A program made the translations under genes and the position numbers. A stretch of DNA of 64,000 bases from an uncultured Candidatus Saccharibacteria bacterium (GTDB lineage: Bacteria > Patescibacteriota > Minisyncoccia > Phycocordibacterales > UBA2100), in contig CAYSUJ010000004.1 of NCBI GenBank assembly GCA_964434285.1, positions 18,732 to 82,731 of the forward strand. Direction: 5' to 3'. Below the pieces are notes generated by a model. It was not told the DNA's origin. It ran no database searches and worked only from the letters and a program-made list of their open reading frames with translations. This document shows, one piece after another, positions 1-64,000 of the stretch (position 1 is its first letter; every line of letters starts with the position of its first letter).

Positions 1-1125
1 GCCGCGCACAGCGCGTGCTTTGCGATAATACGCATCCGCGTAGCCAGAAGAGAGCACGAATGTTCCAACCAAAATGCGGCGACGAACCTCGGGACCAAAC
101 CCTGCACCCCGAGTCTTCGCATACACACCGCCAATATCCTCAGCGGGCAGCGAGAGTCCATAGCGAATACCATCGTAGCGCGCGAGGTTCGTGGAGACTT
201 CTGCCGGGTTCACTATGTAGTAGACCGCGAGCGCGTGTGCAAGCGTTGGAAGTGTAATGTCACGAATCTCATACCCCGCCTCCCGCAGTTTTGAGAGTGT
301 TTGTTCAAACGCGGTCAAAACTTCTGGATCCACACCCTTTTCAAGCACCGAGCGTGGAACGCCGATGACTTTTTTGAGAGGTCGTCTAGGATACATATCT
401 TCTCCGACCGAGGTGCTGTCGCGCTCATCGCGTCCACGGATCGCTTTAAAGAGTGCCTGCGCATCGGCGACCGTTTTACCCATTGATCCGATTTGATCGA
501 GTGAAGATGCGGCGGCCATGAGGCCGTAGCGAGAAACGGAGCCATACGTCGTCTTGAGTCCGGCGATACCGCAGAATGAGGCTGGCTGGCGAATCGAACC
601 TCCAGTGTCGGAACCCAGTGCTGCGAGAGCGAGACCCCCCGCAACGGCAGCGGCAGAGCCTCCCGAGGTCCCCCCGGGCACACGCGATACATCCAGCGGG
701 TTTTTACTCGGTCCGAACGCAGAGTTCTCCGTGGAGCCGCCAAGGGCGAACTCATCCATATTGGTGCGCCCGAGGAAAACGGCACCCTCCCCTTTCAGCT
801 TCTCTATAACAGTTGCATCGTAGGATGCGCGGTAGTGTTCGAGCATTTTTGATGCTGAGCTCGCAATGCGGCCCTCGATGAGAATGTTGTCTTTGACGGC
901 GAGAGGAATCCCCGTGAAAGTAGAAGCCTCACCCCGCGCGATACGTTCGTCCGCTGCGCGTGCTTCAACGCGCGCAGCATCTTCCCACACTTCAAGATAT
1001 GCATGTATTTCTGTGTCCTTCGACGTAATCGCTTCGAGGTAGGCATTCGTCAGTTCAAGCGCAGAAAACTCTTTCGCATCGAGTGCGCGTCGTGCTTCCG
1101 CAATGCTGAGGCGTGAAATGTCCAT
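1..1125 (-). CDS. gatA: Glu-tRNA(Gln)/Asp-tRNA(Asn) amidotransferase subunit A, 3'-truncated by the window edge
   Basis: My translation of the reverse complement from the ATG at 1123-1125 gives MDISRLSIAEARRALDAKEF...GGSSGG...QPASFCGIAGLKTTYG, the amidase signature. There is no stop before position 1. The gene is not in the ORF track because it runs off the window. Confidence 0.85.
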   Translation of the reverse strand, partial: MDISRLSIAEARRALDAKEFSALELTNAYLEAITSKDTEIHAYLEVWEDAARVEARAADERIARGEASTFTGIPLAVKDNILIEGRIASSASKMLEHYRASYDATVIEKLKGEGAVFLGRTNMDEFALGGSTENSAFGPSKNPLDVSRVPGGTSGGSAAAVAGGLALAALGSDTGGSIRQPASFCGIAGLKTTYGSVSRYGLMAAASSLDQIGSMGKTVADAQALFKAIRGRDERDSTSVGEDMYPRRPLKKVIGVPRSVLEKGVDPEVLTAFEQTLSKLREAGYEIRDITLPTLAHALAVYYIVNPAEVSTNLARYDGIRYGLSLPAEDIGGVYAKTRGAGFGPEVRRRILVGTFVLSSGYADAYYRKARAVRG

Positions 1126-1126
1126 A

Positions 1127-1414
1127 CTATTTGTGGAGCACCTTCTTAACGAGAAGATAGCCGTCTTCCGTAGCCGGTGCTGCGTCAAGTAACGTCTTTG
1201 TATAGAGGCCTGATTCGTGGGGGTTTTCGTCATTACGCATCACATTACGCACCGGAGGAGTCTCGGGCGTCACTTCACCCGCAACCGACTGAATCGTCTC
1301 CACAAAAGCAAGAATGGCGGGAATTTCCTTCTCAAGCTGCTGGAGCTCTTCGGGAGAAACTTCAAGCCGCGCCAACTTCGCAAGAGCGACAACGTCAATT
1401 TGTGTCTGTGTCAT
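1127..1414 (-). CDS. gatC: aspartyl/glutamyl-tRNA amidotransferase subunit C
   Basis: The 95-aa ORF ends ...GYLLVKKVLHK, which resembles GatC, and lies directly upstream of gatA. Its ATG overlaps the reverse transcriptase stop in an ATGA arrangement. Confidence 0.8.
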   Translation of the reverse strand: MTQTQIDVVALAKLARLEVSPEELQQLEKEIPAILAFVETIQSVAGEVTPETPPVRNVMRNDENPHESGLYTKTLLDAAPATEDGYLLVKKVLHK

Positions 1415-2418
1415 TGGAGCATCCTAACAGATTCTCCCTGCGGTAGCATCTGTCGAAGTTTATATGCATTTCCGTGGCTCAAAAGTCCTCGATATGACTG
1501 TACGGTGGGATCGTCATGTTCTCGCCCGGCACACTGTTTCAACATTCGCCGCTTCGTCGTCGTGCGCAGCACGCGATAATCAGGAAAATGTACCCATCCA
1601 AGGAAATCGATACCGGACGCGAGCGTGCGGATTGAAATTTTGTTCGGATTCAGTTCGAGCTTGAGACGATCGCGTAGGAAATCTCGCATATTCGCGAATA
1701 TGCACACCAACGCCCTTCGATCACGCGAGAGAATAACGAAGTCATCAGCATAACGGATGTAGTATTTCGCTTTGAGTGCGTGCTTCACAAATTGATCAAA
1801 CTCGTTCATGTAGATGTTCACGAGGAGTTGTGAGGCAAGGTTCCCAAGCGGCAATCCCTTTCCCCGTGCTCCTGAATTGAAACTTACAATGACGCGTCTT
1901 ATGAGATCGACAATCCGCACATCTTCAATTCGATGCGTAAGAATGTTCGAAAGTATTGCCTGGTCAATACTCGCGAAAAACTTCCAAACGTCGCATTTGA
2001 GAACCCAACAGGTGCGCGTATGGTTGCGGGAGACTTTGTACGCACACGCGCGAAATCGATTCACCGCTCGATGTGTCCCCTTTCCTTTCCGGCATGAGTA
2101 CGAATCTGCAATGAACGTACGGTCAAAGAATGGATAGAGTTTGCGATACAGCGCATGATGTAGCAGTCGGTCGCGTACGGTGGCTTTGTGAATGTTCCTC
2201 GGTTTTGGATCAGAAATATTAAATGCGTGGTACGGACCATGCACATACGTGCACGCTACAAGATCACGATGCAGTGCAGGAATGTTCTCCATCAATCGAT
2301 ACTGAAACTCCTGCACATCCCTCTTTTTACGCTTCCCGCGTACGAATTCTTTCCACGCTTGCAGCAGGTTCTCGATGGAGATGATATCCTCGTAGGTATG
2401 GGTGAAAACAATGACCAC
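1411..2418 (-). CDS. DGR reverse transcriptase. The listed ORF runs to 2754, but its N-terminal ~110 aa look like non-coding antisense sequence, and the likely start is the GTG at about 2418.
   Basis: Motifs present: YIRYADDFVIL (YADD), LPLGNLASQLLVNIYMNEFD (the GNLxSQ motif typical of DGR reverse transcriptases) and SYSCRKGKGTHRA. An AGGGGG ribosome-binding site sits ahead of the in-frame GTG. Confidence 0.8.
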   Translation of the reverse strand: MVIVFTHTYEDIISIENLLQAWKEFVRGKRKKRDVQEFQYRLMENIPALHRDLVACTYVHGPYHAFNISDPKPRNIHKATVRDRLLHHALYRKLYPFFDRTFIADSYSCRKGKGTHRAVNRFRACAYKVSRNHTRTCWVLKCDVWKFFASIDQAILSNILTHRIEDVRIVDLIRRVIVSFNSGARGKGLPLGNLASQLLVNIYMNEFDQFVKHALKAKYYIRYADDFVILSRDRRALVCIFANMRDFLRDRLKLELNPNKISIRTLASGIDFLGWVHFPDYRVLRTTTKRRMLKQCAGREHDDPTVQSYRGLLSHGNAYKLRQMLPQGESVRMLQ

Positions 2419-2443
2419 ACATTGAAGTCTGCCCCCTGATTTT

Positions 2444-2803
2444 TTGCAACCGAAGCTTGTGCCTGTCGTATCCAAACTCAAGGATGCATATCTCATTTGG
2501 CAAAGATTTTTGCCGCATGTTGATAAGGCGCGACGGCAGACACTAGCACAACGTATAGATTCAGAATTGCTCGAAACGCTTGAACATTCGTTTCGTGCAG
2601 GATATGTGCGGGATGAACGAAAAATCTCTGCTCTTGAAACAGCGATCGGACGACTCGACCTCGCTAAATTTTTCCTTCTCATTGCATGGGAGATGTCGAT
2701 GCTCACCGACGCACAGTACCGGCATATTTCAGAACATCTTATTGAAGCGAGCAAAATGCTTTCCGGATGGAAGAGCTACATGGAAAAGAAAACTCTCCCG
2801 TGA
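2444..2803 (+). CDS. Avd-like (accessory variability determinant / four-helix-bundle, IVS-like) protein candidate
   Basis: 119-aa helical ORF. The segment ...ISALETAIGRLDLAKFFLLIAWEMSMLTDAQYRHISEHLIEASKMLSGWK resembles the C-terminal helices of Bordetella phage Avd (...LGSWI). There is no in-frame ATG near the start, so it would begin at TTG or GTG. It lies on the strand opposite the TR and the reverse transcriptase. Confidence 0.4.
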   Translation: MQPKLVPVVSKLKDAYLIWQRFLPHVDKARRQTLAQRIDSELLETLEHSFRAGYVRDERKISALETAIGRLDLAKFFLLIAWEMSMLTDAQYRHISEHLIEASKMLSGWKSYMEKKTLP

Positions 2804-2816
2804 GGGAGAGAAAGGT

Positions 2817-2929
2817 GAGTTGCGGAGGAGGAGCCGATTGTCGGCGTTCCACCGATTGTCGTTGTCGAGCCTGTTGACGTAGGCGTTCCACCTGCGGTCG
2901 TTCCGATTGAAGTTGAGAACCGAGACGCT
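2817..2929 (-). repeat. DGR template repeat (TR)
   Basis: 113 bp. Read on the minus strand it encodes VLNFNRNDRRWNAYVNRLDNDNRWNADNRLLLRNS, with ten AAC/AAT codons. Its adenines are the positions that differ from the VR. Confidence 0.8.
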
Positions 2930-3160
2930 ATGTACTCTGTGCCATCCGTGCCACCGCCTTTTGAATACTCTCAAGGTTGAATCTGATGCGAAGTCGTTAA
3001 CTCCCTAATGCAGAGCACCAACTCTCTTCTTTTTTGAAGAAGTGCGAACCTCGCCATCTCAAGCCTAAAAAGAAAGACCGTAGATGCCAGCGTGTTCAAC
3101 ATAACGATACCCCGCATCTCCACTCAAGGAAATGCGGGGTACAGGACAAGTAACAAAGGG

Positions 3161-3861
3161 TCAGAGGGTCACAGTGTCCGAGTTACGGAGGAGGAGCCGA
3201 GCGTCGGCGTCCCACCGACGGTCGCGGCCGAGCCTGCCGACGTAGGCGCTCCACCCGCGGTCGCCCCGAACGAAGCCGAGAACCGAGACGCTGCCATTCA
3301 CATCCTCAACGAATGCGAAGTTGGCATAGCCGTCAGTACGCAAGCCGACTTCTTCACCCGATTCCTACCGCTCGACGAGCGCTTCGGCTTCCGAGAGTGC
3401 GAGCGTGAGCCCGCGCCCCCGCAGTCGTGCAACAATCTCATCGTCAGCTGTACCGGGCACAGCCTGTACGGCCGCGAGCGCCATCTCCCGGAAGGTCGTG
3501 CTTCCGGATTCTGGAGCTGGTAGATCCCGACCGATTCGGTCGCGTTCGCGGTCTGCTGAGCGAGAAGCCAGCGATCGATGTCGGGATGGCGATATCCCCA
3601 AAGCGTGCCAGTGAAGCAATCCCGGGTTTTCTTGGGCTTTGCGCCGGTGAAGATCGCCTTTTTGTGGAAGACGAGAGTCGGACGCATTCGCTTTTCAGCG
3701 GACACCGAAAGTGCCTCTCGCAACGCTGTGGCCAGGGCTTTTCCATTGTTCGCCCAATGCAGGGCGACGTCAGGCTCGATATCGCGCGGCAACGCCTTTA
3801 TTACGGCGCCGGCGAATTCGGAAAACTGCCCAACGGACAAGGCTGTTCCATGTTTAGACAT
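3161..3861 (-). pseudogene. DGR target (variable) protein gene, apparently frame-disrupted
   Basis: From the ATG at 3861 (ribosome-binding site GAAAGGAA), a well-behaved frame reads MSKHGTALSVGQFSEFAGAVIKALPRD... but decays after about aa 110. A second frame becomes protein-like (...REMALAAVQAVPGTADDEIVARLRGRGLTLALSEAEALVER) and is separated by one in-frame TAG at 3365-3367 from the VR-containing C-terminal frame, which ends at 3161. Confidence 0.5.
3180..3292 (-). repeat. DGR variable repeat (VR)
   Basis: Aligns to the TR with 19 mismatches in 113 bp. Eighteen of these are at TR-adenine positions (minus strand) and one is a synonymous C/T. It encodes VLGFVRGDRGWSAYVGRLGRDRRWDADARLLLRNS. Confidence 0.8.
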
Positions 3862-3924
3862 GGCTGTTCCTTTCAAGGTTCACTTCCCAGCCTGATGCCG
3901 GAGAAGGGCACTATTATATAACGT

Positions 3925-5940
<2,016 letters not shown>

Positions 5941-5968
5941 TTATCGCACGGAGGCTGCCTACACCACC

Positions 5969-6445
5969 CTAGTAGGAGAGTTCGACGGAGCGCTGGAGAG
6001 CCCGGTTCGACACATCAATTTCGGAGCAGGCCGTCGAAAAACCATCGGCCTCAATGACTGTAGATCCATTAATCGTGTCTTTTTCAACAGCCACACGTGC
6101 ACATAAACCATTTGGCTCATACTCAAAGGACATGGTATAGACGGGTTGCCCTGGCGGCGGCGTTGCTGGCGTGATTGAAAGTGCGTCGCCATCACACGTC
6201 GGAGTCCCCCCTGGCGAGGTCGAGCTAAAGTACCCAAAACGCATATCCCAGTACAGCGCACATTCCGCTGCAGAATCGGCAACATAAAACGCGTACTGTG
6301 AACTACGCCCGAGCGACGAGAGAATAATCTGTTTTTGAGCAATGGAGAATACTGATATACCAAGCGCGAGCACGAGGGATGCAACGAGTGCAGCGAGCAG
6401 AATGGTAAATCCGCGGTTACTCTGTTCCCGTAGAGAATGGCTCAT
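5969..6445 (-). CDS. pseudopilin-like protein (N-terminal hydrophobic pilin-type helix)
   Basis: N-terminus NRGFTILLAALVASLVLALGISVF. Overlaps the next pilin-like gene by 4 bp. Confidence 0.45.
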   Translation of the reverse strand: MSHSLREQSNRGFTILLAALVASLVLALGISVFSIAQKQIILSSLGRSSQYAFYVADSAAECALYWDMRFGYFSSTSPGGTPTCDGDALSITPATPPPGQPVYTMSFEYEPNGLCARVAVEKDTINGSTVIEADGFSTACSEIDVSNRALQRSVELSY

Positions 6446-7065
6446 ACATTGTCATCGACCCATCGATAGAGATTTTCATAAATCGTGATTGTCCGTGGCT
6501 GCGACGTTCCTGCGTCCCACGAAATTGTAACCTCGATACGAATTTCATCTTGCGTGCCAGGAACGTAGGCAACATTCACGGTGCGACGATATGGCGAGTC
6601 ATCCCACCCGGCTTCATATCCGTACAATTCGCCATTTGTCTGGAGTAGCGGACACTGACCCGAGCACGTGGTAATCACGTTATTCCGAGTATCGATAACA
6701 AATGGTGTGCCAATCGGAATCCCGCACAGCAGTGTAACGGGAGAGCAACTTGCGTCCGGACTACTGAGCGATATGCGCAGAACATTACCATCACGAATCG
6801 CCCGAACCGTCTCTATTGCTTCTTGTGCTAGATTAAATGCGATTACCTGATCGCGCGCATAGTATGACGCAGAGAGTGATTGCATGGTGAGCGACATAGG
6901 CGCCACAATGGCAACAGTCAGAATAACGATGGCAACCATTGTCTCGATGAGGGTCATTCCATGAGTAGCTTTCAGCTGTGGGCTGCCAGCTTTCAGGAAA
7001 TATAAAAAGAAACCCCTGATCGCATCCTGGAAGGTGGAAGCTGGACACTGGGAGCTATTTTTCAT
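6442..7065 (-). CDS. type IV pilin-like / pseudopilin
   Basis: Prepilin motif G|MTLIETMVAIVILTVAIV. Confidence 0.55.
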   Translation of the reverse strand: MKNSSQCPASTFQDAIRGFFLYFLKAGSPQLKATHGMTLIETMVAIVILTVAIVAPMSLTMQSLSASYYARDQVIAFNLAQEAIETVRAIRDGNVLRISLSSPDASCSPVTLLCGIPIGTPFVIDTRNNVITTCSGQCPLLQTNGELYGYEAGWDDSPYRRTVNVAYVPGTQDEIRIEVTISWDAGTSQPRTITIYENLYRWVDDNV

Positions 7066-7748
7066 ATATCAAGTATGCGCTGAACCGCCGTCGCCTGAAT
7101 GTAAAAAGATGTTTGATGCCGCACCTCCTCCCCTCCCGCAACCCCCTTAATCACGATCACCACCTTGGGCTGCGTTGTATCCTGAGGCGTTGAGCCGACC
7201 ACGTACATCTGCATTTCTGTGATTTCCACTTCCGGCGCCGTCACCGGCAACGACGTCGCACCCCCATTCTGAGAACGATACAGTCGTGATCGGCCCTGCG
7301 CATCGTTTGCTATGCTGTAGACTGTGCGTTCAGTTTGCGCATTTGGGTTCGACCCGTGCGGCGCGAATGAAAACATGGCGGGCACCGACGTGACTGGTGA
7401 AATACCCTGCGGACAATCACCCCACGTTGGCGCCTGCGGTATGGAACTTCCTCCACAGCGGTAGTGTGATCCCATGCGTATGGCGCGCACCATGCTGTCC
7501 AGTGAGATATTGAGATTATTCATCACACTCTCGAGCGTCCGTGCCTTCCGGTTTGCATCCACCAGCGAAAGCAGCGCACCTACCGAAACGAGCATGATAA
7601 CCGCGAACAGCGATATAGAAACCACCATCTCAACGAGCGTGAAGCCGCGAGAACAAGCTGACCGTTGACCGTTGGCAATTGGCAGAAAACCGAAAAGACA
7701 TTCTTTGCATTTTTGTAAACGATGGATTGTTAGCTGTAGATTGTTCAT
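7062..7748 (-). CDS. type IV pilin-like / pseudopilin
   Basis: Prepilin motif SRG|FTLVEMVVSISLFAVIML. Confidence 0.55.
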   Translation of the reverse strand: MNNLQLTIHRLQKCKECLFGFLPIANGQRSACSRGFTLVEMVVSISLFAVIMLVSVGALLSLVDANRKARTLESVMNNLNISLDSMVRAIRMGSHYRCGGSSIPQAPTWGDCPQGISPVTSVPAMFSFAPHGSNPNAQTERTVYSIANDAQGRSRLYRSQNGGATSLPVTAPEVEITEMQMYVVGSTPQDTTQPKVVIVIKGVAGGEEVRHQTSFYIQATAVQRILDI

Positions 7749-7750
7749 AC

Positions 7751-8344
7751 CTACTGCACCGATATCTGTCCCGATGCCTCAACAACTACTTCAGCGCGCG
7801 TACCTCGCGGAGACTCAATTATAATGCGTGCACGATCATCGGTAATCGGCCCCGCCGTGCGACGAATGAGCGCATCCGGCTCTGGACGATAAAACAAAAT
7901 GTTAAGTGAGGGGAGGCCGCACGTTTCTATGGACGTCGAAGCATTGCGTGCGCACACGTCCACCACACGATATCCGGCCGCAAGCGTCATGGTTCGAACC
8001 GACTCGCCCGGATCGTAAATCCCGTTTGCAATGCTGTCACCATAGAGTTGATATACTGTTTGAGTATCTTGCGCTGAAGGAGCGAAGTACATGCCATATC
8101 CCACGTCGAAATTTGTTCCACTGAATCGGCGCACTGCAATGCCATACACCTGTGCTTCACGAACAGTGAGCGCCATCTCATGTGCAAGATTTTGAAGTAC
8201 GACACGGTTTCCAAACTGCGTATTCGCCGAAAGTACAATCGCCGAGAGCACCATGAATATCCCCGACACGACCAAGAGTTCAATCAATGTAAAAGCCCTA
8301 GAAACGTGAGGAGCGGTGTGTAGGCGTAAAAGAGTGCGAACCAT
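7751..8344 (-). CDS. type IV pilin-like / pseudopilin (GspH/FimT-like)
   Basis: Prepilin motif RA|FTLIELLVVSGIFMVL. Confidence 0.55.
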   Translation of the reverse strand: MVRTLLRLHTAPHVSRAFTLIELLVVSGIFMVLSAIVLSANTQFGNRVVLQNLAHEMALTVREAQVYGIAVRRFSGTNFDVGYGMYFAPSAQDTQTVYQLYGDSIANGIYDPGESVRTMTLAAGYRVVDVCARNASTSIETCGLPSLNILFYRPEPDALIRRTAGPITDDRARIIIESPRGTRAEVVVEASGQISVQ

Positions 8345-9123
8345 ATAAGCAGAGTGCCAACGATAAGAAAAGGACCGAACGGCACTTCGCTTTTCATTGT
8401 AACCTTCGCCCGTGGTTCAACTGAGTACTGTGTGGGGGTAACGATAGCGCGAAACTTCGCTGCGTACGGCGATGAATTGAACACCAATGCGAGTCCTACA
8501 ACGGCACCAATCACAAATGCATACAAAAGTGCTAGAAATCCGTACGGTCCAAGTAAAAATCCCATACCCAGTGAAAATTTCACATCTCCAAAACCCATCC
8601 ATGCGCCTCGCGAAAACAGATGCAGCATGAAGAGCGGTACAGCAACGGCAACCCCCCACCCCACACCAATCACATACATACTTAATGGCGCGCCCACCTC
8701 GGCAAGCCACAGGAAGGTGAATGCGAGCGAAAGCGCGTTCCATGTCCACACCCAAGCATTCGGCATGAGCATTGTGTAAAAGTCATAAACCGCAATAGCA
8801 ACCCAGAGCACTACTATTGCACATGCGATAAGTTTAAGGTGGAGAGGAATAAATAATCCGCCCACGAAATAAAACCCAAGACCCACAGCAAGCTCGACGA
8901 GCGGGTATTGAGGCGATATCGGAGCCGCGCACATGCGACACCGCGCCCGCAAACAAACCCATGAAAGAACCGGCACAAGGTCGCGTGGTTTGAGGGTTGC
9001 ATTACACGAAGGGCACGCACTCCTCCCCCAGAGTGCCCCTACCCCATCCCGGAGAATAAGTACGTTCGTAAAACTTCCTACAATCAAGCCGAGAAGAAAC
9101 CAAACGATTGCAAACTCGAACAT
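8284..9123 (-). CDS. pilD: prepilin peptidase (A24 family)
   Basis: Polytopic membrane protein with a CPSC...CRMC zinc motif, plus the GFGDVKF and GMGF regions. Confidence 0.8.
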   Translation of the reverse strand: MFEFAIVWFLLGLIVGSFTNVLILRDGVGALWGRSACPSCNATLKPRDLVPVLSWVCLRARCRMCAAPISPQYPLVELAVGLGFYFVGGLFIPLHLKLIACAIVVLWVAIAVYDFYTMLMPNAWVWTWNALSLAFTFLWLAEVGAPLSMYVIGVGWGVAVAVPLFMLHLFSRGAWMGFGDVKFSLGMGFLLGPYGFLALLYAFVIGAVVGLALVFNSSPYAAKFRAIVTPTQYSVEPRAKVTMKSEVPFGPFLIVGTLLIWFALFYAYTPLLTFLGLLH

Positions 9124-9188
9124 CGCACTACTCTATCATGCAAACACCCGCCTCTCGGCGGGTGCTTTGAGATGCACGTAGAAGATGA

Positions 9189-9668
9189 CTACGGTCTCAT
9201 GCAGTAGTAGGCGGGAGTTCCAGTGTCTGCACAGTCGAGACCACCTGCTGTTCCATCAACATCACCCGATGGAACTGCAGACGAGCCGCCTTCGATACCC
9301 GAACGAACTATGTAGCTTGCACATGGCGCCGTCGCACATGCCGTCCCATCGAGGTTAGCAGAAGCATAGCTATACACGTAGGTACCGCTATTGGTCGGAT
9401 CTGACGGAATCGACGAGATATAGTTGCTCGTCGTGAGCGCTGTTAGCGTGGTCGAAGCCGCGCCGCTGCCCGCTGGATAGCTTTGGTTGGTGTCATAGTA
9501 GAGCTCCAAAGCAAGTTGGAGTTGCTTCACATCCGAAACGCGACGTGCGTCACGTCCTTTTACGCGGGCGCTGTTGAGAGACGCCAGCACGACTGAGGAC
9601 AGAATGCCTATAATTGCTATGACTACAAGCAACTCAATTAACGTAAAACCTCTATTTATTTGATGCAT
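9189..9668 (-). CDS. pilA: type IV major pilin (the listed ORF runs to 9716; likely start MHQINRGFTLIE)
   Basis: N-terminus RGFTLIELLVVIAIIGILSSVVLASLNSARVKGRDARR, followed by a variable Cys-containing C-terminus. Confidence 0.8.
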   Translation of the reverse strand: MHQINRGFTLIELLVVIAIIGILSSVVLASLNSARVKGRDARRVSDVKQLQLALELYYDTNQSYPAGSGAASTTLTALTTSNYISSIPSDPTNSGTYVYSYASANLDGTACATAPCASYIVRSGIEGGSSAVPSGDVDGTAGGLDCADTGTPAYYCMRP

Positions 9669-9700
9669 AAATGTAAGACTAAAATAATGGTTAGTAATTA

Positions 9701-10189
9701 TTATGGCTGCACACAAAAACGATTGTTCGTGTTGCCCTCGCCACCGTCAGCACAGTTGATTGTCCCAACAGTCCCGTCGATATCCTGTGCAGTGATTGCT
9801 AGCTCCATATTTGCGGCAAGCACGTAGTTTGAGCACTTGACTGTAGGCGGGTTTGCTGTGCATGCGGCATTTGAAGCGCCAAGTTCATCGTAAGAATATG
9901 CATATGTAGAATCATTTATAGGATCAACAGGAAGCACGGAAATAGCACCGGCGGTCGTTAATGCGGTCAGACTAGCTGGATAGGATTGATTTATATCGTA
10001 ATAGAGTTCCAGCGCAAGCTGAAGTTGCTTGACATCGGAAACACGACGCGCATCACGTCCTTTTTTTCTCGCACTGTTAAGCGAAGCAAGAACGACTGAC
10101 GAAAGAATACCGATTATGGCAATAACGACAAGAAGTTCAATAAGAGTAAAACCACGTGATGTTCCCTTTTTCATACGTTCATTCATCAT
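9701..10189 (-). CDS. pilA: type IV major pilin, tandem paralog
   Basis: The first ~60 aa after the leader are identical to the neighbouring pilin. The DNA has diverged (about 80% identity), and the C-terminal domain differs. Confidence 0.8.
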   Translation of the reverse strand: MMNERMKKGTSRGFTLIELLVVIAIIGILSSVVLASLNSARKKGRDARRVSDVKQLQLALELYYDINQSYPASLTALTTAGAISVLPVDPINDSTYAYSYDELGASNAACTANPPTVKCSNYVLAANMELAITAQDIDGTVGTINCADGGEGNTNNRFCVQP

Positions 10190-10234
10190 ACTTCCAGTTT
10201 GATAATGAGAAAGACTGTGGTGTGGATATCGCGC

Positions 10235-11440
10235 TTAGATACTGCCCGCAATGTTGTAGATCGGCACGAGGACTGACGCGAGAAGCACGGCGACACCGAC
10301 CGCGAGTGCCACGATCATGATCGGTTCGATCAAGGAAACGAGTGTGTCGACGGCGTTATTAACTTCCCTCCGATAGAAGCGCGCAATAGACTCGAGAATT
10401 GGACCCATGTTACCCGTCTCTTCGCCAATCTTGATCATCGCAACCATAATGCCCGGCATTTCAGGATGTTTGCGAAACGCTTCAGAGACCGTCATGCCAC
10501 CCTTAACGTCTGAAGCGACGCTCTGCAAAGCCTGCTCATACGTTGGATCTTCTACAACCGTGCCGGTAATCTCTAAACCACGCAGCATCTGGATACCACT
10601 CTTGAGCATGGTCGACAGGTTATCGGCAATACGAGAGAGAAACAATTTACGATAGATTCCTCCGATAATAGGAACCTGCAGGCGCGCCTTGGAGAAGAAA
10701 TATTTGCCCGACTCTGTTTTTATATACCTGTAGAAAAAAACCCCGGCAATGCCAAGGAGTGCTCCCCAAAGTAACGAATAGTTGGCAAGCCCATTACTGA
10801 TACCAATGACAATTTTGGTATAGAGCGGAATGTCTTGCCCAACCTCTTCGAGCATGACTGCAAGACGCGGAATCACCAAGGTCATCATGAGAAACATGAC
10901 GATAAGGAATGTGCTGATGATGAATGCCGGATAGATGAGCGCATTCTTCGCCTTCGAGGTTATCTCGTAATTGCGTTCGAGATAGTCGGCAAGAAAGAGA
11001 AATGTTTCATCAAGCTTTCCAGCCTCTTCACCCGCGCGCACCATGTTGACATAGAAATTTGAGAACACCTCGGGGTGGCGCGACATGGCGGCAGAAATTG
11101 CGGAGCCCGCTTGGATATCGGCAGCAATTGCAGAGAGCTTCGCAGCAAGCTGCGGAGTTCGCGCTTCGGCTGCAAGAAGTTGAAAAGCGCGGAGAGCAGA
11201 AACTTGTGCCTCAAAAAGCGTCGTCATCTGCCGACTCAGCATTACAATGTCGCTCCCCTTAATGCCTGAAAAGAGTTGGATATTAGTCCCGAGGGAGATC
11301 TTCTGCTCGAGTGGATCTATCGAGGCAATAATGAGACCGCGGCGCTGCAAGGACGCAATTGCCACATCCATGTTCACAGCGTCAATCTGACCACTGCGAT
11401 CTGCTCCCTGCTCGTCAACTGCTTTGTAATTAAAAAGCAT
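10235..11440 (-). CDS. pilC: type IV pilus platform protein (GspF/PilC family)
   Basis: 401 aa with two GspF-type repeats and three transmembrane segments. Confidence 0.85.
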   Translation of the reverse strand: MLFNYKAVDEQGADRSGQIDAVNMDVAIASLQRRGLIIASIDPLEQKISLGTNIQLFSGIKGSDIVMLSRQMTTLFEAQVSALRAFQLLAAEARTPQLAAKLSAIAADIQAGSAISAAMSRHPEVFSNFYVNMVRAGEEAGKLDETFLFLADYLERNYEITSKAKNALIYPAFIISTFLIVMFLMMTLVIPRLAVMLEEVGQDIPLYTKIVIGISNGLANYSLLWGALLGIAGVFFYRYIKTESGKYFFSKARLQVPIIGGIYRKLFLSRIADNLSTMLKSGIQMLRGLEITGTVVEDPTYEQALQSVASDVKGGMTVSEAFRKHPEMPGIMVAMIKIGEETGNMGPILESIARFYRREVNNAVDTLVSLIEPIMIVALAVGVAVLLASVLVPIYNIAGSI

Positions 11441-11446
11441 ACGTTC

Positions 11447-12535
11447 CTAGAGAAGCTTTTGAAGGAGGTTCGGATTGAGCGAATACTGATACGCGCTCTC
11501 GACGGTTATTTCGCCACGCGTGACGAGTTCTGCAAGCGAACGATTCATATCGATCATGCCCTCTGAAGAAGACGTCTCGATGACCGTATTAATTTCATGG
11601 GTGCGCTTCTCTCGAATAAGGTTTGCTATCGCCTTGTTGTTGATGAGGAGTTCGTATGCCGGAATAAGACCGCCGGAAATGCGCGGAATGAGGCGCTGAC
11701 TGAAAATGCCAGCAAGCGAGGAGCCAAGCTGGATGCGGATCTGGTCCTGTTGGTTTGCCGGGAAGGTATCGATGATACGGTCAATCGTCTGCGCGGCATT
11801 ATTGGTATGAAGTGTCGAGAAGACAAGGTGACCCGTTTCAGCAGCAGTGACTGCCGCTGACATGGTTTCGTGTCCACGCATTTCTCCGACAAGGATGACG
11901 TCAACGTCCTGACGGAATGCAGATACGAGCGCTGAGGCAAAATCGCGCGTGTCAATCAAAACTTCACGCTGATCAACAAGTGAACGCTTCGGCTCAAAAA
12001 TGTATTCGATCGGATCTTCGATTGTCACAATATGCTCCATGCGTTCGGTATTAATGAGTTCGACCATTGAGGCAAGTGTCGTCGTTTTCCCCTGACCCAC
12101 GGGTCCTACCACCAAGAAAAATCCTTGGGTTTTACGTGCAAACGTTGTCAAAATATCCGGAAGATTTAACTCTTCGATCGTTTTAATCTGCTTTGGGATG
12201 AGACGGAGCGCGATACCGACAGCGCCGCGCTGAAAGAACGCATTTCCGCGAAAGCGATTACCGTCCTGTGTCTGGTAGGCAAAGTCAACTTCAAGTGTCG
12301 AGAGAAATCTTCCCTGCTGATCTTTATTTAAAAGCACCTTCGCAAACGCCATCGTATCCTCGCCTGTCAAAACTGGCTCTTTGAGCATTGGTGTCAGAGA
12401 GCCAGATACGCGAATCGTAGGGTGCGCACCAGTCGAGAAGTGGAGGTCTGATCCTCCTTCGTGCACCAAAACGTTAATGTACTTTTTGAGTGTTGCCTCG
12501 TAATCCCCCATTCCCATGAGGACATTGTAGCGCAT
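11447..12535 (-). CDS. pilT: type IV pilus retraction ATPase (PilT-like; from length, could be a short PilB-type)
   Basis: 362 aa. Walker A GPVGQGKTTT, Asp box, Walker B, and the LHTN His box. Confidence 0.75.
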   Translation of the reverse strand: MRYNVLMGMGDYEATLKKYINVLVHEGGSDLHFSTGAHPTIRVSGSLTPMLKEPVLTGEDTMAFAKVLLNKDQQGRFLSTLEVDFAYQTQDGNRFRGNAFFQRGAVGIALRLIPKQIKTIEELNLPDILTTFARKTQGFFLVVGPVGQGKTTTLASMVELINTERMEHIVTIEDPIEYIFEPKRSLVDQREVLIDTRDFASALVSAFRQDVDVILVGEMRGHETMSAAVTAAETGHLVFSTLHTNNAAQTIDRIIDTFPANQQDQIRIQLGSSLAGIFSQRLIPRISGGLIPAYELLINNKAIANLIREKRTHEINTVIETSSSEGMIDMNRSLAELVTRGEITVESAYQYSLNPNLLQKLL

Positions 12536-12562
12536 TTTTTTACGCGACTGTTTCTATCCACA

Positions 12563-13387
12563 CTAACGCTCAATGCGAAGATATGTTTTGTCGTCCGGAT
12601 GCCACGAACGCTTATTTTCATCTTCTAAGCGCTGCTGGAGCGCATCTGTTTCCGCCAACGTTCCCGCAAGCGCCTCGGGATAATAACCATCCGAGGCCAG
12701 AATGATTCCCGAAGCGTCTTCGGGAACCGGAATGTACTCAATGTGATGCACGGTTTCCCCCGTCATAACCCCGTATCCTCGAGACGAGAAGGGGTTATTT
12801 CTATGGTGTGGCTGCCACTCGCGCGTAAGGCGATGCATCCGACGCTGTATCTGCAGGTCACTAGCAGCATCCGTCTCGCTTACACCTCTTTCTCGAGCAC
12901 GCTTAAGAAGCGCTTGACGCACTACTTCTTTGTCCGCATCTACTGCGAGGCCGGGATTCACTCCTTCCCAGGTATCGATTGTGTTACTTCTGAAAACATA
13001 GGAGCAATCACCGACGCGCACTATGGTGTTCCACTTAGGAAAATACGCGACAAATACAAAACTCGGCATTCCCGAGTGAGTATATCTCGCGAGGGTGTCC
13101 CTCATACACGCAGCAATAAACGGAACAACCTCATTCACATGATCAAGTCGCGCGGCATCGTGAAGAGCCTCGATCCCTATTTGCACCGCGAACTGTCCCA
13201 GCGTCAGACCTTCTATGCGCTCTGATAAATCCCCTGATGAAACTCCGTCCAGTACAGCGAAACACTCGGGTAGTGCCACAAAGCGATCTTCCGAATATGT
13301 ACGTCCGGGCTTCGGATAACTACCCCATTCTGCAACGCGCCAGGGACGTATGTTCTCTGCACCAGGAGGGGAAGGTACCTTTTCCAT
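12563..13387 (-). CDS. PP2C-family Ser/Thr phosphatase-like protein
   Basis: Matches PP2C motifs: FAVLDGVSSG, RVGDCSYVF and ILASDGYY. Confidence 0.5.
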   Translation of the reverse strand: MEKVPSPPGAENIRPWRVAEWGSYPKPGRTYSEDRFVALPECFAVLDGVSSGDLSERIEGLTLGQFAVQIGIEALHDAARLDHVNEVVPFIAACMRDTLARYTHSGMPSFVFVAYFPKWNTIVRVGDCSYVFRSNTIDTWEGVNPGLAVDADKEVVRQALLKRARERGVSETDAASDLQIQRRMHRLTREWQPHHRNNPFSSRGYGVMTGETVHHIEYIPVPEDASGIILASDGYYPEALAGTLAETDALQQRLEDENKRSWHPDDKTYLRIER

Positions 13388-13450
13388 GCTGAGAGCGTAT
13401 CATAGAGAACCCATAGCGGTCATGCGCCCGAAAAAGCTATAGTAGTAGTC

Positions 13451-14452
13451 ATGCAGAGCCCGGAAACAATTTTAGAGTCATTTCCGATAGGGACACCCCG
13501 CGCGATTGCACCCCTGGGAAATGGCCGCATTCATACCACACTCCTCGTTACAACCGGGGACACTGAATATGTTTTACAGAAAGTAGGCTCACTCTTCGGA
13601 AAAACGGCACATGACATTGACGCTATAACCACCCATCTCGCAACAAAGTGTCTTATGACGTCGCGTCTCATACGAACACACAGCGGTACCCTAACCGTCC
13701 CTGACGGCGAGTGCGCGTGGCGTCTTATGACATTCATACCCGGAAGTACTATCGAAGAGAATCCGAGCCCGACCCAGGCGGCGAGTGGAGCATCGTTTGT
13801 GGCAAGATTCCACACGGCACTCCTCGATTACACTGATCCGTTTGCATATTGCATACCCGGATACCGCGATACGCGAGCAGATTTTGCACGCCTACGAGAA
13901 GTATCGGAGCACTATCGCGGCTCTGAGAAATATCAGATATGCAACCCGATTGCAGAAGACATACATGCGCGAACCGCTCGTCTCACAGAGAACATTGCGT
14001 CACTGCCATTGCGCGTCTGCCACGGAGATCTAAAGCTCAACAACCTTCGCTTCGACGCTACCCAAACGAACGCACTCGCCCTCATCGACCTCGACACGGT
14101 AGGACACTACCCACTCCCGCTTGAGCTCGGCGATATGCTCCGCAGTTTTTGCCGCACCGAACAGAACACCATCAACACCGAACTCTGGCACACGACGATG
14201 ACTTCATATCGCGAAGCTGCTCTGTTCTTGACTGACGAAGAATGGCGACTGATTCCCGATGGATTTGTCGAAATCACCCTCTCTCTCGCTTCCCGCTACC
14301 TCACCGATGCTTATGAAGAAACATGGTTCAAACACGACGCCTCGTACCCCTCGCTCTTTGAACAAAATTTTGCGCGGGCACGAGCATCACTCGATCTTAT
14401 CGATAGCTTTATGCAAGATGAAGCACAGGTACAATCTGTGCATTCCTCATGA
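13451..14452 (+). CDS. phosphotransferase-family (APH/choline-kinase-like) protein
   Basis: Catalytic loop VCHGDLKLNNLRF plus LIDLD. Confidence 0.5.
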   Translation: MQSPETILESFPIGTPRAIAPLGNGRIHTTLLVTTGDTEYVLQKVGSLFGKTAHDIDAITTHLATKCLMTSRLIRTHSGTLTVPDGECAWRLMTFIPGSTIEENPSPTQAASGASFVARFHTALLDYTDPFAYCIPGYRDTRADFARLREVSEHYRGSEKYQICNPIAEDIHARTARLTENIASLPLRVCHGDLKLNNLRFDATQTNALALIDLDTVGHYPLPLELGDMLRSFCRTEQNTINTELWHTTMTSYREAALFLTDEEWRLIPDGFVEITLSLASRYLTDAYEETWFKHDASYPSLFEQNFARARASLDLIDSFMQDEAQVQSVHSS

Positions 14453-14493
14453 TTCCAAAGAAAAAACCGCGTTACGCACGCGGCAGCGGGAGA

Positions 14494-14982
14494 CTATTCG
14501 ATAATGAGATCGATTTCATCTCCGTTTTTGATGAGGAGGGCGTTCGCCTCATCGGTATCGAGGTGCACCCGCGGCACAGCCCACGAATCTATGCGCACAT
14601 CGACGTCGTCGAAGCGTCCGCGGCGAGGGCCCGATATTTGCTCGATTGAGACTTTCTGTCCCTTTACGAGCCCCCATTCCTCTGCAGTTTTCTGATCGCA
14701 GTGGAAATGACGCAGCTTCACCTGGAAAGTTCCGGAAAACTGAGGCTCGCCCTCCAGGTGCTTGCGCCAATCGGTGATAGACACCTCGTAGACACCCTTC
14801 CCATCTTCAGTGGGGCGAGGCGGAAGCACGACACTGAAGCGCATACCCCGAGCCTCAACCTTCTCGTTCGAAACCGAGTGACCCCCTTGGGAAAGATCGG
14901 CCTTCTTGGTGAAAGCGCCGTCGTCTGATGATGGGTGATGGTGCCGAGCCGAAACTTCGCATATGACCTTGTGTCTTTTCAT
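14494..14982 (-). CDS. hypothetical protein
   Basis: 162-aa ORF with protein-like composition. I do not recognise a family. Confidence 0.3.
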   Translation of the reverse strand: MKRHKVICEVSARHHHPSSDDGAFTKKADLSQGGHSVSNEKVEARGMRFSVVLPPRPTEDGKGVYEVSITDWRKHLEGEPQFSGTFQVKLRHFHCDQKTAEEWGLVKGQKVSIEQISGPRRGRFDDVDVRIDSWAVPRVHLDTDEANALLIKNGDEIDLIIE

Positions 14983-15027
14983 GATTATTCTCCTTGAAAG
15001 ATCAAGGGTTTAGAGTACCACGATATT

Positions 15028-15468
15028 CTAAAGTTTCAAGCGATACACATTCGTCTCTTTCGGCTCAAAGCCGAGCTTTTGGTAGAGCTTGTTCGCCGGA
15101 ACGCGCGACGGGCGGGTGGAAAGTTCAATGGTTTTCACTTTCTTGGCACGGGCGATTGCAATGAGCTTACGGGCGATTGCCTCTCCCAACCCACGCCCAC
15201 GATAATCTCCATCGACCATCATGTCTTCGATGTACGCATAGTGCCCGCGAAACTTTGTGATGACCGCAAGCATGCCGAGCCCTACAACACGAGTGTCATC
15301 GCGCACAATCACGACTGGCGTCGCCTTGTTCGCAACGATCGCCCGCATATGCAACAGAGTAATCGGACGAAAGGTCTTTGGGTCATGCACGAGCTGGCGG
15401 AGGAGGTTATTGATGTCTGAAACCCAGCTTTTAGTTACTTGCCGCACCGTCATTTGTTCTGCCTTCAT
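15028..15468 (-). CDS. GNAT N-acetyltransferase
   Basis: Acetyl-CoA motif RGRGLGEAIARKL. Confidence 0.7.
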   Translation of the reverse strand: MKAEQMTVRQVTKSWVSDINNLLRQLVHDPKTFRPITLLHMRAIVANKATPVVIVRDDTRVVGLGMLAVITKFRGHYAYIEDMMVDGDYRGRGLGEAIARKLIAIARAKKVKTIELSTRPSRVPANKLYQKLGFEPKETNVYRLKL

Positions 15469-15542
15469 GCGAGTATCCTACACTTCCTCTACTATTGGGG
15501 GCAAGGAGGAATGCGGTGGAGGGGGTCGTGTATACTTTTTGA

Positions 15543-16847
15543 ATGCAAATCGGTGCAGCGGTTGTTTCTTTATCCCTTCTTTCCATAGGGGGGTTTATTG
15601 CGCTTGTACCTCTCGTTGCTTATGCAGCATGTGAGCGCCCGGGGTCGGTTGAGATCACAGCCGAAACACGTCCTACTGCAAAAGCTGCTGGTGTGCCCGA
15701 TTTTTGTACACATTGGATCCCGGGGCAGCCATATATAGGGCAAAACGTTGGAGAGGCAAAAGCATATCTCAACAGTTTACCGAAGCGCCCACTCTCGAAT
15801 TGCGCTCCTCCAGATCAGAACAATATTACTCGACTCAATGACACTTTTGCAACTTGTGCGGCGCAATTCCTAAAGGCATACACGGAACGATATGGTGCCA
15901 TATACATCACGTCAGCATTCCGTGACGCTACGCCTGGATCTGCACAGAATGGAAGCGGGAAAAGCGCAAATCAATGTGCGGGTGGTGTGAATGGTTCGAA
16001 CCACAGCATCGGTATCGCGATGGATATTAACCCTGCAAACGATAGTTTGTATCCAACACTTTGGAAATTTGCTTCAGATAATCCCCAATTTGGGATCTGC
16101 TTTCCGCATCAGTATGGTGGAGCAAACACGACAGGGCTACGAGATCGACCACACATGGTTCTTGCGGGCCCTGTAAATGGGAGATGTGGAGGTGAGTGCA
16201 TGGCCTGTCGCAATCAAGGAGTAACCACCTCTTGTTCCGGCACTCCAACAAATATACGAACAACTCCCATCCAAACTTCGCCCACTGCTGGAATTGCCCA
16301 ATCTCTCCGTAATTGGCTCTCACCACAACAACCACAAACCCAACCGCAACAAGTCATTACTCCAACAGTCACACAGCCAGCGCCGGTTTCGCAAAACCCA
16401 CTCACCGTATTCCAAGAGCCGCAAACGATTGGTGGGGTTTCAGGACAACTCACCATGGCACTTGCAGCAACGAATACGAATTCCGTCGCCGACCATCTCG
16501 AAATGCTCGCCTTCCCTACCACAACGCAGACAAGTGGCTCCGCAACGACTGTTCCGCTAGTAATCTCTGGGCAACAGGCAGCACAACTCGCGGCGGGACA
16601 GCAAGCAACTGCGACGCCAACGTACACTGGCCAAGGAGATGTCTCACCATCACAAAGTACGTTCATCTCGGGCGACCTTAGTTGGCAAGGAGCGCCACAA
16701 CCACCGCAGCAGCTCACTAGCTTCCAAGCAACACTCGCGAACGTGCGTGCCATTCTTGAACGCATCCTCGCGTTCTTAACACCGTTTAATACACGCAATG
16801 CGATCAGGGGTGACGTGGGAGACCAAGAGATCTACATACTCGAATAA
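15543..16847 (+). CDS. secreted LAS/M15-type metallopeptidase-like protein with a Q/P/T-rich tail
   Basis: N-terminal transmembrane/signal segment. Carries ITSAFRD...SNHSIGIAMDI, which resembles the SxHxxGxAxD zinc site of D-Ala-D-Ala peptidases. The C-terminus is low-complexity. Confidence 0.4.
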   Translation: MQIGAAVVSLSLLSIGGFIALVPLVAYAACERPGSVEITAETRPTAKAAGVPDFCTHWIPGQPYIGQNVGEAKAYLNSLPKRPLSNCAPPDQNNITRLNDTFATCAAQFLKAYTERYGAIYITSAFRDATPGSAQNGSGKSANQCAGGVNGSNHSIGIAMDINPANDSLYPTLWKFASDNPQFGICFPHQYGGANTTGLRDRPHMVLAGPVNGRCGGECMACRNQGVTTSCSGTPTNIRTTPIQTSPTAGIAQSLRNWLSPQQPQTQPQQVITPTVTQPAPVSQNPLTVFQEPQTIGGVSGQLTMALAATNTNSVADHLEMLAFPTTTQTSGSATTVPLVISGQQAAQLAAGQQATATPTYTGQGDVSPSQSTFISGDLSWQGAPQPPQQLTSFQATLANVRAILERILAFLTPFNTRNAIRGDVGDQEIYILE

Positions 16848-16904
16848 TCAGCTTTTTCGTGCTATAATGCTCGCACTCCGCACCTGCGTGCGGATTTCAA
16901 TTCG

Positions 16905-17510
16905 ATGGGATTTACGAAATACACGACACAAGAAGACAAAGCGCGTGTGCGCATGAACGAGGGCATTCGCGTGCCTGAAGTACGCGTCATTGGCCCCAAC
17001 GCTGAAAACTACGGCGTCCTCCCTATTCAAGAAGCCCTCGAAAAAGCACGCGAAGCAGGGCTCGACCTCATCGAAGTCTCCCCCCTCGCGAAGCCCCCTG
17101 TCTGCAAGATCACCGACTACGGCAAGTTCAAGTACGAACAGAACAAGAAGGATAAGGAGGTGAAGTCGAAAATGAAGGTCTCTGAAACGAAGGAGGTGCA
17201 GGTGAAAATAGGCACTTCTGAGCACGACATGGGTATCAAGGCTGCTAAGGCCGCTGCTTGGCTTAAGGAGGGGCACCGGGTCAAAGTCGACCTATTCCTC
17301 TGGGGGCGCTACAAATATATGGAATTTGCCTTTCTCAAGGAGCGCCTCGAGCGATTCCTTGCTATTATCCCGGAATCGTATAAGATTGCGGAGCCTGTTC
17401 AGAAGAGTCCCAAGGGGCTTTCCGTAGCCCTCGAGCGCGATAAATCGGGAAAAAAGCCCCAATTTACGCCGGTTTCTGCTGACTTAGGAACACCACATGA
17501 AGACGAATAA
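16905..17510 (+). CDS. infC: translation initiation factor IF-3
   Basis: EVRVIGPNAENYGVLPIQEALEKAREAGLDLIEV...PPVCKITDYGKFKYE. The start is non-ATG, which is typical for infC. Confidence 0.85.
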   Translation: MGFTKYTTQEDKARVRMNEGIRVPEVRVIGPNAENYGVLPIQEALEKAREAGLDLIEVSPLAKPPVCKITDYGKFKYEQNKKDKEVKSKMKVSETKEVQVKIGTSEHDMGIKAAKAAAWLKEGHRVKVDLFLWGRYKYMEFAFLKERLERFLAIIPESYKIAEPVQKSPKGLSVALERDKSGKKPQFTPVSADLGTPHEDE

Positions 17511-17682
17511 ATCCTACACAAAGCGCCTCCGCGTCACCCGCAAAGGCAAAGTTGTCGCCCGCGTTCCGGGTCATAACCATTTCAATGCAAAGCAGAGCGG
17601 CACGAAGCGCCAGCAGAAGGGGCGATCGGTCGGCTTCCACGCAACATTGGACGCAACGGCAAAAAGCCGATTCCTCAGCTAA
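17497..17682 (+). CDS. rpmI: 50S ribosomal protein L35
   Basis: 61-aa basic protein, MKTNKSYTKRLRVTRKGKVVAR..., placed between infC and rplT. Confidence 0.8.
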   Translation: MKTNKSYTKRLRVTRKGKVVARVPGHNHFNAKQSGTKRQQKGRSVGFHATLDATAKSRFLS

Positions 17683-17708
17683 TCTAATTTTTAACACCTA
17701 CCACCACT

Positions 17709-18050
17709 ATGGCACGCGTTAAACGAGGAACAATGAAGAATAAGCGAAGGAAGAATATCCTCGCGCAGACAAAGGGCTACCGCTTCGACCGAAAGTCGAA
17801 GGAGCGCGTGGCTAAGGAAGCAATAAAGCACGCTGGTTCTTATGCCTTTAAGCACCGTCGCGCAAAGAAGCGCGAGTTCCGCCAGCTTTTCACCCTTCGC
17901 ATCAATGCCGGCGTGCGCCCCCTCGGCTTTTCCTACTCAAAGTTCATCGACGCTCTTAAGAAGAAGGACATCGCACTGGATCGAAAGTCGCTCGCAACAC
18001 TCGCGAAAGACTACCCAGAAACCTTCGAACGACTCGTGAAGTCACTCTAG
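17709..18050 (+). CDS. rplT: 50S ribosomal protein L20
   Basis: MARVKRGTMKNKRRKNILAQTKGYR... Confidence 0.9.
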   Translation: MARVKRGTMKNKRRKNILAQTKGYRFDRKSKERVAKEAIKHAGSYAFKHRRAKKREFRQLFTLRINAGVRPLGFSYSKFIDALKKKDIALDRKSLATLAKDYPETFERLVKSL

Positions 18051-18053
18051 AAA

Positions 18054-18077
18054 AACCCGCCGGAAGGCGGGTTTTTC
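18054..18077 (+). terminator. rho-independent terminator after rplT
   Basis: acccgcc-ggaa-ggcgggt hairpin followed by TTTTT. Confidence 0.7.
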
Positions 18078-18128
18078 ACAAAGAATTGCCGCCACAATTG
18101 CTCGTAGCGGCAAAAAAGAGCTGGCCAG

Positions 18129-18377
18129 TTACGGCAAAGGAGCAAGATCATCAACTCGCACATCTGCCGTTGCAAAGCCGCGATACCGGTCCTCGAACGA
18201 GACGATTCTGTAACACACCCCTCGTTTTGAGGCGCCATCGACGATACCAACAGTCCCTTTTTGGATAAAAGTACCGTGAGGGTATGCGTGAGGATCATGC
18301 ATTCCTTTACTCATGACTGCACGAGACACAAGGATGTCGCGTGCCGCCTTCACTAAGACAACCTCGCTTTTCATCAT
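18129..18377 (-). CDS. hypothetical small protein (likely start MMKSE...)
   Basis: ...HDPHAYPHGTFIQKGTVGIVDGASKRGVCYRIVSFEDRYRGF. Domain unknown. Confidence 0.3.
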   Translation of the reverse strand: MMKSEVVLVKAARDILVSRAVMSKGMHDPHAYPHGTFIQKGTVGIVDGASKRGVCYRIVSFEDRYRGFATADVRVDDLAPLP

Positions 18378-18451
18378 CTCAACTCCTAACCACCAACCAG
18401 AAAGAGGTTTTACTTTACACAACCTACCACATGTGCTCGTGAGAAGCCATG

Positions 18452-18973
18452 CTACGGTAACGGCACTTGCGCACGCAACCGCTCCCGAATCTCCATGAGC
18501 ATAATCCCGAGCAAGTTTCTCCCGCGCCCATTGCAGACACCCCACAACGTGTCATTCCATGTATTCCCTTCGACGAGATACTTTTCATCTGTTACAAGAA
18601 GCTGCTCAGCAAGATCAGGATTCTCGAATTTCTGCAGCAACAACTCAGCCATAAGCAACACCTTACCGTCATCCCAATCTTCACGAACATACCCATGTTT
18701 TCGCAAAATATCCGATATAACCTTTGCATTGCCTGATGACAATGTAGCATCGGTAAAGATTGTTGATGCGTCGGTTATGCGCCCCAGTCTCCCCCGAATA
18801 CGTAGTGTTTCGTTGATCTCTTCTAGATGCCCACGCGTGACGCCACGAAGAGCTTCAGGCGTGAATTTTTGTGCATGATACGCATGCTCAACAGATGGAT
18901 ACGTATGGCCACCATGGGTAATAGGAACCGCATAGAAATTCGAGAGGAACGTGTGCCGGAATGTATGGCATTC
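18452..18973 (-). CDS. NADAR (YbiA-like) domain ORF with no canonical start; probably the C-terminal part of a frameshifted fusion with the upstream ORF
   Basis: The frame is open from the stop at 18974-18976 and reads ...FLSNFYAVPITHGGHTYPSVEHAYHAQKFTPEAL...WNDTLWGVCNGRGRNLLGIMLMEIRERL. The first ATG, GTG or TTG is at 18742. Confidence 0.6.
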   Translation of the reverse strand, partial: ECHTFRHTFLSNFYAVPITHGGHTYPSVEHAYHAQKFTPEALRGVTRGHLEEINETLRIRGRLGRITDASTIFTDATLSSGNAKVISDILRKHGYVREDWDDGKVLLMAELLLQKFENPDLAEQLLVTDEKYLVEGNTWNDTLWGVCNGRGRNLLGIMLMEIRERLRAQVPLP

Positions 18974-20379
18974 TCATTATCGAGCTTTTCCAAGATTTCT
19001 TGCGTTGGGTGTTCGCACAAAGTGACAAAAGAGCGGTACATCATTCGCTCAGCATCATTCTCGGCACCCTCAAGTCGTCGTCGATATTCCCATGCAAGAC
19101 GCCGCTCTTCGGCGACCTCCTTCAAATCCACCTTAGGGTGCAATGTTCTTGAGATCGGCAGAATATTGACTGCATGAACATACACAAGATTGGATGCCAC
19201 GTGCGTACGATGCTTCGCTTCACTATTGATATCCGTGCGGATCAAGTCTGCTTCGGCAACGGAAACAGTGACACGATCGACATTGTAGAGCTCTGTGAGC
19301 ATATCGTACAAAAGCTGGATCGTGCGTCCCGTTGAAGAATTGTCTTCAACGATGAGAAGGTGCTTATCTCGTATCTTTTCTTCCTTACTGCGGAGAAATT
19401 CGAGGAAACCATCTCTTGTAAACTCGTCAGTGCCAAACGCATCTTTAATTGAGTGCAGCGAGAGCGGGATAAGCACAAACTCAGTCTCGTGATGCCGAAG
19501 TGCTTCATACGCATATTGCTGCGCAAATGCCAATTCGGTGCCTCCTGACGGCAGGCCAATAACCGTGTCGGGCAACGGCTCAACGGTTTGCGCCGTTGCA
19601 TACACCGACGCCGCAATTACCAGAGGATGCCCGGCTTCAGGACGAGTAAAAAACCTCGAAGAAAACACTCCTTCACTGTACTGCTGTTCCACATAGTCAG
19701 TCACCTCTCGAAATGCCTCATGACGTTCAACAACCTTGGAAAAAGCTGAAAAATAGTCTCCGTTTCTCCCGATAAGATGGGCATAATATGCCTGCACAGA
19801 GTGTCGCGCCAGATGAATTGCCGAATCACGCAGCGCGCGATACTCGACGTCATTGAGCCGAAACTTCCCGATCTTTTCCTCTTGAATCAGCGCGTTGAAA
19901 AGAGTGATCGCCGCATTTTTCATGTAATCAAGAGTAGCTGATTGCTCGACGTAATGACTACTTGAAATAGCACCTCCATCGAGGCTCAGTGCGTCAACAG
20001 CGTCATCAAAGTCTCGCCATAATATTTCAAGCTTCTGTCGCACCTCCAATGTCGGATCTATCGAAACGAGATAGTTCGATCCGCGCAAAATGTAGTCAGA
20101 GCCCTTTTTCGCAAATCGCCGTTCAGTGGAGAAAAAACGAGCATAATGGCCTGATGCACGGGGATCGTTCTTGGTTTTAAGGGAGCCGTCGAGTGTGAAA
20201 TTCTTCGGAAAATCTTCAAACTGGAAGATCCCTTTATGTTCTTTAATAACATCCGCCCCCATCGCAAGAGCCATGTTTTGTGTAATTACCCTACGTGATT
20301 CCGCTCCTTCGAGATACTCACCAAACTCCTCTGGGGTGAGGTCGGATTTTGGTATTGAATACAAGGCACGTTCTGGCAC
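18823..20379 (-). CDS. protein with a type I phosphoribosyltransferase-like domain; its last ~50 codons overlap the NADAR frame
   Basis: VIGLPSGGTELAF... and KHLLIVEDNSSTGRTIQLLYDMLTEL (PRPP-binding loop). The C-terminal tail after about aa 468 is junk-like. Confidence 0.5.
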   Translation of the reverse strand: MPERALYSIPKSDLTPEEFGEYLEGAESRRVITQNMALAMGADVIKEHKGIFQFEDFPKNFTLDGSLKTKNDPRASGHYARFFSTERRFAKKGSDYILRGSNYLVSIDPTLEVRQKLEILWRDFDDAVDALSLDGGAISSSHYVEQSATLDYMKNAAITLFNALIQEEKIGKFRLNDVEYRALRDSAIHLARHSVQAYYAHLIGRNGDYFSAFSKVVERHEAFREVTDYVEQQYSEGVFSSRFFTRPEAGHPLVIAASVYATAQTVEPLPDTVIGLPSGGTELAFAQQYAYEALRHHETEFVLIPLSLHSIKDAFGTDEFTRDGFLEFLRSKEEKIRDKHLLIVEDNSSTGRTIQLLYDMLTELYNVDRVTVSVAEADLIRTDINSEAKHRTHVASNLVYVHAVNILPISRTLHPKVDLKEVAEERRLAWEYRRRLEGAENDAERMMYRSFVTLCEHPTQEILEKLDNENAIHSGTRSSRISMRFLLPMVAIRIHLLSMRIMHKNSRLKLFVASRVGI

Positions 20380-20430
20380 ACGCCTATAGTACCACTTGAG
20401 CCCTCACCATTTGAGTGCAGCTTCTCGGTC

Positions 20431-21114
20431 CTACAGAATCACCTCCGCCCCTTTCCCCGTCGCACCCCATCCATCGTGATTTTGGAATACAATGTTTTTC
20501 TTCTTTAACTCCATCACCATTTCAACAAGGCGGCTGACGAGCCTGCGTGGATCGGAATCAAACACGATAAATTCGTTGGGGCGATGCGCCGCGAGCAAGA
20601 CGCTCTTAAGGATTTCGTCGGTTTGCCACGAGCCCTCGAGCACCCCTATCGGGCGCCGGTCTTCAAAGGCGACTGAAAATTCGTTCAAGGTACCTACGCG
20701 CCCCGGGCCAATGATCATGGCGTCTGATGAGCGCACGAAGAGCAGATCTCGCCCAGAGTACCCAAAGCCCGTGTACATAACGATATCCATATAATCAAGG
20801 GGAAGCTTATAGGTCTCCAGATGCTCGCGCTCTGAGGAAGCCGGAGAGAGACCTACGGAGAAGCCGCACTCGTCTTTCGCGCCCATGGCTGCATACATCG
20901 GGAAACCTGTTGTGGCGCCCGTAACGATGATGCCGCCATGGAGCGCGATTTCACGCCCCACCTCTTTCGCTTTCTCGAACGCATCGAGCCCGGCGTGCGT
21001 GGTGTCAGCTGCGCCGGAAACGCCGATCTTCACAACACCATAACCATCGGGAAGACGACAAAAATTACGCGGAACCGCCTGATGATGCGGATGGATCTTT
21101 TTGAGGCGCGTCAT
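20431..21114 (-). CDS. LOG / TIGR00725-family Rossmann-fold protein (lysine-decarboxylase-like)
   Basis: GVSGAADTTHAGLDAFEKAKEVGREIALHGGIIVTGATTGFPMYAAMGA... Confidence 0.55.
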   Translation of the reverse strand: MTRLKKIHPHHQAVPRNFCRLPDGYGVVKIGVSGAADTTHAGLDAFEKAKEVGREIALHGGIIVTGATTGFPMYAAMGAKDECGFSVGLSPASSEREHLETYKLPLDYMDIVMYTGFGYSGRDLLFVRSSDAMIIGPGRVGTLNEFSVAFEDRRPIGVLEGSWQTDEILKSVLLAAHRPNEFIVFDSDPRRLVSRLVEMVMELKKKNIVFQNHDGWGATGKGAEVIL

Positions 21115-21490
21115 GATTCATGATTTTATCACGAAGAAGGACGTGTTTCGCAAGGACATACCCACACAGGCCGCCGAACGAATCCATGATGAGATCAATT
21201 GTCGTATCAAAGGCAAAATTCGCCTCGCGCGGCGAGCCGGCCCATAGTTCGAAAAGTTCCCACCCAAACGCAACACAGGCAAGTAGAACAAAAATTCGCG
21301 TCGCGGTTATATCAATTCTGAGATACAGAAAGAGCACATGTGCCGCAAGCATCGCCCACAGACCCCCAAGAAAATGAACTCCCGTGTCGAGCCAAGGGAA
21401 AAGCCAATACAATGAATAGGTGAGCGCAGCTAAGTGAATCGCACCCAAGCCGATGAGTAGATAGGCCTGTATCAAAAGTAATCGCGGCAT
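21065..21490 (-). CDS. VanZ-like integral membrane protein
   Basis: Four predicted transmembrane helices. The ending DTTIDLIMDSFGGLCGYVLAK resembles VanZ. Confidence 0.35.
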   Translation of the reverse strand: MPRLLLIQAYLLIGLGAIHLAALTYSLYWLFPWLDTGVHFLGGLWAMLAAHVLFLYLRIDITATRIFVLLACVAFGWELFELWAGSPREANFAFDTTIDLIMDSFGGLCGYVLAKHVLLRDKIMNHDAPQKDPSASSGGSA

Positions 21491-21720
21491 AGGGTTGAAA
21501 AAACTTCGCGGATAGCGAAGTTCTTTCAGGGCGGACGGTACGGCAAGCCTGGGCGTTTAGCCTAGGTGGGTGTCCGCAACACATATATCCGAAGCTGATT
21601 CTGACGAAATACGGTGATCAAAGGCGCCAATGGCGCGTAAGACGTCCCTTTCTTGAACCAAGCAGGTTTTATGTACCGGCCGCTAAGCCAAGTATACCAA
21701 ACCCGCTGTCGAGAGTAAAA

Positions 21721-22326
21721 TTACTCCAAAATGCCGTCGAGATTGACGTCGTAGAGTATCGCTTCAGAGACGAGACGGTAATTCACGAGCTCACTTTCGG
21801 TAAACCAGATTGCAATTTCACGCTTGGCATCTTCGACATTTTCAGAACAGTGGATGAGATTGCGCACCGCGCGGTCGTCAACAGCTGAGATGCCGTAGGA
21901 ATCGAGCGTGAGGTCGCCGCGAATGGTGCCGACGTCGGAAGTCGCCGGCTCAGTGTCGCCGGTAATTTTTCGTGCCACGACCGCGGCCTGGTTCCCTTCC
22001 CACACCATCATGACGACAGGCCCCGACGACATAAACTTCACGAGCTGGCGGATAATGTCCCTGCCATATTCTATCGGCTCTTTTTCAACAGGAAGACCTG
22101 CAGCCTTCTTGTCTTCAGTAATCTTGGTTCCCTTTTTGAAGAACCATGCATCGTCTTTGTTGTAGTGTTCCCAGAGCTTCTTCTCATCAGCAATGCCAAA
22201 CTTAAGACCGGCGAGCTTAAGGCCCGTGCGCTCGTAGCGGTTAATGATCTCACCAACGAGCGAGCGCTGGAGACCGTCCGGCTTAATAATTACAAACGTT
22301 CGTTCTTTCTTTGGGTGGTTATCCAT
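21721..22326 (-). CDS. ndk: nucleoside diphosphate kinase-like protein (201 aa, with insertions; active-site region NLIHCSEN)
   Basis: ERTFVIIKPDGLQRSLVGEIINRYERTGLKLAGLK. The His loop is present, but with G-to-C and D-to-E substitutions relative to canonical NxxHGSD. Confidence 0.7.
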   Translation of the reverse strand: MDNHPKKERTFVIIKPDGLQRSLVGEIINRYERTGLKLAGLKFGIADEKKLWEHYNKDDAWFFKKGTKITEDKKAAGLPVEKEPIEYGRDIIRQLVKFMSSGPVVMMVWEGNQAAVVARKITGDTEPATSDVGTIRGDLTLDSYGISAVDDRAVRNLIHCSENVEDAKREIAIWFTESELVNYRLVSEAILYDVNLDGILE

Positions 22327-22419
22327 ATTCTGAACAGTTGCTAGTTAGTAGTTTGTAGCTGGTAGTGAAAACCAAGGAATTCCAAACTACAAACTACAGT
22401 CTACAAACTACTCACTGTA

Positions 22420-25218
22420 CTAGTATGTTGGGAAATCGGGCATGGGAGGGGGCGGAGGCGGCGCAAAGCGCTCACGGATCTCCGTTTCAATCTCCTCCCT
22501 ATCGCGGCCGAACGTACGATACGACAATTTCTTGAGAGAATCAACATGCTCAAAACTGAACTGCGGGAGGTTCGCGGTGCGGAGCGTGAAGGGGCGCACC
22601 GGCGTGCCGTTTGAGAGCATGGCAACTGCAGCGGTGCGGTTTTCCTGATTTTCGAGGTCATTACGTGTGAAGACGGGGTGGAACTGCTTCTCGAGAAACT
22701 CGGCATCGGTCGTACCAATGCGGAATGCAACTTTCGTGCCGACGTTACCCACAACGGCATCGCGAATCTTCTCGTCGAGCTGGGCAATGAACTGGTGCGC
22801 GATCGTGAGCGAGAGCTTGTATTTGCGGGCTTCGGAGAGAATGGTTGAGATTGACGGCGTGGCAAAGTTTTGGAACTCATCGATGTAAAGATAAAACGGC
22901 GGGAGTGTGCCACGGGTGTCGACGCGCGAGAACGCCGCCTGGAGGAATTTGGATACGAGCACGAGGCCGAGGAGCGAAGCGTTTCGGTCTCCGAGGCGAC
23001 CCTTAGATAGATTGGCGAGGAATATCTTCTTTTCGTCCATTATTTTTCGGAAATCGAAGGCAGATTTTTGCTGCGCGACGATAGGCCGCATGATGTCGTT
23101 TGCGGAAAAGACGTCGATTTTTGAGGAAATGTAGGGCACGATGTTTTCAAGAGACGCTTCCCCACCCGCGGCTTCCGCAATCTTCGTCCAGAAGTTTACG
23201 ATGACCGGATTTTTGCAACGTGAGAGTTTGAGGCGACGAAACGCGCTGTCGGCCATCACTCGCGGAATCTCGAGAAGGGTGGAACCGCTCGCCTGATCCT
23301 CCACGACGAGTTGCGCAGCGTTCCGGTAGTATTGCTCGAACATCGGGCCAAAGGCATCGGGAACATCCGAATACAGCTTGCGGAAGATGCCATACACCTC
23401 ATCAACGACGAATGTCTTTAATTCCGGACGTGACTCGTCATACTCGAGCATGTTGAGTCCCATCGGGCGCGCCGTGTAGGCTGGGTCGAAATAGATGACG
23501 TCGTTGTAGCGTTCGGGAGGCACTGCAGCTAAAATCTCCTCGATGTCGGTGCCGTGCGGATCAACATAACCCACGCCTTCCCCATTCTGCATGTCCTGAA
23601 TAATCATGTTCTTGAGGATGCCGGTTTTACCCGTACCCGTTTGCCCAATCACATAGCAATGACGGAGGCGATCTTGCGCACCAAAGCGAACTTCGCGCTC
23701 TTCGGCGCCGTACCGATTGATGCCCATCACGATGCCGTCGGGGGCCATGTCGACAGGTGCAGGAGCCTGTTTTGCGTTCGACTTCTTGAGTTCACGCGAG
23801 GTCGTCACACGCTCGGCGGTAAAGTGCACCATCGTCACAATCTCACCAAGCGAGAGCGGAATGGCAGACCCCGCATCGAATGTACGGTAGGTGAATTCCT
23901 GCAAAGGGTTCCCAAATTCGGGCAACCACCCACTGCCCGCTTTCGTAAAACGGAGACGATTTCCTCGTGAATCATCAAACTGATTGAAAGGCGCGATGAG
24001 GTTGTCGAGGAGGATATCTGCACGCTCTTTGTCGGGAGCGGAGGTTACGAGCCGAATGACGGCTGGCACAATACGGCTCTTGATCTTCCTCCCGATCTCT
24101 TCGGTTGCCACTTGGTCGCCCTGCTTCATCATGCGCCCCTTCTCTTCCTCGCGCTCTTTTTCGGACGTTATAACCGACTTCACAACGTCATGCACAAAAT
24201 CACCGAATACCGTCTCGGGCGTGTTAAGGGCCTCACCAATGTGTTTGCCTTTCTCAAGCGCACGGAGAATCTTCTTGTAGTGCTGATTGTACCGCTCACC
24301 TTCCGTGGAAACGACGATTTGGAGCGCCGCACCCTCGCCGTGCTTTGCAATTTTCGCAAATGCCGCGAGAAGCACGTTCATCGGATCGTGTTCGAAGAGT
24401 TCGTAGGTTTTGAGAGGATACGCAGGGTGCTCTGCAAGCGACGCAGTTGCGAGTGCGTGCACGCCGTCGTAATTAAAAATGTTGTAATCGCCGCGAAGTT
24501 CTGAGATGCGCGCATTCGGAAATACAGATGAGATGAGCCGTTCCGCAAGCGCTTGCTTGGTGCGCGGCACGGCGAGGTAGAGCGATGCCTCCTCGGTGCC
24601 CTCGGCAACGGCAATCTCGATAGAAAAGCCCTCGGCAGGAGTGATGAGCGAGAGCAGGCCCGCATAGAGCTGTTCAGAGGACGCGAGCACCTGCTCGAGT
24701 TTCTGTTGGCTCTTTTCCTCGCTCTCGCCGTGCGCCTGGGGGTGGATCTCAAATAACACGAGGTGCAGGGCACGCGAGACACGCTCGGGAGCCGGTAGCC
24801 CTTTCTGCGGCAACCCTTCGGCAATGTAGCGCACGAGGACGCGATGGAGATCGTCCTCGAGGTGCTGATTTTTCATCTTCGCGACAACTGAGAGGGCGTT
24901 TCGGATGCCACGCTCGGCAACTATTTTCAAGAGCTCGTCCATCTGTGTGTCGTGCACCTCAGGCTCAAGCTTCAAGACATGATGTAAGATCTCATGCTCC
25001 GGCATCGCAACCGCCTCGTGCAAGACCGCTTGCGGTGCCACGCCAGCATATTCTTGTATCTCGCGTCGCGCGATGCGCTCACGATCAGGCTGCGCAACGG
25101 CTTCAAGCTCTTTCTCCTTCTCTGCCACGCGTTCACGCAAAAAGCGAAGCTCCTCTTCTGGAGACTTGAACGTGAATGAAGGTGCAATCGCACGCTCCCC
25201 TATCCCGCGCGGCGGCAT
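22420..25218 (-). CDS. FtsK/HerA-superfamily (DUF87-like) P-loop ATPase with a ~460-aa uncharacterised N-terminal region
   Basis: Walker A GQTGTGKTG followed by YVDPHGT (the DPHGEY-like HerA/VirB4-clade signature). Walker B YIDEFQNFA...TIAHQ. The C-terminus ends in a poly-Pro tail. Confidence 0.55.
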   Translation of the reverse strand: MPPRGIGERAIAPSFTFKSPEEELRFLRERVAEKEKELEAVAQPDRERIARREIQEYAGVAPQAVLHEAVAMPEHEILHHVLKLEPEVHDTQMDELLKIVAERGIRNALSVVAKMKNQHLEDDLHRVLVRYIAEGLPQKGLPAPERVSRALHLVLFEIHPQAHGESEEKSQQKLEQVLASSEQLYAGLLSLITPAEGFSIEIAVAEGTEEASLYLAVPRTKQALAERLISSVFPNARISELRGDYNIFNYDGVHALATASLAEHPAYPLKTYELFEHDPMNVLLAAFAKIAKHGEGAALQIVVSTEGERYNQHYKKILRALEKGKHIGEALNTPETVFGDFVHDVVKSVITSEKEREEEKGRMMKQGDQVATEEIGRKIKSRIVPAVIRLVTSAPDKERADILLDNLIAPFNQFDDSRGNRLRFTKAGSGWLPEFGNPLQEFTYRTFDAGSAIPLSLGEIVTMVHFTAERVTTSRELKKSNAKQAPAPVDMAPDGIVMGINRYGAEEREVRFGAQDRLRHCYVIGQTGTGKTGILKNMIIQDMQNGEGVGYVDPHGTDIEEILAAVPPERYNDVIYFDPAYTARPMGLNMLEYDESRPELKTFVVDEVYGIFRKLYSDVPDAFGPMFEQYYRNAAQLVVEDQASGSTLLEIPRVMADSAFRRLKLSRCKNPVIVNFWTKIAEAAGGEASLENIVPYISSKIDVFSANDIMRPIVAQQKSAFDFRKIMDEKKIFLANLSKGRLGDRNASLLGLVLVSKFLQAAFSRVDTRGTLPPFYLYIDEFQNFATPSISTILSEARKYKLSLTIAHQFIAQLDEKIRDAVVGNVGTKVAFRIGTTDAEFLEKQFHPVFTRNDLENQENRTAAVAMLSNGTPVRPFTLRTANLPQFSFEHVDSLKKLSYRTFGRDREEIETEIRERFAPPPPPPMPDFPTY

Positions 25219-25276
25219 AAGGGAATTATATCACTGCATAACAAAGGGCGACCCTCTACGGATCGCCCTTTACTAA

Positions 25277-25699
25277 TCACGAGCGTACAAACATTCGCAA
25301 GAGCGAGATTTGGCGACGTGTTTTTGGGATGTGCGTTGCTGCAAGATAGCTAGCCAATTTTTCCTTCCCAACTGCTCGCCACTGTTCCTTAGTCAGCTTC
25401 TCTCGACGCAAACTCATCTCTGAAAGCACACTGTCAACACTCCTTGCAAACGAACGAACACATTCTTCTTCTTTTTCCGAGAGACGTCTGGTGCGCTTCA
25501 TACGACACAGCGACTGTTCTGAGGCACGCTGCCAAAGCCTCTCTAGAAATCTCCCCCTTCGTACACCCGCATTAATTTGCCTCTCACATTCCCCACAGTG
25601 GATATTGGTAGGAAAATTATCCACTTTCCACCTGTAAGGAAGCGAGTATACGTACACACCACACCCGTTACAGTACACATCGGGACGAAAATCGGTCAT
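25277..25699 (-). CDS. hypothetical zinc-ribbon protein
   Basis: CNGC...CGEC motif. Confidence 0.3.
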   Translation of the reverse strand: MTDFRPDVYCNGCGVYVYSLPYRWKVDNFPTNIHCGECERQINAGVRRGRFLERLWQRASEQSLCRMKRTRRLSEKEEECVRSFARSVDSVLSEMSLRREKLTKEQWRAVGKEKLASYLAATHIPKTRRQISLLRMFVRS

Positions 25700-25778
25700 T
25701 TGGACACCTCTTTATTAGTCTTTTCTGATTTAACATGAAAAATGCCCGAGACGCAAATATTAAATTTTCGTTAAAATC

Positions 25779-25857
25779 TCCGGCCCGTCTTTAGTGATGA
25801 GGACGGTGTGCTCAACGTGCACCGTGCGGGAGCCGTCACGCGTGCGGTAGGAGAATA
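25779..25857 (-). repeat. degenerate duplicate of the 3' end of map (direct repeat with 26996-27076)
   Basis: About 90% identity over ~80 nt with the last ~28 codons of map. One indel puts the copy out of frame. Confidence 0.7.
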
Positions 25858-25904
25858 GCATATAGGGTTTAGCGTAGGGGTATGGGGTATAGAAAGAGAT
25901 TCAT

Positions 25905-26198
25905 TTACAACCCCAAACGTTTTGCGATTTCATCGTACACTTCGGAGCGGTGCAGGATACCGAGAATGTGCACATCCGATGAGCGGATCTTGTACACAAC
26001 GCGATAATCGCCAACACGCAGGCTTCGCCATCCGACGAGTGATTGACGCAGAGGCTTCCCGAAAATTTCCGGATGATGCACCAATTTTTCCAACATAGAT
26101 GCCTGTATTTCGGCGCGCCAAAAAGAATCGAGGCGTGGTATGTCTTTGTGAACAGCAAACCAATCGTATTCTAGCGCGTATTCTTTTTTAGATTCCAT
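25905..26198 (-). CDS. relE: RelE/ParE-family type II toxin
   Basis: ...VGDYRVVYKIRSSDVHILGILHRSEVY. Confidence 0.7.
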   Translation of the reverse strand: MESKKEYALEYDWFAVHKDIPRLDSFWRAEIQASMLEKLVHHPEIFGKPLRQSLVGWRSLRVGDYRVVYKIRSSDVHILGILHRSEVYDEIAKRLGL

Positions 26199-26422
26199 GC
26201 CTCGTCATGCGAATACGACCGACGTTTCTGTTTAGTACGCGCCTGCAGTCGTCTTTGAATAATCGCTTCAAGTGCTCTATCCTCTTCGAGCTCGAGAGCT
26301 TCTTCTATCAAAGCCCCAACCTTACTTGCTACGGGCATTTCATCGCGCTTCGCAAGCGCGCGCAGAATGTCACGGGTATTTCTCGAGACACTAATATTAA
26401 TACGTGTTTTTGCAGTTGCCAT
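26171..26422 (-). CDS. ribbon-helix-helix antitoxin candidate
   Basis: 83 aa. Overlaps the toxin start. The N-terminus TRINISVSRNTRDILRALA is RHH-like. Confidence 0.5.
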   Translation of the reverse strand: MATAKTRINISVSRNTRDILRALAKRDEMPVASKVGALIEEALELEEDRALEAIIQRRLQARTKQKRRSYSHDEAWNLKKNTR

Positions 26423-26494
26423 AAGTGTTACAAAAGTGTAACAGTTAAAATAATGTCGTCAAGAAGCTTGCGAAGCTTATGCCCGCGAAATCTA

Positions 26495-26983
26495 TTACCC
26501 ACTTTGTGCAATCCCTTGAGGAATATCATCACGAGCGACCCTAACAACAAGAAGTGGTCGAATATTTCTTTCACAACGATATTGAAATTGAGTATCTTGC
26601 GTGAAATCTCTCTTCCAGAAGACGTGTACAAAACCTTCTGTTTCAGGGTGCTTAGCGTAAGAAATTGCTTTCTGATCGGCCGTAAAATCCCATCGACCAT
26701 CCCGAGCGCCTTGAGTCGAAAAAGAGCTGCGACCCCCGGGTGCCACGAGTGCCATAAATACTGCAAGTTCATAACCCTCATCGGGAGCGGCAAAAACAGC
26801 GGGACGACCGTCCGGTTCGCCATTATTGAGGGCCTGTCGTGGCTCGAGTTCTTCTAACCTCCGAGAAGACCCATGGAATACAAAGCTACCAGTTTCCGCG
26901 AGCGCTTTGAGAGCGATAGCGCCCCTCAACTCACCGCGTTCAATTCTTTGCAAGAGAGCGAGTGGATCTGATATGCGCTCCAT
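26495..26983 (-). CDS. hypothetical protein
   Basis: 162-aa ORF in the islet between the direct repeats. Confidence 0.3.
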   Translation of the reverse strand: MERISDPLALLQRIERGELRGAIALKALAETGSFVFHGSSRRLEELEPRQALNNGEPDGRPAVFAAPDEGYELAVFMALVAPGGRSSFSTQGARDGRWDFTADQKAISYAKHPETEGFVHVFWKRDFTQDTQFQYRCERNIRPLLVVRVARDDIPQGIAQSG

Positions 26984-26984
26984 A

Positions 26985-27755
26985 TCAAACCTTTGTCAAA
27001 ATCTCTGGCCCGTCTTTTGTGATGAGAACGGTGTGCTCGACGTGCACGGTGCGGGAGCCGTCGCGGGTGCGGTAGGAGAAGTTGTCGCTGTCCACAAACA
27101 CGACGCCCGAGCCGTGGGCAAACATCGGCTCGATGGCAAGCACCATACCCTCGAGAAGCGGCACATCGTGGTGCGCATCGCGATAGTTTGGCACATGCGG
27201 CTCTTCATGCACCTCCTTCCCCACACCGTGGCCGGAGAGATTTTTAGGGTAGCCGTAGCCGTATTTGGTCGCGATGCGCTCAATTGCTTCACCAATGTCA
27301 CCTGTTGTGTTGCCCACGCGCGCGGCGGCGATGCCTGCGTCAAGCGCCTCATGCGCAGCGCGGATCATCTCCCTGTCCTTCGGATCCTGCTCGTCTCCGG
27401 CAATGACCGTGATCGCATGGTCGGAAAAATAGCCGTGATGGTTCACGCCGAAATCGAGTTTGACGACATCGCCCTCTGCAAAGGGTGTGGAGTTCTCGCT
27501 CGCGGGAGCGTGCACGATGACATCGTTCACCGAGACACAAAGCGCTGCCGGAAACTTCTCACCCTTCCTGCCGGATTCATAGTCGTAGAATGCTGCCTTG
27601 TCGCCATCTGCTTTCAGAAGCTCCCACGCGCGCGCATCAATATCTTTCGGAGTCGTCCCCGGCTGCACCATTTCTCCAAGGACCTTCAGTATCTTCGCCG
27701 CGCGGCGGCCGCTTTCTCGGAGTAATGCTCGCTCTTCATCGTTTTTCGTGATCAT
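26985..27755 (-). CDS. map: methionine aminopeptidase type I
   Basis: Metal ligands present in ...VIVHAPASEN..DFGVNHHGYFSDH...NLSGHGVG...LAIEPM... Confidence 0.9.
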   Translation of the reverse strand: MITKNDEERALLRESGRRAAKILKVLGEMVQPGTTPKDIDARAWELLKADGDKAAFYDYESGRKGEKFPAALCVSVNDVIVHAPASENSTPFAEGDVVKLDFGVNHHGYFSDHAITVIAGDEQDPKDREMIRAAHEALDAGIAAARVGNTTGDIGEAIERIATKYGYGYPKNLSGHGVGKEVHEEPHVPNYRDAHHDVPLLEGMVLAIEPMFAHGSGVVFVDSDNFSYRTRDGSRTVHVEHTVLITKDGPEILTKV

Positions 27756-27866
27756 CCCGTTAGAAATAGGACGCGGACGATAACGTGCCGCACCTTATTT
27801 TCTTATGAATTATAATTTCGACCTCAGTAAGCATATAGTGTTTGCGTCCGCGATTTCTAACGGGAA

Positions 27867-28460
27867 TCATGCGAGATTGAGTTTAGTGAGAATATTCTTG
27901 TAGATGGTCTCGACGTCGGGCTCGCCGTCTATGACATGGATAGCGCGGCCGCGCTCCTTAAGGAGCGCAAGTTGTGGAAGAACATCGCTTTTGTACCACG
28001 AAAGACGGTTACGAATCCCTTCTTCCGTATCATCGTTACGCCCTCGCGCAAGCAAACGCCTCACCGCGGACTCTTCAGAAAGTTCGAGTGAGATCACTTG
28101 GAAATCGTCACGCCCGAAATACTTCATGGCATCATCGAACCCACGCGTCTGATCGGCGCCGCGCGCGAGGCCGTCGGCAATGATGTGCTCATCGCCGTTT
28201 TTAAGGTTTTCCACGAGCTTCTTAGTCTGGAGGTAGATCGGCATGAAATCCGGCATACGGTGCCCTGCGTCGATCGTGGTGCCCGTAAGCTTCCCCGCAT
28301 AGGAGCCACCGTCGCGGAGCGCACGGAGCTCGGAACCCATGTCGATATGGATAATTCCCTGCTCGCTTTTGGAGCGAAGAAAGTCCATGAGCATCTTGAC
28401 CTGCGTGCCTTTTCCAGCCCCTTGGGTGCCGAAAAATAAGACTGAGAGTGGCTTCATCAC
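27867..28460 (-). CDS. adk: adenylate kinase
   Basis: P-loop GTQGAGKGTQ. Confidence 0.9.
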   Translation of the reverse strand: MMKPLSVLFFGTQGAGKGTQVKMLMDFLRSKSEQGIIHIDMGSELRALRDGGSYAGKLTGTTIDAGHRMPDFMPIYLQTKKLVENLKNGDEHIIADGLARGADQTRGFDDAMKYFGRDDFQVISLELSEESAVRRLLARGRNDDTEEGIRNRLSWYKSDVLPQLALLKERGRAIHVIDGEPDVETIYKNILTKLNLA

Positions 28461-29032
28461 GCCAAACTATAGCCTTCTTTCTTCAAAATTTCCACTACCT
28501 GATCGATTGCTTCTTCAAGTTTCCCGTCCTCATTCGTAATGCGGTAATCGTAAAAAGGGGCCTCCTCGTGCACTTCGCGCTCAGTAAATTTCTTGCGCTC
28601 TGCCCACTCCGCGTCGCTCATAGGAGCGCGAGCACGGATTCGTTTTTCAAATGCATCGAGTGACGGCGGCATGATAAAAAAAGTCGTCGCATCGTAGTGC
28701 TCTTTTAGATACTTTGCGCCGACGATCTGTATTTGGAACAGTGTCACTTTGCCCACAACCACATTCGCGTCGAGCGCGGGTTTGTAGAGTCCGTAGTAAG
28801 TATCGGTTTCAGGACGATGATAGTGCTCGGGGATCGTTCCCTCAGCCACTTTCTGCAAAAATTCTTCGTTCGAAAAGAAAAAATAGTTTTTCCCGTGTTC
28901 CTCGCCCGGGCGCGGTGCACGCGTCGTTGCATTCACCGCAAATACGGTATTAGGGCAACGCGCTAAAATTCCTTTAATGATTGAATCCTTACCGCTTCCA
29001 GCGGGACCAGCAATAGCAACCGCACATTTCAT
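28457..29032 (-). CDS. gmk: guanylate kinase-like
   Basis: GPAGSGKDS...ATTRAPRPGEEHGKNYFFFSNEEF. Confidence 0.6.
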   Translation of the reverse strand: MKCAVAIAGPAGSGKDSIIKGILARCPNTVFAVNATTRAPRPGEEHGKNYFFFSNEEFLQKVAEGTIPEHYHRPETDTYYGLYKPALDANVVVGKVTLFQIQIVGAKYLKEHYDATTFFIMPPSLDAFEKRIRARAPMSDAEWAERKKFTEREVHEEAPFYDYRITNEDGKLEEAIDQVVEILKKEGYSLA

Positions 29033-29052
29033 GCGAGTATGATACCGCGAAA

Positions 29053-30327
29053 CTAGTACTCGCGAATTGAGGTCTGTGCGTCGATTTTTTTGACGACGTC
29101 GAGGACCACTGAAACTGCAATGAGGAGCGCCGTACCACCGATTGTGAGTGCCGTGATGCCGGTCAAGCCTTGGAGGATGATTGGAAGAACTGCGATGCCT
29201 CCCAAGAAGAGTGCACCTACCAGCGTGATGCGGGTGATGATGGTGGCGAGGTATTCGGCCGTCGTGTGCCCTGGGCGCACGCCCGGAATAAAGGCACCGT
29301 TCTTCTGGAGATTCTTTGCCACCTGATGCGGCTCAAAGGTGATTGCGGTGTAAAAGAACGTAAACATGAATACGAGGAGGAAGTAGAGCACTCCGTAGAC
29401 CCACTGATTCGCGAGTCCATTTACAACCGCCTGAGCGCCAGCTGAAAGCCACGTGATCGATGATTGCGAGACGAAGGTGGCGATCATTTGCGGAAAGAGG
29501 AGGATGGAGAGACCGAAGATAATCGGCATCACCCCCGACTGATTAAGGCGGAGTGGAAGATAGGTGGAAACACCGCCCATCACACGAGAGCCGCGAACGC
29601 GACGAGCATAGGTGACGGGAATCGGGCGTTCTGCCTCCGTGATGAAGACGACGCCCGCAGTTATCGCGATGCCAAGCGCAGCGAATGCGAGGTAGGTCGG
29701 CACCTGGGAGACATCGAACGCGAATGCAATCTGCGCAAACGCAGCGGGAAGTCCCGCAACGATGCCGGCAAAGATGATAAGTGAGACACCGTTCCCCACA
29801 CCGAACTCGGTGATAAGTTCACCGATCCACATGAGGAGAAGCGAGCCCGCCGCAACGATGAGTGTGTTCACGATTGCCGTTTCAAGATCCATCGGTGGGA
29901 TCGCGCCGTTCTGCTGGAGAAGTAGGAGGAATGCAAAACCCTGTAAGAGCGCGAGTGGCACCGTGAGGTAGCGCGCGTAGGTCATGAAGCGTGCGCGACC
30001 AGCATCCCCTTCTTCCTGATACATCTCCTTGATTTTTGGCACCAAGACCGTGAGGAGCTGCATCACGATCGAGGCCGTGATGTAGGGGCCGACACCGAGC
30101 ATGACGATGGAGAGATTAGAAAAACCGCCGCCGGAGAAGACGTTTAAGAGGCCGAGGAATTGGTTGTTCGCGAGAAACGCCTGAACACCCGAGGCATCGA
30201 TCGATGGCACGGGAATCGCCGCGAGGAGTCGAAAGACGACGAGTGCGCCAAGCACAAAGAGGACTCGAGCCCGGAGGATTGGGTCTTCAATGACGATCTG
30301 AACTTTGCGCACGAATGCATCGAACAT
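29053..30327 (-). CDS. secY: preprotein translocase SecY
   Basis: 424 aa, 10 transmembrane segments, follows rplO. Confidence 0.9.
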   Translation of the reverse strand: MFDAFVRKVQIVIEDPILRARVLFVLGALVVFRLLAAIPVPSIDASGVQAFLANNQFLGLLNVFSGGGFSNLSIVMLGVGPYITASIVMQLLTVLVPKIKEMYQEEGDAGRARFMTYARYLTVPLALLQGFAFLLLLQQNGAIPPMDLETAIVNTLIVAAGSLLLMWIGELITEFGVGNGVSLIIFAGIVAGLPAAFAQIAFAFDVSQVPTYLAFAALGIAITAGVVFITEAERPIPVTYARRVRGSRVMGGVSTYLPLRLNQSGVMPIIFGLSILLFPQMIATFVSQSSITWLSAGAQAVVNGLANQWVYGVLYFLLVFMFTFFYTAITFEPHQVAKNLQKNGAFIPGVRPGHTTAEYLATIITRITLVGALFLGGIAVLPIILQGLTGITALTIGGTALLIAVSVVLDVVKKIDAQTSIREY

Positions 30328-30330
30328 AGG

Positions 30331-30780
30331 TTAGGAAATGGTTCCCCCCGCCTTTTCGATAGCTGCTTTTGCGCCCGTCGTGACGAGCACGCCGGTAACC
30401 GTGAGCTTCTTCGAAATAGCCGCGCCGACGATCTTCACTGCCGGAGCCTTGCGGCCTTTCTTTACAGAAATGATTCCTGCTTCTGCGAGCGTCTGTGGAT
30501 TCACCGCACCACTCATCTTTTCGAGCTGAGCAAGTGTGACCGTAACTGGGCGAGGCTTCTTTTCCCACACCGTGCGGCCACGATTCTTACCGAAGCCACG
30601 GCGCTTTGGGATCTTCTTGATGATGTCGCGAAGTGCTGGACGAATCTTTGCGCCGGCGCGCGCTGTCTGACCCTTACCACCCTTCCCCGAGGTCTTACCG
30701 CGCGTGGAAGACTGACCACGACCAACGCGGCGATACGGACGCTTCGTCATTCGCTTGAGTGTGTGAAGTGCTTTTTCCAT
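30331..30780 (-). CDS. rplO: 50S ribosomal protein L15
   Basis: Gly/Arg-rich N-terminus and ...AAIEKAGGTIS. Directly follows rpsE with no L30 gene. Confidence 0.85.
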   Translation of the reverse strand: MEKALHTLKRMTKRPYRRVGRGQSSTRGKTSGKGGKGQTARAGAKIRPALRDIIKKIPKRRGFGKNRGRTVWEKKPRPVTVTLAQLEKMSGAVNPQTLAEAGIISVKKGRKAPAVKIVGAAISKKLTVTGVLVTTGAKAAIEKAGGTIS

Positions 30781-30781
30781 A

Positions 30782-31477
30782 TTAGTTCTTGGCGATCTGC
30801 TTCAAAGCCTCGACGGCAGCGCGGGCATTGTTGATTGGGTTGTGCGAGCGGGAAAGAATCTTTGCGGTGACGTCGGTGACGCCCGCGAGCTCAAGGACTG
30901 AACGAACGGATGAACCCGCCACGAGACCACGGCCAGGAGATGGGCGGATCTCAAGCACGGATGCTGCATACTTTGCGGTTACATCGTGCTTAATTGAGTT
31001 TGTCTTCGTGAGATCAACAGTGATCATGGCGCGCTTTGCAGCACGTGATGCCTTCTCGATCGCAAGTTGTGTGTCTGCGGCTTTGCCCAAGCCCACACCC
31101 ACACGACCCTTCTTGTCGCCGAGCGCCATACAGACGGAGAAATTGAAGCGGCGACCACCAGCCATCACACGCGCGACACGGCGGATGGAAAGCATTTTTT
31201 GTGCGAACTCAGAACGACGCTCATCGCCACCACGGCGAGGACCGCGGCGATCGCCTCCACGACGATCACGCTGGCCGCGTCCCATGCGAGGACCACGCGT
31301 GTCTGCCTGTGGTGCCTGCGGTGCAGCCATAACAACCTCCGTTTCCGGTGTTTCGTTCTGCGTGTCGATTACCTGTGTTTCGTCAGTCATATTAAAATTC
31401 GAGTCCTGCCTTACGCGCTGCGTCAGCAAACGCCTTGATAGTGCCTTGGTATTGGAATCCACCACGATCGAAGACAA
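30782..31477 (-). CDS. rpsE: 30S ribosomal protein S5 (the real start is probably near 31390; the R/G-rich N-terminal extension may be partly artefact)
   Basis: ...RRFNFSVCMALGDKKGRVGVGLGKA... Confidence 0.9.
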   Translation of the reverse strand: MSSIVVDSNTKALSRRLLTQRVRQDSNFNMTDETQVIDTQNETPETEVVMAAPQAPQADTRGPRMGRGQRDRRGGDRRGPRRGGDERRSEFAQKMLSIRRVARVMAGGRRFNFSVCMALGDKKGRVGVGLGKAADTQLAIEKASRAAKRAMITVDLTKTNSIKHDVTAKYAASVLEIRPSPGRGLVAGSSVRSVLELAGVTDVTAKILSRSHNPINNARAAVEALKQIAKN

Positions 31478-31739
31478 CCTTCTTCACACCCTTCTCTCCC
31501 GCCTTCTTCGCAAGCATCTCTGCTGCCTTCTCTGCCTTCTCGCGCGGTGTGCCGGTCTTTACTTCGTTTGAGGTGACCGCAGCGAGCGTTGCTCCGCGCT
31601 CGTCGTCAATGATCTGCGCGATGACGCGTGTATTCGATTTGTAGATAGAGAGACGTGGGCGCTCCTTAGTGCCAGAAACCTTCGCGCGTACGCGATTGTG
31701 TCGGCGTGTTCGTTTTTCTGATGCAGTGAGTGTTTTCAT
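31392..31739 (-). CDS. rplR: 50S ribosomal protein L18
   Basis: RPRLSIYKSNTRVIAQIIDD... Confidence 0.85.
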   Translation of the reverse strand: MKTLTASEKRTRRHNRVRAKVSGTKERPRLSIYKSNTRVIAQIIDDERGATLAAVTSNEVKTGTPREKAEKAAEMLAKKAGEKGVKKVVFDRGGFQYQGTIKAFADAARKAGLEF

Positions 31740-31744
31740 ATGTG

Positions 31745-32287
31745 TTATGCGGATGCTGCGGCTTTCTTACCCTGCTTCTGGCGGACGACTTCGCCCTCAT
31801 AACGAATACCCTTGCCCTTGTATGGCTCTGGCTTCTTGAGGGAGCGAATAGATGCAGCAAATTGACCAACCGCATCTTTGTCGGCGCCAGAAATGGTGAC
31901 GATGTTTTTCTCCACGACCGCGGTGAGACCTTCAGGAATCGCAACAATGACAGGGTGCGAAAAGCCGAGCGCCATCTTGAGATTCTTGCCCTGCAATTCT
32001 GCTTTGTAGCCGATACCTTCGATCTGGAGCTTCTTCTGGAAGGGTGTGTTGACGCCGGAGATCATGTTCTTTACGTGCGCAGCGTAGGTGCCCCAGAGTG
32101 CTTTTGCGAGGCGCGATTCATTTGCAGGATTCACGGATACCGAGCCGCCCTCAACCTTGACCGAAACAGCGCTGTGCGTTGGGCGAGAAAGCGTGCCTCC
32201 CTTCCCTTTGACGGTGATGGAATCCGCAGAGACCGAGACATCAGTGCCTGCTGGAATGGCGATAGCGAGTTTACCAATACGTGACAT
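31745..32287 (-). CDS. rplF: 50S ribosomal protein L6 (the listed ORF runs to 32344; likely start MSRIGKL)
   Basis: MSRIGKLAIAIPAGTDVSV... Confidence 0.85.
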   Translation of the reverse strand: MSRIGKLAIAIPAGTDVSVSADSITVKGKGGTLSRPTHSAVSVKVEGGSVSVNPANESRLAKALWGTYAAHVKNMISGVNTPFQKKLQIEGIGYKAELQGKNLKMALGFSHPVIVAIPEGLTAVVEKNIVTISGADKDAVGQFAASIRSLKKPEPYKGKGIRYEGEVVRQKQGKKAAASA

Positions 32288-32291
32288 ATGA

Positions 32292-32687
32292 TTACCAAAT
32301 TTGGAAGAGCGCTTCACCGCCGACCTTTTCTTTCTTTGCTTCAAGACCCGTTTTCACGCCCTTCGGAGTGGAGAGGATGATCGCGCCATGACCATAGCGA
32401 ACTGGTGTGATGTCGGTTACCGATGCGTAGATGCGACGGCCTGGCTTTGAGATGCGCTTTACGCCCTTGATGTGGGGCGCGCCGCCTTCAGTGTATTTGA
32501 GATGCACCTCGATCGTCTTCTTGACCTTCTTCCCCTTCTTCTCAACCTGCTTTATCCAACCCGCATCCTTGAGCTTTTCTGCAATCGCGAGCTTGAACGA
32601 GGAAAACGGCACCGAGACGGTTGCCTGCTTCACAGCCCCAGCATTCGTGAGACGGTTTATGAAATCGCCGACAGGATCAGTAATCAT
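32292..32687 (-). CDS. rpsH: 30S ribosomal protein S8
   Basis: MITDPVGDFINRLTNA... Confidence 0.9.
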   Translation of the reverse strand: MITDPVGDFINRLTNAGAVKQATVSVPFSSFKLAIAEKLKDAGWIKQVEKKGKKVKKTIEVHLKYTEGGAPHIKGVKRISKPGRRIYASVTDITPVRYGHGAIILSTPKGVKTGLEAKKEKVGGEALFQIW

Positions 32688-32694
32688 AAGAAAA

Positions 32695-32880
32695 TTACCA
32701 AGAAGACTTCTTTACGCCTGGGATGTTGCCCTCAAGCGCTTCCTCGCGGAAGCAGATGCGGCAGAGGTTGAAATCACGCATGAAGCCACGTGGGCGGCCG
32801 CACTTGAAGCAACGACGAACCGTGCGCGAAGTGAATTTCGGCGTGCGGTTAGCTTTCACGATCATTGATTTCTTGGCCAT
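32695..32880 (-). CDS. rpsZ: 30S ribosomal protein S14 type Z (zinc-binding)
   Basis: 61 aa with CFKCG...CRIC. Confidence 0.9.
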
Positions 32881-33179
32881 GGAATAGTTTCTAGTTGTTA
32901 GATTTCAGTTGCCAGTTAAAACAGCAACTTAATCTGAATGCCTAAAGGAGAGTTTCGGGGCTTGCACCTTGGCTTTCGCCGAGAGGTTATAGCGTCCCAA
33001 TCCGTGGCCTAGATTCTGGCAGTTTACCCCGAGCGCAGTCGAGGGGTTTCCTCGGCCAGCTGACGTACTTGCTCAAACTCAGACCCCCTATGAGGCTTGG
33101 GCATATTACTTGAGCCTGTTTGAAAAGTCAAAGGGTTGGTGTAATGTCTCGATAGATCCGAATTAGGGGAGAATAGAAC

Positions 33180-33506
33180 ATGTTCTGGAAGACAAAAGCC
33201 CGCGATAACATCAGTTTCGTCTTTGGTTCTAAGGCCGCAAAAGCGCTTCGGGAAATAACGGCTTCATATGGGTTCGACTCTGATGCGCACACGATTCGAA
33301 TGGCACTCACAAGTGCTCGATCATTAATGAACATCGAAAAAGAACGGGGGTGGCAGGTTATTTTGCGGGACGAACTTGGCAACGAGTGGAGTTTTTCGAT
33401 GAAAGACCCCACTAAGGCGTTTCCCATAGGAACGCACAAGGCCCCGCCCCCGGACAAGCCTCGAGCCGTCGGAAATGTCATTCATTTCGACTTTGGGAAA
33501 CAATAG
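33180..33506 (+). CDS. hypothetical protein (108 aa) with its own terminator
   Basis: GGGGAG ribosome-binding site and a plausible TTGAAA/TAATGT promoter upstream. A strong terminator follows. Confidence 0.35.
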   Translation: MFWKTKARDNISFVFGSKAAKALREITASYGFDSDAHTIRMALTSARSLMNIEKERGWQVILRDELGNEWSFSMKDPTKAFPIGTHKAPPPDKPRAVGNVIHFDFGKQ

Positions 33507-33526
33507 GAGACCGCCACTCCTGTTAA

Positions 33527-33550
33527 GACCGCCTCTCGGCGGTCTTTTTC
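33527..33550 (+). terminator. rho-independent terminator
   Basis: gaccgcc-tctc-ggcggtc hairpin followed by TTTTTC. Confidence 0.7.
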
Positions 33551-33557
33551 TTGCTGC

Positions 33558-33585
33558 TTGACAAATTTATACCAAAATATATATT
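33558..33585 (+). promoter_or_regulatory. sigma70-like promoter for dinJ-yafQ
   Basis: TTGACA-N16-TATATT. The ATG of dinJ is 8 nt downstream of the -10 element, so the transcript is leaderless or near-leaderless. Confidence 0.5.
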
Positions 33586-33592
33586 TGAGTAT

Positions 33593-33865
33593 ATGGCTAC
33601 TACTACCGTACTTTTTAAGACCGATAAGAAATTAAAAGCGGCTGCGCAGGCGACTGCAAAGAAGATGGGCATCCCCTTTTCTGCTCTTCTTAATAACGCG
33701 ATGAGGGAGATTGTCGAGAAACAAGAAGTAACCTTTTCGGCGAAGCCGCTCGTGCCTACTCCCTATTTGAGACGGATATTGGAACAGGGGGAAAAAAATC
33801 TAAAAGAAGGAAGGGTTACTTACTACAACAGTCTTGAAGAGATGCGTGCAGCTCTCGACAAGTAA
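33593..33865 (+). CDS. dinJ: RelB/DinJ-family antitoxin (the listed ORF starts at a TTG at 33551)
   Basis: MATTTVLFKTDKKLKAAAQATAKKMGIPFSALLNNAMREIVEKQEV... Confidence 0.7.
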   Translation: MATTTVLFKTDKKLKAAAQATAKKMGIPFSALLNNAMREIVEKQEVTFSAKPLVPTPYLRRILEQGEKNLKEGRVTYYNSLEEMRAALDK

Positions 33866-33869
33866 CACT

Positions 33870-34133
33870 ATGCGAACTGTTGGTGATAAGGTGTTTAATC
33901 GTCAATACAAAAAGCTTGCCAAATCAATCCAGGATAAGCTGTGGGAACGTCTCGCGCTTCTTATCCAAAACGAATCACATCCCTTGCTGCACGACCATAA
34001 ACTCAATCCGCCATATGATGGCTACCGGAGCATCAATATCACCGGGGACTATCGCCTGGTGTACAAGAAGATGGATGAGGATACTTACTATCTTCGCGCC
34101 ATTGGAACGCATCACCAACTGTACGGATCGTAA
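33870..34133 (+). CDS. yafQ: YafQ/RelE-family toxin (the listed ORF starts at 33834)
   Basis: ...LHDHKLNPPYDGYRSINITGDYRLVYKKMDEDTYYLRAIGTHHQLY. Confidence 0.7.
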   Translation: MRTVGDKVFNRQYKKLAKSIQDKLWERLALLIQNESHPLLHDHKLNPPYDGYRSINITGDYRLVYKKMDEDTYYLRAIGTHHQLYGS

Positions 34134-34263
34134 GGAGGCCGGATGGTGGAGAACAGCGGAAAAATTAGAGCACGCCACGGGCTATCCAAAAATAGAGGCG
34201 GGCATATAGTTCCCCGCAGGTACGGAATGAACCGTACACATTGAGGAAACTAAGGAGGTTCAA

Positions 34264-34713
34264 ATGGCATTACGCAGAGGGTTTATGCTCCTTTGTGCCG
34301 CACTTCTCTTCTCTCTCCCGGCGCACGCAAACTCCTTGGCACCCTTCTCGGGCAGTGGAGGGGCGAGCGGAACGATTCTGCTCGTGGGCAAGTCGAGCGC
34401 GGATCGCGCGAATTGCTCCCGACGCTCAAGTGTCGTCGGGAGCAGTGGGCTCTCGTTCTCGCTCTCGTGCAGCGGCGGACGCGATTTCAACCTTTCATGC
34501 TTGTTCAGTACGACAGGTTCACGCGTGAGCGGGAACTGCAGCGCGGGAATCGCAAGCCTCTCGGGAAGCGGCACCGTGAACGGCAAAGTGATGCAGTTGT
34601 CGATGCAAAGCAGTTTCGGGACGCATGCGTATATGACGATCACGCCGTCGTCGCTCTCGTTCCGATCGCCGGACGCGAAATATGTGAAATCGCTGCAGAT
34701 CAGCAGCCGATAA
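34264..34713 (+). CDS. secreted Ser/Gly-rich small protein
   Basis: Strong ribosome-binding site AAGGAGG. Signal peptide MALRRGFMLLCAALLFSLPAHA. Confidence 0.45.
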   Translation: MALRRGFMLLCAALLFSLPAHANSLAPFSGSGGASGTILLVGKSSADRANCSRRSSVVGSSGLSFSLSCSGGRDFNLSCLFSTTGSRVSGNCSAGIASLSGSGTVNGKVMQLSMQSSFGTHAYMTITPSSLSFRSPDAKYVKSLQISSR

Positions 34714-34729
34714 GACAATTGATACGAGA

Positions 34730-34751
34730 GGGCGGCGCCTGCCGCCCTTTT
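34730..34751 (+). terminator. rho-independent terminator
   Basis: gggcggc-gcct-gccgccc hairpin followed by TTTT. Confidence 0.7.
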
Positions 34752-34947
34752 GAATGGAAAGACCACTCTTGCGAGTGGTCATTCTTCCTTATGCTTTGAG
34801 CGGGAGGGTCAAGTCACTAAGATTTTCCATCGCACTGTGCGCTCGTAAAATCTAAGTGCTTCCTCCCCGGGCTCGCGGTTTTTGCTTCGCAAAAACATCG
34901 CTCCGCCTCTTGCCTGCTGCCGGACAAGAAGAAGTTCTTGTCCTGCG

Positions 34948-35487
34948 CTACGCGCGCAGCGGCAAGCCGAGGTGGCGGAGGAAGGCTTCGGCTTCCTTTT
35001 TATTTTTTGCTGTTGTGGTGATGGTGACTGCAAGGCCAAAAATGTCCTTTGCTTCTTCGTCGGCGGTTTCTGGGAACACGGTGTGCTCCTTGAAGCCGAG
35101 CGTAATGTTCCCCATCTCGTCGATCGCCTTAGGATTCAAGCCGCGGAAGTCGCGAACACGCGGGAAGACGATGTGCACAAGCTTGTCGAGGAATGTCTGC
35201 ATGCGGCTCCCTCGAAGCGTCACCATGTAACCAGAGAGATCGCCACGGCGGGTCTTGAAGTTCGCGATGGATTTCGTCGTCGTGCGTGGCGCTGGCTTCT
35301 GACCAGTGAGACGCGTGAGACGGCCGTTGATGAGTTCGAGGCGCTTTTTGTCCTTGACGCCGCCCACACCTGTGGAGACGACGATCTTGGTGACGCGTGG
35401 CGCCTGCATTGGGCTCGAGTAATTAAAATCACCCTTGAGTGCTGTGAAGGTTCCCTTGTGTGTATCTGCGGAAGTGTGCTTTTTCAT
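34948..35487 (-). CDS. rplE: 50S ribosomal protein L5
   Basis: ...RVTKIVVSTGVGG...MVTLRG. Confidence 0.9.
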   Translation of the reverse strand: MKKHTSADTHKGTFTALKGDFNYSSPMQAPRVTKIVVSTGVGGVKDKKRLELINGRLTRLTGQKPAPRTTTKSIANFKTRRGDLSGYMVTLRGSRMQTFLDKLVHIVFPRVRDFRGLNPKAIDEMGNITLGFKEHTVFPETADEEAKDIFGLAVTITTTAKNKKEAEAFLRHLGLPLRA

Positions 35488-35488
35488 A

Positions 35489-35800
35489 TTATGCGATCTT
35501 AGCCTTACTCTTTACTGCCACACGCTCACGCGCGCCGGTCTTCGAGCGCTCGATGCGGATGCGAGTTGGCTTCCCATCTTTTGGATCTGCGAGCATCACG
35601 TTTGAAACGTGAATCGGCATCACCTTCTCGATGATCTGACCCTTGCGCGTGCGCTGATTGGGCTTTCGATGCTTCTTCGACATATTGAGGCCATCGATAA
35701 CAACCATCTCCTTCTTTGGAAGCACACGCGCAACAGTACCCGAGCTGCCCTTGCTCTTTCCTGCGATGACTATGACTTTGTCTCCTTTCTTGATTTTCAT
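35489..35800 (-). CDS. rplX: 50S ribosomal protein L24
   Basis: MKIKKGDKVIVIAGKSKG (KOW motif). Confidence 0.9.
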   Translation of the reverse strand: MKIKKGDKVIVIAGKSKGSSGTVARVLPKKEMVVIDGLNMSKKHRKPNQRTRKGQIIEKVMPIHVSNVMLADPKDGKPTRIRIERSKTGARERVAVKSKAKIA

Positions 35801-35969
35801 AAAATTTCAGATTTTGAATGATTGATTGCACTCAGAATCGGGCTTGTTTGAGGCAAAACCGAGCGTTTGGAAACACTGAATGACCGCGGCACTATACCTT
35901 CCTTTTGGCTAAAAAACAAGACCCCGGGCGCTCGCGCGTCCGGGGTCATAATCTACATGCCAAGCACTT

Positions 35970-36827
35970 CTATGCGGCGAGACCGAAGCCTTTAAGGGTG
36001 GCCTGCGCGACCCGCTTGCCGAGCTCCTCGTTCTTGAAGCGCTGGGCGTTGATGTGCGGACCGGAGCCGAAGAAGCCGCTCGAAACCGAAAAGCCGTGCA
36101 CGGTGCCTACCTTGATGGCGGCGAGCACCTCATCCTTCGTCCAGCTGTAGAGGCCGTTCGTCGGATTGCGCATTTCTTCGGCCTGACCGACCAGCTGGAA
36201 GAAGCTGGCTTCCTCCTTGAGGTCGGCGAACGAGAGCGGCTGGTTGTTGTGGTACTTCCAGACGTTGCCACGTTCGATGAGTTCGATCCATGACTCCTCG
36301 GCGGTTGTCGAAACGCCTGCCGAGTAGTTGACCCCGTAGAAGGGCCATGGCGAACCGTCGCTACGACCTTCGTGCATCTGGTGATAGTCGATGCGGCCGA
36401 TGGTCATCTCGTGCTCGATGCCGTCGTGCGGAAAGCGGACACGCACCTTGTCGTGCTCCCAGAACTTTGTCTCCGGGAGATCGCCGAGGCGAACGTACTT
36501 CTCGCGAAGAAGACCGCTTGCGTCGCGCATGGCGGCGTCACGGCGCCTCTCCTCGTCCTTGTCGACCATCTCGATTGACCAGTCACCGGGAACGATACGA
36601 CCGTCCCGAAGCCAGATGGACACTGCACCTTTGCAGTGATAGACGCCGGGCTGTCGCACGAGGACTGGAACACGCGGTATGTAGGTAACGGCGTCGTAGA
36701 AACCGCTGACGATGCCGATGGTGCCGTCGGGGACATTCTTGTAGGTGTCTGTCCACGCACGTCGCTCGGGATCGACCTTGAACATGACCTCGTCGCCAAT
36801 CTGCAGAAGTTCGGAAAGAATCATCAA
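35970..36827 (-). CDS. hypothetical cytoplasmic protein (285 aa) inserted between rplN and rplX
   Basis: Strong ribosome-binding site AGGAGG 7 nt from the ATG. Has its own consensus promoter. GC content is higher than the flanking ribosomal genes. No family recognised. Confidence 0.5.
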   Translation of the reverse strand: MMILSELLQIGDEVMFKVDPERRAWTDTYKNVPDGTIGIVSGFYDAVTYIPRVPVLVRQPGVYHCKGAVSIWLRDGRIVPGDWSIEMVDKDEERRRDAAMRDASGLLREKYVRLGDLPETKFWEHDKVRVRFPHDGIEHEMTIGRIDYHQMHEGRSDGSPWPFYGVNYSAGVSTTAEESWIELIERGNVWKYHNNQPLSFADLKEEASFFQLVGQAEEMRNPTNGLYSWTKDEVLAAIKVGTVHGFSVSSGFFGSGPHINAQRFKNEELGKRVAQATLKGFGLAA

Positions 36828-36886
36828 AGCCTCCTATTTTGAAGTCTTGCATATAAAAGTGGCTTTCTGAGCCACTTTCTATTTAT

Positions 36887-36914
36887 ATTATACTTTATAC
36901 ATGCGATATGTCAA
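36887..36914 (-). promoter_or_regulatory. consensus sigma70 promoter
   Basis: On the minus strand: TTGACA (36914-36909), 16-nt spacer, TATAAT (36892-36887). Confidence 0.55.
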
Positions 36915-37056
36915 TGCCATGGAGGGGGGAAAGCGAGACGGAGGGGTGAAAGTGCTTCACGAGGGACCCCGCAGCTGGCGAGGATGAGCCCGATTTGCAA
37001 GCTTGCAAATCGGGTCTGCCCGAGGGGGGCATTTTCACCTCTCCGCGAGCGGAGAT

Positions 37057-37437
37057 TTACACGATCTCCGGCGCGAGCGTACCAATGCGCTGATAGCCAG
37101 CTTCAACAACTTCGCGTGGGATAGGACCGAAGACACGAGATGCCTTTGGTTCCTTTGGCTCCTTACCAGAACCAGTGATGAGGACAACTGCGTTTTCATC
37201 AAAGCGGACATAGCTGCCGTCCTTGCGGCGGAGTGGCTTTGTCTGGCGAACGATGACTGCCTTGTGCACCTCCTTCTTCTTCACTGCTTTACGCGGCTGT
37301 GCTGTCTGGATGGAAATAACTACCTGGTCGCCCACCTGTGCGTAGCGCTTCTTGGAGCCGCCGAGCACCTTGAACACACGACCCATGGTTGCGCCGGAGT
37401 TGTCTGCGATCTTCACGAGAGTTCGGTCTTGAATCAT
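37057..37437 (-). CDS. rplN: 50S ribosomal protein L14
   Basis: MIQDRTLVKIADNSGA... Confidence 0.9.
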   Translation of the reverse strand: MIQDRTLVKIADNSGATMGRVFKVLGGSKKRYAQVGDQVVISIQTAQPRKAVKKKEVHKAVIVRQTKPLRRKDGSYVRFDENAVVLITGSGKEPKEPKASRVFGPIPREVVEAGYQRIGTLAPEIV

Positions 37438-37441
37438 AGGG

Positions 37442-37705
37442 TTATTCTGCCTTTGCGGAAGCGAGGATGGATGCGAGGGTGAAGTGCTTGCGCTTTGAGA
37501 GCGGGCGGATTTCGCGGATCGCGACCTTGTCCCCTACTTTCGCGGTGTTGCCCGCATCGTGCACGAGGAACTTCTTCGACTTCTTTATGTACTTCTGGTA
37601 CTTCGGGTGCTTTTCAAAGCGCTCCACGGAAACCGTGCAGGTGTCTTTCATCGCCGCCTTCACGACGACGCCCTCGAATGTCTTTCCTGTGGTTGTGGTT
37701 TCCAT
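37442..37705 (-). CDS. rpsQ: 30S ribosomal protein S17
   Basis: ...GVVVKAAMKDTCTVSVER... Confidence 0.9.
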   Translation of the reverse strand: METTTTGKTFEGVVVKAAMKDTCTVSVERFEKHPKYQKYIKKSKKFLVHDAGNTAKVGDKVAIREIRPLSKRKHFTLASILASAKAE

Positions 37706-37725
37706 AGTCTTAAAGAGTGTGCATC

Positions 37726-37929
37726 CTAGCCGTTTTTCTTCGTTTCTGCAATGCGGCGCACTGAGAGCTCAGTTTCCATGCGTGCGATCTCGCGGCGGAG
37801 CGTACGACCAGACCGGACATTACGCGTGCGAGAACCAGCCTCACCAAAGCGGAACGAGCGAAGGCTCTCGCGCTTTTCCGAGATCTCCTTCTGCAAATCT
37901 TCCACGCTGTGTTTCTTAAAATCTGCCAT
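37726..37929 (-). CDS. rpmC: 50S ribosomal protein L29
   Basis: 67 aa helical, MADFKKHSVEDLQKEISEKRESL. Confidence 0.85.
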   Translation of the reverse strand: MADFKKHSVEDLQKEISEKRESLRSFRFGEAGSRTRNVRSGRTLRREIARMETELSVRRIAETKKNG

Positions 37930-37933
37930 ACGA

Positions 37934-38356
37934 TTATGCGCGCTCCACGACGCGAGCTTTTATCGGGAGCTTGGTGCCGGCCTTCCGAAGCGCTTCACGC
38001 GCCATCGCCTCAGGAGCACCGTCGACTTCGAAAATAATGCGGCCGGGGCGGACCTGCACGACATAGCCCTGCAAGTCACCCTTACCAGAACCCATGCCGA
38101 CTTCTGCTGCCTTCTGAGTGAATGGTCGATCAGGAAACACACGAATCCAGACTTTTGCCGTCTTTCCTGCTGCACGCGTGAGTGCGCGACGTGCTGCTTC
38201 GAGCTGGTTTGAGGTGATGCGTGCTGGCGTCATCGCCTTAAGGCCGTGTGAGCCAAAAGAAACGGTGATGCCACGAGTCTCTGGGCGTGCGAGACGCTCG
38301 GGGCTCTTGCGGCCAGTCTGCCATTTGCGGTGTTGTGTTTTCTTTGGTGCGAGCAT
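37934..38356 (-). CDS. rplP: 50S ribosomal protein L16
   Basis: MLAPKKTQHRKWQTGRK... Confidence 0.9.
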   Translation of the reverse strand: MLAPKKTQHRKWQTGRKSPERLARPETRGITVSFGSHGLKAMTPARITSNQLEAARRALTRAAGKTAKVWIRVFPDRPFTQKAAEVGMGSGKGDLQGYVVQVRPGRIIFEVDGAPEAMAREALRKAGTKLPIKARVVERA

Positions 38357-38361
38357 AGGCG

Positions 38362-39033
38362 TTATTTATTCTTCTTCTCCTCAAAGATTTCACCGCGGTA
38401 GATCCACACCTTGATGCCGATCACGCCATACGGAAGATAGGCATTCTCACGAGCGAAGTCGATATCGGCGCGGATGGTCTGGAGTGGCACGCGACCCTTC
38501 TTGATTTCTTCCTGACGAGACATTTCTGCACCACCGAGGCGGCCGGAGAGTGCGATACGCACGCCCTGCACGTCGCGGTTTGCCATCACCTTCTCAACGG
38601 TCTGCTTCATGACGCGGCGGAATGTCTGGCGTTTCTCTAGACCTTCGGCGATCATGTAAGCAACAACCGGTGCTTGGGATTCTGGTGAGCGCACTTCTTC
38701 GATGTCGAGTTTGACTGGAAGCTTTGCGGCGCCCTTCACCGTATGTGCGACCTTCGCAATTTCCTTGGTGAGCTTCTGCGAACCCTCGCCTGCGCGACCA
38801 ATGACCATACCCGGGCGCGAAGTCTTTACGAGAATGCGAATTGCCTGGCGGGTGCGCTCGATCTCAACGGAGGTGACATACATGCCACGGAGGCGCTTCT
38901 TCAAGAAGCGGCGGATCGTGGTGTCGATCATGACGTTCTCACGGAACTGCTTCGGGTTGGATGCGAACCAGCGCGACTTCCAATCACGGATGACTCCAAG
39001 TCGGTGTGCGTATGGATGTACTGTGTGTGTCAT
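38362..39033 (-). CDS. rpsC: 30S ribosomal protein S3
   Basis: KH domain plus ...RADIDFAR... Confidence 0.9.
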   Translation of the reverse strand: MTHTVHPYAHRLGVIRDWKSRWFASNPKQFRENVMIDTTIRRFLKKRLRGMYVTSVEIERTRQAIRILVKTSRPGMVIGRAGEGSQKLTKEIAKVAHTVKGAAKLPVKLDIEEVRSPESQAPVVAYMIAEGLEKRQTFRRVMKQTVEKVMANRDVQGVRIALSGRLGGAEMSRQEEIKKGRVPLQTIRADIDFARENAYLPYGVIGIKVWIYRGEIFEEKKNK

Positions 39034-39038
39034 AAAAA

Positions 39039-39479
39039 TTATGCGGTTTTCTTCTTAGCAGCGCGCTTTTTTGCGGCCGGCTTTTCGGTTTTCTTTTCTG
39101 GTGTTTCAGCAGCTTCTGCCTTTGGTGCAGCTTTTGCTTTCTTCACAGTGCCCTCCCCCTTCACGCCGAGCTCAATGCGAACGATCGACATGGTGCGGTT
39201 GATGCGGCCAGCGCGGCCACGTGCCTTCGGAGAAAAACGGCGGAGCACGAGACCTTTGTCAACGCTGATCGTCTTCACGATGAGGTTTTCTGGCGACACG
39301 CCTTGATTGCGCGCATTTGCGACAGCGGAGGCAAGAAGCTTTGCGATTTCTGGCGCAGACTTCTTCGGGAGAAATGCGAGCTGATCAGCTGCATAGACAA
39401 CGTTCTTGCCACGAATCATGTCGGCTACAAGGCGAACCTTGCGTGGCGACTGTTTGAAATTGGAGAGCATTGCCTTCAT
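39039..39479 (-). CDS. rplV: 50S ribosomal protein L22 (K/A-rich C-terminal extension)
   Basis: ...VSPENLIVKTISVDKGLVLRRF... Confidence 0.9.
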   Translation of the reverse strand: MKAMLSNFKQSPRKVRLVADMIRGKNVVYAADQLAFLPKKSAPEIAKLLASAVANARNQGVSPENLIVKTISVDKGLVLRRFSPKARGRAGRINRTMSIVRIELGVKGEGTVKKAKAAPKAEAAETPEKKTEKPAAKKRAAKKKTA

Positions 39480-39482
39480 ATA

Positions 39483-39863
39483 TTATTTCTTCTTTGCGTC
39501 TGCGGCACCTTTAGCAGCCTGCGCAGTTGCAATCTCAGCAGCCTTTGCCTTCTGTTCGATTTCCTTCTGCATCTTACCGCCGTGACGGCCGAAACGGGTT
39601 GTCGGAGCGAATTCACCAAGGCGGTGACCTACCATGTCTTCCGTGACGAACACTTCGTCGTGAGACTTACCGTTGTGCACCCCAAAGGTGTACCCGACGA
39701 ATTCAGGGGCGATCATGGATGAGCGTGCCCATGTCTTGATCGAGCCGGCACCGGGCTTACGCGCCGCGACTTTCTTCGCGAGCTTCGCATCAACGTATGG
39801 TCCTTTTTTGAGTGAGCGTGTCATAGGCGTGGGTACTGTAATTGAAAAATGGCTTAAAGTCAA
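39483..39863 (-). CDS. rpsS: 30S ribosomal protein S19 (likely start [11 protein letters not shown], about 39824)
   Basis: ...[13 protein letters not shown]...GVHNGK... Confidence 0.85.
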
Positions 39864-39878
39864 AATTATTTGCTCATT

Positions 39879-40727
39879 TTATTTTCTTTTCCCGACGCGG
39901 CGACGCGAGACGATGAAGACGTTTGAATACTTCTTCGGGCGGCGAGTCTTCTGACCCTTACCCGATGGGCGACCCCAGAGCGTCTTTGCGCGGCGAAGAC
40001 CACGACCCTGCTTACCTTCACCTCCACCGTGTGGGTGATCAACTGGGTTCATCGCGGTGCCACGCACTGTTGGGCGCTTACCCAACCAGCGTGAGCGACC
40101 TGCCTTACCGAGATTCACGAGGCGGTGTTCGTCGTTTGACGCTTCACCGACGGATGCCCAGACGGTGCCCAAGACTTTGCGCACTTCTGTCGATGGCATC
40201 TTGAGGTGTGTGTAGCCGCCGTCGTGCGCGACGATCTCTGCGTAGTTGCCTGCCGAGCGGGCGATCTTGCCGCCGCCGTTTGGCTTCACTTCGATGTTGT
40301 AGACGAAGGTACCGACGGGCATCGCGTTCAGAGGAAGGCGGTTGCCGCGGGTCACAGGTGCATTCTCAGAAACGATGAAGGTGTCGCCCACCTGTACGTT
40401 CTTGGGGACGATGATGTAGCGCTTAGCGCCGTCAGCATAGACAGCAAGACCGATGAACGCGGAGCGGTTTGGATCGTATTCCACCGTCGTGATCTTTGCA
40501 GGAATGTTCTTCTTGTCGAAATCAAAGTCGACTGCGCGCCACAGCTGCTTGTGGCCACCGCCGCGGTGACGCATGGTGATGCGACCCTGGTTGTTGCGGC
40601 CAAAACCGCGCTTCCCTCCACCCTTGAGTGCCTTGTGAGGCGCGTGGCCGGAGAGCACCGCACGATAATTGATGCGGGTCATTGCGCGAGAGCTCTTGGT
40701 GATTGGACGATATTTCTTGAGTGCCAT
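39879..40727 (-). CDS. rplB: 50S ribosomal protein L2
   Basis: ...HPHGGGEGK... Confidence 0.9.
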   Translation of the reverse strand: MALKKYRPITKSSRAMTRINYRAVLSGHAPHKALKGGGKRGFGRNNQGRITMRHRGGGHKQLWRAVDFDFDKKNIPAKITTVEYDPNRSAFIGLAVYADGAKRYIIVPKNVQVGDTFIVSENAPVTRGNRLPLNAMPVGTFVYNIEVKPNGGGKIARSAGNYAEIVAHDGGYTHLKMPSTEVRKVLGTVWASVGEASNDEHRLVNLGKAGRSRWLGKRPTVRGTAMNPVDHPHGGGEGKQGRGLRRAKTLWGRPSGKGQKTRRPKKYSNVFIVSRRRVGKRK

Positions 40728-40729
40728 AA

Positions 40730-41092
40730 CTATGAAATGGTTATTGTTTCTCCCTTCTTGAGATAGACATAGGCCTTCTTGCCACCCTGCTTCACGCCGG
40801 TTTTGCCTGTGCGCATATTGCGAACCTTCTTTGCGCGAATGTTCACGATGCGAACTGCACGAGGCGTCACGCTAAAGAGTGATTTCACTGCGGATGCGAT
40901 CTCTTTCTTGTTTGCCGAGGTCGCGACATCAAACACATACGCGCTCATGCCCTGTGCGAAGGTTGCCTTCTCGGTGACGCGCGCATTCAAGAGCACGTGT
41001 GCGTAATCTGCTTTGCGCGCATGCACTGCAGGAGTTGCGACTGCCTTCTCCTCTGTCTTCTGTGTTTTCTTTGTGCGTGAAAAGAGTGCCAT
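40730..41092 (-). CDS. rplW: 50S ribosomal protein L23
   Basis: ...VLLNARVTEKA...AYVYLKKGE... Confidence 0.85.
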   Translation of the reverse strand: MALFSRTKKTQKTEEKAVATPAVHARKADYAHVLLNARVTEKATFAQGMSAYVFDVATSANKKEIASAVKSLFSVTPRAVRIVNIRAKKVRNMRTGKTGVKQGGKKAYVYLKKGETITIS

Positions 41093-41095
41093 AGA

Positions 41096-41872
41096 TTATT
41101 TGTCCTTCTTAGGAGCGCGTGTTGCAAGGATCGCAACCGCTGCTTCTGGGTTTTCAATGACGATGTATGAGTGTTTGAGGATCGCGACTGGGTTCAGATC
41201 GCGCACCGCGCTCGATGAGATGTTGCTGATATTGCGGAAGCTCTTTGTGACCGATGGCTTTGCATCAGCGAATGCGACGAGTGCCGCGTTCTTCTTCTTA
41301 GAGGAGAGCTTTGTGAAATCACCCTTCGAGAGTGCGACGAGGGCCTTCTTTGCAGAAGCCGTCGATGGCTTTTCGATGCCAAAGGTGTCGACGAAGATAA
41401 TGCCGCCGTCCTTCATCTTCTGAGAGAGCGCCATGAAGAGTGCCTTTGCACGCATCTTTGCAGGAATCGTGCGAGCAAACACTTTTTCGTTGCGAGGACC
41501 GTGGGTGACACCGCCACCCTTCCAGATCGGAGAGCGGATGGATGAGTGACGAGCGCGGCCGGTGCCCTTTTGCTTCCATGGCTTCTTACCGCCGCCACGA
41601 ACATCGCCGCGACCCTTCGTGTGGGCGACGTTTGTGCGGGCATTGTCCTGCATTGAGGTGACGACCTGATGCATGAGGGATTCGTTCCACGCAAGACCGA
41701 AGATGTTCTCGGGGAGTTCGAGCGAACCTGCCTTCTTGCCTTGTGCGTTGTAGATGTCAGTTTTCACCCCGTTAGAAGTGCCACCTTGTTTGCGAGATGT
41801 GTCGTTATTCATATTTTTGTCTTTCTTTTCCATAGATTCGTTTGTTGCACTTCTAACGGGGTTCATATACAA
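41096..41872 (-). CDS. rplD: 50S ribosomal protein L4 (the start is probably internal)
   Basis: ...GGGKKPWKQKGTGRARHSSIRSPIWKGGGVTHGP... Confidence 0.85.
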   Translation of the reverse strand: MYMNPVRSATNESMEKKDKNMNNDTSRKQGGTSNGVKTDIYNAQGKKAGSLELPENIFGLAWNESLMHQVVTSMQDNARTNVAHTKGRGDVRGGGKKPWKQKGTGRARHSSIRSPIWKGGGVTHGPRNEKVFARTIPAKMRAKALFMALSQKMKDGGIIFVDTFGIEKPSTASAKKALVALSKGDFTKLSSKKKNAALVAFADAKPSVTKSFRNISNISSSAVRDLNPVAILKHSYIVIENPEAAVAILATRAPKKDK

Positions 41873-41875
41873 AAA

Positions 41876-42484
41876 TTAGCCGCGGATTTCCACGAGTGTG
41901 CCTGGCTTCCCCGGAAGTGCGCCCGAGATGAACATGGTGTTCGTTGCCGCATCCACCTTCATGACCTTGAGGTTTTTGATCGTGATGCGGTCACCGCCCA
42001 TGCGTCCTGCCATGCGCATACCCTTTGCCACACGACCGCCTGCGCGTCCTGCGCCGCCGATAGAGCCCGGTGCACGCTCCTTGTTCTTCTGACCGTGAGA
42101 GCGAGGACCGCCCTTGAAGCCATGGCGCTTGACGACACCTTGGAAGCCCTTACCTTTTGAAATTGCAGAGACAACGACAACATCGCCCTCGGCGAAGTTG
42201 GAGAGGTCGATTGAGGCGCCGCGGTCCATCTTTTCGCTCGTGCGCACCTCGCGCATGTAGCGTACTGAGGGGAGATCCTTAAGGTGGCCCTTCTGCGGTG
42301 CTGAAAGACGGCTCTCGCGGCGGGTGCCGACGCCGAGCTGGAGTGCCTCATAGCCATCCTTTTCGGTGATCTTCGCCTGAGTGACCGTCATCGGTGCAGC
42401 AGTCACGATGGTCACCGCAGAAACGGTGCCTTTGTCATCAAATATCTGGGTCATGCGACCCTTGATACCGAGCATGAATTTCAT
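41876..42484 (-). CDS. rplC: 50S ribosomal protein L3
   Basis: MKFMLGIKGRMTQIFDDKG... Confidence 0.9.
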   Translation of the reverse strand: MKFMLGIKGRMTQIFDDKGTVSAVTIVTAAPMTVTQAKITEKDGYEALQLGVGTRRESRLSAPQKGHLKDLPSVRYMREVRTSEKMDRGASIDLSNFAEGDVVVVSAISKGKGFQGVVKRHGFKGGPRSHGQKNKERAPGSIGGAGRAGGRVAKGMRMAGRMGGDRITIKNLKVMKVDAATNTMFISGALPGKPGTLVEIRG

Positions 42485-42502
42485 AGTTTAAGAATGAAAA
42501 AA

Positions 42503-42523
42503 CCGCGCACTAGCGCGGAAAAA
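42503..42523 (-). terminator. intrinsic terminator/attenuator-like hairpin immediately upstream of rplC
   Basis: On the minus strand: ccgcgc-tagt-gcgcgg followed by TTTTTTCATTCTT, ending 18 nt before the rplC ATG. There is no Shine-Dalgarno sequence in the gap. Confidence 0.5.
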
Positions 42524-42613
42524 TGATGATTCCGAGCCAGTGGTCCGATATGCGGACATGGGTTCTCCTTACGGAGTGGGAGCACTATACATGAGGGCGG
42601 CCGAGGATGCAAA

Positions 42614-43012
42614 TCACGACCCCTCAACTGGCATGGTGTCTCGACGCTTCTTGCGTTGAACAGCGAGAAAGATCCATACGCCGATGATGACAAGGAAGAG
42701 GGCGCCGATGGCGAGCGAGAGCGCATCATATGGCACGGGAGCTGGCGGCTCGTAGATAGGTGCCTCGAAAGGGGCCTCATCGAAGCTGTTTTGTGCCTCA
42801 AGATAATCTTGCGCGCTCCCCTGTTCCTCGGCGCGCGCCGCGAGGGCATCTACTAAGGCATCGAGCTCAGTCGGCGACATTTCTGCAGAGCGCGGATCGG
42901 CCGTGATGTCGGCACGGATGGCTGCGCGGAGGGTATCTTCCCCTTCTTGCGCATAGGCAAAGAGAGGAAGCATGACAAGGAGAAACGCGAATACAGCTCG
43001 AGAGATCACCAT
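42614..43012 (-). CDS. small acidic protein with an N-terminal signal peptide and a C-terminal transmembrane anchor, inserted between rpsJ and rplC
   Basis: MVISRAVFAFLLVMLPLFAYAQEG... and a C-terminal LSLAIGALFLVIIGVWIFLAVQRKKRR. Confidence 0.4.
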   Translation of the reverse strand: MVISRAVFAFLLVMLPLFAYAQEGEDTLRAAIRADITADPRSAEMSPTELDALVDALAARAEEQGSAQDYLEAQNSFDEAPFEAPIYEPPAPVPYDALSLAIGALFLVIIGVWIFLAVQRKKRRDTMPVEGS

Positions 43013-43070
43013 AAAACGATTATAGCTCCCGCGAAGGAGCTACAGCAGACTATCCCCACTCGTGGTCGGG

Positions 43071-43430
43071 CTACATCATCTTTACGTCGATAGAGACGCC
43101 AGAAGGCAAATCTATATTCGTGAGAGCTTCGATCACCTTCCCTTCGGGATTGATGATATCGATCATGCGCTTATGGACGCGCATCTCGAACTGCTCACGC
43201 GAGTCTTTGTCGATGAACGCACCACGGTTCACGGTGTATTTCTTGATGTCGATAGGAAGGGGGACAGGACCAACCACCTTGGCACTGTAGCGGGCGGCGG
43301 TGTCGATGATCTGCTTCACCGACTTGTCCAAAACAGCGTGCTCATAGGCGCGCACCTTAATGCGCAGGCGGTGATCGCCATCTGCCTTCTTGCTCTTGCG
43401 AGCCTTCGCTGCCGTCTTGGTTGCTGTCAT
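43071..43430 (-). CDS. rpsJ: 30S ribosomal protein S10 (with an N-terminal K/A-rich extension)
   Basis: ...RLRIKVRAYEHAVLDKSVKQIIDTA... Confidence 0.9.
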   Translation of the reverse strand: MTATKTAAKARKSKKADGDHRLRIKVRAYEHAVLDKSVKQIIDTAARYSAKVVGPVPLPIDIKKYTVNRGAFIDKDSREQFEMRVHKRMIDIINPEGKVIEALTNIDLPSGVSIDVKMM

Positions 43431-43497
43431 AGAACTCCGGAAGTATGCCTTACTTCGAGGGAAATTGCAAACGTATATTCAGATCGCCCGCCGTTAG

Positions 43498-43525
43498 TTG
43501 ACAACGATTACGACTATCGTACTAT
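43498..43525 (+). promoter_or_regulatory. sigma70-like promoter for the M23 peptidase gene
   Basis: TTGACA-N16-TACTAT. An AGGAGG ribosome-binding site follows at 43551. Confidence 0.45.
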
Positions 43526-43563
43526 GTTATCCTCACCTTAATACCCTCAGGGAGGATAAGGAA

Positions 43564-44238
43564 ATGCTCTTTTTAGAACCGCTGCAGGGGTCACCCAGTG
43601 GCTACCTTGATTTGAACCACCTCGCCAAAAGATGGCTGCAAGGGATGGATCCATCACTTCCCAATCCACTCCTTAACCCACACACGGCTGAAACTGTGCT
43701 ACAGCAAGGGCACAGAGACCTCGGTTTAGCGTGGTCGTACGGTGGTTGGCAGGAAGATCGTCGAGATCTGCACCGCGACACGTATCTCAACCCGGACAAG
43801 CGCTGGATCCACATCGGGCTCGACGTAAACGCTGGTGCTGGCACGCCAATCCGTGCCCTCGCGAGCGGCACAATCGTACATGTGGGCGACGATTCCCCAC
43901 TCATCGGTGGATGGGGCGGACACATTGTCCAGATTATATGTTTCAGAGGACAGCCCTACGCACTCATCTACGCTCACCTCGGAGGGATACGATGCTGTGT
44001 TGGTAACATTGCCAAAAAAGGCGATGAAATTGCACGCATCGGCACCCCAGCAGAGAATGGAAACTGGGCTCCGCACGTACACCTCCAGCTTCTTCAGCTT
44101 CCCGACCTTGCGAATAGCGCGCGAGACTGGAAAAAAGTGCTCGATGAACTGGATGGATACGTTCGTAAAGAGGATGCGTCGAAGTGGGCGCGCTTGTGCC
44201 CAGACCCAACGCCGCTCATATTCGGACTGGGCGAGTAA
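43564..44238 (+). CDS. M23/LytM-family metallopeptidase (the listed ORF starts at 43498)
   Basis: HIGLDVNAGAGTPIRALASGTIVHVGDD...GGHIVQI...PHVHLQL. Confidence 0.7.
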   Translation: MLFLEPLQGSPSGYLDLNHLAKRWLQGMDPSLPNPLLNPHTAETVLQQGHRDLGLAWSYGGWQEDRRDLHRDTYLNPDKRWIHIGLDVNAGAGTPIRALASGTIVHVGDDSPLIGGWGGHIVQIICFRGQPYALIYAHLGGIRCCVGNIAKKGDEIARIGTPAENGNWAPHVHLQLLQLPDLANSARDWKKVLDELDGYVRKEDASKWARLCPDPTPLIFGLGE

Positions 44239-44339
44239 CGAACACCTGAAGGGCCTGCGAACAAGCGCAGGTCCTTCCTTTATTCAAACCGCTATTGAGA
44301 TGCGCGACATGTCTTTTTCGCCCCCTCTCAGTCATTGTG

Positions 44340-44729
44340 TTAGCCCTTCTTTTCGAGCATTGCACTCACCTGTATCACGATCTCTGAGGGAATGAATTGC
44401 GCTTTGATGAGGTGGGCGTCCGCGCCGAGCTCAAGGAGGCGCGCATGCGCGGCTTCGCGCCCCTCGTTCGTGAGTGCGATTTTCAAGGCGTGCTTTGCGA
44501 GGCCCTCCTGCTTCACCGTTTCGATAAACTGAAAGCCACTATCGCTCTCGGGCATAGTGACGTCGAAGAGGATCACGTCTGGCTCGTAGCCGGCGCGGAG
44601 TGCGTTCAAGGCATCCCATGAGGAACCGTAGAGCGCGACGTCGTACCCCCTTTTTTCAAACGCGACTTTGTAAATTTCGAGCAGGAATCGCTCGTCGTCG
44701 AGCATCAAGACCTTGGGTTTTTCGTTCAT
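44340..44729 (-). CDS. stand-alone response regulator receiver (CheY-like)
   Basis: Contains the receiver-domain segments LMLDDE, ILFDVTMP and KIALT. Confidence 0.7.
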   Translation of the reverse strand: MNEKPKVLMLDDERFLLEIYKVAFEKRGYDVALYGSSWDALNALRAGYEPDVILFDVTMPESDSGFQFIETVKQEGLAKHALKIALTNEGREAAHARLLELGADAHLIKAQFIPSEIVIQVSAMLEKKG

Positions 44730-44737
44730 GACTGTGA

Positions 44738-45253
44738 TTATTGCACGATGATAGTGCTTGCAGGCAATTTTGCACGAATGATGGAGAGATCGCTCTCGGA
44801 AACGGCGTTCCCCGAGAGATCGAGGCGTTCCAGTTTTGAAAGATTGCCAAGCTCGTGCGGGAGCCCCGTGAGTTTATTGTTGGAGAGATCGAGGATGCGC
44901 AGTTCTTGCAGTTGCCCCACTTCTGCGGGGACACCCGTGAACAGATTGTGACTCAAATCAAGCTCGATGAGATTTTGGAGATGACGTACCTCTGCTTGGA
45001 GTGCACCCTCGAGTTGATTCCCTGATAGATCAAGATGTGTGATCTCGACGCGTTCGAAAATATAACTCGGCGCCGTGCGCAGGCCTGAATTACTAAGATC
45101 CATGATGGGGCCGGAGACGGGGCGCACGATTTCTTTTCGAGCGGTTTCGCCTTGTGACACCTCCTCACGTTCTGGCGCCTCAAGCCGTGGCGCGATATAG
45201 CCGTAGCCAATCATCATGAGTGCAGCGATAACGAATGCGATGACGTATGTCAT
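44738..45253 (-). CDS. membrane-anchored leucine-rich-repeat protein (the listed ORF runs to 45454)
   Basis: Transmembrane helix MTYVIAFVIAALMMIGYGYI, then tandem LxxLxLSxNxL repeats. Confidence 0.55.
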   Translation of the reverse strand: MTYVIAFVIAALMMIGYGYIAPRLEAPEREEVSQGETARKEIVRPVSGPIMDLSNSGLRTAPSYIFERVEITHLDLSGNQLEGALQAEVRHLQNLIELDLSHNLFTGVPAEVGQLQELRILDLSNNKLTGLPHELGNLSKLERLDLSGNAVSESDLSIIRAKLPASTIIVQ

Positions 45254-45341
45254 TGCTTCATAGTAGTACCGTTTGCACGCAGGCGCCATCCACGCCTGCA
45301 TGCACGCGAAGCGAAAAGGATGCTGTTCATTAGAGATAGTG

Positions 45342-46031
45342 CTACCCCAAAAGCCCCCAGCCGCTTGTTTCTCCCCTGTCTTTCGCGCACAGCAGTTTGA
45401 TTGTTTTACCCTGCCTGACAAATCTGAGGCCATTTTGGATGTTGCAGGTGGCACAACGGCCTTTCGCCTTCTCCCACGCTTCCGCTTTCACTGCCGCCGA
45501 GAGATACCGCTCCTCCTCGAGCACTGGATCACGATCACTCCGCATGCGATCGGCGGGCTGCAGGAAAAAATGAAAGATCTTTCGTCCGTCACGAGTCACC
45601 GGAGCGGCATCGACGAGATCAAAAATCCCCTTGTCGAACCACACACCCGGATCAAGCTTTTCATACACCTGCACTTGGAGTGGCTCTTTGCGCACGCCGT
45701 CCTTTAGGGCGTGGGCAGCTTTGTAGAACTTGCCGTTCTCGGTGAGCTTGTCGCCGCCATACATGAGGAGTTGGTCGGGCGATTTTCCACCCGTCTCTTT
45801 CGTCGTGGAATCGTGCCCCTCAAAGGTGTAGCGCTTCTTCTTCGCATCCCACTCGTCCCTATATTCCCCATCGTCTTTTGCCAAGACGAGAAAGACGCTG
45901 AGCGCTTCGCCCGCATCGCGAAAGTTCATGCTCTTCTGCAGCATCAACCCCTCGCGCTCCATGAGCTCGTTTGCAGAGAGAATAGAGGTGGGGCGCTTCT
46001 GCACATACACCTCGCCGAGAAAATTCGACAT
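45342..46031 (-). CDS. hypothetical protein, starts 3 bp after the Fic/Doc gene
   Basis: 229 aa. A possible C-terminal Cys cluster (GRCATCN...LLCAKD). Confidence 0.35.
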   Translation of the reverse strand: MSNFLGEVYVQKRPTSILSANELMEREGLMLQKSMNFRDAGEALSVFLVLAKDDGEYRDEWDAKKKRYTFEGHDSTTKETGGKSPDQLLMYGGDKLTENGKFYKAAHALKDGVRKEPLQVQVYEKLDPGVWFDKGIFDLVDAAPVTRDGRKIFHFFLQPADRMRSDRDPVLEEERYLSAAVKAEAWEKAKGRCATCNIQNGLRFVRQGKTIKLLCAKDRGETSGWGLLG

Positions 46032-46034
46032 ACG

Positions 46035-47009
46035 CTATTTCAGCAATTGCGTAACGAGTGCGATCATCTGCTCTTTTCGCTCCGGCTTACTCTCCGCGAT
46101 GAGGAGTGTGAGCGCGGTGAGCGCTGCGGGGTTGATGTTCCCTGCCCGCTTGATGCGTGCCCTGCGGAGAAACCACACAAACGCAAACGCGCCGCTGCGT
46201 TTGTTGCCGTCGGTGAAGGGATGATTCTTCACCATGAAGTAGAGAAGGTGCGCCGCTTTTTCTTCTGCGGTTGGATAGAGCGCTTTGCCGCCAAAGGATT
46301 GCATGATGTTGCCCACAATGCCGCCGATGCTTCCCTGTGCGCGCTCGTGCGCAAAGAGTTCCGTCGCCTCGTCTTTGCGCATCAATTCTGTGCGGAGTGT
46401 GTGTATCGCGGCCGTCAATTCTTCGCCCGTGAGTGCAATGGCTTTTTTCGTGACACCGATCGGCTTCAAGGCATCTTTGTCGTATGCGTCGAGAGAGACC
46501 CAGGTGCCCGCAAATTCCTTGATGAGCTCCAAAACCTGTTTGGGATCAAGCGTGACGTGCTCCGGCAGAAGCGCCTGCACGTCGGCAACTGCCTTCATAA
46601 AAGCGTCGTAATTGCGGCCGATTTGCTTTCGGTTAATGGTGTAGCCGCGGGTGATGTGCTCGCGGAGGGTTTTTGTGGCCCAAATACGAAACGCTGTCGC
46701 CTGTTTGGAATTGACGCGGTAGCCAACTGACAGAATCGCATCAAGATTATATTGTTCGATTCGTCGTTTTACCGACCGAGCACCCTCTTTTTGAACTGTT
46801 TCCAAAATGGAAACAGTTGCTTTGCGCGAAAGCTCTCCACTTTCATAAATATTCTTAAAATGTTTCGATACTGCCGCCTTTCCAACGCCAAATACCGCCG
46901 CTATATCATCAAGCGAGGCCCATAGCGTTTCGCGCGTCACGTCTGCACGGAATTCAACATTTCCGCGCTTGTCCTTAAATATGACAATCGATGTCTCCTT
47001 TTTAGCCAT
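46035..47009 (-). CDS. Fic/Doc-family protein with an N-terminal RhuM-like DNA-binding region
   Basis: C-terminal HPFTDGNKRSGAFAF (Doc/Fic HxFx[D/N]GNKR motif). The N-terminal ~150 aa are RhuM/antirepressor-like. Confidence 0.6.
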   Translation of the reverse strand: MAKKETSIVIFKDKRGNVEFRADVTRETLWASLDDIAAVFGVGKAAVSKHFKNIYESGELSRKATVSILETVQKEGARSVKRRIEQYNLDAILSVGYRVNSKQATAFRIWATKTLREHITRGYTINRKQIGRNYDAFMKAVADVQALLPEHVTLDPKQVLELIKEFAGTWVSLDAYDKDALKPIGVTKKAIALTGEELTAAIHTLRTELMRKDEATELFAHERAQGSIGGIVGNIMQSFGGKALYPTAEEKAAHLLYFMVKNHPFTDGNKRSGAFAFVWFLRRARIKRAGNINPAALTALTLLIAESKPERKEQMIALVTQLLK

Positions 47010-47071
47010 GCAATAACGATATCATGAGGCGCAACGCGCACAGATACACGCCCCCGGTGTATACTGCCCCC

Positions 47072-47410
47072 ATGAAATACACCGGTGGATGCCATTGCGG
47101 CGCAGTTCGTTATGAGTTTGAGGGCGAGTTTACAGAAGGCTTGGAGTGCAATTGTTCGCACTGCGAGAAAAAGGGGCTCCTCCTTTATTTTGCCGACAAA
47201 GACACGTTCAAGCTCCTTTCAGGCGAAGAAAATCTCACCGAGTATTTGTTTAACAAGAAGCAGATTCGGCATCTCTCGTGCAAAACATGCAGCGTGCAGG
47301 CGCACTCAGAAGGCATCGGCTTTCCGAAAGTGGGCATCAACCTCCGCTGCATCGATGGCGTCGATGTCGCTTCACTCCCCCGCAAGCACTACAACGGGAA
47401 GGATATGTAA
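47072..47410 (+). CDS. Gfa-like (CENP-V / glutathione-dependent formaldehyde-activating) zinc-binding protein
   Basis: MKYTGGCHCGAVRYEF...CNCSHC. Confidence 0.6.
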   Translation: MKYTGGCHCGAVRYEFEGEFTEGLECNCSHCEKKGLLLYFADKDTFKLLSGEENLTEYLFNKKQIRHLSCKTCSVQAHSEGIGFPKVGINLRCIDGVDVASLPRKHYNGKDM

Positions 47411-47539
47411 GCAGTCGGGCTTACGGCGACGCAATCCGCTTCAGTGGCATCATTGACTTTGCACTATTCGGGGGCTATATTTTCTACATCAAGACGAGGG
47501 GGGTCCGAACGGTTAACTACCTAAGGCACCCCCCTCTTT

Positions 47540-47776
47540 CTATTTTTGTCTTTGCGCTATTTTTGCTTTGATGGCCGCATCATCAAGGTGCACAAAGTAA
47601 TTGTTGGACAATTTTTTATAGAGTGAGGATCTGAACTGACGATTCGGAAACAATATTTTTTCAAACTTATGTTCCTCGATGAGGAAATCGACAAGCATTT
47701 TATAATCGCCGTCTCCCGAAACGAGCACAACCTTATCGAATGGATCGCCCTTGTACAGCCGTATGAAGCACGTCAT
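47540..47776 (-). pseudogene. C-terminal fragment of an NYN/LabA-like domain protein
   Basis: ...VVLVSGDGDYKMLVDFL...; the N-terminal half of the domain is absent. Confidence 0.45.
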
Positions 47777-47812
47777 CTATTCTTTTGAACGCGTTCTCAA
47801 ACATGCGCCCAT

Positions 47813-47877
47813 CCTACCCTCAAAATGAAGAAACGCCACCTCCTCCGCGCCTCTAGATTCACTTGATTTTCAGCGAG
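47813..47877 (-). repeat. conserved leader element, copy 1 (shared with 49290-49355; partial copy at about 48548-48580)
   Basis: About 95% identical over 65 nt. On the minus strand it contains GGAGGAGG plus GTG GCG TTT CTT CAT TTx, i.e. a ribosome-binding site and the first codons MAFL(H/R)(F/L). Confidence 0.6.
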
Positions 47878-47966
47878 CGTCCGTTATGATTGATCGTATC
47901 TTCCAGTCAGCAATGACTGAAAGGGTACTACATCCAAGGGTGGCCCTCCGAAAGGAGGGCCACTTT

Positions 47967-48566
47967 TCATTTGGGTCGCCTTTTGAGTTCGGTGCCCCAG
48001 ATATCATCCGAGATATCGAGAACGTCCGTGTAGCCATCGCTTCCTGTTCTGAGCTCGTGCGATACATTGTTCTTCGATGAGAAAACGTAGACCTTTTTCC
48101 CTCCGGTGCGGAGATATGAGATGAGTGCAAGAAAATCGGAATCGCCAGTGAAAAATACAGCTGTACCGTAGGTGTCTCGATGGTGCATGGCGTCAATGGT
48201 CATCTCCACGTCCATGTTCCCTTTTTCTTCAATAAGGTCGCCCTCCTCCGCGTGGACGAGAATGCGCTTGAGCTCTTTCTTTCTCACAATAAAACCAAGT
48301 CCTTTCTTCAAGTACGTGTAGAAATTATGCTTCTGCCGCAGGCTATACGAGCGGGTCCCCTCCTTCGGATACGCAGTGTAGAAGAATATCCGGACAACTT
48401 TGGGCGCGAACTTCTTCTGAAGATAGTTCCGCAGTTTCTCGTAATCGAATACTCTCCCTTTTGATTTCTGGGCAGCCCACACATTGGAAGCATCTATAAA
48501 AACAGCCACACTATCCTCCATGAGCTTCATGAAAGAATATGGTACCCCAAAACGAAGAAACGCCAC
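47967..48566 (-). CDS. NYN-domain (LabA-like, PIN-fold) protein
   Basis: VAVFIDASNVW...GNMDVEMTIDAM...VFFTGDSDFLAL. Its GTG start overlaps the HAD stop as TAGTG. Confidence 0.6.
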   Translation of the reverse strand: MAFLRFGVPYSFMKLMEDSVAVFIDASNVWAAQKSKGRVFDYEKLRNYLQKKFAPKVVRIFFYTAYPKEGTRSYSLRQKHNFYTYLKKGLGFIVRKKELKRILVHAEEGDLIEEKGNMDVEMTIDAMHHRDTYGTAVFFTGDSDFLALISYLRTGGKKVYVFSSKNNVSHELRTGSDGYTDVLDISDDIWGTELKRRPK

Positions 48567-49306
48567 TAGATTGCTTGGGATGCGAAATACTCTTCCACCG
48601 CACCTGGAAGTTCGTGGGGATGGTCGATGATTTTGAAGGGATTCCCATTCTCGAGGCGCTGGTGCTCGTGGAAACCCCAGCTGACCCCGATCGCGCCGAC
48701 GCCTGCTGCTGTTGCTTCTCGGATGTCGCCCAGCGTATCGGTAACAAAGAGGCAGTGTTCTGGCGCAAGCTCGTAGCGCTCGAAGAGCATGTGCATCTTT
48801 TCGACTTTGCTCGGGTGGACGTCGTTGCCAAAGACGTCTTCAAAATACTGTGCGGCGTCGTGTTTTTTAAGGAATGACATCACCGGACTTGAGATGTTCG
48901 ATGAGATGATGGCCATGCGATAGTGTGCCGAGAGATCGTGGAGTGCGCGAATGATGCCCGGAAATGGATGCGCACGCTCGAACAGTGGCACATAGTTCTC
49001 CCACCAATCAAGATCGTGGCTGCATTGCGTGTGGTCGCGTTCGTCGTGTGGGAGGCGCGCATCATTGATGTTCCCCTCAAAATAGGAACGGTAGCGCTCT
49101 TCTGTCTCGTACTGGCAGACCTTTCGCGCAGTGCCGTACGCAGCAAAAAAGGAATCAACGATGACACCGTCGAAATCAAAGAATACGCATTTTCTGTCGT
49201 CGCGGGGCACGGCGTAATAGTAGCCGACTGGCCAAAATGGCGCCATTTGATCCAGTAACCGACATAGCTCCCTTGCAGAGCGCAGTATCAAATGAAGAAA
49301 CGCCAC
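48566..49306 (-). CDS. HAD-superfamily hydrolase
   Basis: DxD motif FFDFDGVIVDS. The N-terminal MAFLHL is encoded by the repeated leader element. Confidence 0.6.
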   Translation of the reverse strand: MAFLHLILRSARELCRLLDQMAPFWPVGYYYAVPRDDRKCVFFDFDGVIVDSFFAAYGTARKVCQYETEERYRSYFEGNINDARLPHDERDHTQCSHDLDWWENYVPLFERAHPFPGIIRALHDLSAHYRMAIISSNISSPVMSFLKKHDAAQYFEDVFGNDVHPSKVEKMHMLFERYELAPEHCLFVTDTLGDIREATAAGVGAIGVSWGFHEHQRLENGNPFKIIDHPHELPGAVEEYFASQAI

Positions 49307-49355
49307 CTCCTCCGCGCCCCTAGATTCACTTGATTTTTAGCGAGCGTTCGTTATA
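49290..49355 (-). repeat. conserved leader element, copy 2
   Basis: See copy 1. Confidence 0.6.
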
Positions 49356-49417
49356 CTACTCCTATCACTACGAAAGGGACCCTTGTACGGATTCGTCCGT
49401 ACCGGGGGCCTTTTCAT

Positions 49418-49966
49418 TTAATGGTAGCCGAGTTTATGCTTTACCTCCTGTAAATATACGATTGGCACACCCGTTCGTTTCAATAAGATCGAACAGCGTT
49501 TAATGGGTGCGGGGGATACGATCGTACAGTCGACGTTCTTTTCCTGCCAAAATTTAACAAGCGAAGAGTAATCGCCATCGCTAGACACCATTACAACAGA
49601 CGTGACACCGCCCTCGAAATGGTCCCTTGCCGCTTTCAGCACCAAATCAGCGTCACAATTCCCCTTTGCCTTTCCGTCTCCATCGTAAACAACTTCTTTG
49701 AAGATAAATTTGTAACCAGAGTTCTGCAGTGACGTATATAGCCCCGCATTTTTGGGCATGAGACCGATAAAAAGTAGGGCTTCCTCCACTCCAAATTTTT
49801 GCCGAATCCATGAGCGAAACTTGCGATAGTCGAGCTTCCATTTCTCAGATTCAATTCCTTTGTGAAGATTTGCACCGTCGATATAGGCAATCGTTTTTTG
49901 CGCGCCCCCGAACATGCATGAAATTGTATGCTGAAATACCCGAAAATCCACTGTGGACTGGGTCAA
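49418..49966 (-). CDS. NYN-domain (LabA-like) protein, divergent paralog
   Basis: IAYIDGANL...GNCDADLVL...VMVSSDGDYSSLV. Confidence 0.55.
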   Translation of the reverse strand: MTQSTVDFRVFQHTISCMFGGAQKTIAYIDGANLHKGIESEKWKLDYRKFRSWIRQKFGVEEALLFIGLMPKNAGLYTSLQNSGYKFIFKEVVYDGDGKAKGNCDADLVLKAARDHFEGGVTSVVMVSSDGDYSSLVKFWQEKNVDCTIVSPAPIKRCSILLKRTGVPIVYLQEVKHKLGYH

Positions 49967-49993
49967 ATGGCGCCATTTGACCCAGTCGCTCTT

Positions 49994-50587
49994 TCAGAGC
50001 GGCTCGTAAGTCGGCTGCTTGGCATGCCCTACCCTGCGCAACTTGGCTTCTACGACGAGCTGATTCAGATAACGCTGGGCGGTGGAATCGGAGACGCGAA
50101 GCAGCTTTTCGACGTCGTCGTTTTTGATTTTTCGTTTTTTGGCAGCGAGCTGCAGGATTTTGTCGAGGCGGGCGCGCTTGCGGAAGCGAATGGCTTCGAG
50201 CGCTTCGCCGAGGCGACTCCGAATGGAAGTGTCGGGAATTGGTGGGGTGGCAGGGGTGGCTGGTTGAGAGGCCGCGGGGGTGGCCGCCGAGGATACGGCG
50301 GCTTTTTCTGTTGGAGCAGGGGTTGGTGGCGGAGTTGGCGCGGAATCTGAAACGGGGGGTGGTTCTGGCTGCGGTGAAGCGGGGGTGGAGTCTGAAACAG
50401 GAGCCGGAGACGCCTCGGGCGTCTCCGGCTCCACTGGAATCTCAATTTCTGGGAGCGGCACTGGTTCAGGCTCGGTGACTGGCGCTACTTCAGAAGAAGA
50501 GGCGCTTACGACTTCAGGCGCACTCTCAGCCGGCGGCGAAGCCGCCGGCACTTCTGCACCCACTTCTTCCCCATCACTCATGCACAA
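49994..50587 (-). CDS. protein with a Pro/Ala/Ser/Glu-rich disordered N-terminus and a C-terminal winged-helix HTH
   Basis: The C-terminus KIKNDDVEKLLRVSDSTAQRYLNQLVVEAKLRRVG looks like a DNA-binding helix-turn-helix. Confidence 0.4.
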   Translation of the reverse strand: MCMSDGEEVGAEVPAASPPAESAPEVVSASSSEVAPVTEPEPVPLPEIEIPVEPETPEASPAPVSDSTPASPQPEPPPVSDSAPTPPPTPAPTEKAAVSSAATPAASQPATPATPPIPDTSIRSRLGEALEAIRFRKRARLDKILQLAAKKRKIKNDDVEKLLRVSDSTAQRYLNQLVVEAKLRRVGHAKQPTYEPL

Positions 50588-50601
50588 AGAATACTACACA
50601 C

Positions 50602-50901
50602 CTATGCACCCACTCCCACATCGTGCGGATTCAACCCAACACTTTCATATACACGTGATGGAATGAGTGAAAGCGCGTACGAAATGACGAGCACTATCAC
50701 GGCAATGTCATCGATCTGGCCAAAGAAGAGCGCAAGATCGGGAATGAAATCGAGCGGCATGAGCACATACACGACCGCAGCGAGCAAAAGCGCCTTCGCA
50801 AGAAAAGGCGTCTCGGCATGCTGAAACAATCGGAACGTGCGCACCGGATGCAAAAGAAGCATACGGAGCTTCCAGATGAGTGCCACGTGTTTTGCCTGCA
50901 T
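50602..50901 (-). CDS. DUF1232 (YkvA-like) membrane protein
   Basis: YVLMPLDFIPDLALFFGQIDDIAVIVL. Confidence 0.5.
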   Translation of the reverse strand: MQAKHVALIWKLRMLLLHPVRTFRLFQHAETPFLAKALLLAAVVYVLMPLDFIPDLALFFGQIDDIAVIVLVISYALSLIPSRVYESVGLNPHDVGVGA

Positions 50902-50906
50902 ATATT

Positions 50907-51332
50907 CTAGGAGAGACTTTCCGCATGCTTCTTGAAATTATCCAAGATCGATTGCCAGCCAGCTTTTTGCATCTCGATGGGATTCTCGTTTTCGGGATCG
51001 AACATCACTTTCACATGTGTTGAATTCCCAAGTTCCTCAAACATAACGACTGCCTTCCGCTTATCCTCTCCGTCCATAGTGTAGGCAATCTTTTTGTGAG
51101 GAATCACTTCATCGTAGGTGCCGGAAAAATCAAAGCCTGCACTATCGTCTTTCGCCTGCATGCGGGTCAGAAAACCTCCGCCCGTGCGCAGATCGTTCGT
51201 TGCACGCGGCGCGTACCAACTTTGATCGGCAAACGCCCACTTCACAATGTGCTCTGGCTTCGTGTAGGCATCCCACACTCTCTCAATGTTTTCATTCACC
51301 ATCGTATCAACGACTATGTGTTCCATATGCAA
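50907..51332 (-). CDS. SRPBCC / AHSA1-like (START-fold) protein
   Basis: The sequence pattern resembles AHSA1/Activator of Hsp90 ATPase family proteins. Confidence 0.5.
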   Translation of the reverse strand: MHMEHIVVDTMVNENIERVWDAYTKPEHIVKWAFADQSWYAPRATNDLRTGGGFLTRMQAKDDSAGFDFSGTYDEVIPHKKIAYTMDGEDKRKAVVMFEELGNSTHVKVMFDPENENPIEMQKAGWQSILDNFKKHAESLS

Positions 51333-51346
51333 AGAGTATACACGCG

Positions 51347-52000
51347 TTACGAAAGCGCCGAGCGCACTTCTTCTGTGGCTCGCTCTATGAGAGAAGGATC
51401 GTCATCGTCGACTTCGTGCATGTCGTTCGCCGCTTCATTGATGCCGCCCTCAGCAAGAGTGGTGAGCGCCTCGTTTGCCGCCTCTTCCTCATCAAGGGTT
51501 TCTTGTAGGAGCTGCGCCACTTCGTCGTGACCCATTTCCTCGGCCCATGCGCGTGCCGCCCCATACCCCGCCATTTCATAGTGCTCCACGTATTGTGCGG
51601 CCGCAATCAGTAAGGCGTCGCGCGCTTTCGCATCTTTCACGTTCTTCATGCCCCACTCAGCGTCTTTAACCAAGCCGTCAATAGCGGCTGATTTTTCCGA
51701 GCTCTTTCCTTTGTGCGCCAATAGCTGCAGGGCTTTTTCCAAGCGCTCTCTCTGCACGCGCGTCTCCGCGAGGTGGGATCTGAACGCCTCCTTTAATTCG
51801 ATGGCGGAGGCTGCTTTTTCCATCTTAGGCAGTGCTTTGATGAGCACGCTTTCCACATAATGCAACGCACGAATCTTGAGAATCAAAAGCTCATGCAGCG
51901 TGGCGTATGAATGTGATGCGCGCGCGTCTTTCATAGAGTACTCTCTGTATAGCGTACGCACCATGAACTGGCCGTGAACTGCGGCATTCACGTTTTTCAC
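51347..52000 (-). CDS. DUF892 / YciE-YciF ferritin-like stress protein (the start is probably internal)
   Basis: Helical bundle. HELLILKIRALHYVESVLIKALPKM... Confidence 0.5.
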   Translation of the reverse strand: MKNVNAAVHGQFMVRTLYREYSMKDARASHSYATLHELLILKIRALHYVESVLIKALPKMEKAASAIELKEAFRSHLAETRVQRERLEKALQLLAHKGKSSEKSAAIDGLVKDAEWGMKNVKDAKARDALLIAAAQYVEHYEMAGYGAARAWAEEMGHDEVAQLLQETLDEEEAANEALTTLAEGGINEAANDMHEVDDDDPSLIERATEEVRSALS

Positions 52001-52062
52001 TACACGAAAGGGCGCGATTCACTCGCGCCCTCTCCTCTACTCACCGCAACTCACGCGCGAGC

Positions 52063-52401
52063 TTACATCTCCCCCACTTCCATCACCTCAATCCAACCAC
52101 CCGGCATCATTTTGAAGTGCGGACTGTCCTGCATTTTTTTGGCAGCCTCCTCGTGGGATCCTGCCTCAATGATCGAATAGCCGCCTATCTCATTGCGCAT
52201 TGGTTCCACGCCGTCAGTCGTGACTTTCATCGTTTTTCCTAGCGGCGCACCCATGTCGACGACCCCTCCCTTTGCCCTCATCCACTCTGTCCACTCCTCC
52301 ATTGATTTTTTCATCTCCTCAGGAGACATCTTTGGCATGTCGGCCATAGCCTTTTTAAAATCACCCTCGCTCGCCATGTAGAGCACAACAAATTTTTTCA
52401 T
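52063..52401 (-). CDS. small alpha+beta protein (YciI/DUF1428-like)
   Basis: 112 aa. The family assignment is weak. Confidence 0.35.
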   Translation of the reverse strand: MKKFVVLYMASEGDFKKAMADMPKMSPEEMKKSMEEWTEWMRAKGGVVDMGAPLGKTMKVTTDGVEPMRNEIGGYSIIEAGSHEEAAKKMQDSPHFKMMPGGWIEVMEVGEM

Positions 52402-52410
52402 ACGTATTGA

Positions 52411-53298
52411 TTATTTTAGATGCTTGTTAAGAAACGCGACAGTCTTCATCCACGCATCGGCCGTTTCTGCCGGGGCGTGATTGGGGTTGGAAGGGTTCGC
52501 GAATGCGTGCCCGACGCCCGGATACATATAAATCTCGTTATCAATACCGAGCGTATTGAGCGAATCCTCGAATGTTTTTACGGTTGTTGTGGGGATCGCC
52601 TGATCGGCGTCTCCGAAGACGCCCATGACCGGCCACTTGATCGGCGCGAGCTGCGCTGTCGTCGTTGCCATGCCGCCGCCGTAATAGACGACCGTCGCGT
52701 CGAGTGGCTCTCCGGAAATTGCGAGATTCACCGACTGTCTGCCGCCGAAGCACCAGCCCCATGATCCCACTTTGGTTGCGCCCTGCGTGCGCAGATACTG
52801 CGCGGCCGCGCGCATGTTGGCCGTACCCGTCGTCTGATTGAATTGCGCCGTCTTCGCGCGCGCCTCCTCCTGCGTCTCGAGCACGTCGCCCTCGAAGAGA
52901 TCGACGGCGAGCACCATGTAGCCCTCGCGCGCGAGGTCTTCGGCAGCCTGCTTGATTTCTGGCCGGAGTCCGCGGTTTTCGTGGATCATCACGACACCCG
53001 GAAAGGTGCCGCTTCCTTCAGGGCGCACAAAGTAGCCCTGCGCGCCTTCATAGTAGGAAACGGTGTTGCCCGCGACCACATCGCCGGATGTTGAGGTGCC
53101 CATGCCCGCACCCTGCGGAGCGGGAGCCTGACTATCGTTTTGCATATAAAGCCAATATCCACCACCTAGAATAATGACGAGCGCCACAACGATACCGGGT
53201 AGAGAGCTCATGTATGCAGTATGCCATATGATTATGAAGATGGGAGGAAGAGAGGGGCACGAAAAATCCGCCCCTAGGGGCGGATTTTTCGTGCACAT
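52411..53298 (-). CDS. dienelactone hydrolase-family protein with an N-terminal membrane anchor
   Basis: VMIHENRGLRPEIKQAAEDLAREGYMVLAVDLFEG...GWCFGG. Confidence 0.6.
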   Translation of the reverse strand: MCTKNPPLGADFSCPSLPPIFIIIWHTAYMSSLPGIVVALVIILGGGYWLYMQNDSQAPAPQGAGMGTSTSGDVVAGNTVSYYEGAQGYFVRPEGSGTFPGVVMIHENRGLRPEIKQAAEDLAREGYMVLAVDLFEGDVLETQEEARAKTAQFNQTTGTANMRAAAQYLRTQGATKVGSWGWCFGGRQSVNLAISGEPLDATVVYYGGGMATTTAQLAPIKWPVMGVFGDADQAIPTTTVKTFEDSLNTLGIDNEIYMYPGVGHAFANPSNPNHAPAETADAWMKTVAFLNKHLK

Positions 53299-53313
53299 CT
53301 CTGCGCTAAGAAA

Positions 53314-54513
53314 CTAGGCTGTGATCTTCGTCACGACACCTGCACCCACCGTCTTACCACCCTCGCGGATAGCAAAGCGCTGCTGCTCTTCCATAGCGAT
53401 TGGGCCCACGAGCTTGACCTTGAAGGTCACTGTGTCGCCCGGCATCACCATTTCCACACCCTCCTTAAGTGTCACTTCGCCCGTCACGTCCGTGGTGCGG
53501 ATGTAGAACTGTGGCTTGTAACCCGTGAAGAATGGCGTGTGACGGCCACCCTCTTCCTTGGTGAGGATGTACACCTCGGATTCAAACTCCGTGTGTGGCT
53601 TCACCGTGCCTGTCTTTGCAAGCACCTGACCGCGGTGCACGTCTTCCTTCTTGAGACCGCGAAGAAGAACGCCCGCGTTGTCGCCGGCCTGACCCTGCTG
53701 GAGGGACTTGTTGAACATTTCAACGCCGGTGACGGTTGTCTTCACCGTATCTTTGATACCGATGATCTCGACCTCTTCGCCGACCTTCACAATGCCGCGG
53801 TCGATACGACCCGTAACAACGGTGCCGCGACCTTCGATCGAGAAGACGTCTTCGATTGCCATAAGGAATGGCTTGTCGAGCTCACGCACAGGCTCTGGAA
53901 TGTATTCATCAAGTGCCTTGATGAGTTCCATCACCTTGCCCGACCACTCGTTGCCCTGCTCAGGATTCTCGAGCGCCTTAAGGCCCGAACCGCGGATGAT
54001 TGGCGCGTTCTTGCCGTCAAAGCCCTGCTTGTCCAAGAGATCGCGCACTTCCTCTTCGACGAGATCGACGAGCTCTTTGTCGTCAACCATGTCGACCTTG
54101 TTGAGGAAAACCACGATCTTCGGCACGCCCACCTGCTTTGCAAGAAGGATGTGCTCGCGTGTCTGAGGCATCACGCCGTCAGTTGCGGCAACCACGAGGA
54201 TAGCGCCGTCCATCTGAGCGGCACCCGTGATCATGTTCTTAATGTAGTCGGCGTGACCAGGCGCGTCGACGTGTGCGTAGTGACGCGTTGGCGTCTCGTA
54301 CTCAGAGTGCGAGAGCGAGATCGTAATACCGCGTGCCTTTTCTTCAGGCGCCTTGTCGATATCATCGACCCCCTTCGTCTGCGCACCATAGCCATTGCCC
54401 GCCTTCGAAAGGACGTTCAAGATAGCTGCGGTAAGCGTTGTCTTGCCGTGGTCAACGTGACCGATGGTACCAACGTTCACGTGCGGCTTAGTTCGCTGAA
54501 ATTCTCCTGCCAT
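53314..54513 (-). CDS. tuf: elongation factor Tu
   Basis: [13 protein letters not shown]...DAPGHADY...NKVD. Confidence 0.95.
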
Positions 54514-54782
54514 ATGAATAGTTCTTAGTAATTAGCCAAGCCACAAGGGCCGGACGCTTATAAGTTGCCAACGCGTTCGAGGGCTCTGGGTATTGCTCTA
54601 TCGAGGCTCTTTTTGCTTCATGCGGGTCGCTAATCCGCACAAAAAGAATCGATGAAGGAATACCAACCCGCTAGTAAGCGAGCGCACAGAGCATGCGCAA
54701 AAATATGGTAACAAATCTGCGTGGAGCGTCAAGAAACGACTCATTTCAGTTCACGAGTTTTGAACCACTCGCAGAGAACTCC

Positions 54783-55789
54783 TTACCACGTTGCGACCGC
54801 GCAAGAGCCCGCTCCGCCGGCGCGGTTCGGGGCACCTCCCCCTCCGTCGGGCTGCATACCCACTTGATTGTAGCCACCACCGCTTTCACCAAATTGGGAT
54901 ACTCCCCCGAGCGCACCAGCGTAATTCCCAGCACCCCCACCGCCGCCGTAGACAGATGCGCCGGCACTTGTGCCTCCACTACCACCACCGCCATGATAAT
55001 AACCCGAACCTGCTGTACAGCCACCAACAGATGGATTTGTCACTCCTTCTCCGCCACCTGAGTAACATATTAAAACAACCCCATTCTCACTCTGTGTCGT
55101 TTCTCTTGCCAAACGCGGCTCTCCTGGCAATGCAAAATTACTCCCTGTGTTGCCCGCAGAAAGCGGCCCTCCACCGCTGCCACCAACCGCAGCCCACGAA
55201 CTCGCTCCACCTCCCCCGCCTCCATAGGCCGTCAGGTACGAACCGAAACTGGATGTGCCCCCAACAGCACCTGCGGATCCTCCTGCCCCAACTGTTACAG
55301 AAACCGATGTAGGGAGACCTGAAAGCGGCATAGTGCGTGACGAATAACCGCCTCCGCCGCCACCACGACATTCGATGAGCACCATCGTACCATTCGTCGG
55401 TTTCGTCCACGTACCCGATGCATTGAATACTTGATACGTACCAGTGCTCGTCACACTTGTCGAGGTCGCAATGGGTGCCCACGCGCCGCCATTGCTCTTC
55501 ACCTCCATCACGCCCGCATTGTCGCGAATGCCGTAGCCAGTTGTACCAGAGAGGGTACCGAAGTGAGATAGCGGGAAGTGCCGGAAAGAAGACTGTTTCC
55601 AAAAACCGCAAGCCCGTTCACTGAAAGACTCGCATTTTTAACCTGATTTGTTGTACCGACGTTCACGGGTGCGCTCACGTTGCCGTTTGGTGGCGCTTGC
55701 GTGGGGCCGGTCCAGGCGTGCGCGAACCCGACACCGAGGCCTACAAATACTAAACAGAAGACGAAAAAGGAACGGAGGGAGAGACCCAT
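54783..55789 (-). pseudogene. secreted tail-fibre-like protein with a Gly-rich C-terminal domain, split by a 1-bp frameshift into ORFs 55508-55789 and 54783-55511
   Basis: The N-terminal ~75 aa are identical to the N-terminus of the 57307-58155 ORF. Relative to that copy, one T is missing at about 55563. Confidence 0.5.
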
Positions 55790-56158
55790 AACGGTAGCGT
55801 AACCATTTTATGGTGTAAATCAAAGGGATCACTGTGTATTAGTATTACGTTCACATTGCTGTGCGCATTTTATTCGCCAGGCGCACATTTCAGCTATCTC
55901 TATCCATGAGATTGTGAATATCTGTAATGAAAGTACGAACGTCGTGAAAAAAGCTACAAATGTCTTCGGTCTAAAGACAAGTACTTACAAAAAGTGCTGT
56001 ATTCGGAGGTTGTGGGCATATCTGTCCAACTGGGCGTACCGTATAACATTGGCTTCCCACAGGGGGACAAGAACCTGTTGGTTGTGCCGGATTGCACTGT
56101 GGCATGTTGGGGGGGGGACATATCCCTGACCAACACAAGAGATCGTTTGTGGAGAAAA

Positions 56159-57304
56159 CTACGAGCCTGGCCCTCCACACTGAACCCCAGGCATACCAGG
56201 GTCGAAAATGTAACAAGCTGACTCGTGGGTGCTTACTGTTCCACCACAATACAATGCACGACCATCAGAGAGTGAAGACACAGAAGGCCCCATCGCATCC
56301 CAGGCATTTGGAGGGGTTGTGGTACTGACCGTGTTAGTAGCCGTATCATAGAGCTCGCAGGAAGGAGACCACCAACTAAATCTCCCGCAAATAAAGACTG
56401 ATCCGTTTTGTAATAAGGCGGCGGAGGAAAATACTCTTTCTCGAGTCAATTGAGATGTCGACGTCCACGAATTAGTAGATGGGTTATAACGTTCGCATTG
56501 GGTACTCCCGAGCGAGTCACCACACGCAAGGACCTCACCATTGGTTGTTGCAGCCATAGGGAATGCGGATCTTTCAACAGACATATGTGCACCCAAGGTC
56601 CATGTGTTATTCGCCGGAGAATAGATATCACACTGTGTTGTATATGTTGACCCATTGAGAGCTACTTGACCACCGCATGCAAGTACATTGTTATTGCCAA
56701 GGATAGCCATCCCAAAATTAGTACGAGGCAAGGGCATGTCGGCAACCCGAGTCCAGGTATTGGTGTTCTGGTCATACGTGTCACATCTCTTGCTAATTGA
56801 TCCATTATATCCTCCGCACGCCAAAATCTTTCCATTGGTAAGCGTTACCATAGACAACCCATACAGTGCTTCTGGGAGATTTGCAGCAGGAGACCAGCTG
56901 TCTGTGCTAACATCGTACACATCACATCGGCTATATATGGTTGAACTCGTACCACCGCATAAAAGTGTTTTACCATTTGTGAGAAGCACTGCTGCATGTT
57001 CACGTCTTCCTACTGGCATACTTGCCGCCGGAGACCAGCTATACGGAACCGCACAACATGCGCTGAGTGTCACTCCCGCCGGTTTGTTCGCACGAAACGC
57101 ACTCCACTCCCCTGCGGTGTTGGTGGGTACAAAATAACTCTTGCCATCAGTAGCGGTGACTTTCTGGCACACGCCATGTGCGTCGATGGTTACTTGGCTT
57201 GCACCAACCTGAAAGCCAGTTGTGAGAGTGTTGAGGGCGAGCAACATGACTGGAGAGGTGACGAGCACAACCCCCACCCATGTAATCAGACCGCGACGCT
57301 GCAT
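56159..57304 (-). CDS. secreted Kelch-repeat beta-propeller protein
   Basis: About six repeats of ...NGKxLxCGG...Y[DN]xxTNxWT. Confidence 0.6.
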   Translation of the reverse strand: MQRRGLITWVGVVLVTSPVMLLALNTLTTGFQVGASQVTIDAHGVCQKVTATDGKSYFVPTNTAGEWSAFRANKPAGVTLSACCAVPYSWSPAASMPVGRREHAAVLLTNGKTLLCGGTSSTIYSRCDVYDVSTDSWSPAANLPEALYGLSMVTLTNGKILACGGYNGSISKRCDTYDQNTNTWTRVADMPLPRTNFGMAILGNNNVLACGGQVALNGSTYTTQCDIYSPANNTWTLGAHMSVERSAFPMAATTNGEVLACGDSLGSTQCERYNPSTNSWTSTSQLTRERVFSSAALLQNGSVFICGRFSWWSPSCELYDTATNTVSTTTPPNAWDAMGPSVSSLSDGRALYCGGTVSTHESACYIFDPGMPGVQCGGPGS

Positions 57305-57306
57305 AC

Positions 57307-58155
57307 TCAGATCCCCGCTGCATCAAGACGTGCTTTCAATTTCTCGATTTGGTCCTGCTGGTCCCTCACAACACCCAAAAGGGGCACGACTAATTTTGCG
57401 TAATCAACAGACCTGTATCCATTTGCTCCAATCGACACTAATTCAGGAAATAACTTCTCTACTTCTTGCGCGAGGACACCAATGTCAGATGCACCGCTAT
57501 CGTTCCATACGAACTGTCTCGGCTCAATCTCCATCACCCCACGCCACGCGTCAAGCGGTCGAATATCTCGCTTCAAACGCTCATCCGATGAGTATAGAAA
57601 TGAAGTAGCCTGAACAGCCCCGTTGACGTGTAGTTTTTGAGACGGCGAGGTCGTTCCGATTCCCACATTCGTCCCGTTATCGAAAATTTGTGAATTTCCC
57701 ACTGTACGCGCAGCGGTGAGCTTTGGGAGATAGTTGGTGGTGCCACTGCCCGAGAGAATGCCGAGCCATGCGCCGCCATTGCTCTTCACCTCCATCACGC
57801 CCGCATTGTCGCGAATACCGTAGCCAGTTGTACCAGAGAGGGTGCCGAAGTTGAGATAGCGGGAAGTGCCGGAAAGAAGACTGTTTCCAAAAACCGCAAG
57901 CCCGTTCACTGAAAGACTCGCATTTTTTACCTGATTTGTTGTACCGACGTTCACGGGTGCACTCACGTTGCCGTTTGGTGGCGCTTGCGTGGGGCCGGTC
58001 CAGGCGTGCGCGAAGAGCGTGCTTACGCTGAAAAGAAGTACGGCAAAGAGAATGATAAACCGTCTCCCAGAGATATGTGACATAATTCTCCGCTTCAGTA
58101 TACCTCCCCCGCGCAACGCCCGCAGTGGCGCGACCTTACAACTGTGGAAAGTCAT
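57307..58155 (-). CDS. secreted tail-fibre-like protein with a C-terminal intramolecular-chaperone (Peptidase_S74-like) domain
   Basis: Signal peptide, then a conserved N-terminal module (AWTGPTQAPPNGNVSAPVNVGTTNQ...), then YSSDERLKRDIRPLD...IEKLKARLD. Confidence 0.6.
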   Translation of the reverse strand: MTFHSCKVAPLRALRGGGILKRRIMSHISGRRFIILFAVLLFSVSTLFAHAWTGPTQAPPNGNVSAPVNVGTTNQVKNASLSVNGLAVFGNSLLSGTSRYLNFGTLSGTTGYGIRDNAGVMEVKSNGGAWLGILSGSGTTNYLPKLTAARTVGNSQIFDNGTNVGIGTTSPSQKLHVNGAVQATSFLYSSDERLKRDIRPLDAWRGVMEIEPRQFVWNDSGASDIGVLAQEVEKLFPELVSIGANGYRSVDYAKLVVPLLGVVRDQQDQIEKLKARLDAAGI

Positions 58156-58349
58156 TCTTCATCTTCCGATGGCATGAGATATCCCTGGATCACACACATG
58201 ACCGAATGACGTTCTTCCCCACAAACTAATTTCTGCCGAGTCGAGTTGTCACTGTTTTCAGGCGCATAGACGAGAACAGCCACCCCGCCGAGTAGCATGG
58301 CCGCGACGGCGAGCATGGTCGCGAGCACAATGCCGATTGTCCGCCACAT
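58152..58349 (-). CDS. small membrane protein
   Basis: 65 aa with one transmembrane helix. Confidence 0.3.
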   Translation of the reverse strand: MWRTIGIVLATMLAVAAMLLGGVAVLVYAPENSDNSTRQKLVCGEERHSVMCVIQGYLMPSEDEE

Positions 58350-58351
58350 AC

Positions 58352-59362
58352 CTACGCGAGCGAACGCCCCACCGCCTCGACATGCCGCACAAGCGTGTGC
58401 GCATACCCCATTTCATTGTCGTACCATGCCAGTACTTTCACTAAAGTACCGTCTACCACTCGGGTCATATCAAGCTGCGCAATGGATCCATATGGCGCAC
58501 CGACGATGTCTGAGGAAACAAGCGGCTCCTCGGCAACGGCAAATACCGGACTCCATCGCGCTGCGCCAGCCGCGACCTTGAGCGCTGCATTTACTTCTTC
58601 AACTGTCGTTGGCCGCTTTGTAACAAAGGTGACGTCCACCATGGAACCAGCGGGTACGGGCACGCGCAAGGAAATTCCGTCAAATTTGCCGGCGAGCTGC
58701 GGATAGGCGAGCGCCGTTGCCTTCGCCGCACCTGTTGAGGTGGGTACGATATTCTGCGCAGCAGCGCGCCCCTCACGCCAGTCCTTGTCTTTGGGACCGT
58801 CGACAAGCGACTGCGATGCGGTGTACCCGTGCGTTGTTGAGAGAATAGCACGCTCGATACCGACTGCCTCATCAAGAATCCCAATCAGCGGCGAAGCCGC
58901 GTTTGTCGTACATGATGCATTCGAACTAATCTCACATTGTGAAAACTTTGCCTCGTTGGCGCCGATCAAAATGGTTTCTGCCCCCTCGCCCTTTGCTGGA
59001 GCAGAAATGACCACGCGCCGGGCACCCGCCTCAATGTGCCCATGCGCTTTTGCCGGGTCGGTAAACACACCCGTTGATTCAACGACAATATCCACATCAA
59101 GGGATTTCCAGGGTAACTGAGAAAGCTCTTTTTCTTGAGAAAAAACAATCCGCTTCCCATCCACAACAATCGCACCACTCTCAACCGAAACGGTAAACGG
59201 TGCTGTGCGATACACTGTGTCGTGTGACAACAAGTACCCGAGGTTCTCCAAAGAGCCCAAATCATTGATTCCCACAATCTCAAACTGTGCCCCCGCGGCA
59301 TACGCTGCCCGAAAAAAACACCTCCCGATTCTTCCGAAACCGTTAATCGCTACTTTAGTCAT
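58352..59362 (-). CDS. gap: glyceraldehyde-3-phosphate dehydrogenase
   Basis: INGFGRIGR...SNASCTTN. Confidence 0.9.
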   Translation of the reverse strand: MTKVAINGFGRIGRCFFRAAYAAGAQFEIVGINDLGSLENLGYLLSHDTVYRTAPFTVSVESGAIVVDGKRIVFSQEKELSQLPWKSLDVDIVVESTGVFTDPAKAHGHIEAGARRVVISAPAKGEGAETILIGANEAKFSQCEISSNASCTTNAASPLIGILDEAVGIERAILSTTHGYTASQSLVDGPKDKDWREGRAAAQNIVPTSTGAAKATALAYPQLAGKFDGISLRVPVPAGSMVDVTFVTKRPTTVEEVNAALKVAAGAARWSPVFAVAEEPLVSSDIVGAPYGSIAQLDMTRVVDGTLVKVLAWYDNEMGYAHTLVRHVEAVGRSLA

Positions 59363-59390
59363 TGCTGCAGTGTAGCACAGGGAGCACTGA

Positions 59391-60335
59391 TCAAATCTCC
59401 CGCCATTCTGGTGCGAGCGTTGCCGTTGCCGTTTGTGTAAGATCGCCGCCAGGACCAGTACATTGCAGCGTATACGTCGTCGAACGAGTCAAAGGAGACG
59501 ATGTAGTGCTCATGGCAATGCCATTCCACGCATCGGTGATACTTGGATTGTTTTCGGTTACCGTACAATTATCGGCATTCTGTACATTCCACGATACAGT
59601 CACCGTATCACCGGAAGCGATGAGCGTTGGGGAGACGGCCAGCTCGTCGCCAGGAGAGGCGAAGGGCGCAGGCGGAACGACGCAGGCGCCTGCCGAACAA
59701 ATGAACCCGGTCGCACATTGTTCAATCGGGGCGTTTGTACATGAACTTTGGTAGTGCGTGTCATCCGTACACACGAAGGTAGTGGCACACACGGGGAGCC
59801 ACGTCGTCTCCGCAGGAGTATAGCTTGTACCGGCATTAAAGCTGATCCACCCCACCGTCATGTCTCCCCATGCGTACCCCGAGAACGTGCCGCCGGCAAG
59901 TGTCGGACCATAAGTAGGTGAAGTCCCACTTAAACTAATGAAGCCGTCCCACCCACCACTCTGAGCATCGCTCGCATTCACAACTTTCATCCAACCCTTG
60001 AGTGCAAGCTCATCCATACGTGCATTGCACGTCCCCGAGGGACAACCGGTGAGATTCGCCGCATTCGCACTTATCCAACCCACATGCTCACTCCATGCAT
60101 AGCCCGAAAGCACTCCACTCGCATCGATTGCAAGGCCATAGTTACTCGTCGCGCAGGTTGCTGTATTGGAGCAGTTGAGGCTAATCCACCCAATTGTTTC
60201 ACTCCAAAGATAGCCCGTGATGGGGGTGCCACTTCCCTGTGATTGAGACTCCTGAGGCAATAAGAGAAAGGATGCAAAAAGGCAGACGGCACCCAACGCA
60301 CCCAAAGTAACACTTCTCGAGGAATACATACTCAT
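59391..60335 (-). CDS. secreted repeat protein (three GY[LA]WSExxGWISxN repeats, Cys-rich)
   Basis: Signal peptide followed by internal repeats. Confidence 0.45.
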   Translation of the reverse strand: MSMYSSRSVTLGALGAVCLFASFLLLPQESQSQGSGTPITGYLWSETIGWISLNCSNTATCATSNYGLAIDASGVLSGYAWSEHVGWISANAANLTGCPSGTCNARMDELALKGWMKVVNASDAQSGGWDGFISLSGTSPTYGPTLAGGTFSGYAWGDMTVGWISFNAGTSYTPAETTWLPVCATTFVCTDDTHYQSSCTNAPIEQCATGFICSAGACVVPPAPFASPGDELAVSPTLIASGDTVTVSWNVQNADNCTVTENNPSITDAWNGIAMSTTSSPLTRSTTYTLQCTGPGGDLTQTATATLAPEWREI

Positions 60336-60601
60336 TCGATTCCGTTTAAGGAATCAAGAATACGCAACTTCTCCTCTTCCGGAACATCGACTCCTGTCGA
60401 GGATGCGTTCAACGTCGCAAGAATCTCTGCTTTTTGTTCCACCGTATACTCGGGGTCAAAAATATCTTCGGCACTTTGCTCGCGCACGTCTTTCATCGAT
60501 GGTTGCATGAGCGCCACGAGGAGGGCCACGATACCCACTGCCGCAAAAAGGATGCCAACGGCAAGCACGCGCTTCGAATTCTTCTCATCATTTACTTCCA
60601 T
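60332..60601 (-). CDS. small membrane-anchored protein
   Basis: 89 aa with an N-terminal transmembrane helix. Confidence 0.3.
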   Translation of the reverse strand: MEVNDEKNSKRVLAVGILFAAVGIVALLVALMQPSMKDVREQSAEDIFDPEYTVEQKAEILATLNASSTGVDVPEEEKLRILDSLNGIE

Positions 60602-60684
60602 GCCTCAATAGTAACCCTGTTCTTGAATCGGAGCATGCAAGGGTGTGTATTACCTTAGTAAACTATTGCTATACTTCTCTCGTC

Positions 60685-62022
60685 ATGCGCGACACTCGTT
60701 CTTCGTATTCGCTGGATGTTCGTGGGCTTCGCTTTGCATCCAAGCTCTCCCTTGTCCTCGCGCTCGTATTCAGCGCGGTGCACTACGGCACTACGTGGGC
60801 GTCGGAGCGCTTATTACTTACCCGTGCGTCAGCGCCTACACAGACGGCAGCCCTCCCCTTCGCCGTCGAGCCCTTAACCAACCCAGTAGTAGACCCACTC
60901 AAAAGCTACGAGCAGACGCTTTCCACGAAAAGCACAGGTGTTGCGGCATCCGACTCGCTTGTGCGCGCCCGTGTACGAATGCTCCATATTAGCGGCGAGA
61001 CGCTTTCGCTCATGGAATATGGCACTAGTGTTATGGAAATTCCCTTCACAAAACAAGGCCGTATTCCCACAGGTCTTGCCATGGCACACGTCATCTCAAC
61101 TGAGGGCGACATCTTCTCACAAGTGTATTTCCCGGGGTGCTCAGTAAGTGCGCCGCTCCCCTCGAATACGCAAACCCCCTGTATCACGGTCTCCCCCGAA
61201 GCAATCGAGCATATCGTAGGCTTCGTGGGCGACGGAACCCCCGTGTTTGTGATCGCAGAAAAGGGTGTTGCGGGGACAACTCCAAACACACCACTTCCTC
61301 GCGTCTCAGCAAGGGCATTCATCGTGGCCGATGTAGAAACCGGCGATGTCTATGCAGAAAAAGACGCCGCAACGCCGCGACCAATTGCATCCATCTCGAA
61401 GCTCTTCACTGCGCTCGTTGCGCGCGAAACGATTCGCGACGACCGCACCATGACGGTCACCCGTGACGACCAATCCCAAACAGAAGGCGTACCCGGCTCG
61501 ATACGCGCCGGTGAGAGCTTTACAGTAGATGAACTCCTCTATCCACTCCTCATGGAGAGCAATAATTCAGCAGCCTACACACTCGCACGCTACGAAGATG
61601 CCGCACAATTTATCAAGCGCATTAATCAGAAGGTGGCAGCGCTCGGCATGAATGCAACCACGCTCGACGATCCCTCTGGACTGTCCGCAAACAACGTATC
61701 AAACCCCACAGATCTCGTAACATTGCTTCGTCACATTCGTGATTATCACTCTCTCCTCTTCGACATTACGGGTGCGCGAACAAAAACGCTGCAAGCGGAA
61801 AACGGCCGCACGTACAGTTTCACCAATTTCAATCACTTCGCCGGAGACGACGGCTTCGTCGGTGGCAAAACCGGCTTCATTGCCGAAGCGGGGCAAACCT
61901 ATGCGGGCGTTTTTGAGGTCCCGACTGAAGCGGGAACTTCAACGATCGCGATCGTCGTCTTGGGTTCTGAGGATCGTAAAAAAGACACCGCGGCACTCCT
62001 CTCCTGGTTTAGAGATCGCTAA
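60685..62022 (+). CDS. serine-type D-Ala-D-Ala carboxypeptidase (peptidase S11, PBP5-like); the listed ORF starts at 60643
   Basis: SxxK (ASISKLF), SxN (ESNNSAAY) and KTG (GGKTGF) motifs. Confidence 0.7.
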   Translation: MRDTRSSYSLDVRGLRFASKLSLVLALVFSAVHYGTTWASERLLLTRASAPTQTAALPFAVEPLTNPVVDPLKSYEQTLSTKSTGVAASDSLVRARVRMLHISGETLSLMEYGTSVMEIPFTKQGRIPTGLAMAHVISTEGDIFSQVYFPGCSVSAPLPSNTQTPCITVSPEAIEHIVGFVGDGTPVFVIAEKGVAGTTPNTPLPRVSARAFIVADVETGDVYAEKDAATPRPIASISKLFTALVARETIRDDRTMTVTRDDQSQTEGVPGSIRAGESFTVDELLYPLLMESNNSAAYTLARYEDAAQFIKRINQKVAALGMNATTLDDPSGLSANNVSNPTDLVTLLRHIRDYHSLLFDITGARTKTLQAENGRTYSFTNFNHFAGDDGFVGGKTGFIAEAGQTYAGVFEVPTEAGTSTIAIVVLGSEDRKKDTAALLSWFRDR

Positions 62023-62081
62023 AACTAGCGCCCCCCCCCCGAATTAACCCGAGAACGGCCTCTTGTGTTTTGCGTTTAGAT

Positions 62082-64000
62082 CTATTTACGCGATGCAATC
62101 ACCTCGTCCGCCACATTGCGCGGCACAACAGCGTAGTGCGAGAACTCGAGATTTGGAACTGCACGGCCTTCCGTCAGAGAGCGCAGCTGTGTCGTATAGC
62201 CGAAAAGCTCCGAAAGTGGCACCTTGGCAACGACAACCTTCGCCTGACCGCGATCACCCATACTCTCGATGAGGCCACGCTTCGCGTTGATGGAACCCGT
62301 GACGTCACCCAGGAATTTCTCTGGGGTCACCACTTCGAGCTTCATGACCGGCTCGAGAAGCGCTGGCTTTGCCTGCTTCACTGCCTCTTGGAATGCGTTG
62401 ATAGCAGCAAGCTTGAAGGCGATTTCCGAGGAGTCCACATCGTGTGCGGAACCATCGTAGAGATCGACAGAAACATCCACGACGGGGAATCCAGCAAGCA
62501 CACCACGATCCATTGCCTCCTTGAGGCCTTTCTTGATGGGCGAGATGAATTCCGCTGGAATGACACCGCCCTTGATGTTGTTGATGAATTCAAAGTGATC
62601 TTCGCGATCCACGTTGTTCTTCACCTTCTCACCCTCAACGACCGGCTCGAGTGGCTTCATGCGGATCTTCACGTGACCATACTGACCTCTGCCCCCCGTC
62701 TGCTTGATGTGCTTGTATTCGACATCCGCAGTGCCCTGGATCGTCTCACGGAACGCAACCTGCGGCTTGCCCGTCGTCGCTTCCACGCCAAACTCGCGCT
62801 TCATACGATCGACAAGAATCTCGAGGTGCAACTCACCCATACCGGAAATGATGGTCTCCCCTGTTTCTTCGTCAGAATTAACACGGAATGTTGGATCCTC
62901 GTCTGAGAGGCGCGAGAGCGCGATACCAAGTTTCTCCTGGTCGGCCTTCGTCTTCGGCTCGATGCGCATGGAAATCACCGGTGTTGGGAAGACGATGGAT
63001 TCAAGCGCGATTGCATGGTCAGGATCGCAGACAGTGTTACCAATCTTCACCTCCTTCATACCGACAAACGCCGCGATTTCTCCTGCGTAGACGACGTCCA
63101 CTTCTTCACGCTTGTCTGCCTGTAGGCGCACAATACGGCCCACACGCTCTTTCTTGTTGTTTGCGGAGTTATAGACAGTATCTCCCGCCTTTACCATACC
63201 GGAATACACGCGGAAGAACGTGAGCGCACCCACGAATGGATCCACCTGGAGCTTGAATACAAGTGCCGCCAAGGGACCATCATCCTTTGCGGGGCGCTCC
63301 TCTTCTGCGCCAGTATCAGTGTTGATGCCCTTTGCCGCAGGAAGATCGAGTGGTGAGGGGAGGTAATCGACGACCGCGTCAAGGACGAGCTGCACGCCCT
63401 TATTCTTGAGGGATGAGCCAGTAAGAACGGGGAAGATTTCGTTCGCGATAACTGCCTTGCGAAGATTTGCCTTCAAGACATCGAGTGGGATTTCCTTCCC
63501 TTCAAGGTAGTCGTTCATGAGCTTCTCATCGTTCTCAACAATGCGCTCGACAAGCTCGCCGTGGAACTTCTTCGCTTCGTCCATGAGTTCTGCCGGAATG
63601 TCGTAGGCAATCACTTCCTTACCCATCTCTCCTTCAAACTTGTAGGCCTTCATGGAGAGAAGATCGACGACACCATTGAAATCACCCTCTGCACCAATCG
63701 GAATCTGGAGGCGAACTGCCTTCTTTGAAAGACGATCGAGGATAGATGCATATGACTTTTCAAACGACGCCCCGGTACGGTCGAGCTTGTTGATGTAGCA
63801 GATGCGCGGCACTTCGGCCTCCTCAGCATAGCGCCAGTTGGTCTCCGACTGCGGCTCGACGCCGGCAACACCGTCGAAAACGACGACTGCGCCGTCGAGA
63901 ACGCGCATCGAGCGCTTCACCTCTGAGGTGAAGTCAATGTGACCCGGGGTGTCGATGACGTTGAAGCGGTGCTTGTAGGAGGTGTCGGTCCCCATGTAGG
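62082..64000 (-). CDS. fusA: elongation factor G, 5'-partial (continues beyond the window)
   Basis: ...NVIDTPGHIDFTSEV... through ...EVIASRK* at the C-terminus. Confidence 0.95.
   Translation of the reverse strand, partial: YMGTDTSYKHRFNVIDTPGHIDFTSEVKRSMRVLDGAVVVFDGVAGVEPQSETNWRYAEEAEVPRICYINKLDRTGASFEKSYASILDRLSKKAVRLQIPIGAEGDFNGVVDLLSMKAYKFEGEMGKEVIAYDIPAELMDEAKKFHGELVERIVENDEKLMNDYLEGKEIPLDVLKANLRKAVIANEIFPVLTGSSLKNKGVQLVLDAVVDYLPSPLDLPAAKGINTDTGAEEERPAKDDGPLAALVFKLQVDPFVGALTFFRVYSGMVKAGDTVYNSANNKKERVGRIVRLQADKREEVDVVYAGEIAAFVGMKEVKIGNTVCDPDHAIALESIVFPTPVISMRIEPKTKADQEKLGIALSRLSDEDPTFRVNSDEETGETIISGMGELHLEILVDRMKREFGVEATTGKPQVAFRETIQGTADVEYKHIKQTGGRGQYGHVKIRMKPLEPVVEGEKVKNNVDREDHFEFINNIKGGVIPAEFISPIKKGLKEAMDRGVLAGFPVVDVSVDLYDGSAHDVDSSEIAFKLAAINAFQEAVKQAKPALLEPVMKLEVVTPEKFLGDVTGSINAKRGLIESMGDRGQAKVVVAKVPLSELFGYTTQLRSLTEGRAVPNLEFSHYAVVPRNVADEVIASRK

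Follow-up and report, generated by a model that had tools for sequence, protein, structure and literature searches.

The locus described here raises the question of why a segment of 65 nt should recur almost unchanged between neighbouring genes that are not homologous. In the window (the whole stretch of DNA analysed, 64,000 nt), a repeat scan found two full copies and one partial copy of this segment, which we refer to as the block:

49290..49354, no strand assigned: block copy A, 65 nt, with sRNA-1 on one side and the HAD side on the other (repeat scan, unique in the window)
47823..47887, no strand assigned: block copy C, 65 nt, with sRNA-2 on one side and the NYN-3 pseudogene on the other (repeat scan)
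48545..48566, minus strand: partial copy B, GTGGCGTTTCTTCGTTTTGGGG, located after the stop of HAD and before the start of NYN-2 (repeat scan and alignment)

Copies A and C are identical at 62 of 65 positions (95%), and their three mismatches (47852, 47871, and 47881) all fall outside the promoter hexamers and the GTGGCGTTTC motif discussed below. The near-identical blocks reported in the initial annotation are real, although it had placed the first of them 10 nt away, at 47813-47877. The shortened copy that it gave at about 48548-48580 exists as a match of 22 nt (about 27 nt if extended against the flank of copy C), but without an sRNA promoter or GGAGGAGG, and with CGT where the full copies have CAT. 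Nor does a block sit at every gene junction: the first NYN gene lacks one and has only a related 10-mer, GTGGATTTTC, at 49942-49951. The block copies are spaced 727 and 740 nt apart. Parts of 24 and 29 nt match at copies A and C only in the 64-kb window (0 expected from shuffles), and GTGGCGTTTCTTC occurs exactly three times in the window against 0.18 expected. The repeat scan found no inverted repeats inside the block, its folding was not significant against shuffles (minus strand, z = +0.08 and -1.40; plus strand, z = +1.17 and -0.40), and a 20-mer from it gave chance matches only against 185,579 species-representative genomes and viral contigs. A MITE or insertion sequence was rejected on the missing inverted repeats, the chance-level database matches, and the restriction of the copies to adjacent junctions in the 64 kb.

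The gene content is as initially annotated, with an NYN ORF (49418-49966), a HAD ORF (48566-49306), a second NYN ORF (47967-48566), and an NYN C-terminal fragment (47540-47776), and with a 20-codon mini-ORF. As we delimit them, the genes are:

49418..49915, minus strand: NYN-1, 165 aa, with ATG 49915 as the true start; Pfam NYN; identical to a 165-aa database protein (P0121)
48566..49210, minus strand: HAD-family hydrolase, 214 aa, likely start GTG 49210; Pfam HAD_2
47967..48530, minus strand: NYN-2, 187 aa from MKLMEDS (184 aa from MEDS); Pfam NYN, E = 3e-24
47540..47804, minus strand: NYN-3 pseudogene, with the first ~85-100 of ~176 codons gone and a frameshift near 47770

The Pfam NYN scores are 45 bits for NYN-1 and 86 bits for NYN-2 (cut-off 24.2 bits), and 21 bits, below the cut-off, for the NYN-3 fragment, in which KRIDDVLH lies in one frame and FIRLYKGDPFDKVVLVSGDGDY in another. 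A full-length member of the NYN-3 family is encoded at 3767-4297 in L037, one of the loci fetched for comparison (designated here by L numbers). The nearest solved structure is 2qip (E = 5e-4). In a classification of PIN-like nucleases from 2017 (PMC5499597), this bacterial NYN group is one of unknown function, and we found no later literature on it.

According to the initial annotation, the block supplies each following gene with a ribosome-binding site, GGAGGAGG, and with the first codons GTG GCG TTT CTT CAT, by which swapped cassettes would gain the N-terminus MAFL(H/R)(F/L). At two of the three copies the reading frame runs from the GTG into the downstream ORF without a stop, and at copy B the GTG overlaps the HAD stop codon (TAGTG), which is compatible with translational coupling. 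However, the shared first six residues depend on starting every ORF at its most upstream GTG, and homologue comparison argues against these starts. The best 120 homologues of NYN-2 are mostly 184-193 aa long and have no counterpart to the first 12-15 residues of the 199-aa ORF; on an identical Logan contig the gene caller starts NYN-2 at MEDSV (184 aa), nucleotide similarity to the orthologues starts at 48530, and in L032, the closest orthologous locus, an in-frame TAA closes the stretch equivalent to the supposed leader. Homologues of NYN-1 are ~166 aa long, and TACAAT lies 7 nt upstream of ATG 49915. The HAD homologue in L009 begins MRDDRRCVFFDFDG, 37 codons downstream of the GTG of the extended ORF, and TACTAT lies 6 nt upstream of the HAD GTG 49210 (an alternative start is ATG 49246, and the Logan gene call is 226 aa). 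For NYN-2, NYN-1, and HAD alike, homology places the start downstream of the block, so that its GTG starts are artefacts of ORF extension. A Shine-Dalgarno sequence 2 nt before a start codon is too close to be a working site, and GGAGGAGG, which resembles one, ends 2 nt ahead of the GTG, while copy B lacks one entirely. What follows copy C is no more than a short dead-end ORF, and a separate -10-like box is present 6-8 nt upstream of every real gene start. We consider a translated leader quite improbable, and the case calls for caution with longest ORFs, which give false N-termini in a leaderless-prone genome.

Two further features are predicted promoter elements of the minus strand, the first of them in the block:

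47830..47839, minus strand: GTGGCGTTTC, predicted -35 region of a leaderless-type promoter, TGGCGT-16-TAGGAT-6-ATG(47804)
49942..49951, minus strand: GTGGATTTTC upstream of NYN-1, TGGATT-16-TACAAT-7-ATG(49915)

Leaderless geometry is strongly enriched in this genome: TAnnnT lies 6-7 nt upstream of 16 of the 66 first ATGs of long ORFs, compared with 2.7% of all ATGs (p = 1.7e-11). The exact motif GTGGMKTTTC occurs four times in the window, always on the minus strand of this locus (47830, 48557, 49297, and 49942) and each time upstream of a gene start; it would act as a -35 element. The spacing in copy C is textbook for a leaderless promoter, and the layout of TGGATT or TAGATT, 16-17 nt, TAGGAT, 6 nt, and start codon is repeated in L030, L032, and L009; the GTGGATTTTC region is conserved in L029 (4917-4949). 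TGGCGT matches TTGACA poorly, and in copy A it stands only 10 nt from GATACT, the wrong spacing, where GAGGAG-17-GATACT would fit instead. The minus-strand half of the block (GGAGGAGGTGGCGTTTCTTCATTT) would equip the next minus-strand gene with a -35 box and spacer, and that gene's transcript would begin at or beside the start codon as a leaderless mRNA. A -10 box 6 nt from the ATG combined with a TGGCG-type -35 would amount to a first sketch of promoter architecture in this uncultured lineage of Patescibacteria.

The plus-strand half of the block faces the other way, toward candidate small RNA genes, and a third such gene lies outside it. The promoter scan, which assumed that Patescibacteria follow sigma-70 geometry, and the RNA candidates gave the following features:

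47863..47890, plus strand: predicted sRNA-2 promoter in copy C, -35 TTGATT (47863-47868), 16-nt spacer, -10 TATGAT (47885-47890)
49330..49357, plus strand: predicted sRNA-1 promoter in copy A, -35 TTGATT (49330-49335), 16-nt spacer, -10 TATACT (49352-49357)
47453..47481, plus strand: predicted sRNA-3 promoter, outside the block, TTGACT-17-TATATT, 10/12 matches
~47898..47972, plus strand: candidate sRNA-2, a 5' hairpin, single-stranded GGGUACUACAUCCAAGGG, and a terminator hairpin with a U-run overlapping the NYN-2 stop codon
~49364..49419, plus strand: candidate sRNA-1, with CCUAUCACUACGAAAGGG, a long terminator hairpin, and a U-run abutting the NYN-1 stop codon
~47488..47547, plus strand: candidate sRNA-3, converging on the NYN-3 pseudogene, with the core UCCGAACGGUUAACUACCUAAGGCAC conserved in L036 and L037

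The -35 and -10 boxes stand at a fixed distance from the RNA in nearly all loci, with differing spacers: TTGAYW-16/17-TATAMT was found in L009, L011, L013-L016, L018-L020, L023, L026, L029, L030, and L032. The sRNA-1 promoter is kept in the NYN-1 orthologue loci L029 and L030, and the sRNA-3 promoter has a counterpart at the same place in L037 (TTGACA-18-TATAAT). With its near-consensus hexamers, conserved position, and variable spacer, the plus-strand half of the block is a predicted promoter of the sigma-70 type. The terminator-like hairpins described initially on the plus strand are present with T-runs, and we interpret them as the terminators of candidate sRNA genes driven by the block's own predicted promoter.

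The comparative evidence is fullest for sRNA-2, which was found in 14 other distinct metagenomic sequences. A search with the 18-mer CCCTTGGATGTAGTACCC returned 15 metagenome stretches, 13 of which (10 distinct sequences) have the two-hairpin layout, and L009, L011, and L032 were reached independently, via the protein. Since the set was mostly retrieved with an exact 18-mer, the invariance of the sRNA-2 core is partly ascertainment. In the 14-sequence alignment 95.5% of cells are paired, compared with 87% in shuffles, eight pairs are changed on both sides, and the covariation score was reached by 0 of 500 shuffles; when the pairing partners were slid as a control, pairing fell to 33-60%. The strand is fixed by the G-U pairs, as the 19 G-U cells would be A-C mismatches on the opposite strand. 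A model of it (R1) scores 89 bits in the window, where this is its sole strong match, and 71-99 bits on the sRNA strand across loci, once per locus, with the reverse strand at 20 bits or less. The fold has z = -6.65. These comparisons show sRNA-2 to be a structured small RNA candidate with an intrinsic terminator, whose structure, strand, and promoter boxes are conserved across genomes. No conserved target in the NYN-2 mRNA was found for its single-stranded core (z ~0, with varying positions).

The two other candidates are represented by three sequences each. sRNA-1 (fold z = -4.75) is near-identical in L029 and L030 and has G-U pairs in the plus orientation only; its changes are of the G-U/A-U kind, with no double compensatory change. 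sRNA-3 (fold z = -4.52) has three compensatory pairs in its stem. Both are conserved beside the orthologues of their NYN genes, NYN-1 and NYN-3 respectively. Rfam 15 gave no match at the gathering score in the whole window, and at E <= 10 only three chance-level matches in 47400-50100, none of them on the sRNAs. Most likely, these are three previously undescribed sRNA genes, each pointing at the tail of a gene for a predicted NYN ribonuclease, and on these sequence features both the RNAs and the leaderless transcripts would be made.

We propose that the locus consists of three tandem modules, in each of which a minus-strand gene for an NYN protein, a predicted RNase, would lie tail-to-tail with a plus-strand RNA gene that has its own sigma-70-type promoter and an intrinsic terminator abutting the NYN stop codon. 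The 65-nt block would be the non-coding region just past two of these RNA genes, its plus-strand half (~47850-47890 and ~49317-49357) carrying the -35, spacer, and -10 of sRNA-2 and sRNA-1. We give a probability of about two thirds to this explanation, in which the block is a back-to-back promoter pair and that segment alone was recently copied or homogenised between two modules that are otherwise ancient and diverged. NYN-1 and NYN-2 are only 23% identical as proteins, which argues that copying or homogenisation affected the block alone; to its own orthologues elsewhere each is 65-87% identical, and at the nucleotide level we found the units to be similar only in the block, the 22-mer, and the palindrome described below. 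Besides, the RNAs adjoining copies A and C belong to different families. The same observations contradict a recent duplication of one gene pair with the block as its last recognisable part, which the initial annotation had named as the outcome that would speak against cassettes; the regular repeat spacing of ~730 bp would suit it, but we regard it as very improbable.

The promoter spacers of sRNA-1 orthologues resemble the block, whereas those of sRNA-2 orthologues are mostly unrelated to it. The exception is L032, whose spacer is nearly identical to the version at the sRNA-1 locus L030, an argument for concerted evolution that presupposes that L030 and L032 come from one lineage. The sRNA-1-type version of the promoter probably overwrote the sRNA-2 site. 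A bound regulator could also maintain 95% identity over 65 nt. Selection on a binding site, for example for the neighbouring HTH protein between the -35 boxes, would co-regulate sRNA-1, sRNA-2, and the downstream genes with no recent copying. The three substitutions spare the hexamers and the GTGGCGTTTC motif, the L030/L032 lineage also has nearly identical promoter halves at its sRNA-1 and sRNA-2 loci, and the HTH gene is syntenic with the module. Yet selection rarely keeps 62 of 65 positions including promoter spacers, the spacers vary freely in orthologous blocks of other genomes, and conservation between lineages does not extend to the stretch separating the two -35 boxes, so that we hold a shared regulator to be improbable.

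The copied promoter pair is accompanied by an HTH gene and two palindromes, which bear on a further possibility:

49994..50581, minus strand: Pro-rich protein that carries a DeoR-like HTH at its C-terminus (HTH_DeoR in Pfam, E = 9e-4, short of the curated cut-off)
49956..49987, no strand assigned: perfect 32-bp palindrome, GACTGGGTCAAATGGCGCCATTTGACCCAGTC, between the HTH gene and NYN-1 (repeat scan)
49225..49256, no strand assigned: palindrome 2, imperfect, upstream of HAD and preceded by a 3'-end remnant of the HTH gene

The palindromes are 730 nt apart. A homologue of the HTH gene follows sRNA-1 in L029, and a related palindrome comes after it. The left arm of palindrome 2 is like palindrome 1 and its right arm like the L029 palindrome, while its centre, TGGCGC, falls where the inferred HAD promoter would have its -35 box. 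Recombination sites at which a site-specific or other targeted system inserts and exchanges modules like cassettes may lie in the block, in the GTGGCGTTTC motif, and/or in the 13+6+13 palindromes, and such a role is compatible with promoter function. HAD lies between 17-nt direct repeats, GTGGCGTTTCTTC(A/G)TTT (49290-49306 and 48550-48566), and unrelated upstream genes (HAD in the window, DUF1905 in L032) end in a common ...ATCTAG|TGG junction; the ATCTAG|TGGATTTTC junction of copy B is also found upstream of the NYN-2 orthologue in L032. Further, the neighbourhoods of the NYN-sRNA modules differ among L009, L011, L029, L030, L032, and L033, palindrome 2 looks chimeric around a GGCGCC centre as in tyrosine-recombinase core sites, and the locus lies, beside a candidate defence gene, in a variable island with tuf on one side and the S10 ribosomal-protein operon on the other. 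Against such sites, no recombinase, integrase, or transposase domain was found in 30 ORFs over ~36-62 kb, the block has neither inverted repeats nor a significant fold nor database matches beyond chance, the palindrome occurs only here and in L029 among the fetched loci with viral matches that do not extend, and homologous recombination between similar promoters explains the repeats equally well. Dedicated recombination sites are unlikely, if less so than the preceding alternatives. The view that the region was recombined at a shared leader holds in part, as recombination has evidently occurred locally, at shared non-coding sequence, but a translated leader is not supported. Following the copying of the promoter pair, an HTH gene copy would have been lost after copy A, HAD would have come to be flanked by the 17-nt repeats, and NYN-3 would have been truncated at its 5' end.

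The repeat alone is an ordinary duplicated promoter region, and the NYN-sRNA pairing is less ordinary: in many genomes of the ultra-small bacteria of the candidate phyla radiation (CPR), NYN/LabA-like predicted RNases of three families are paired tail-to-tail with sRNAs of three families that have no Rfam match. Tentatively, the NYN/LabA-like nuclease genes of Patescibacteria may form a widespread two-gene module with a dedicated convergent sRNA as specific partner, in at least three co-diversified protein and RNA families. The RNA could then inhibit the nuclease as an antitoxin does, act as its cofactor or guide, or serve as a decoy substrate, and this dedicated partner would be a concrete, testable handle on the role of NYN proteins. 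If true, this would be a new class of protein-RNA module, whose arrays, orphan truncated copies, and promoter homogenisation would be like those of toxin-immunity islands.

Several known systems share parts of this organization. Like integron arrays, the locus has short unrelated genes separated by a recurring non-coding sequence and unrelated genes joined at the same junction, but the recurring sequence here is itself a predicted promoter region. In agreement with the initial annotation we do not consider it an integron: Pfam found no IntI-type tyrosine recombinase in the 30 ORFs scanned, the block has no attC-like fold or imperfect inverted repeat, and each gene start has its own -10-like box, which suggests that the genes have their own promoters. 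Orphan toxin/immunity modules lie downstream of CDI/Rhs loci, and they too form tandem arrays with 5'-truncated toxin fragments beside intact partners and recombination at shared junctions; here a large delivery protein is missing, an RNA takes the place of the partner, and NYN toxicity is putative.

In type III toxin-antitoxin systems (ToxIN, CptIN, TenpIN), an endoribonuclease-type protein is likewise paired with a dedicated structured small RNA, and paralogous families each have their own RNA family. Their RNA gene is upstream, co-oriented, arranged in tandem repeats, and processed by the toxin, whereas the RNA here is convergent, single-copy, and equipped with its own predicted promoter and terminator; we did not assign the locus to this type, as the RNA occurs once per locus and the general repeat scan found no tandem repeat. 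Type I systems with a convergent, 3'-overlapping antisense RNA, such as txpA/RatA and bsrG/SR4 of Bacillus, resemble it in the convergent protein and small RNA genes with a common terminator region, in the several paralogous copies in variable islands, and in a truncated protein gene next to an intact RNA partner (here the NYN-3 pseudogene and sRNA-3). Membership was rejected with no small hydrophobic toxin and no extended antisense complementarity: the protein here is a soluble NYN/PIN-like predicted nuclease of 165-187 aa where type I toxins are small membrane peptides, the two genes overlap by no more than the terminator hairpin, and the sRNA-2 core has no conserved complement in the NYN-2 mRNA.

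The block itself compares best with compact divergent promoters, as two sigma-70-like promoters face away from each other within ~70 nt, and with leaderless-mRNA promoters as described for Mycobacterium in PMC3898074 and PMC4633059, as many genes of this genome have their -10 box 6-7 nt ahead of the start codon. It differs in its gene-side -35, which is a distinctive GTGG(A/C)(T/G)TTTC instead of TTGACA, in that one promoter would drive a predicted small RNA, and in that the whole segment is duplicated between non-homologous neighbours.

All genes of the locus lie on the minus strand, where the order is HTH, palindrome, NYN-1, hairpin region, copy A of a 65-nt repeat (referred to as the block), palindrome 2, HAD, partial copy B, NYN-2, two hairpins, copy C, NYN fragment, and hairpin. 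The three NYN genes encode predicted RNases, and a convergent candidate small RNA (sRNA-1, sRNA-2, and sRNA-3 respectively) is located at the 3' end of each.

49994-50581, minus strand, HTH protein gene
49956-49987, palindrome 1, perfect, 32 bp
49290-49354, block copy A, 65 nt (repeat search)
49225-49256, palindrome 2, imperfect
48545-48566, partial copy B, 22 nt, member of a three-member 22-nt family (repeat search)
~47898-47972, plus strand, sRNA-2 candidate: 5' hairpin, single-stranded GGGUACUACAUCCAAGGG, intrinsic terminator
47823-47887, block copy C, 65 nt (repeat search)
47540-47776, minus strand, NYN C-terminal fragment (NYN-3; Pfam)

Copies A and C are 95% identical over 65 nt by repeat search, and Pfam confirmed the gene content of NYN, HAD, NYN, and NYN fragment. 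No further copy of the block was found in the 64-kb window using 24-, 29-, and 13-nt sub-patterns with mismatches (0-0.18 expected by chance). An exact 20-mer of the block had seven matches in 185,579 genomes, none extending past the 20-mer, and no match in viral contigs. As the repeat search, the uniqueness of the sub-patterns within the window, and Pfam agree, the sequence facts in the initial annotation are essentially right, apart from a 10-nt slip in the coordinates of one block copy. Its view that the block is present at every junction and each time provides a ribosome-binding site plus the first codons MAFL(H/R)(F/L) was overstated, although the underlying repeat and gene facts hold.

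The common N-terminus is an artefact of choosing the longest ORF. The NYN-2 family is highly conserved in Patescibacteria, with matches named Kaiserbacteria, Uhrbacteria, Moranbacteria, and Falkowbacteria; its best 120 homologues are mostly 184-193 aa long and align to the 199-aa ORF only beyond its first 12-15 residues. On a 2.5-kb Logan contig from SRR14932608, 100% identical to window positions 47512-49985, NYN-2 was called with a length of 184 aa and HAD with 226 aa. Nucleotide similarity of orthologous loci to NYN-2 starts exactly at ATG 48530, and the locus with the closest NYN-2 orthologue (L032, 87% amino acid identity) has an in-frame TAA within the stretch equivalent to MAFLRF.... 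NYN-1 is a 165-aa protein in the database, starting at ATG 49915, and the HAD homologue in the related locus L009 has the N-terminus MRDDRRCVFFDFDG, equivalent to a start at GTG 49210 of the window, which is located 32 codons into the long ORF. Searches for exact protein matches to the long-ORF HAD, the long-ORF NYN-2, and P0121 (identical to the 165-aa NYN-1) returned no match, and the failure of the first two hints that gene callers choose other starts. Further, a gap of just 2 nt separates the SD-like run GGAGGAGG from the GTG, too short a distance for a Shine-Dalgarno site. The downstream starts of homologues, the in-frame TAA, and this spacing largely explain away a shared translated leader for the cassettes. 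Tiny plus-strand ORFs in the block (MKKRHLLRA(S/P)RFT) were also rejected, because they have no SD and are not conserved in L032 or in L030, a locus with an NYN-1 orthologue.

Conservation in two related loci (L009 and L011) extends over the 70-80 nt downstream of the NYN-2 stop codon, and two hairpins in this stretch carry compensatory changes. A metagenome search with the invariant linker CCCTTGGATGTAGTACCC recovered 15 stretches, 13 of which have the same architecture. In an alignment of 14 distinct sequences (deduplicated linker matches, protein-derived loci, and the window), 95.5% of cells in the two outer helices are paired, compared to 87% in column shuffles and 33-60% with slid partners, and half of the outer-helix pairs (8/16) have changed on both sides. 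Nineteen cells in these helices are G-U or U-G, which on the NYN-sense strand would turn into A-C mismatches, thus placing sRNA-2 on the plus strand of the window. A covariance model has a single match in the window (47889-47976, 89 bits) and one match per related locus, with 71-99 bits on the sRNA strand and ≤20 bits on the opposite strand. A near-consensus promoter is present at a fixed distance upstream of every sRNA-2 copy (e.g., TTGATT-16-TATGAT, TTGACA-16-TATACT, and TTGATT-17-TATAAT), and the promoter spacers are unrelated between lineages. Such a fixed-distance promoter over unrelated spacers is the probable footprint of an independently transcribed gene. The terminator U-run of sRNA-2 overlaps the NYN-2 stop codon, and sRNA-2 follows an NYN-family gene in 12 of the 13 non-window loci. 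Rfam 15 contained no match at gathering score or at E ≤ 10.

Two loci with NYN-1 orthologues, L029 and L030, are nearly identical to the window between the NYN-1 stop codon and the sRNA-1 promoter, and the G-U pairs of sRNA-1 fit the plus orientation only. Downstream of the NYN-3 fragment are a promoter (TTGACT-17-TATATT) and a hairpin RNA, sRNA-3, whose core is conserved in two further loci (L036 and L037) with three compensatory stem pairs; the L037 promoter is TTGACA-18-TATAAT. Each of the three RNAs has a much more stable predicted fold than its shuffled versions (z = -4.5 to -6.7). Neither sRNA-1 nor sRNA-3 is accepted as a member of the sRNA-2 family, as the covariance model of the latter detects neither; common to the three is just a short CUAC...AAG...GGG motif, recognized by eye.

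In the window, NYN-3 is a pseudogene. Its family is ~176 aa long (L037, 3767-4297), and what is left in the window is ~75-90 codons of the 3' end, beginning near family residue 90-100 and interrupted by a frameshift. Most database homologues (P0242-P0360) are just 70-137 aa. In L037, the called gene (4001-4297) begins at an internal Met after GGGAG, despite the continuous 176 codons of the ORF at 3767-4297, and at least there the short length is a gene-calling artefact. The NYN-3-type gene in L036 is genuinely truncated, and this family seems unusually prone to N-terminal truncation, whether real or a result of gene calling. In L037-L039 (1670-4297), a full-length NYN-3-type gene and its convergent sRNA adjoin a diversity-generating retroelement (RVT_1 reverse transcriptase and bAvd).

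The -35 (TTGATT) and -10 (TATGAT and TATACT) elements of sRNA-2 and sRNA-1 respectively are inside the block, and the plus-strand 3' boundary of the block falls within the -10 hexamer. The rest of the block reads GGAGGAGGTGGCGTTTCTTCATTT on the minus strand, followed in copy C by TGAGGG TAGGAT GGGCGC ATG. The minus strand of copy C is therefore arranged as TGGCGT, 16 nt, TAGGAT, 6 nt, and ATG, which matches exactly the geometry of a promoter with its transcript start at the start codon. From the sRNA promoter boxes on one strand and the start-codon geometry on the other, we infer that the block is a back-to-back promoter segment, and that overall it represents a duplicated divergent promoter (probability about 0.7), with higher confidence for the sRNA-promoter half and lower confidence for the exact -35 assignment in the other half. 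Readings of the block as a riboswitch or leader, an attC site, or a terminator were dropped because neither of its strands folds into an RNA or DNA structure. The gene starts in the locus agree with the start-codon geometry and have the following putative promoter arrangements:

NYN-1 start: TGGATT-16-TACAAT-7-ATG
NYN-2 start: TGGCGT-15-TACCAT-8-ATG, or alternatively CATATT after an 18-nt spacer and 5 nt before ATG
HAD start: TGGCGC-17-TACTAT-6-GTG

Exact GTGG(A/C)(T/G)TTTC occurs four times in the 64 kb, in each case in this locus, on the minus strand, and upstream of a gene start. The layout recurs beyond the sRNA promoters of L030, L032, and L009, with GTGGATTTTC or TAGATT, 16-17 nt, TAGGAT, 6 nt, and a start codon. 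Across the window, TAnnnT is located 6-7 nt upstream of 16 of the 66 first ATGs of long ORFs, compared to 2.7% of all ATGs (p = 1.7e-11), and an SD-like motif accompanies 8 of the 66. The frequency of these boxes and the scarcity of SD-like motifs suggest widespread leaderless transcription in this Patescibacteria genome; no description of leaderless transcription in Patescibacteria was found in literature searches. Examples of TAnnnT-box starts are 25218(-), 15543(+), 43012(-), 47072(+), and 59362(-), and several -35 regions in the window are TGGCG, not TTGACA. Just beyond the sRNA-2 promoter, several lineages have TGTGGAT(AA) where the window has GGTGGCGTTTC. Read as its reverse complement, TTATCCACA, the motif matches the DnaA-box consensus perfectly in one lineage only (L018, ~2659-2700, L019, and L026), with weaker forms in L022, L029, L014, and L009; as the motif is not present in the window, a DnaA box is kept as an observation.

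With regard to the origin of the repeat, a recent duplication of the genes is excluded, since NYN-1 and NYN-2 are 23% identical and no other nucleotide similarity was found between the units. In the sRNA-1 orthologues (L029 and L030), the promoter spacers resemble the block. Those of most sRNA-2 orthologues are unrelated to it, and the version carried by the closest sRNA-2 orthologue (L032) differs very little from the one in the sRNA-1 locus L030. In the simplest reading, an sRNA-1-type promoter segment would have been copied to the sRNA-2 site, and both block copies may have been kept alike since by gene conversion, which requires that L030 and L032 represent one lineage.

Several features partly support the earlier proposal of recombination at a shared sequence. 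Copy A is abruptly followed by a remnant of an HTH-gene 3' end and palindrome 2, and L029 has an intact HTH homologue at the place of this remnant. HAD is bracketed by GTGGCGTTTCTTC(A/G)TTT repeats. Compared to its L009 homologue (...YFAG*), it has lost its own stop codon, runs four codons into block-like sequence ...ATCTAG (AATCTAG is part of the block), and ends in ...YFASQAI* (48566-48580, minus strand); in L032, an unrelated DUF1905 gene ends in the same ATCTAG junction. No recombinase was found within ~12 kb on either side of the block, among the 30 ORFs scanned with Pfam between about 36 and 62 kb. Homologous exchange between similar promoters would fit the rearrangements at least as well as a dedicated cassette system. 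The perfect 32-bp palindrome, consisting of 13-nt arms around GGCGCC, is located after the HTH gene in both the window and L029 (6097-6134), and may serve as a core site for recombination or as an operator bound by the HTH protein. Palindrome 2 looks chimeric, with a left arm like palindrome 1 and a right arm like the L029 version, and its centre, TGGCGC, coincides with the putative -35 element of HAD. Seven matches to the palindrome in viral contigs were all attributed to chance, none extending.

The array belongs to a variable region of ~10 kb flanked by tuf (53314-54513) and the S10 ribosomal-protein operon. It adjoins a gene encoding a RhuM-Fic/DOC protein (46035-47009, minus strand) with a PADLOC match to PDC-S23, a candidate defence family (E = 2e-108). 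The gene that follows, at 45342-46031 (minus strand), encodes a 229-aa protein that matched nothing in Pfam, PADLOC, or NCBIfam; these two genes and the NYN array are together in the variable island. In other genomes, the NYN-2/sRNA-2 module is located among MazG-like, HAD, DUF2726, and type IIG restriction-modification genes in L009 (3670-9075), and among DUF3800, N6_N4 methylase, AIPR, and NERD genes in L011 (3622-9278). Both neighbourhoods are defence-island-like.

The NYN proteins weakly match the PADLOC "LabA-like NYN nuclease" model, and a 2017 classification of PIN-like nucleases (PMC5499597) listed no known function for the bacterial LabA-like NYN group. Antisense regulation of its own NYN mRNA by sRNA-2 was rejected, as RNAduplex, applied to the conserved core and 10 orthologous mRNAs, yielded z ~0 without any conserved site. 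Because the core has no conserved target in the NYN mRNA, a protein-RNA interaction seems more likely than antisense control. The part worth pursuing, a by-product of the question about the block, is a set of three conserved pairs, each an NYN gene with its small RNA gene, that have no database family; no report of such a pairing was found in literature searches. Although it does not have the defining features of type I or type III modules, the NYN-small-RNA arrangement works most like convergent type I and RNA-antitoxin (type III) modules.
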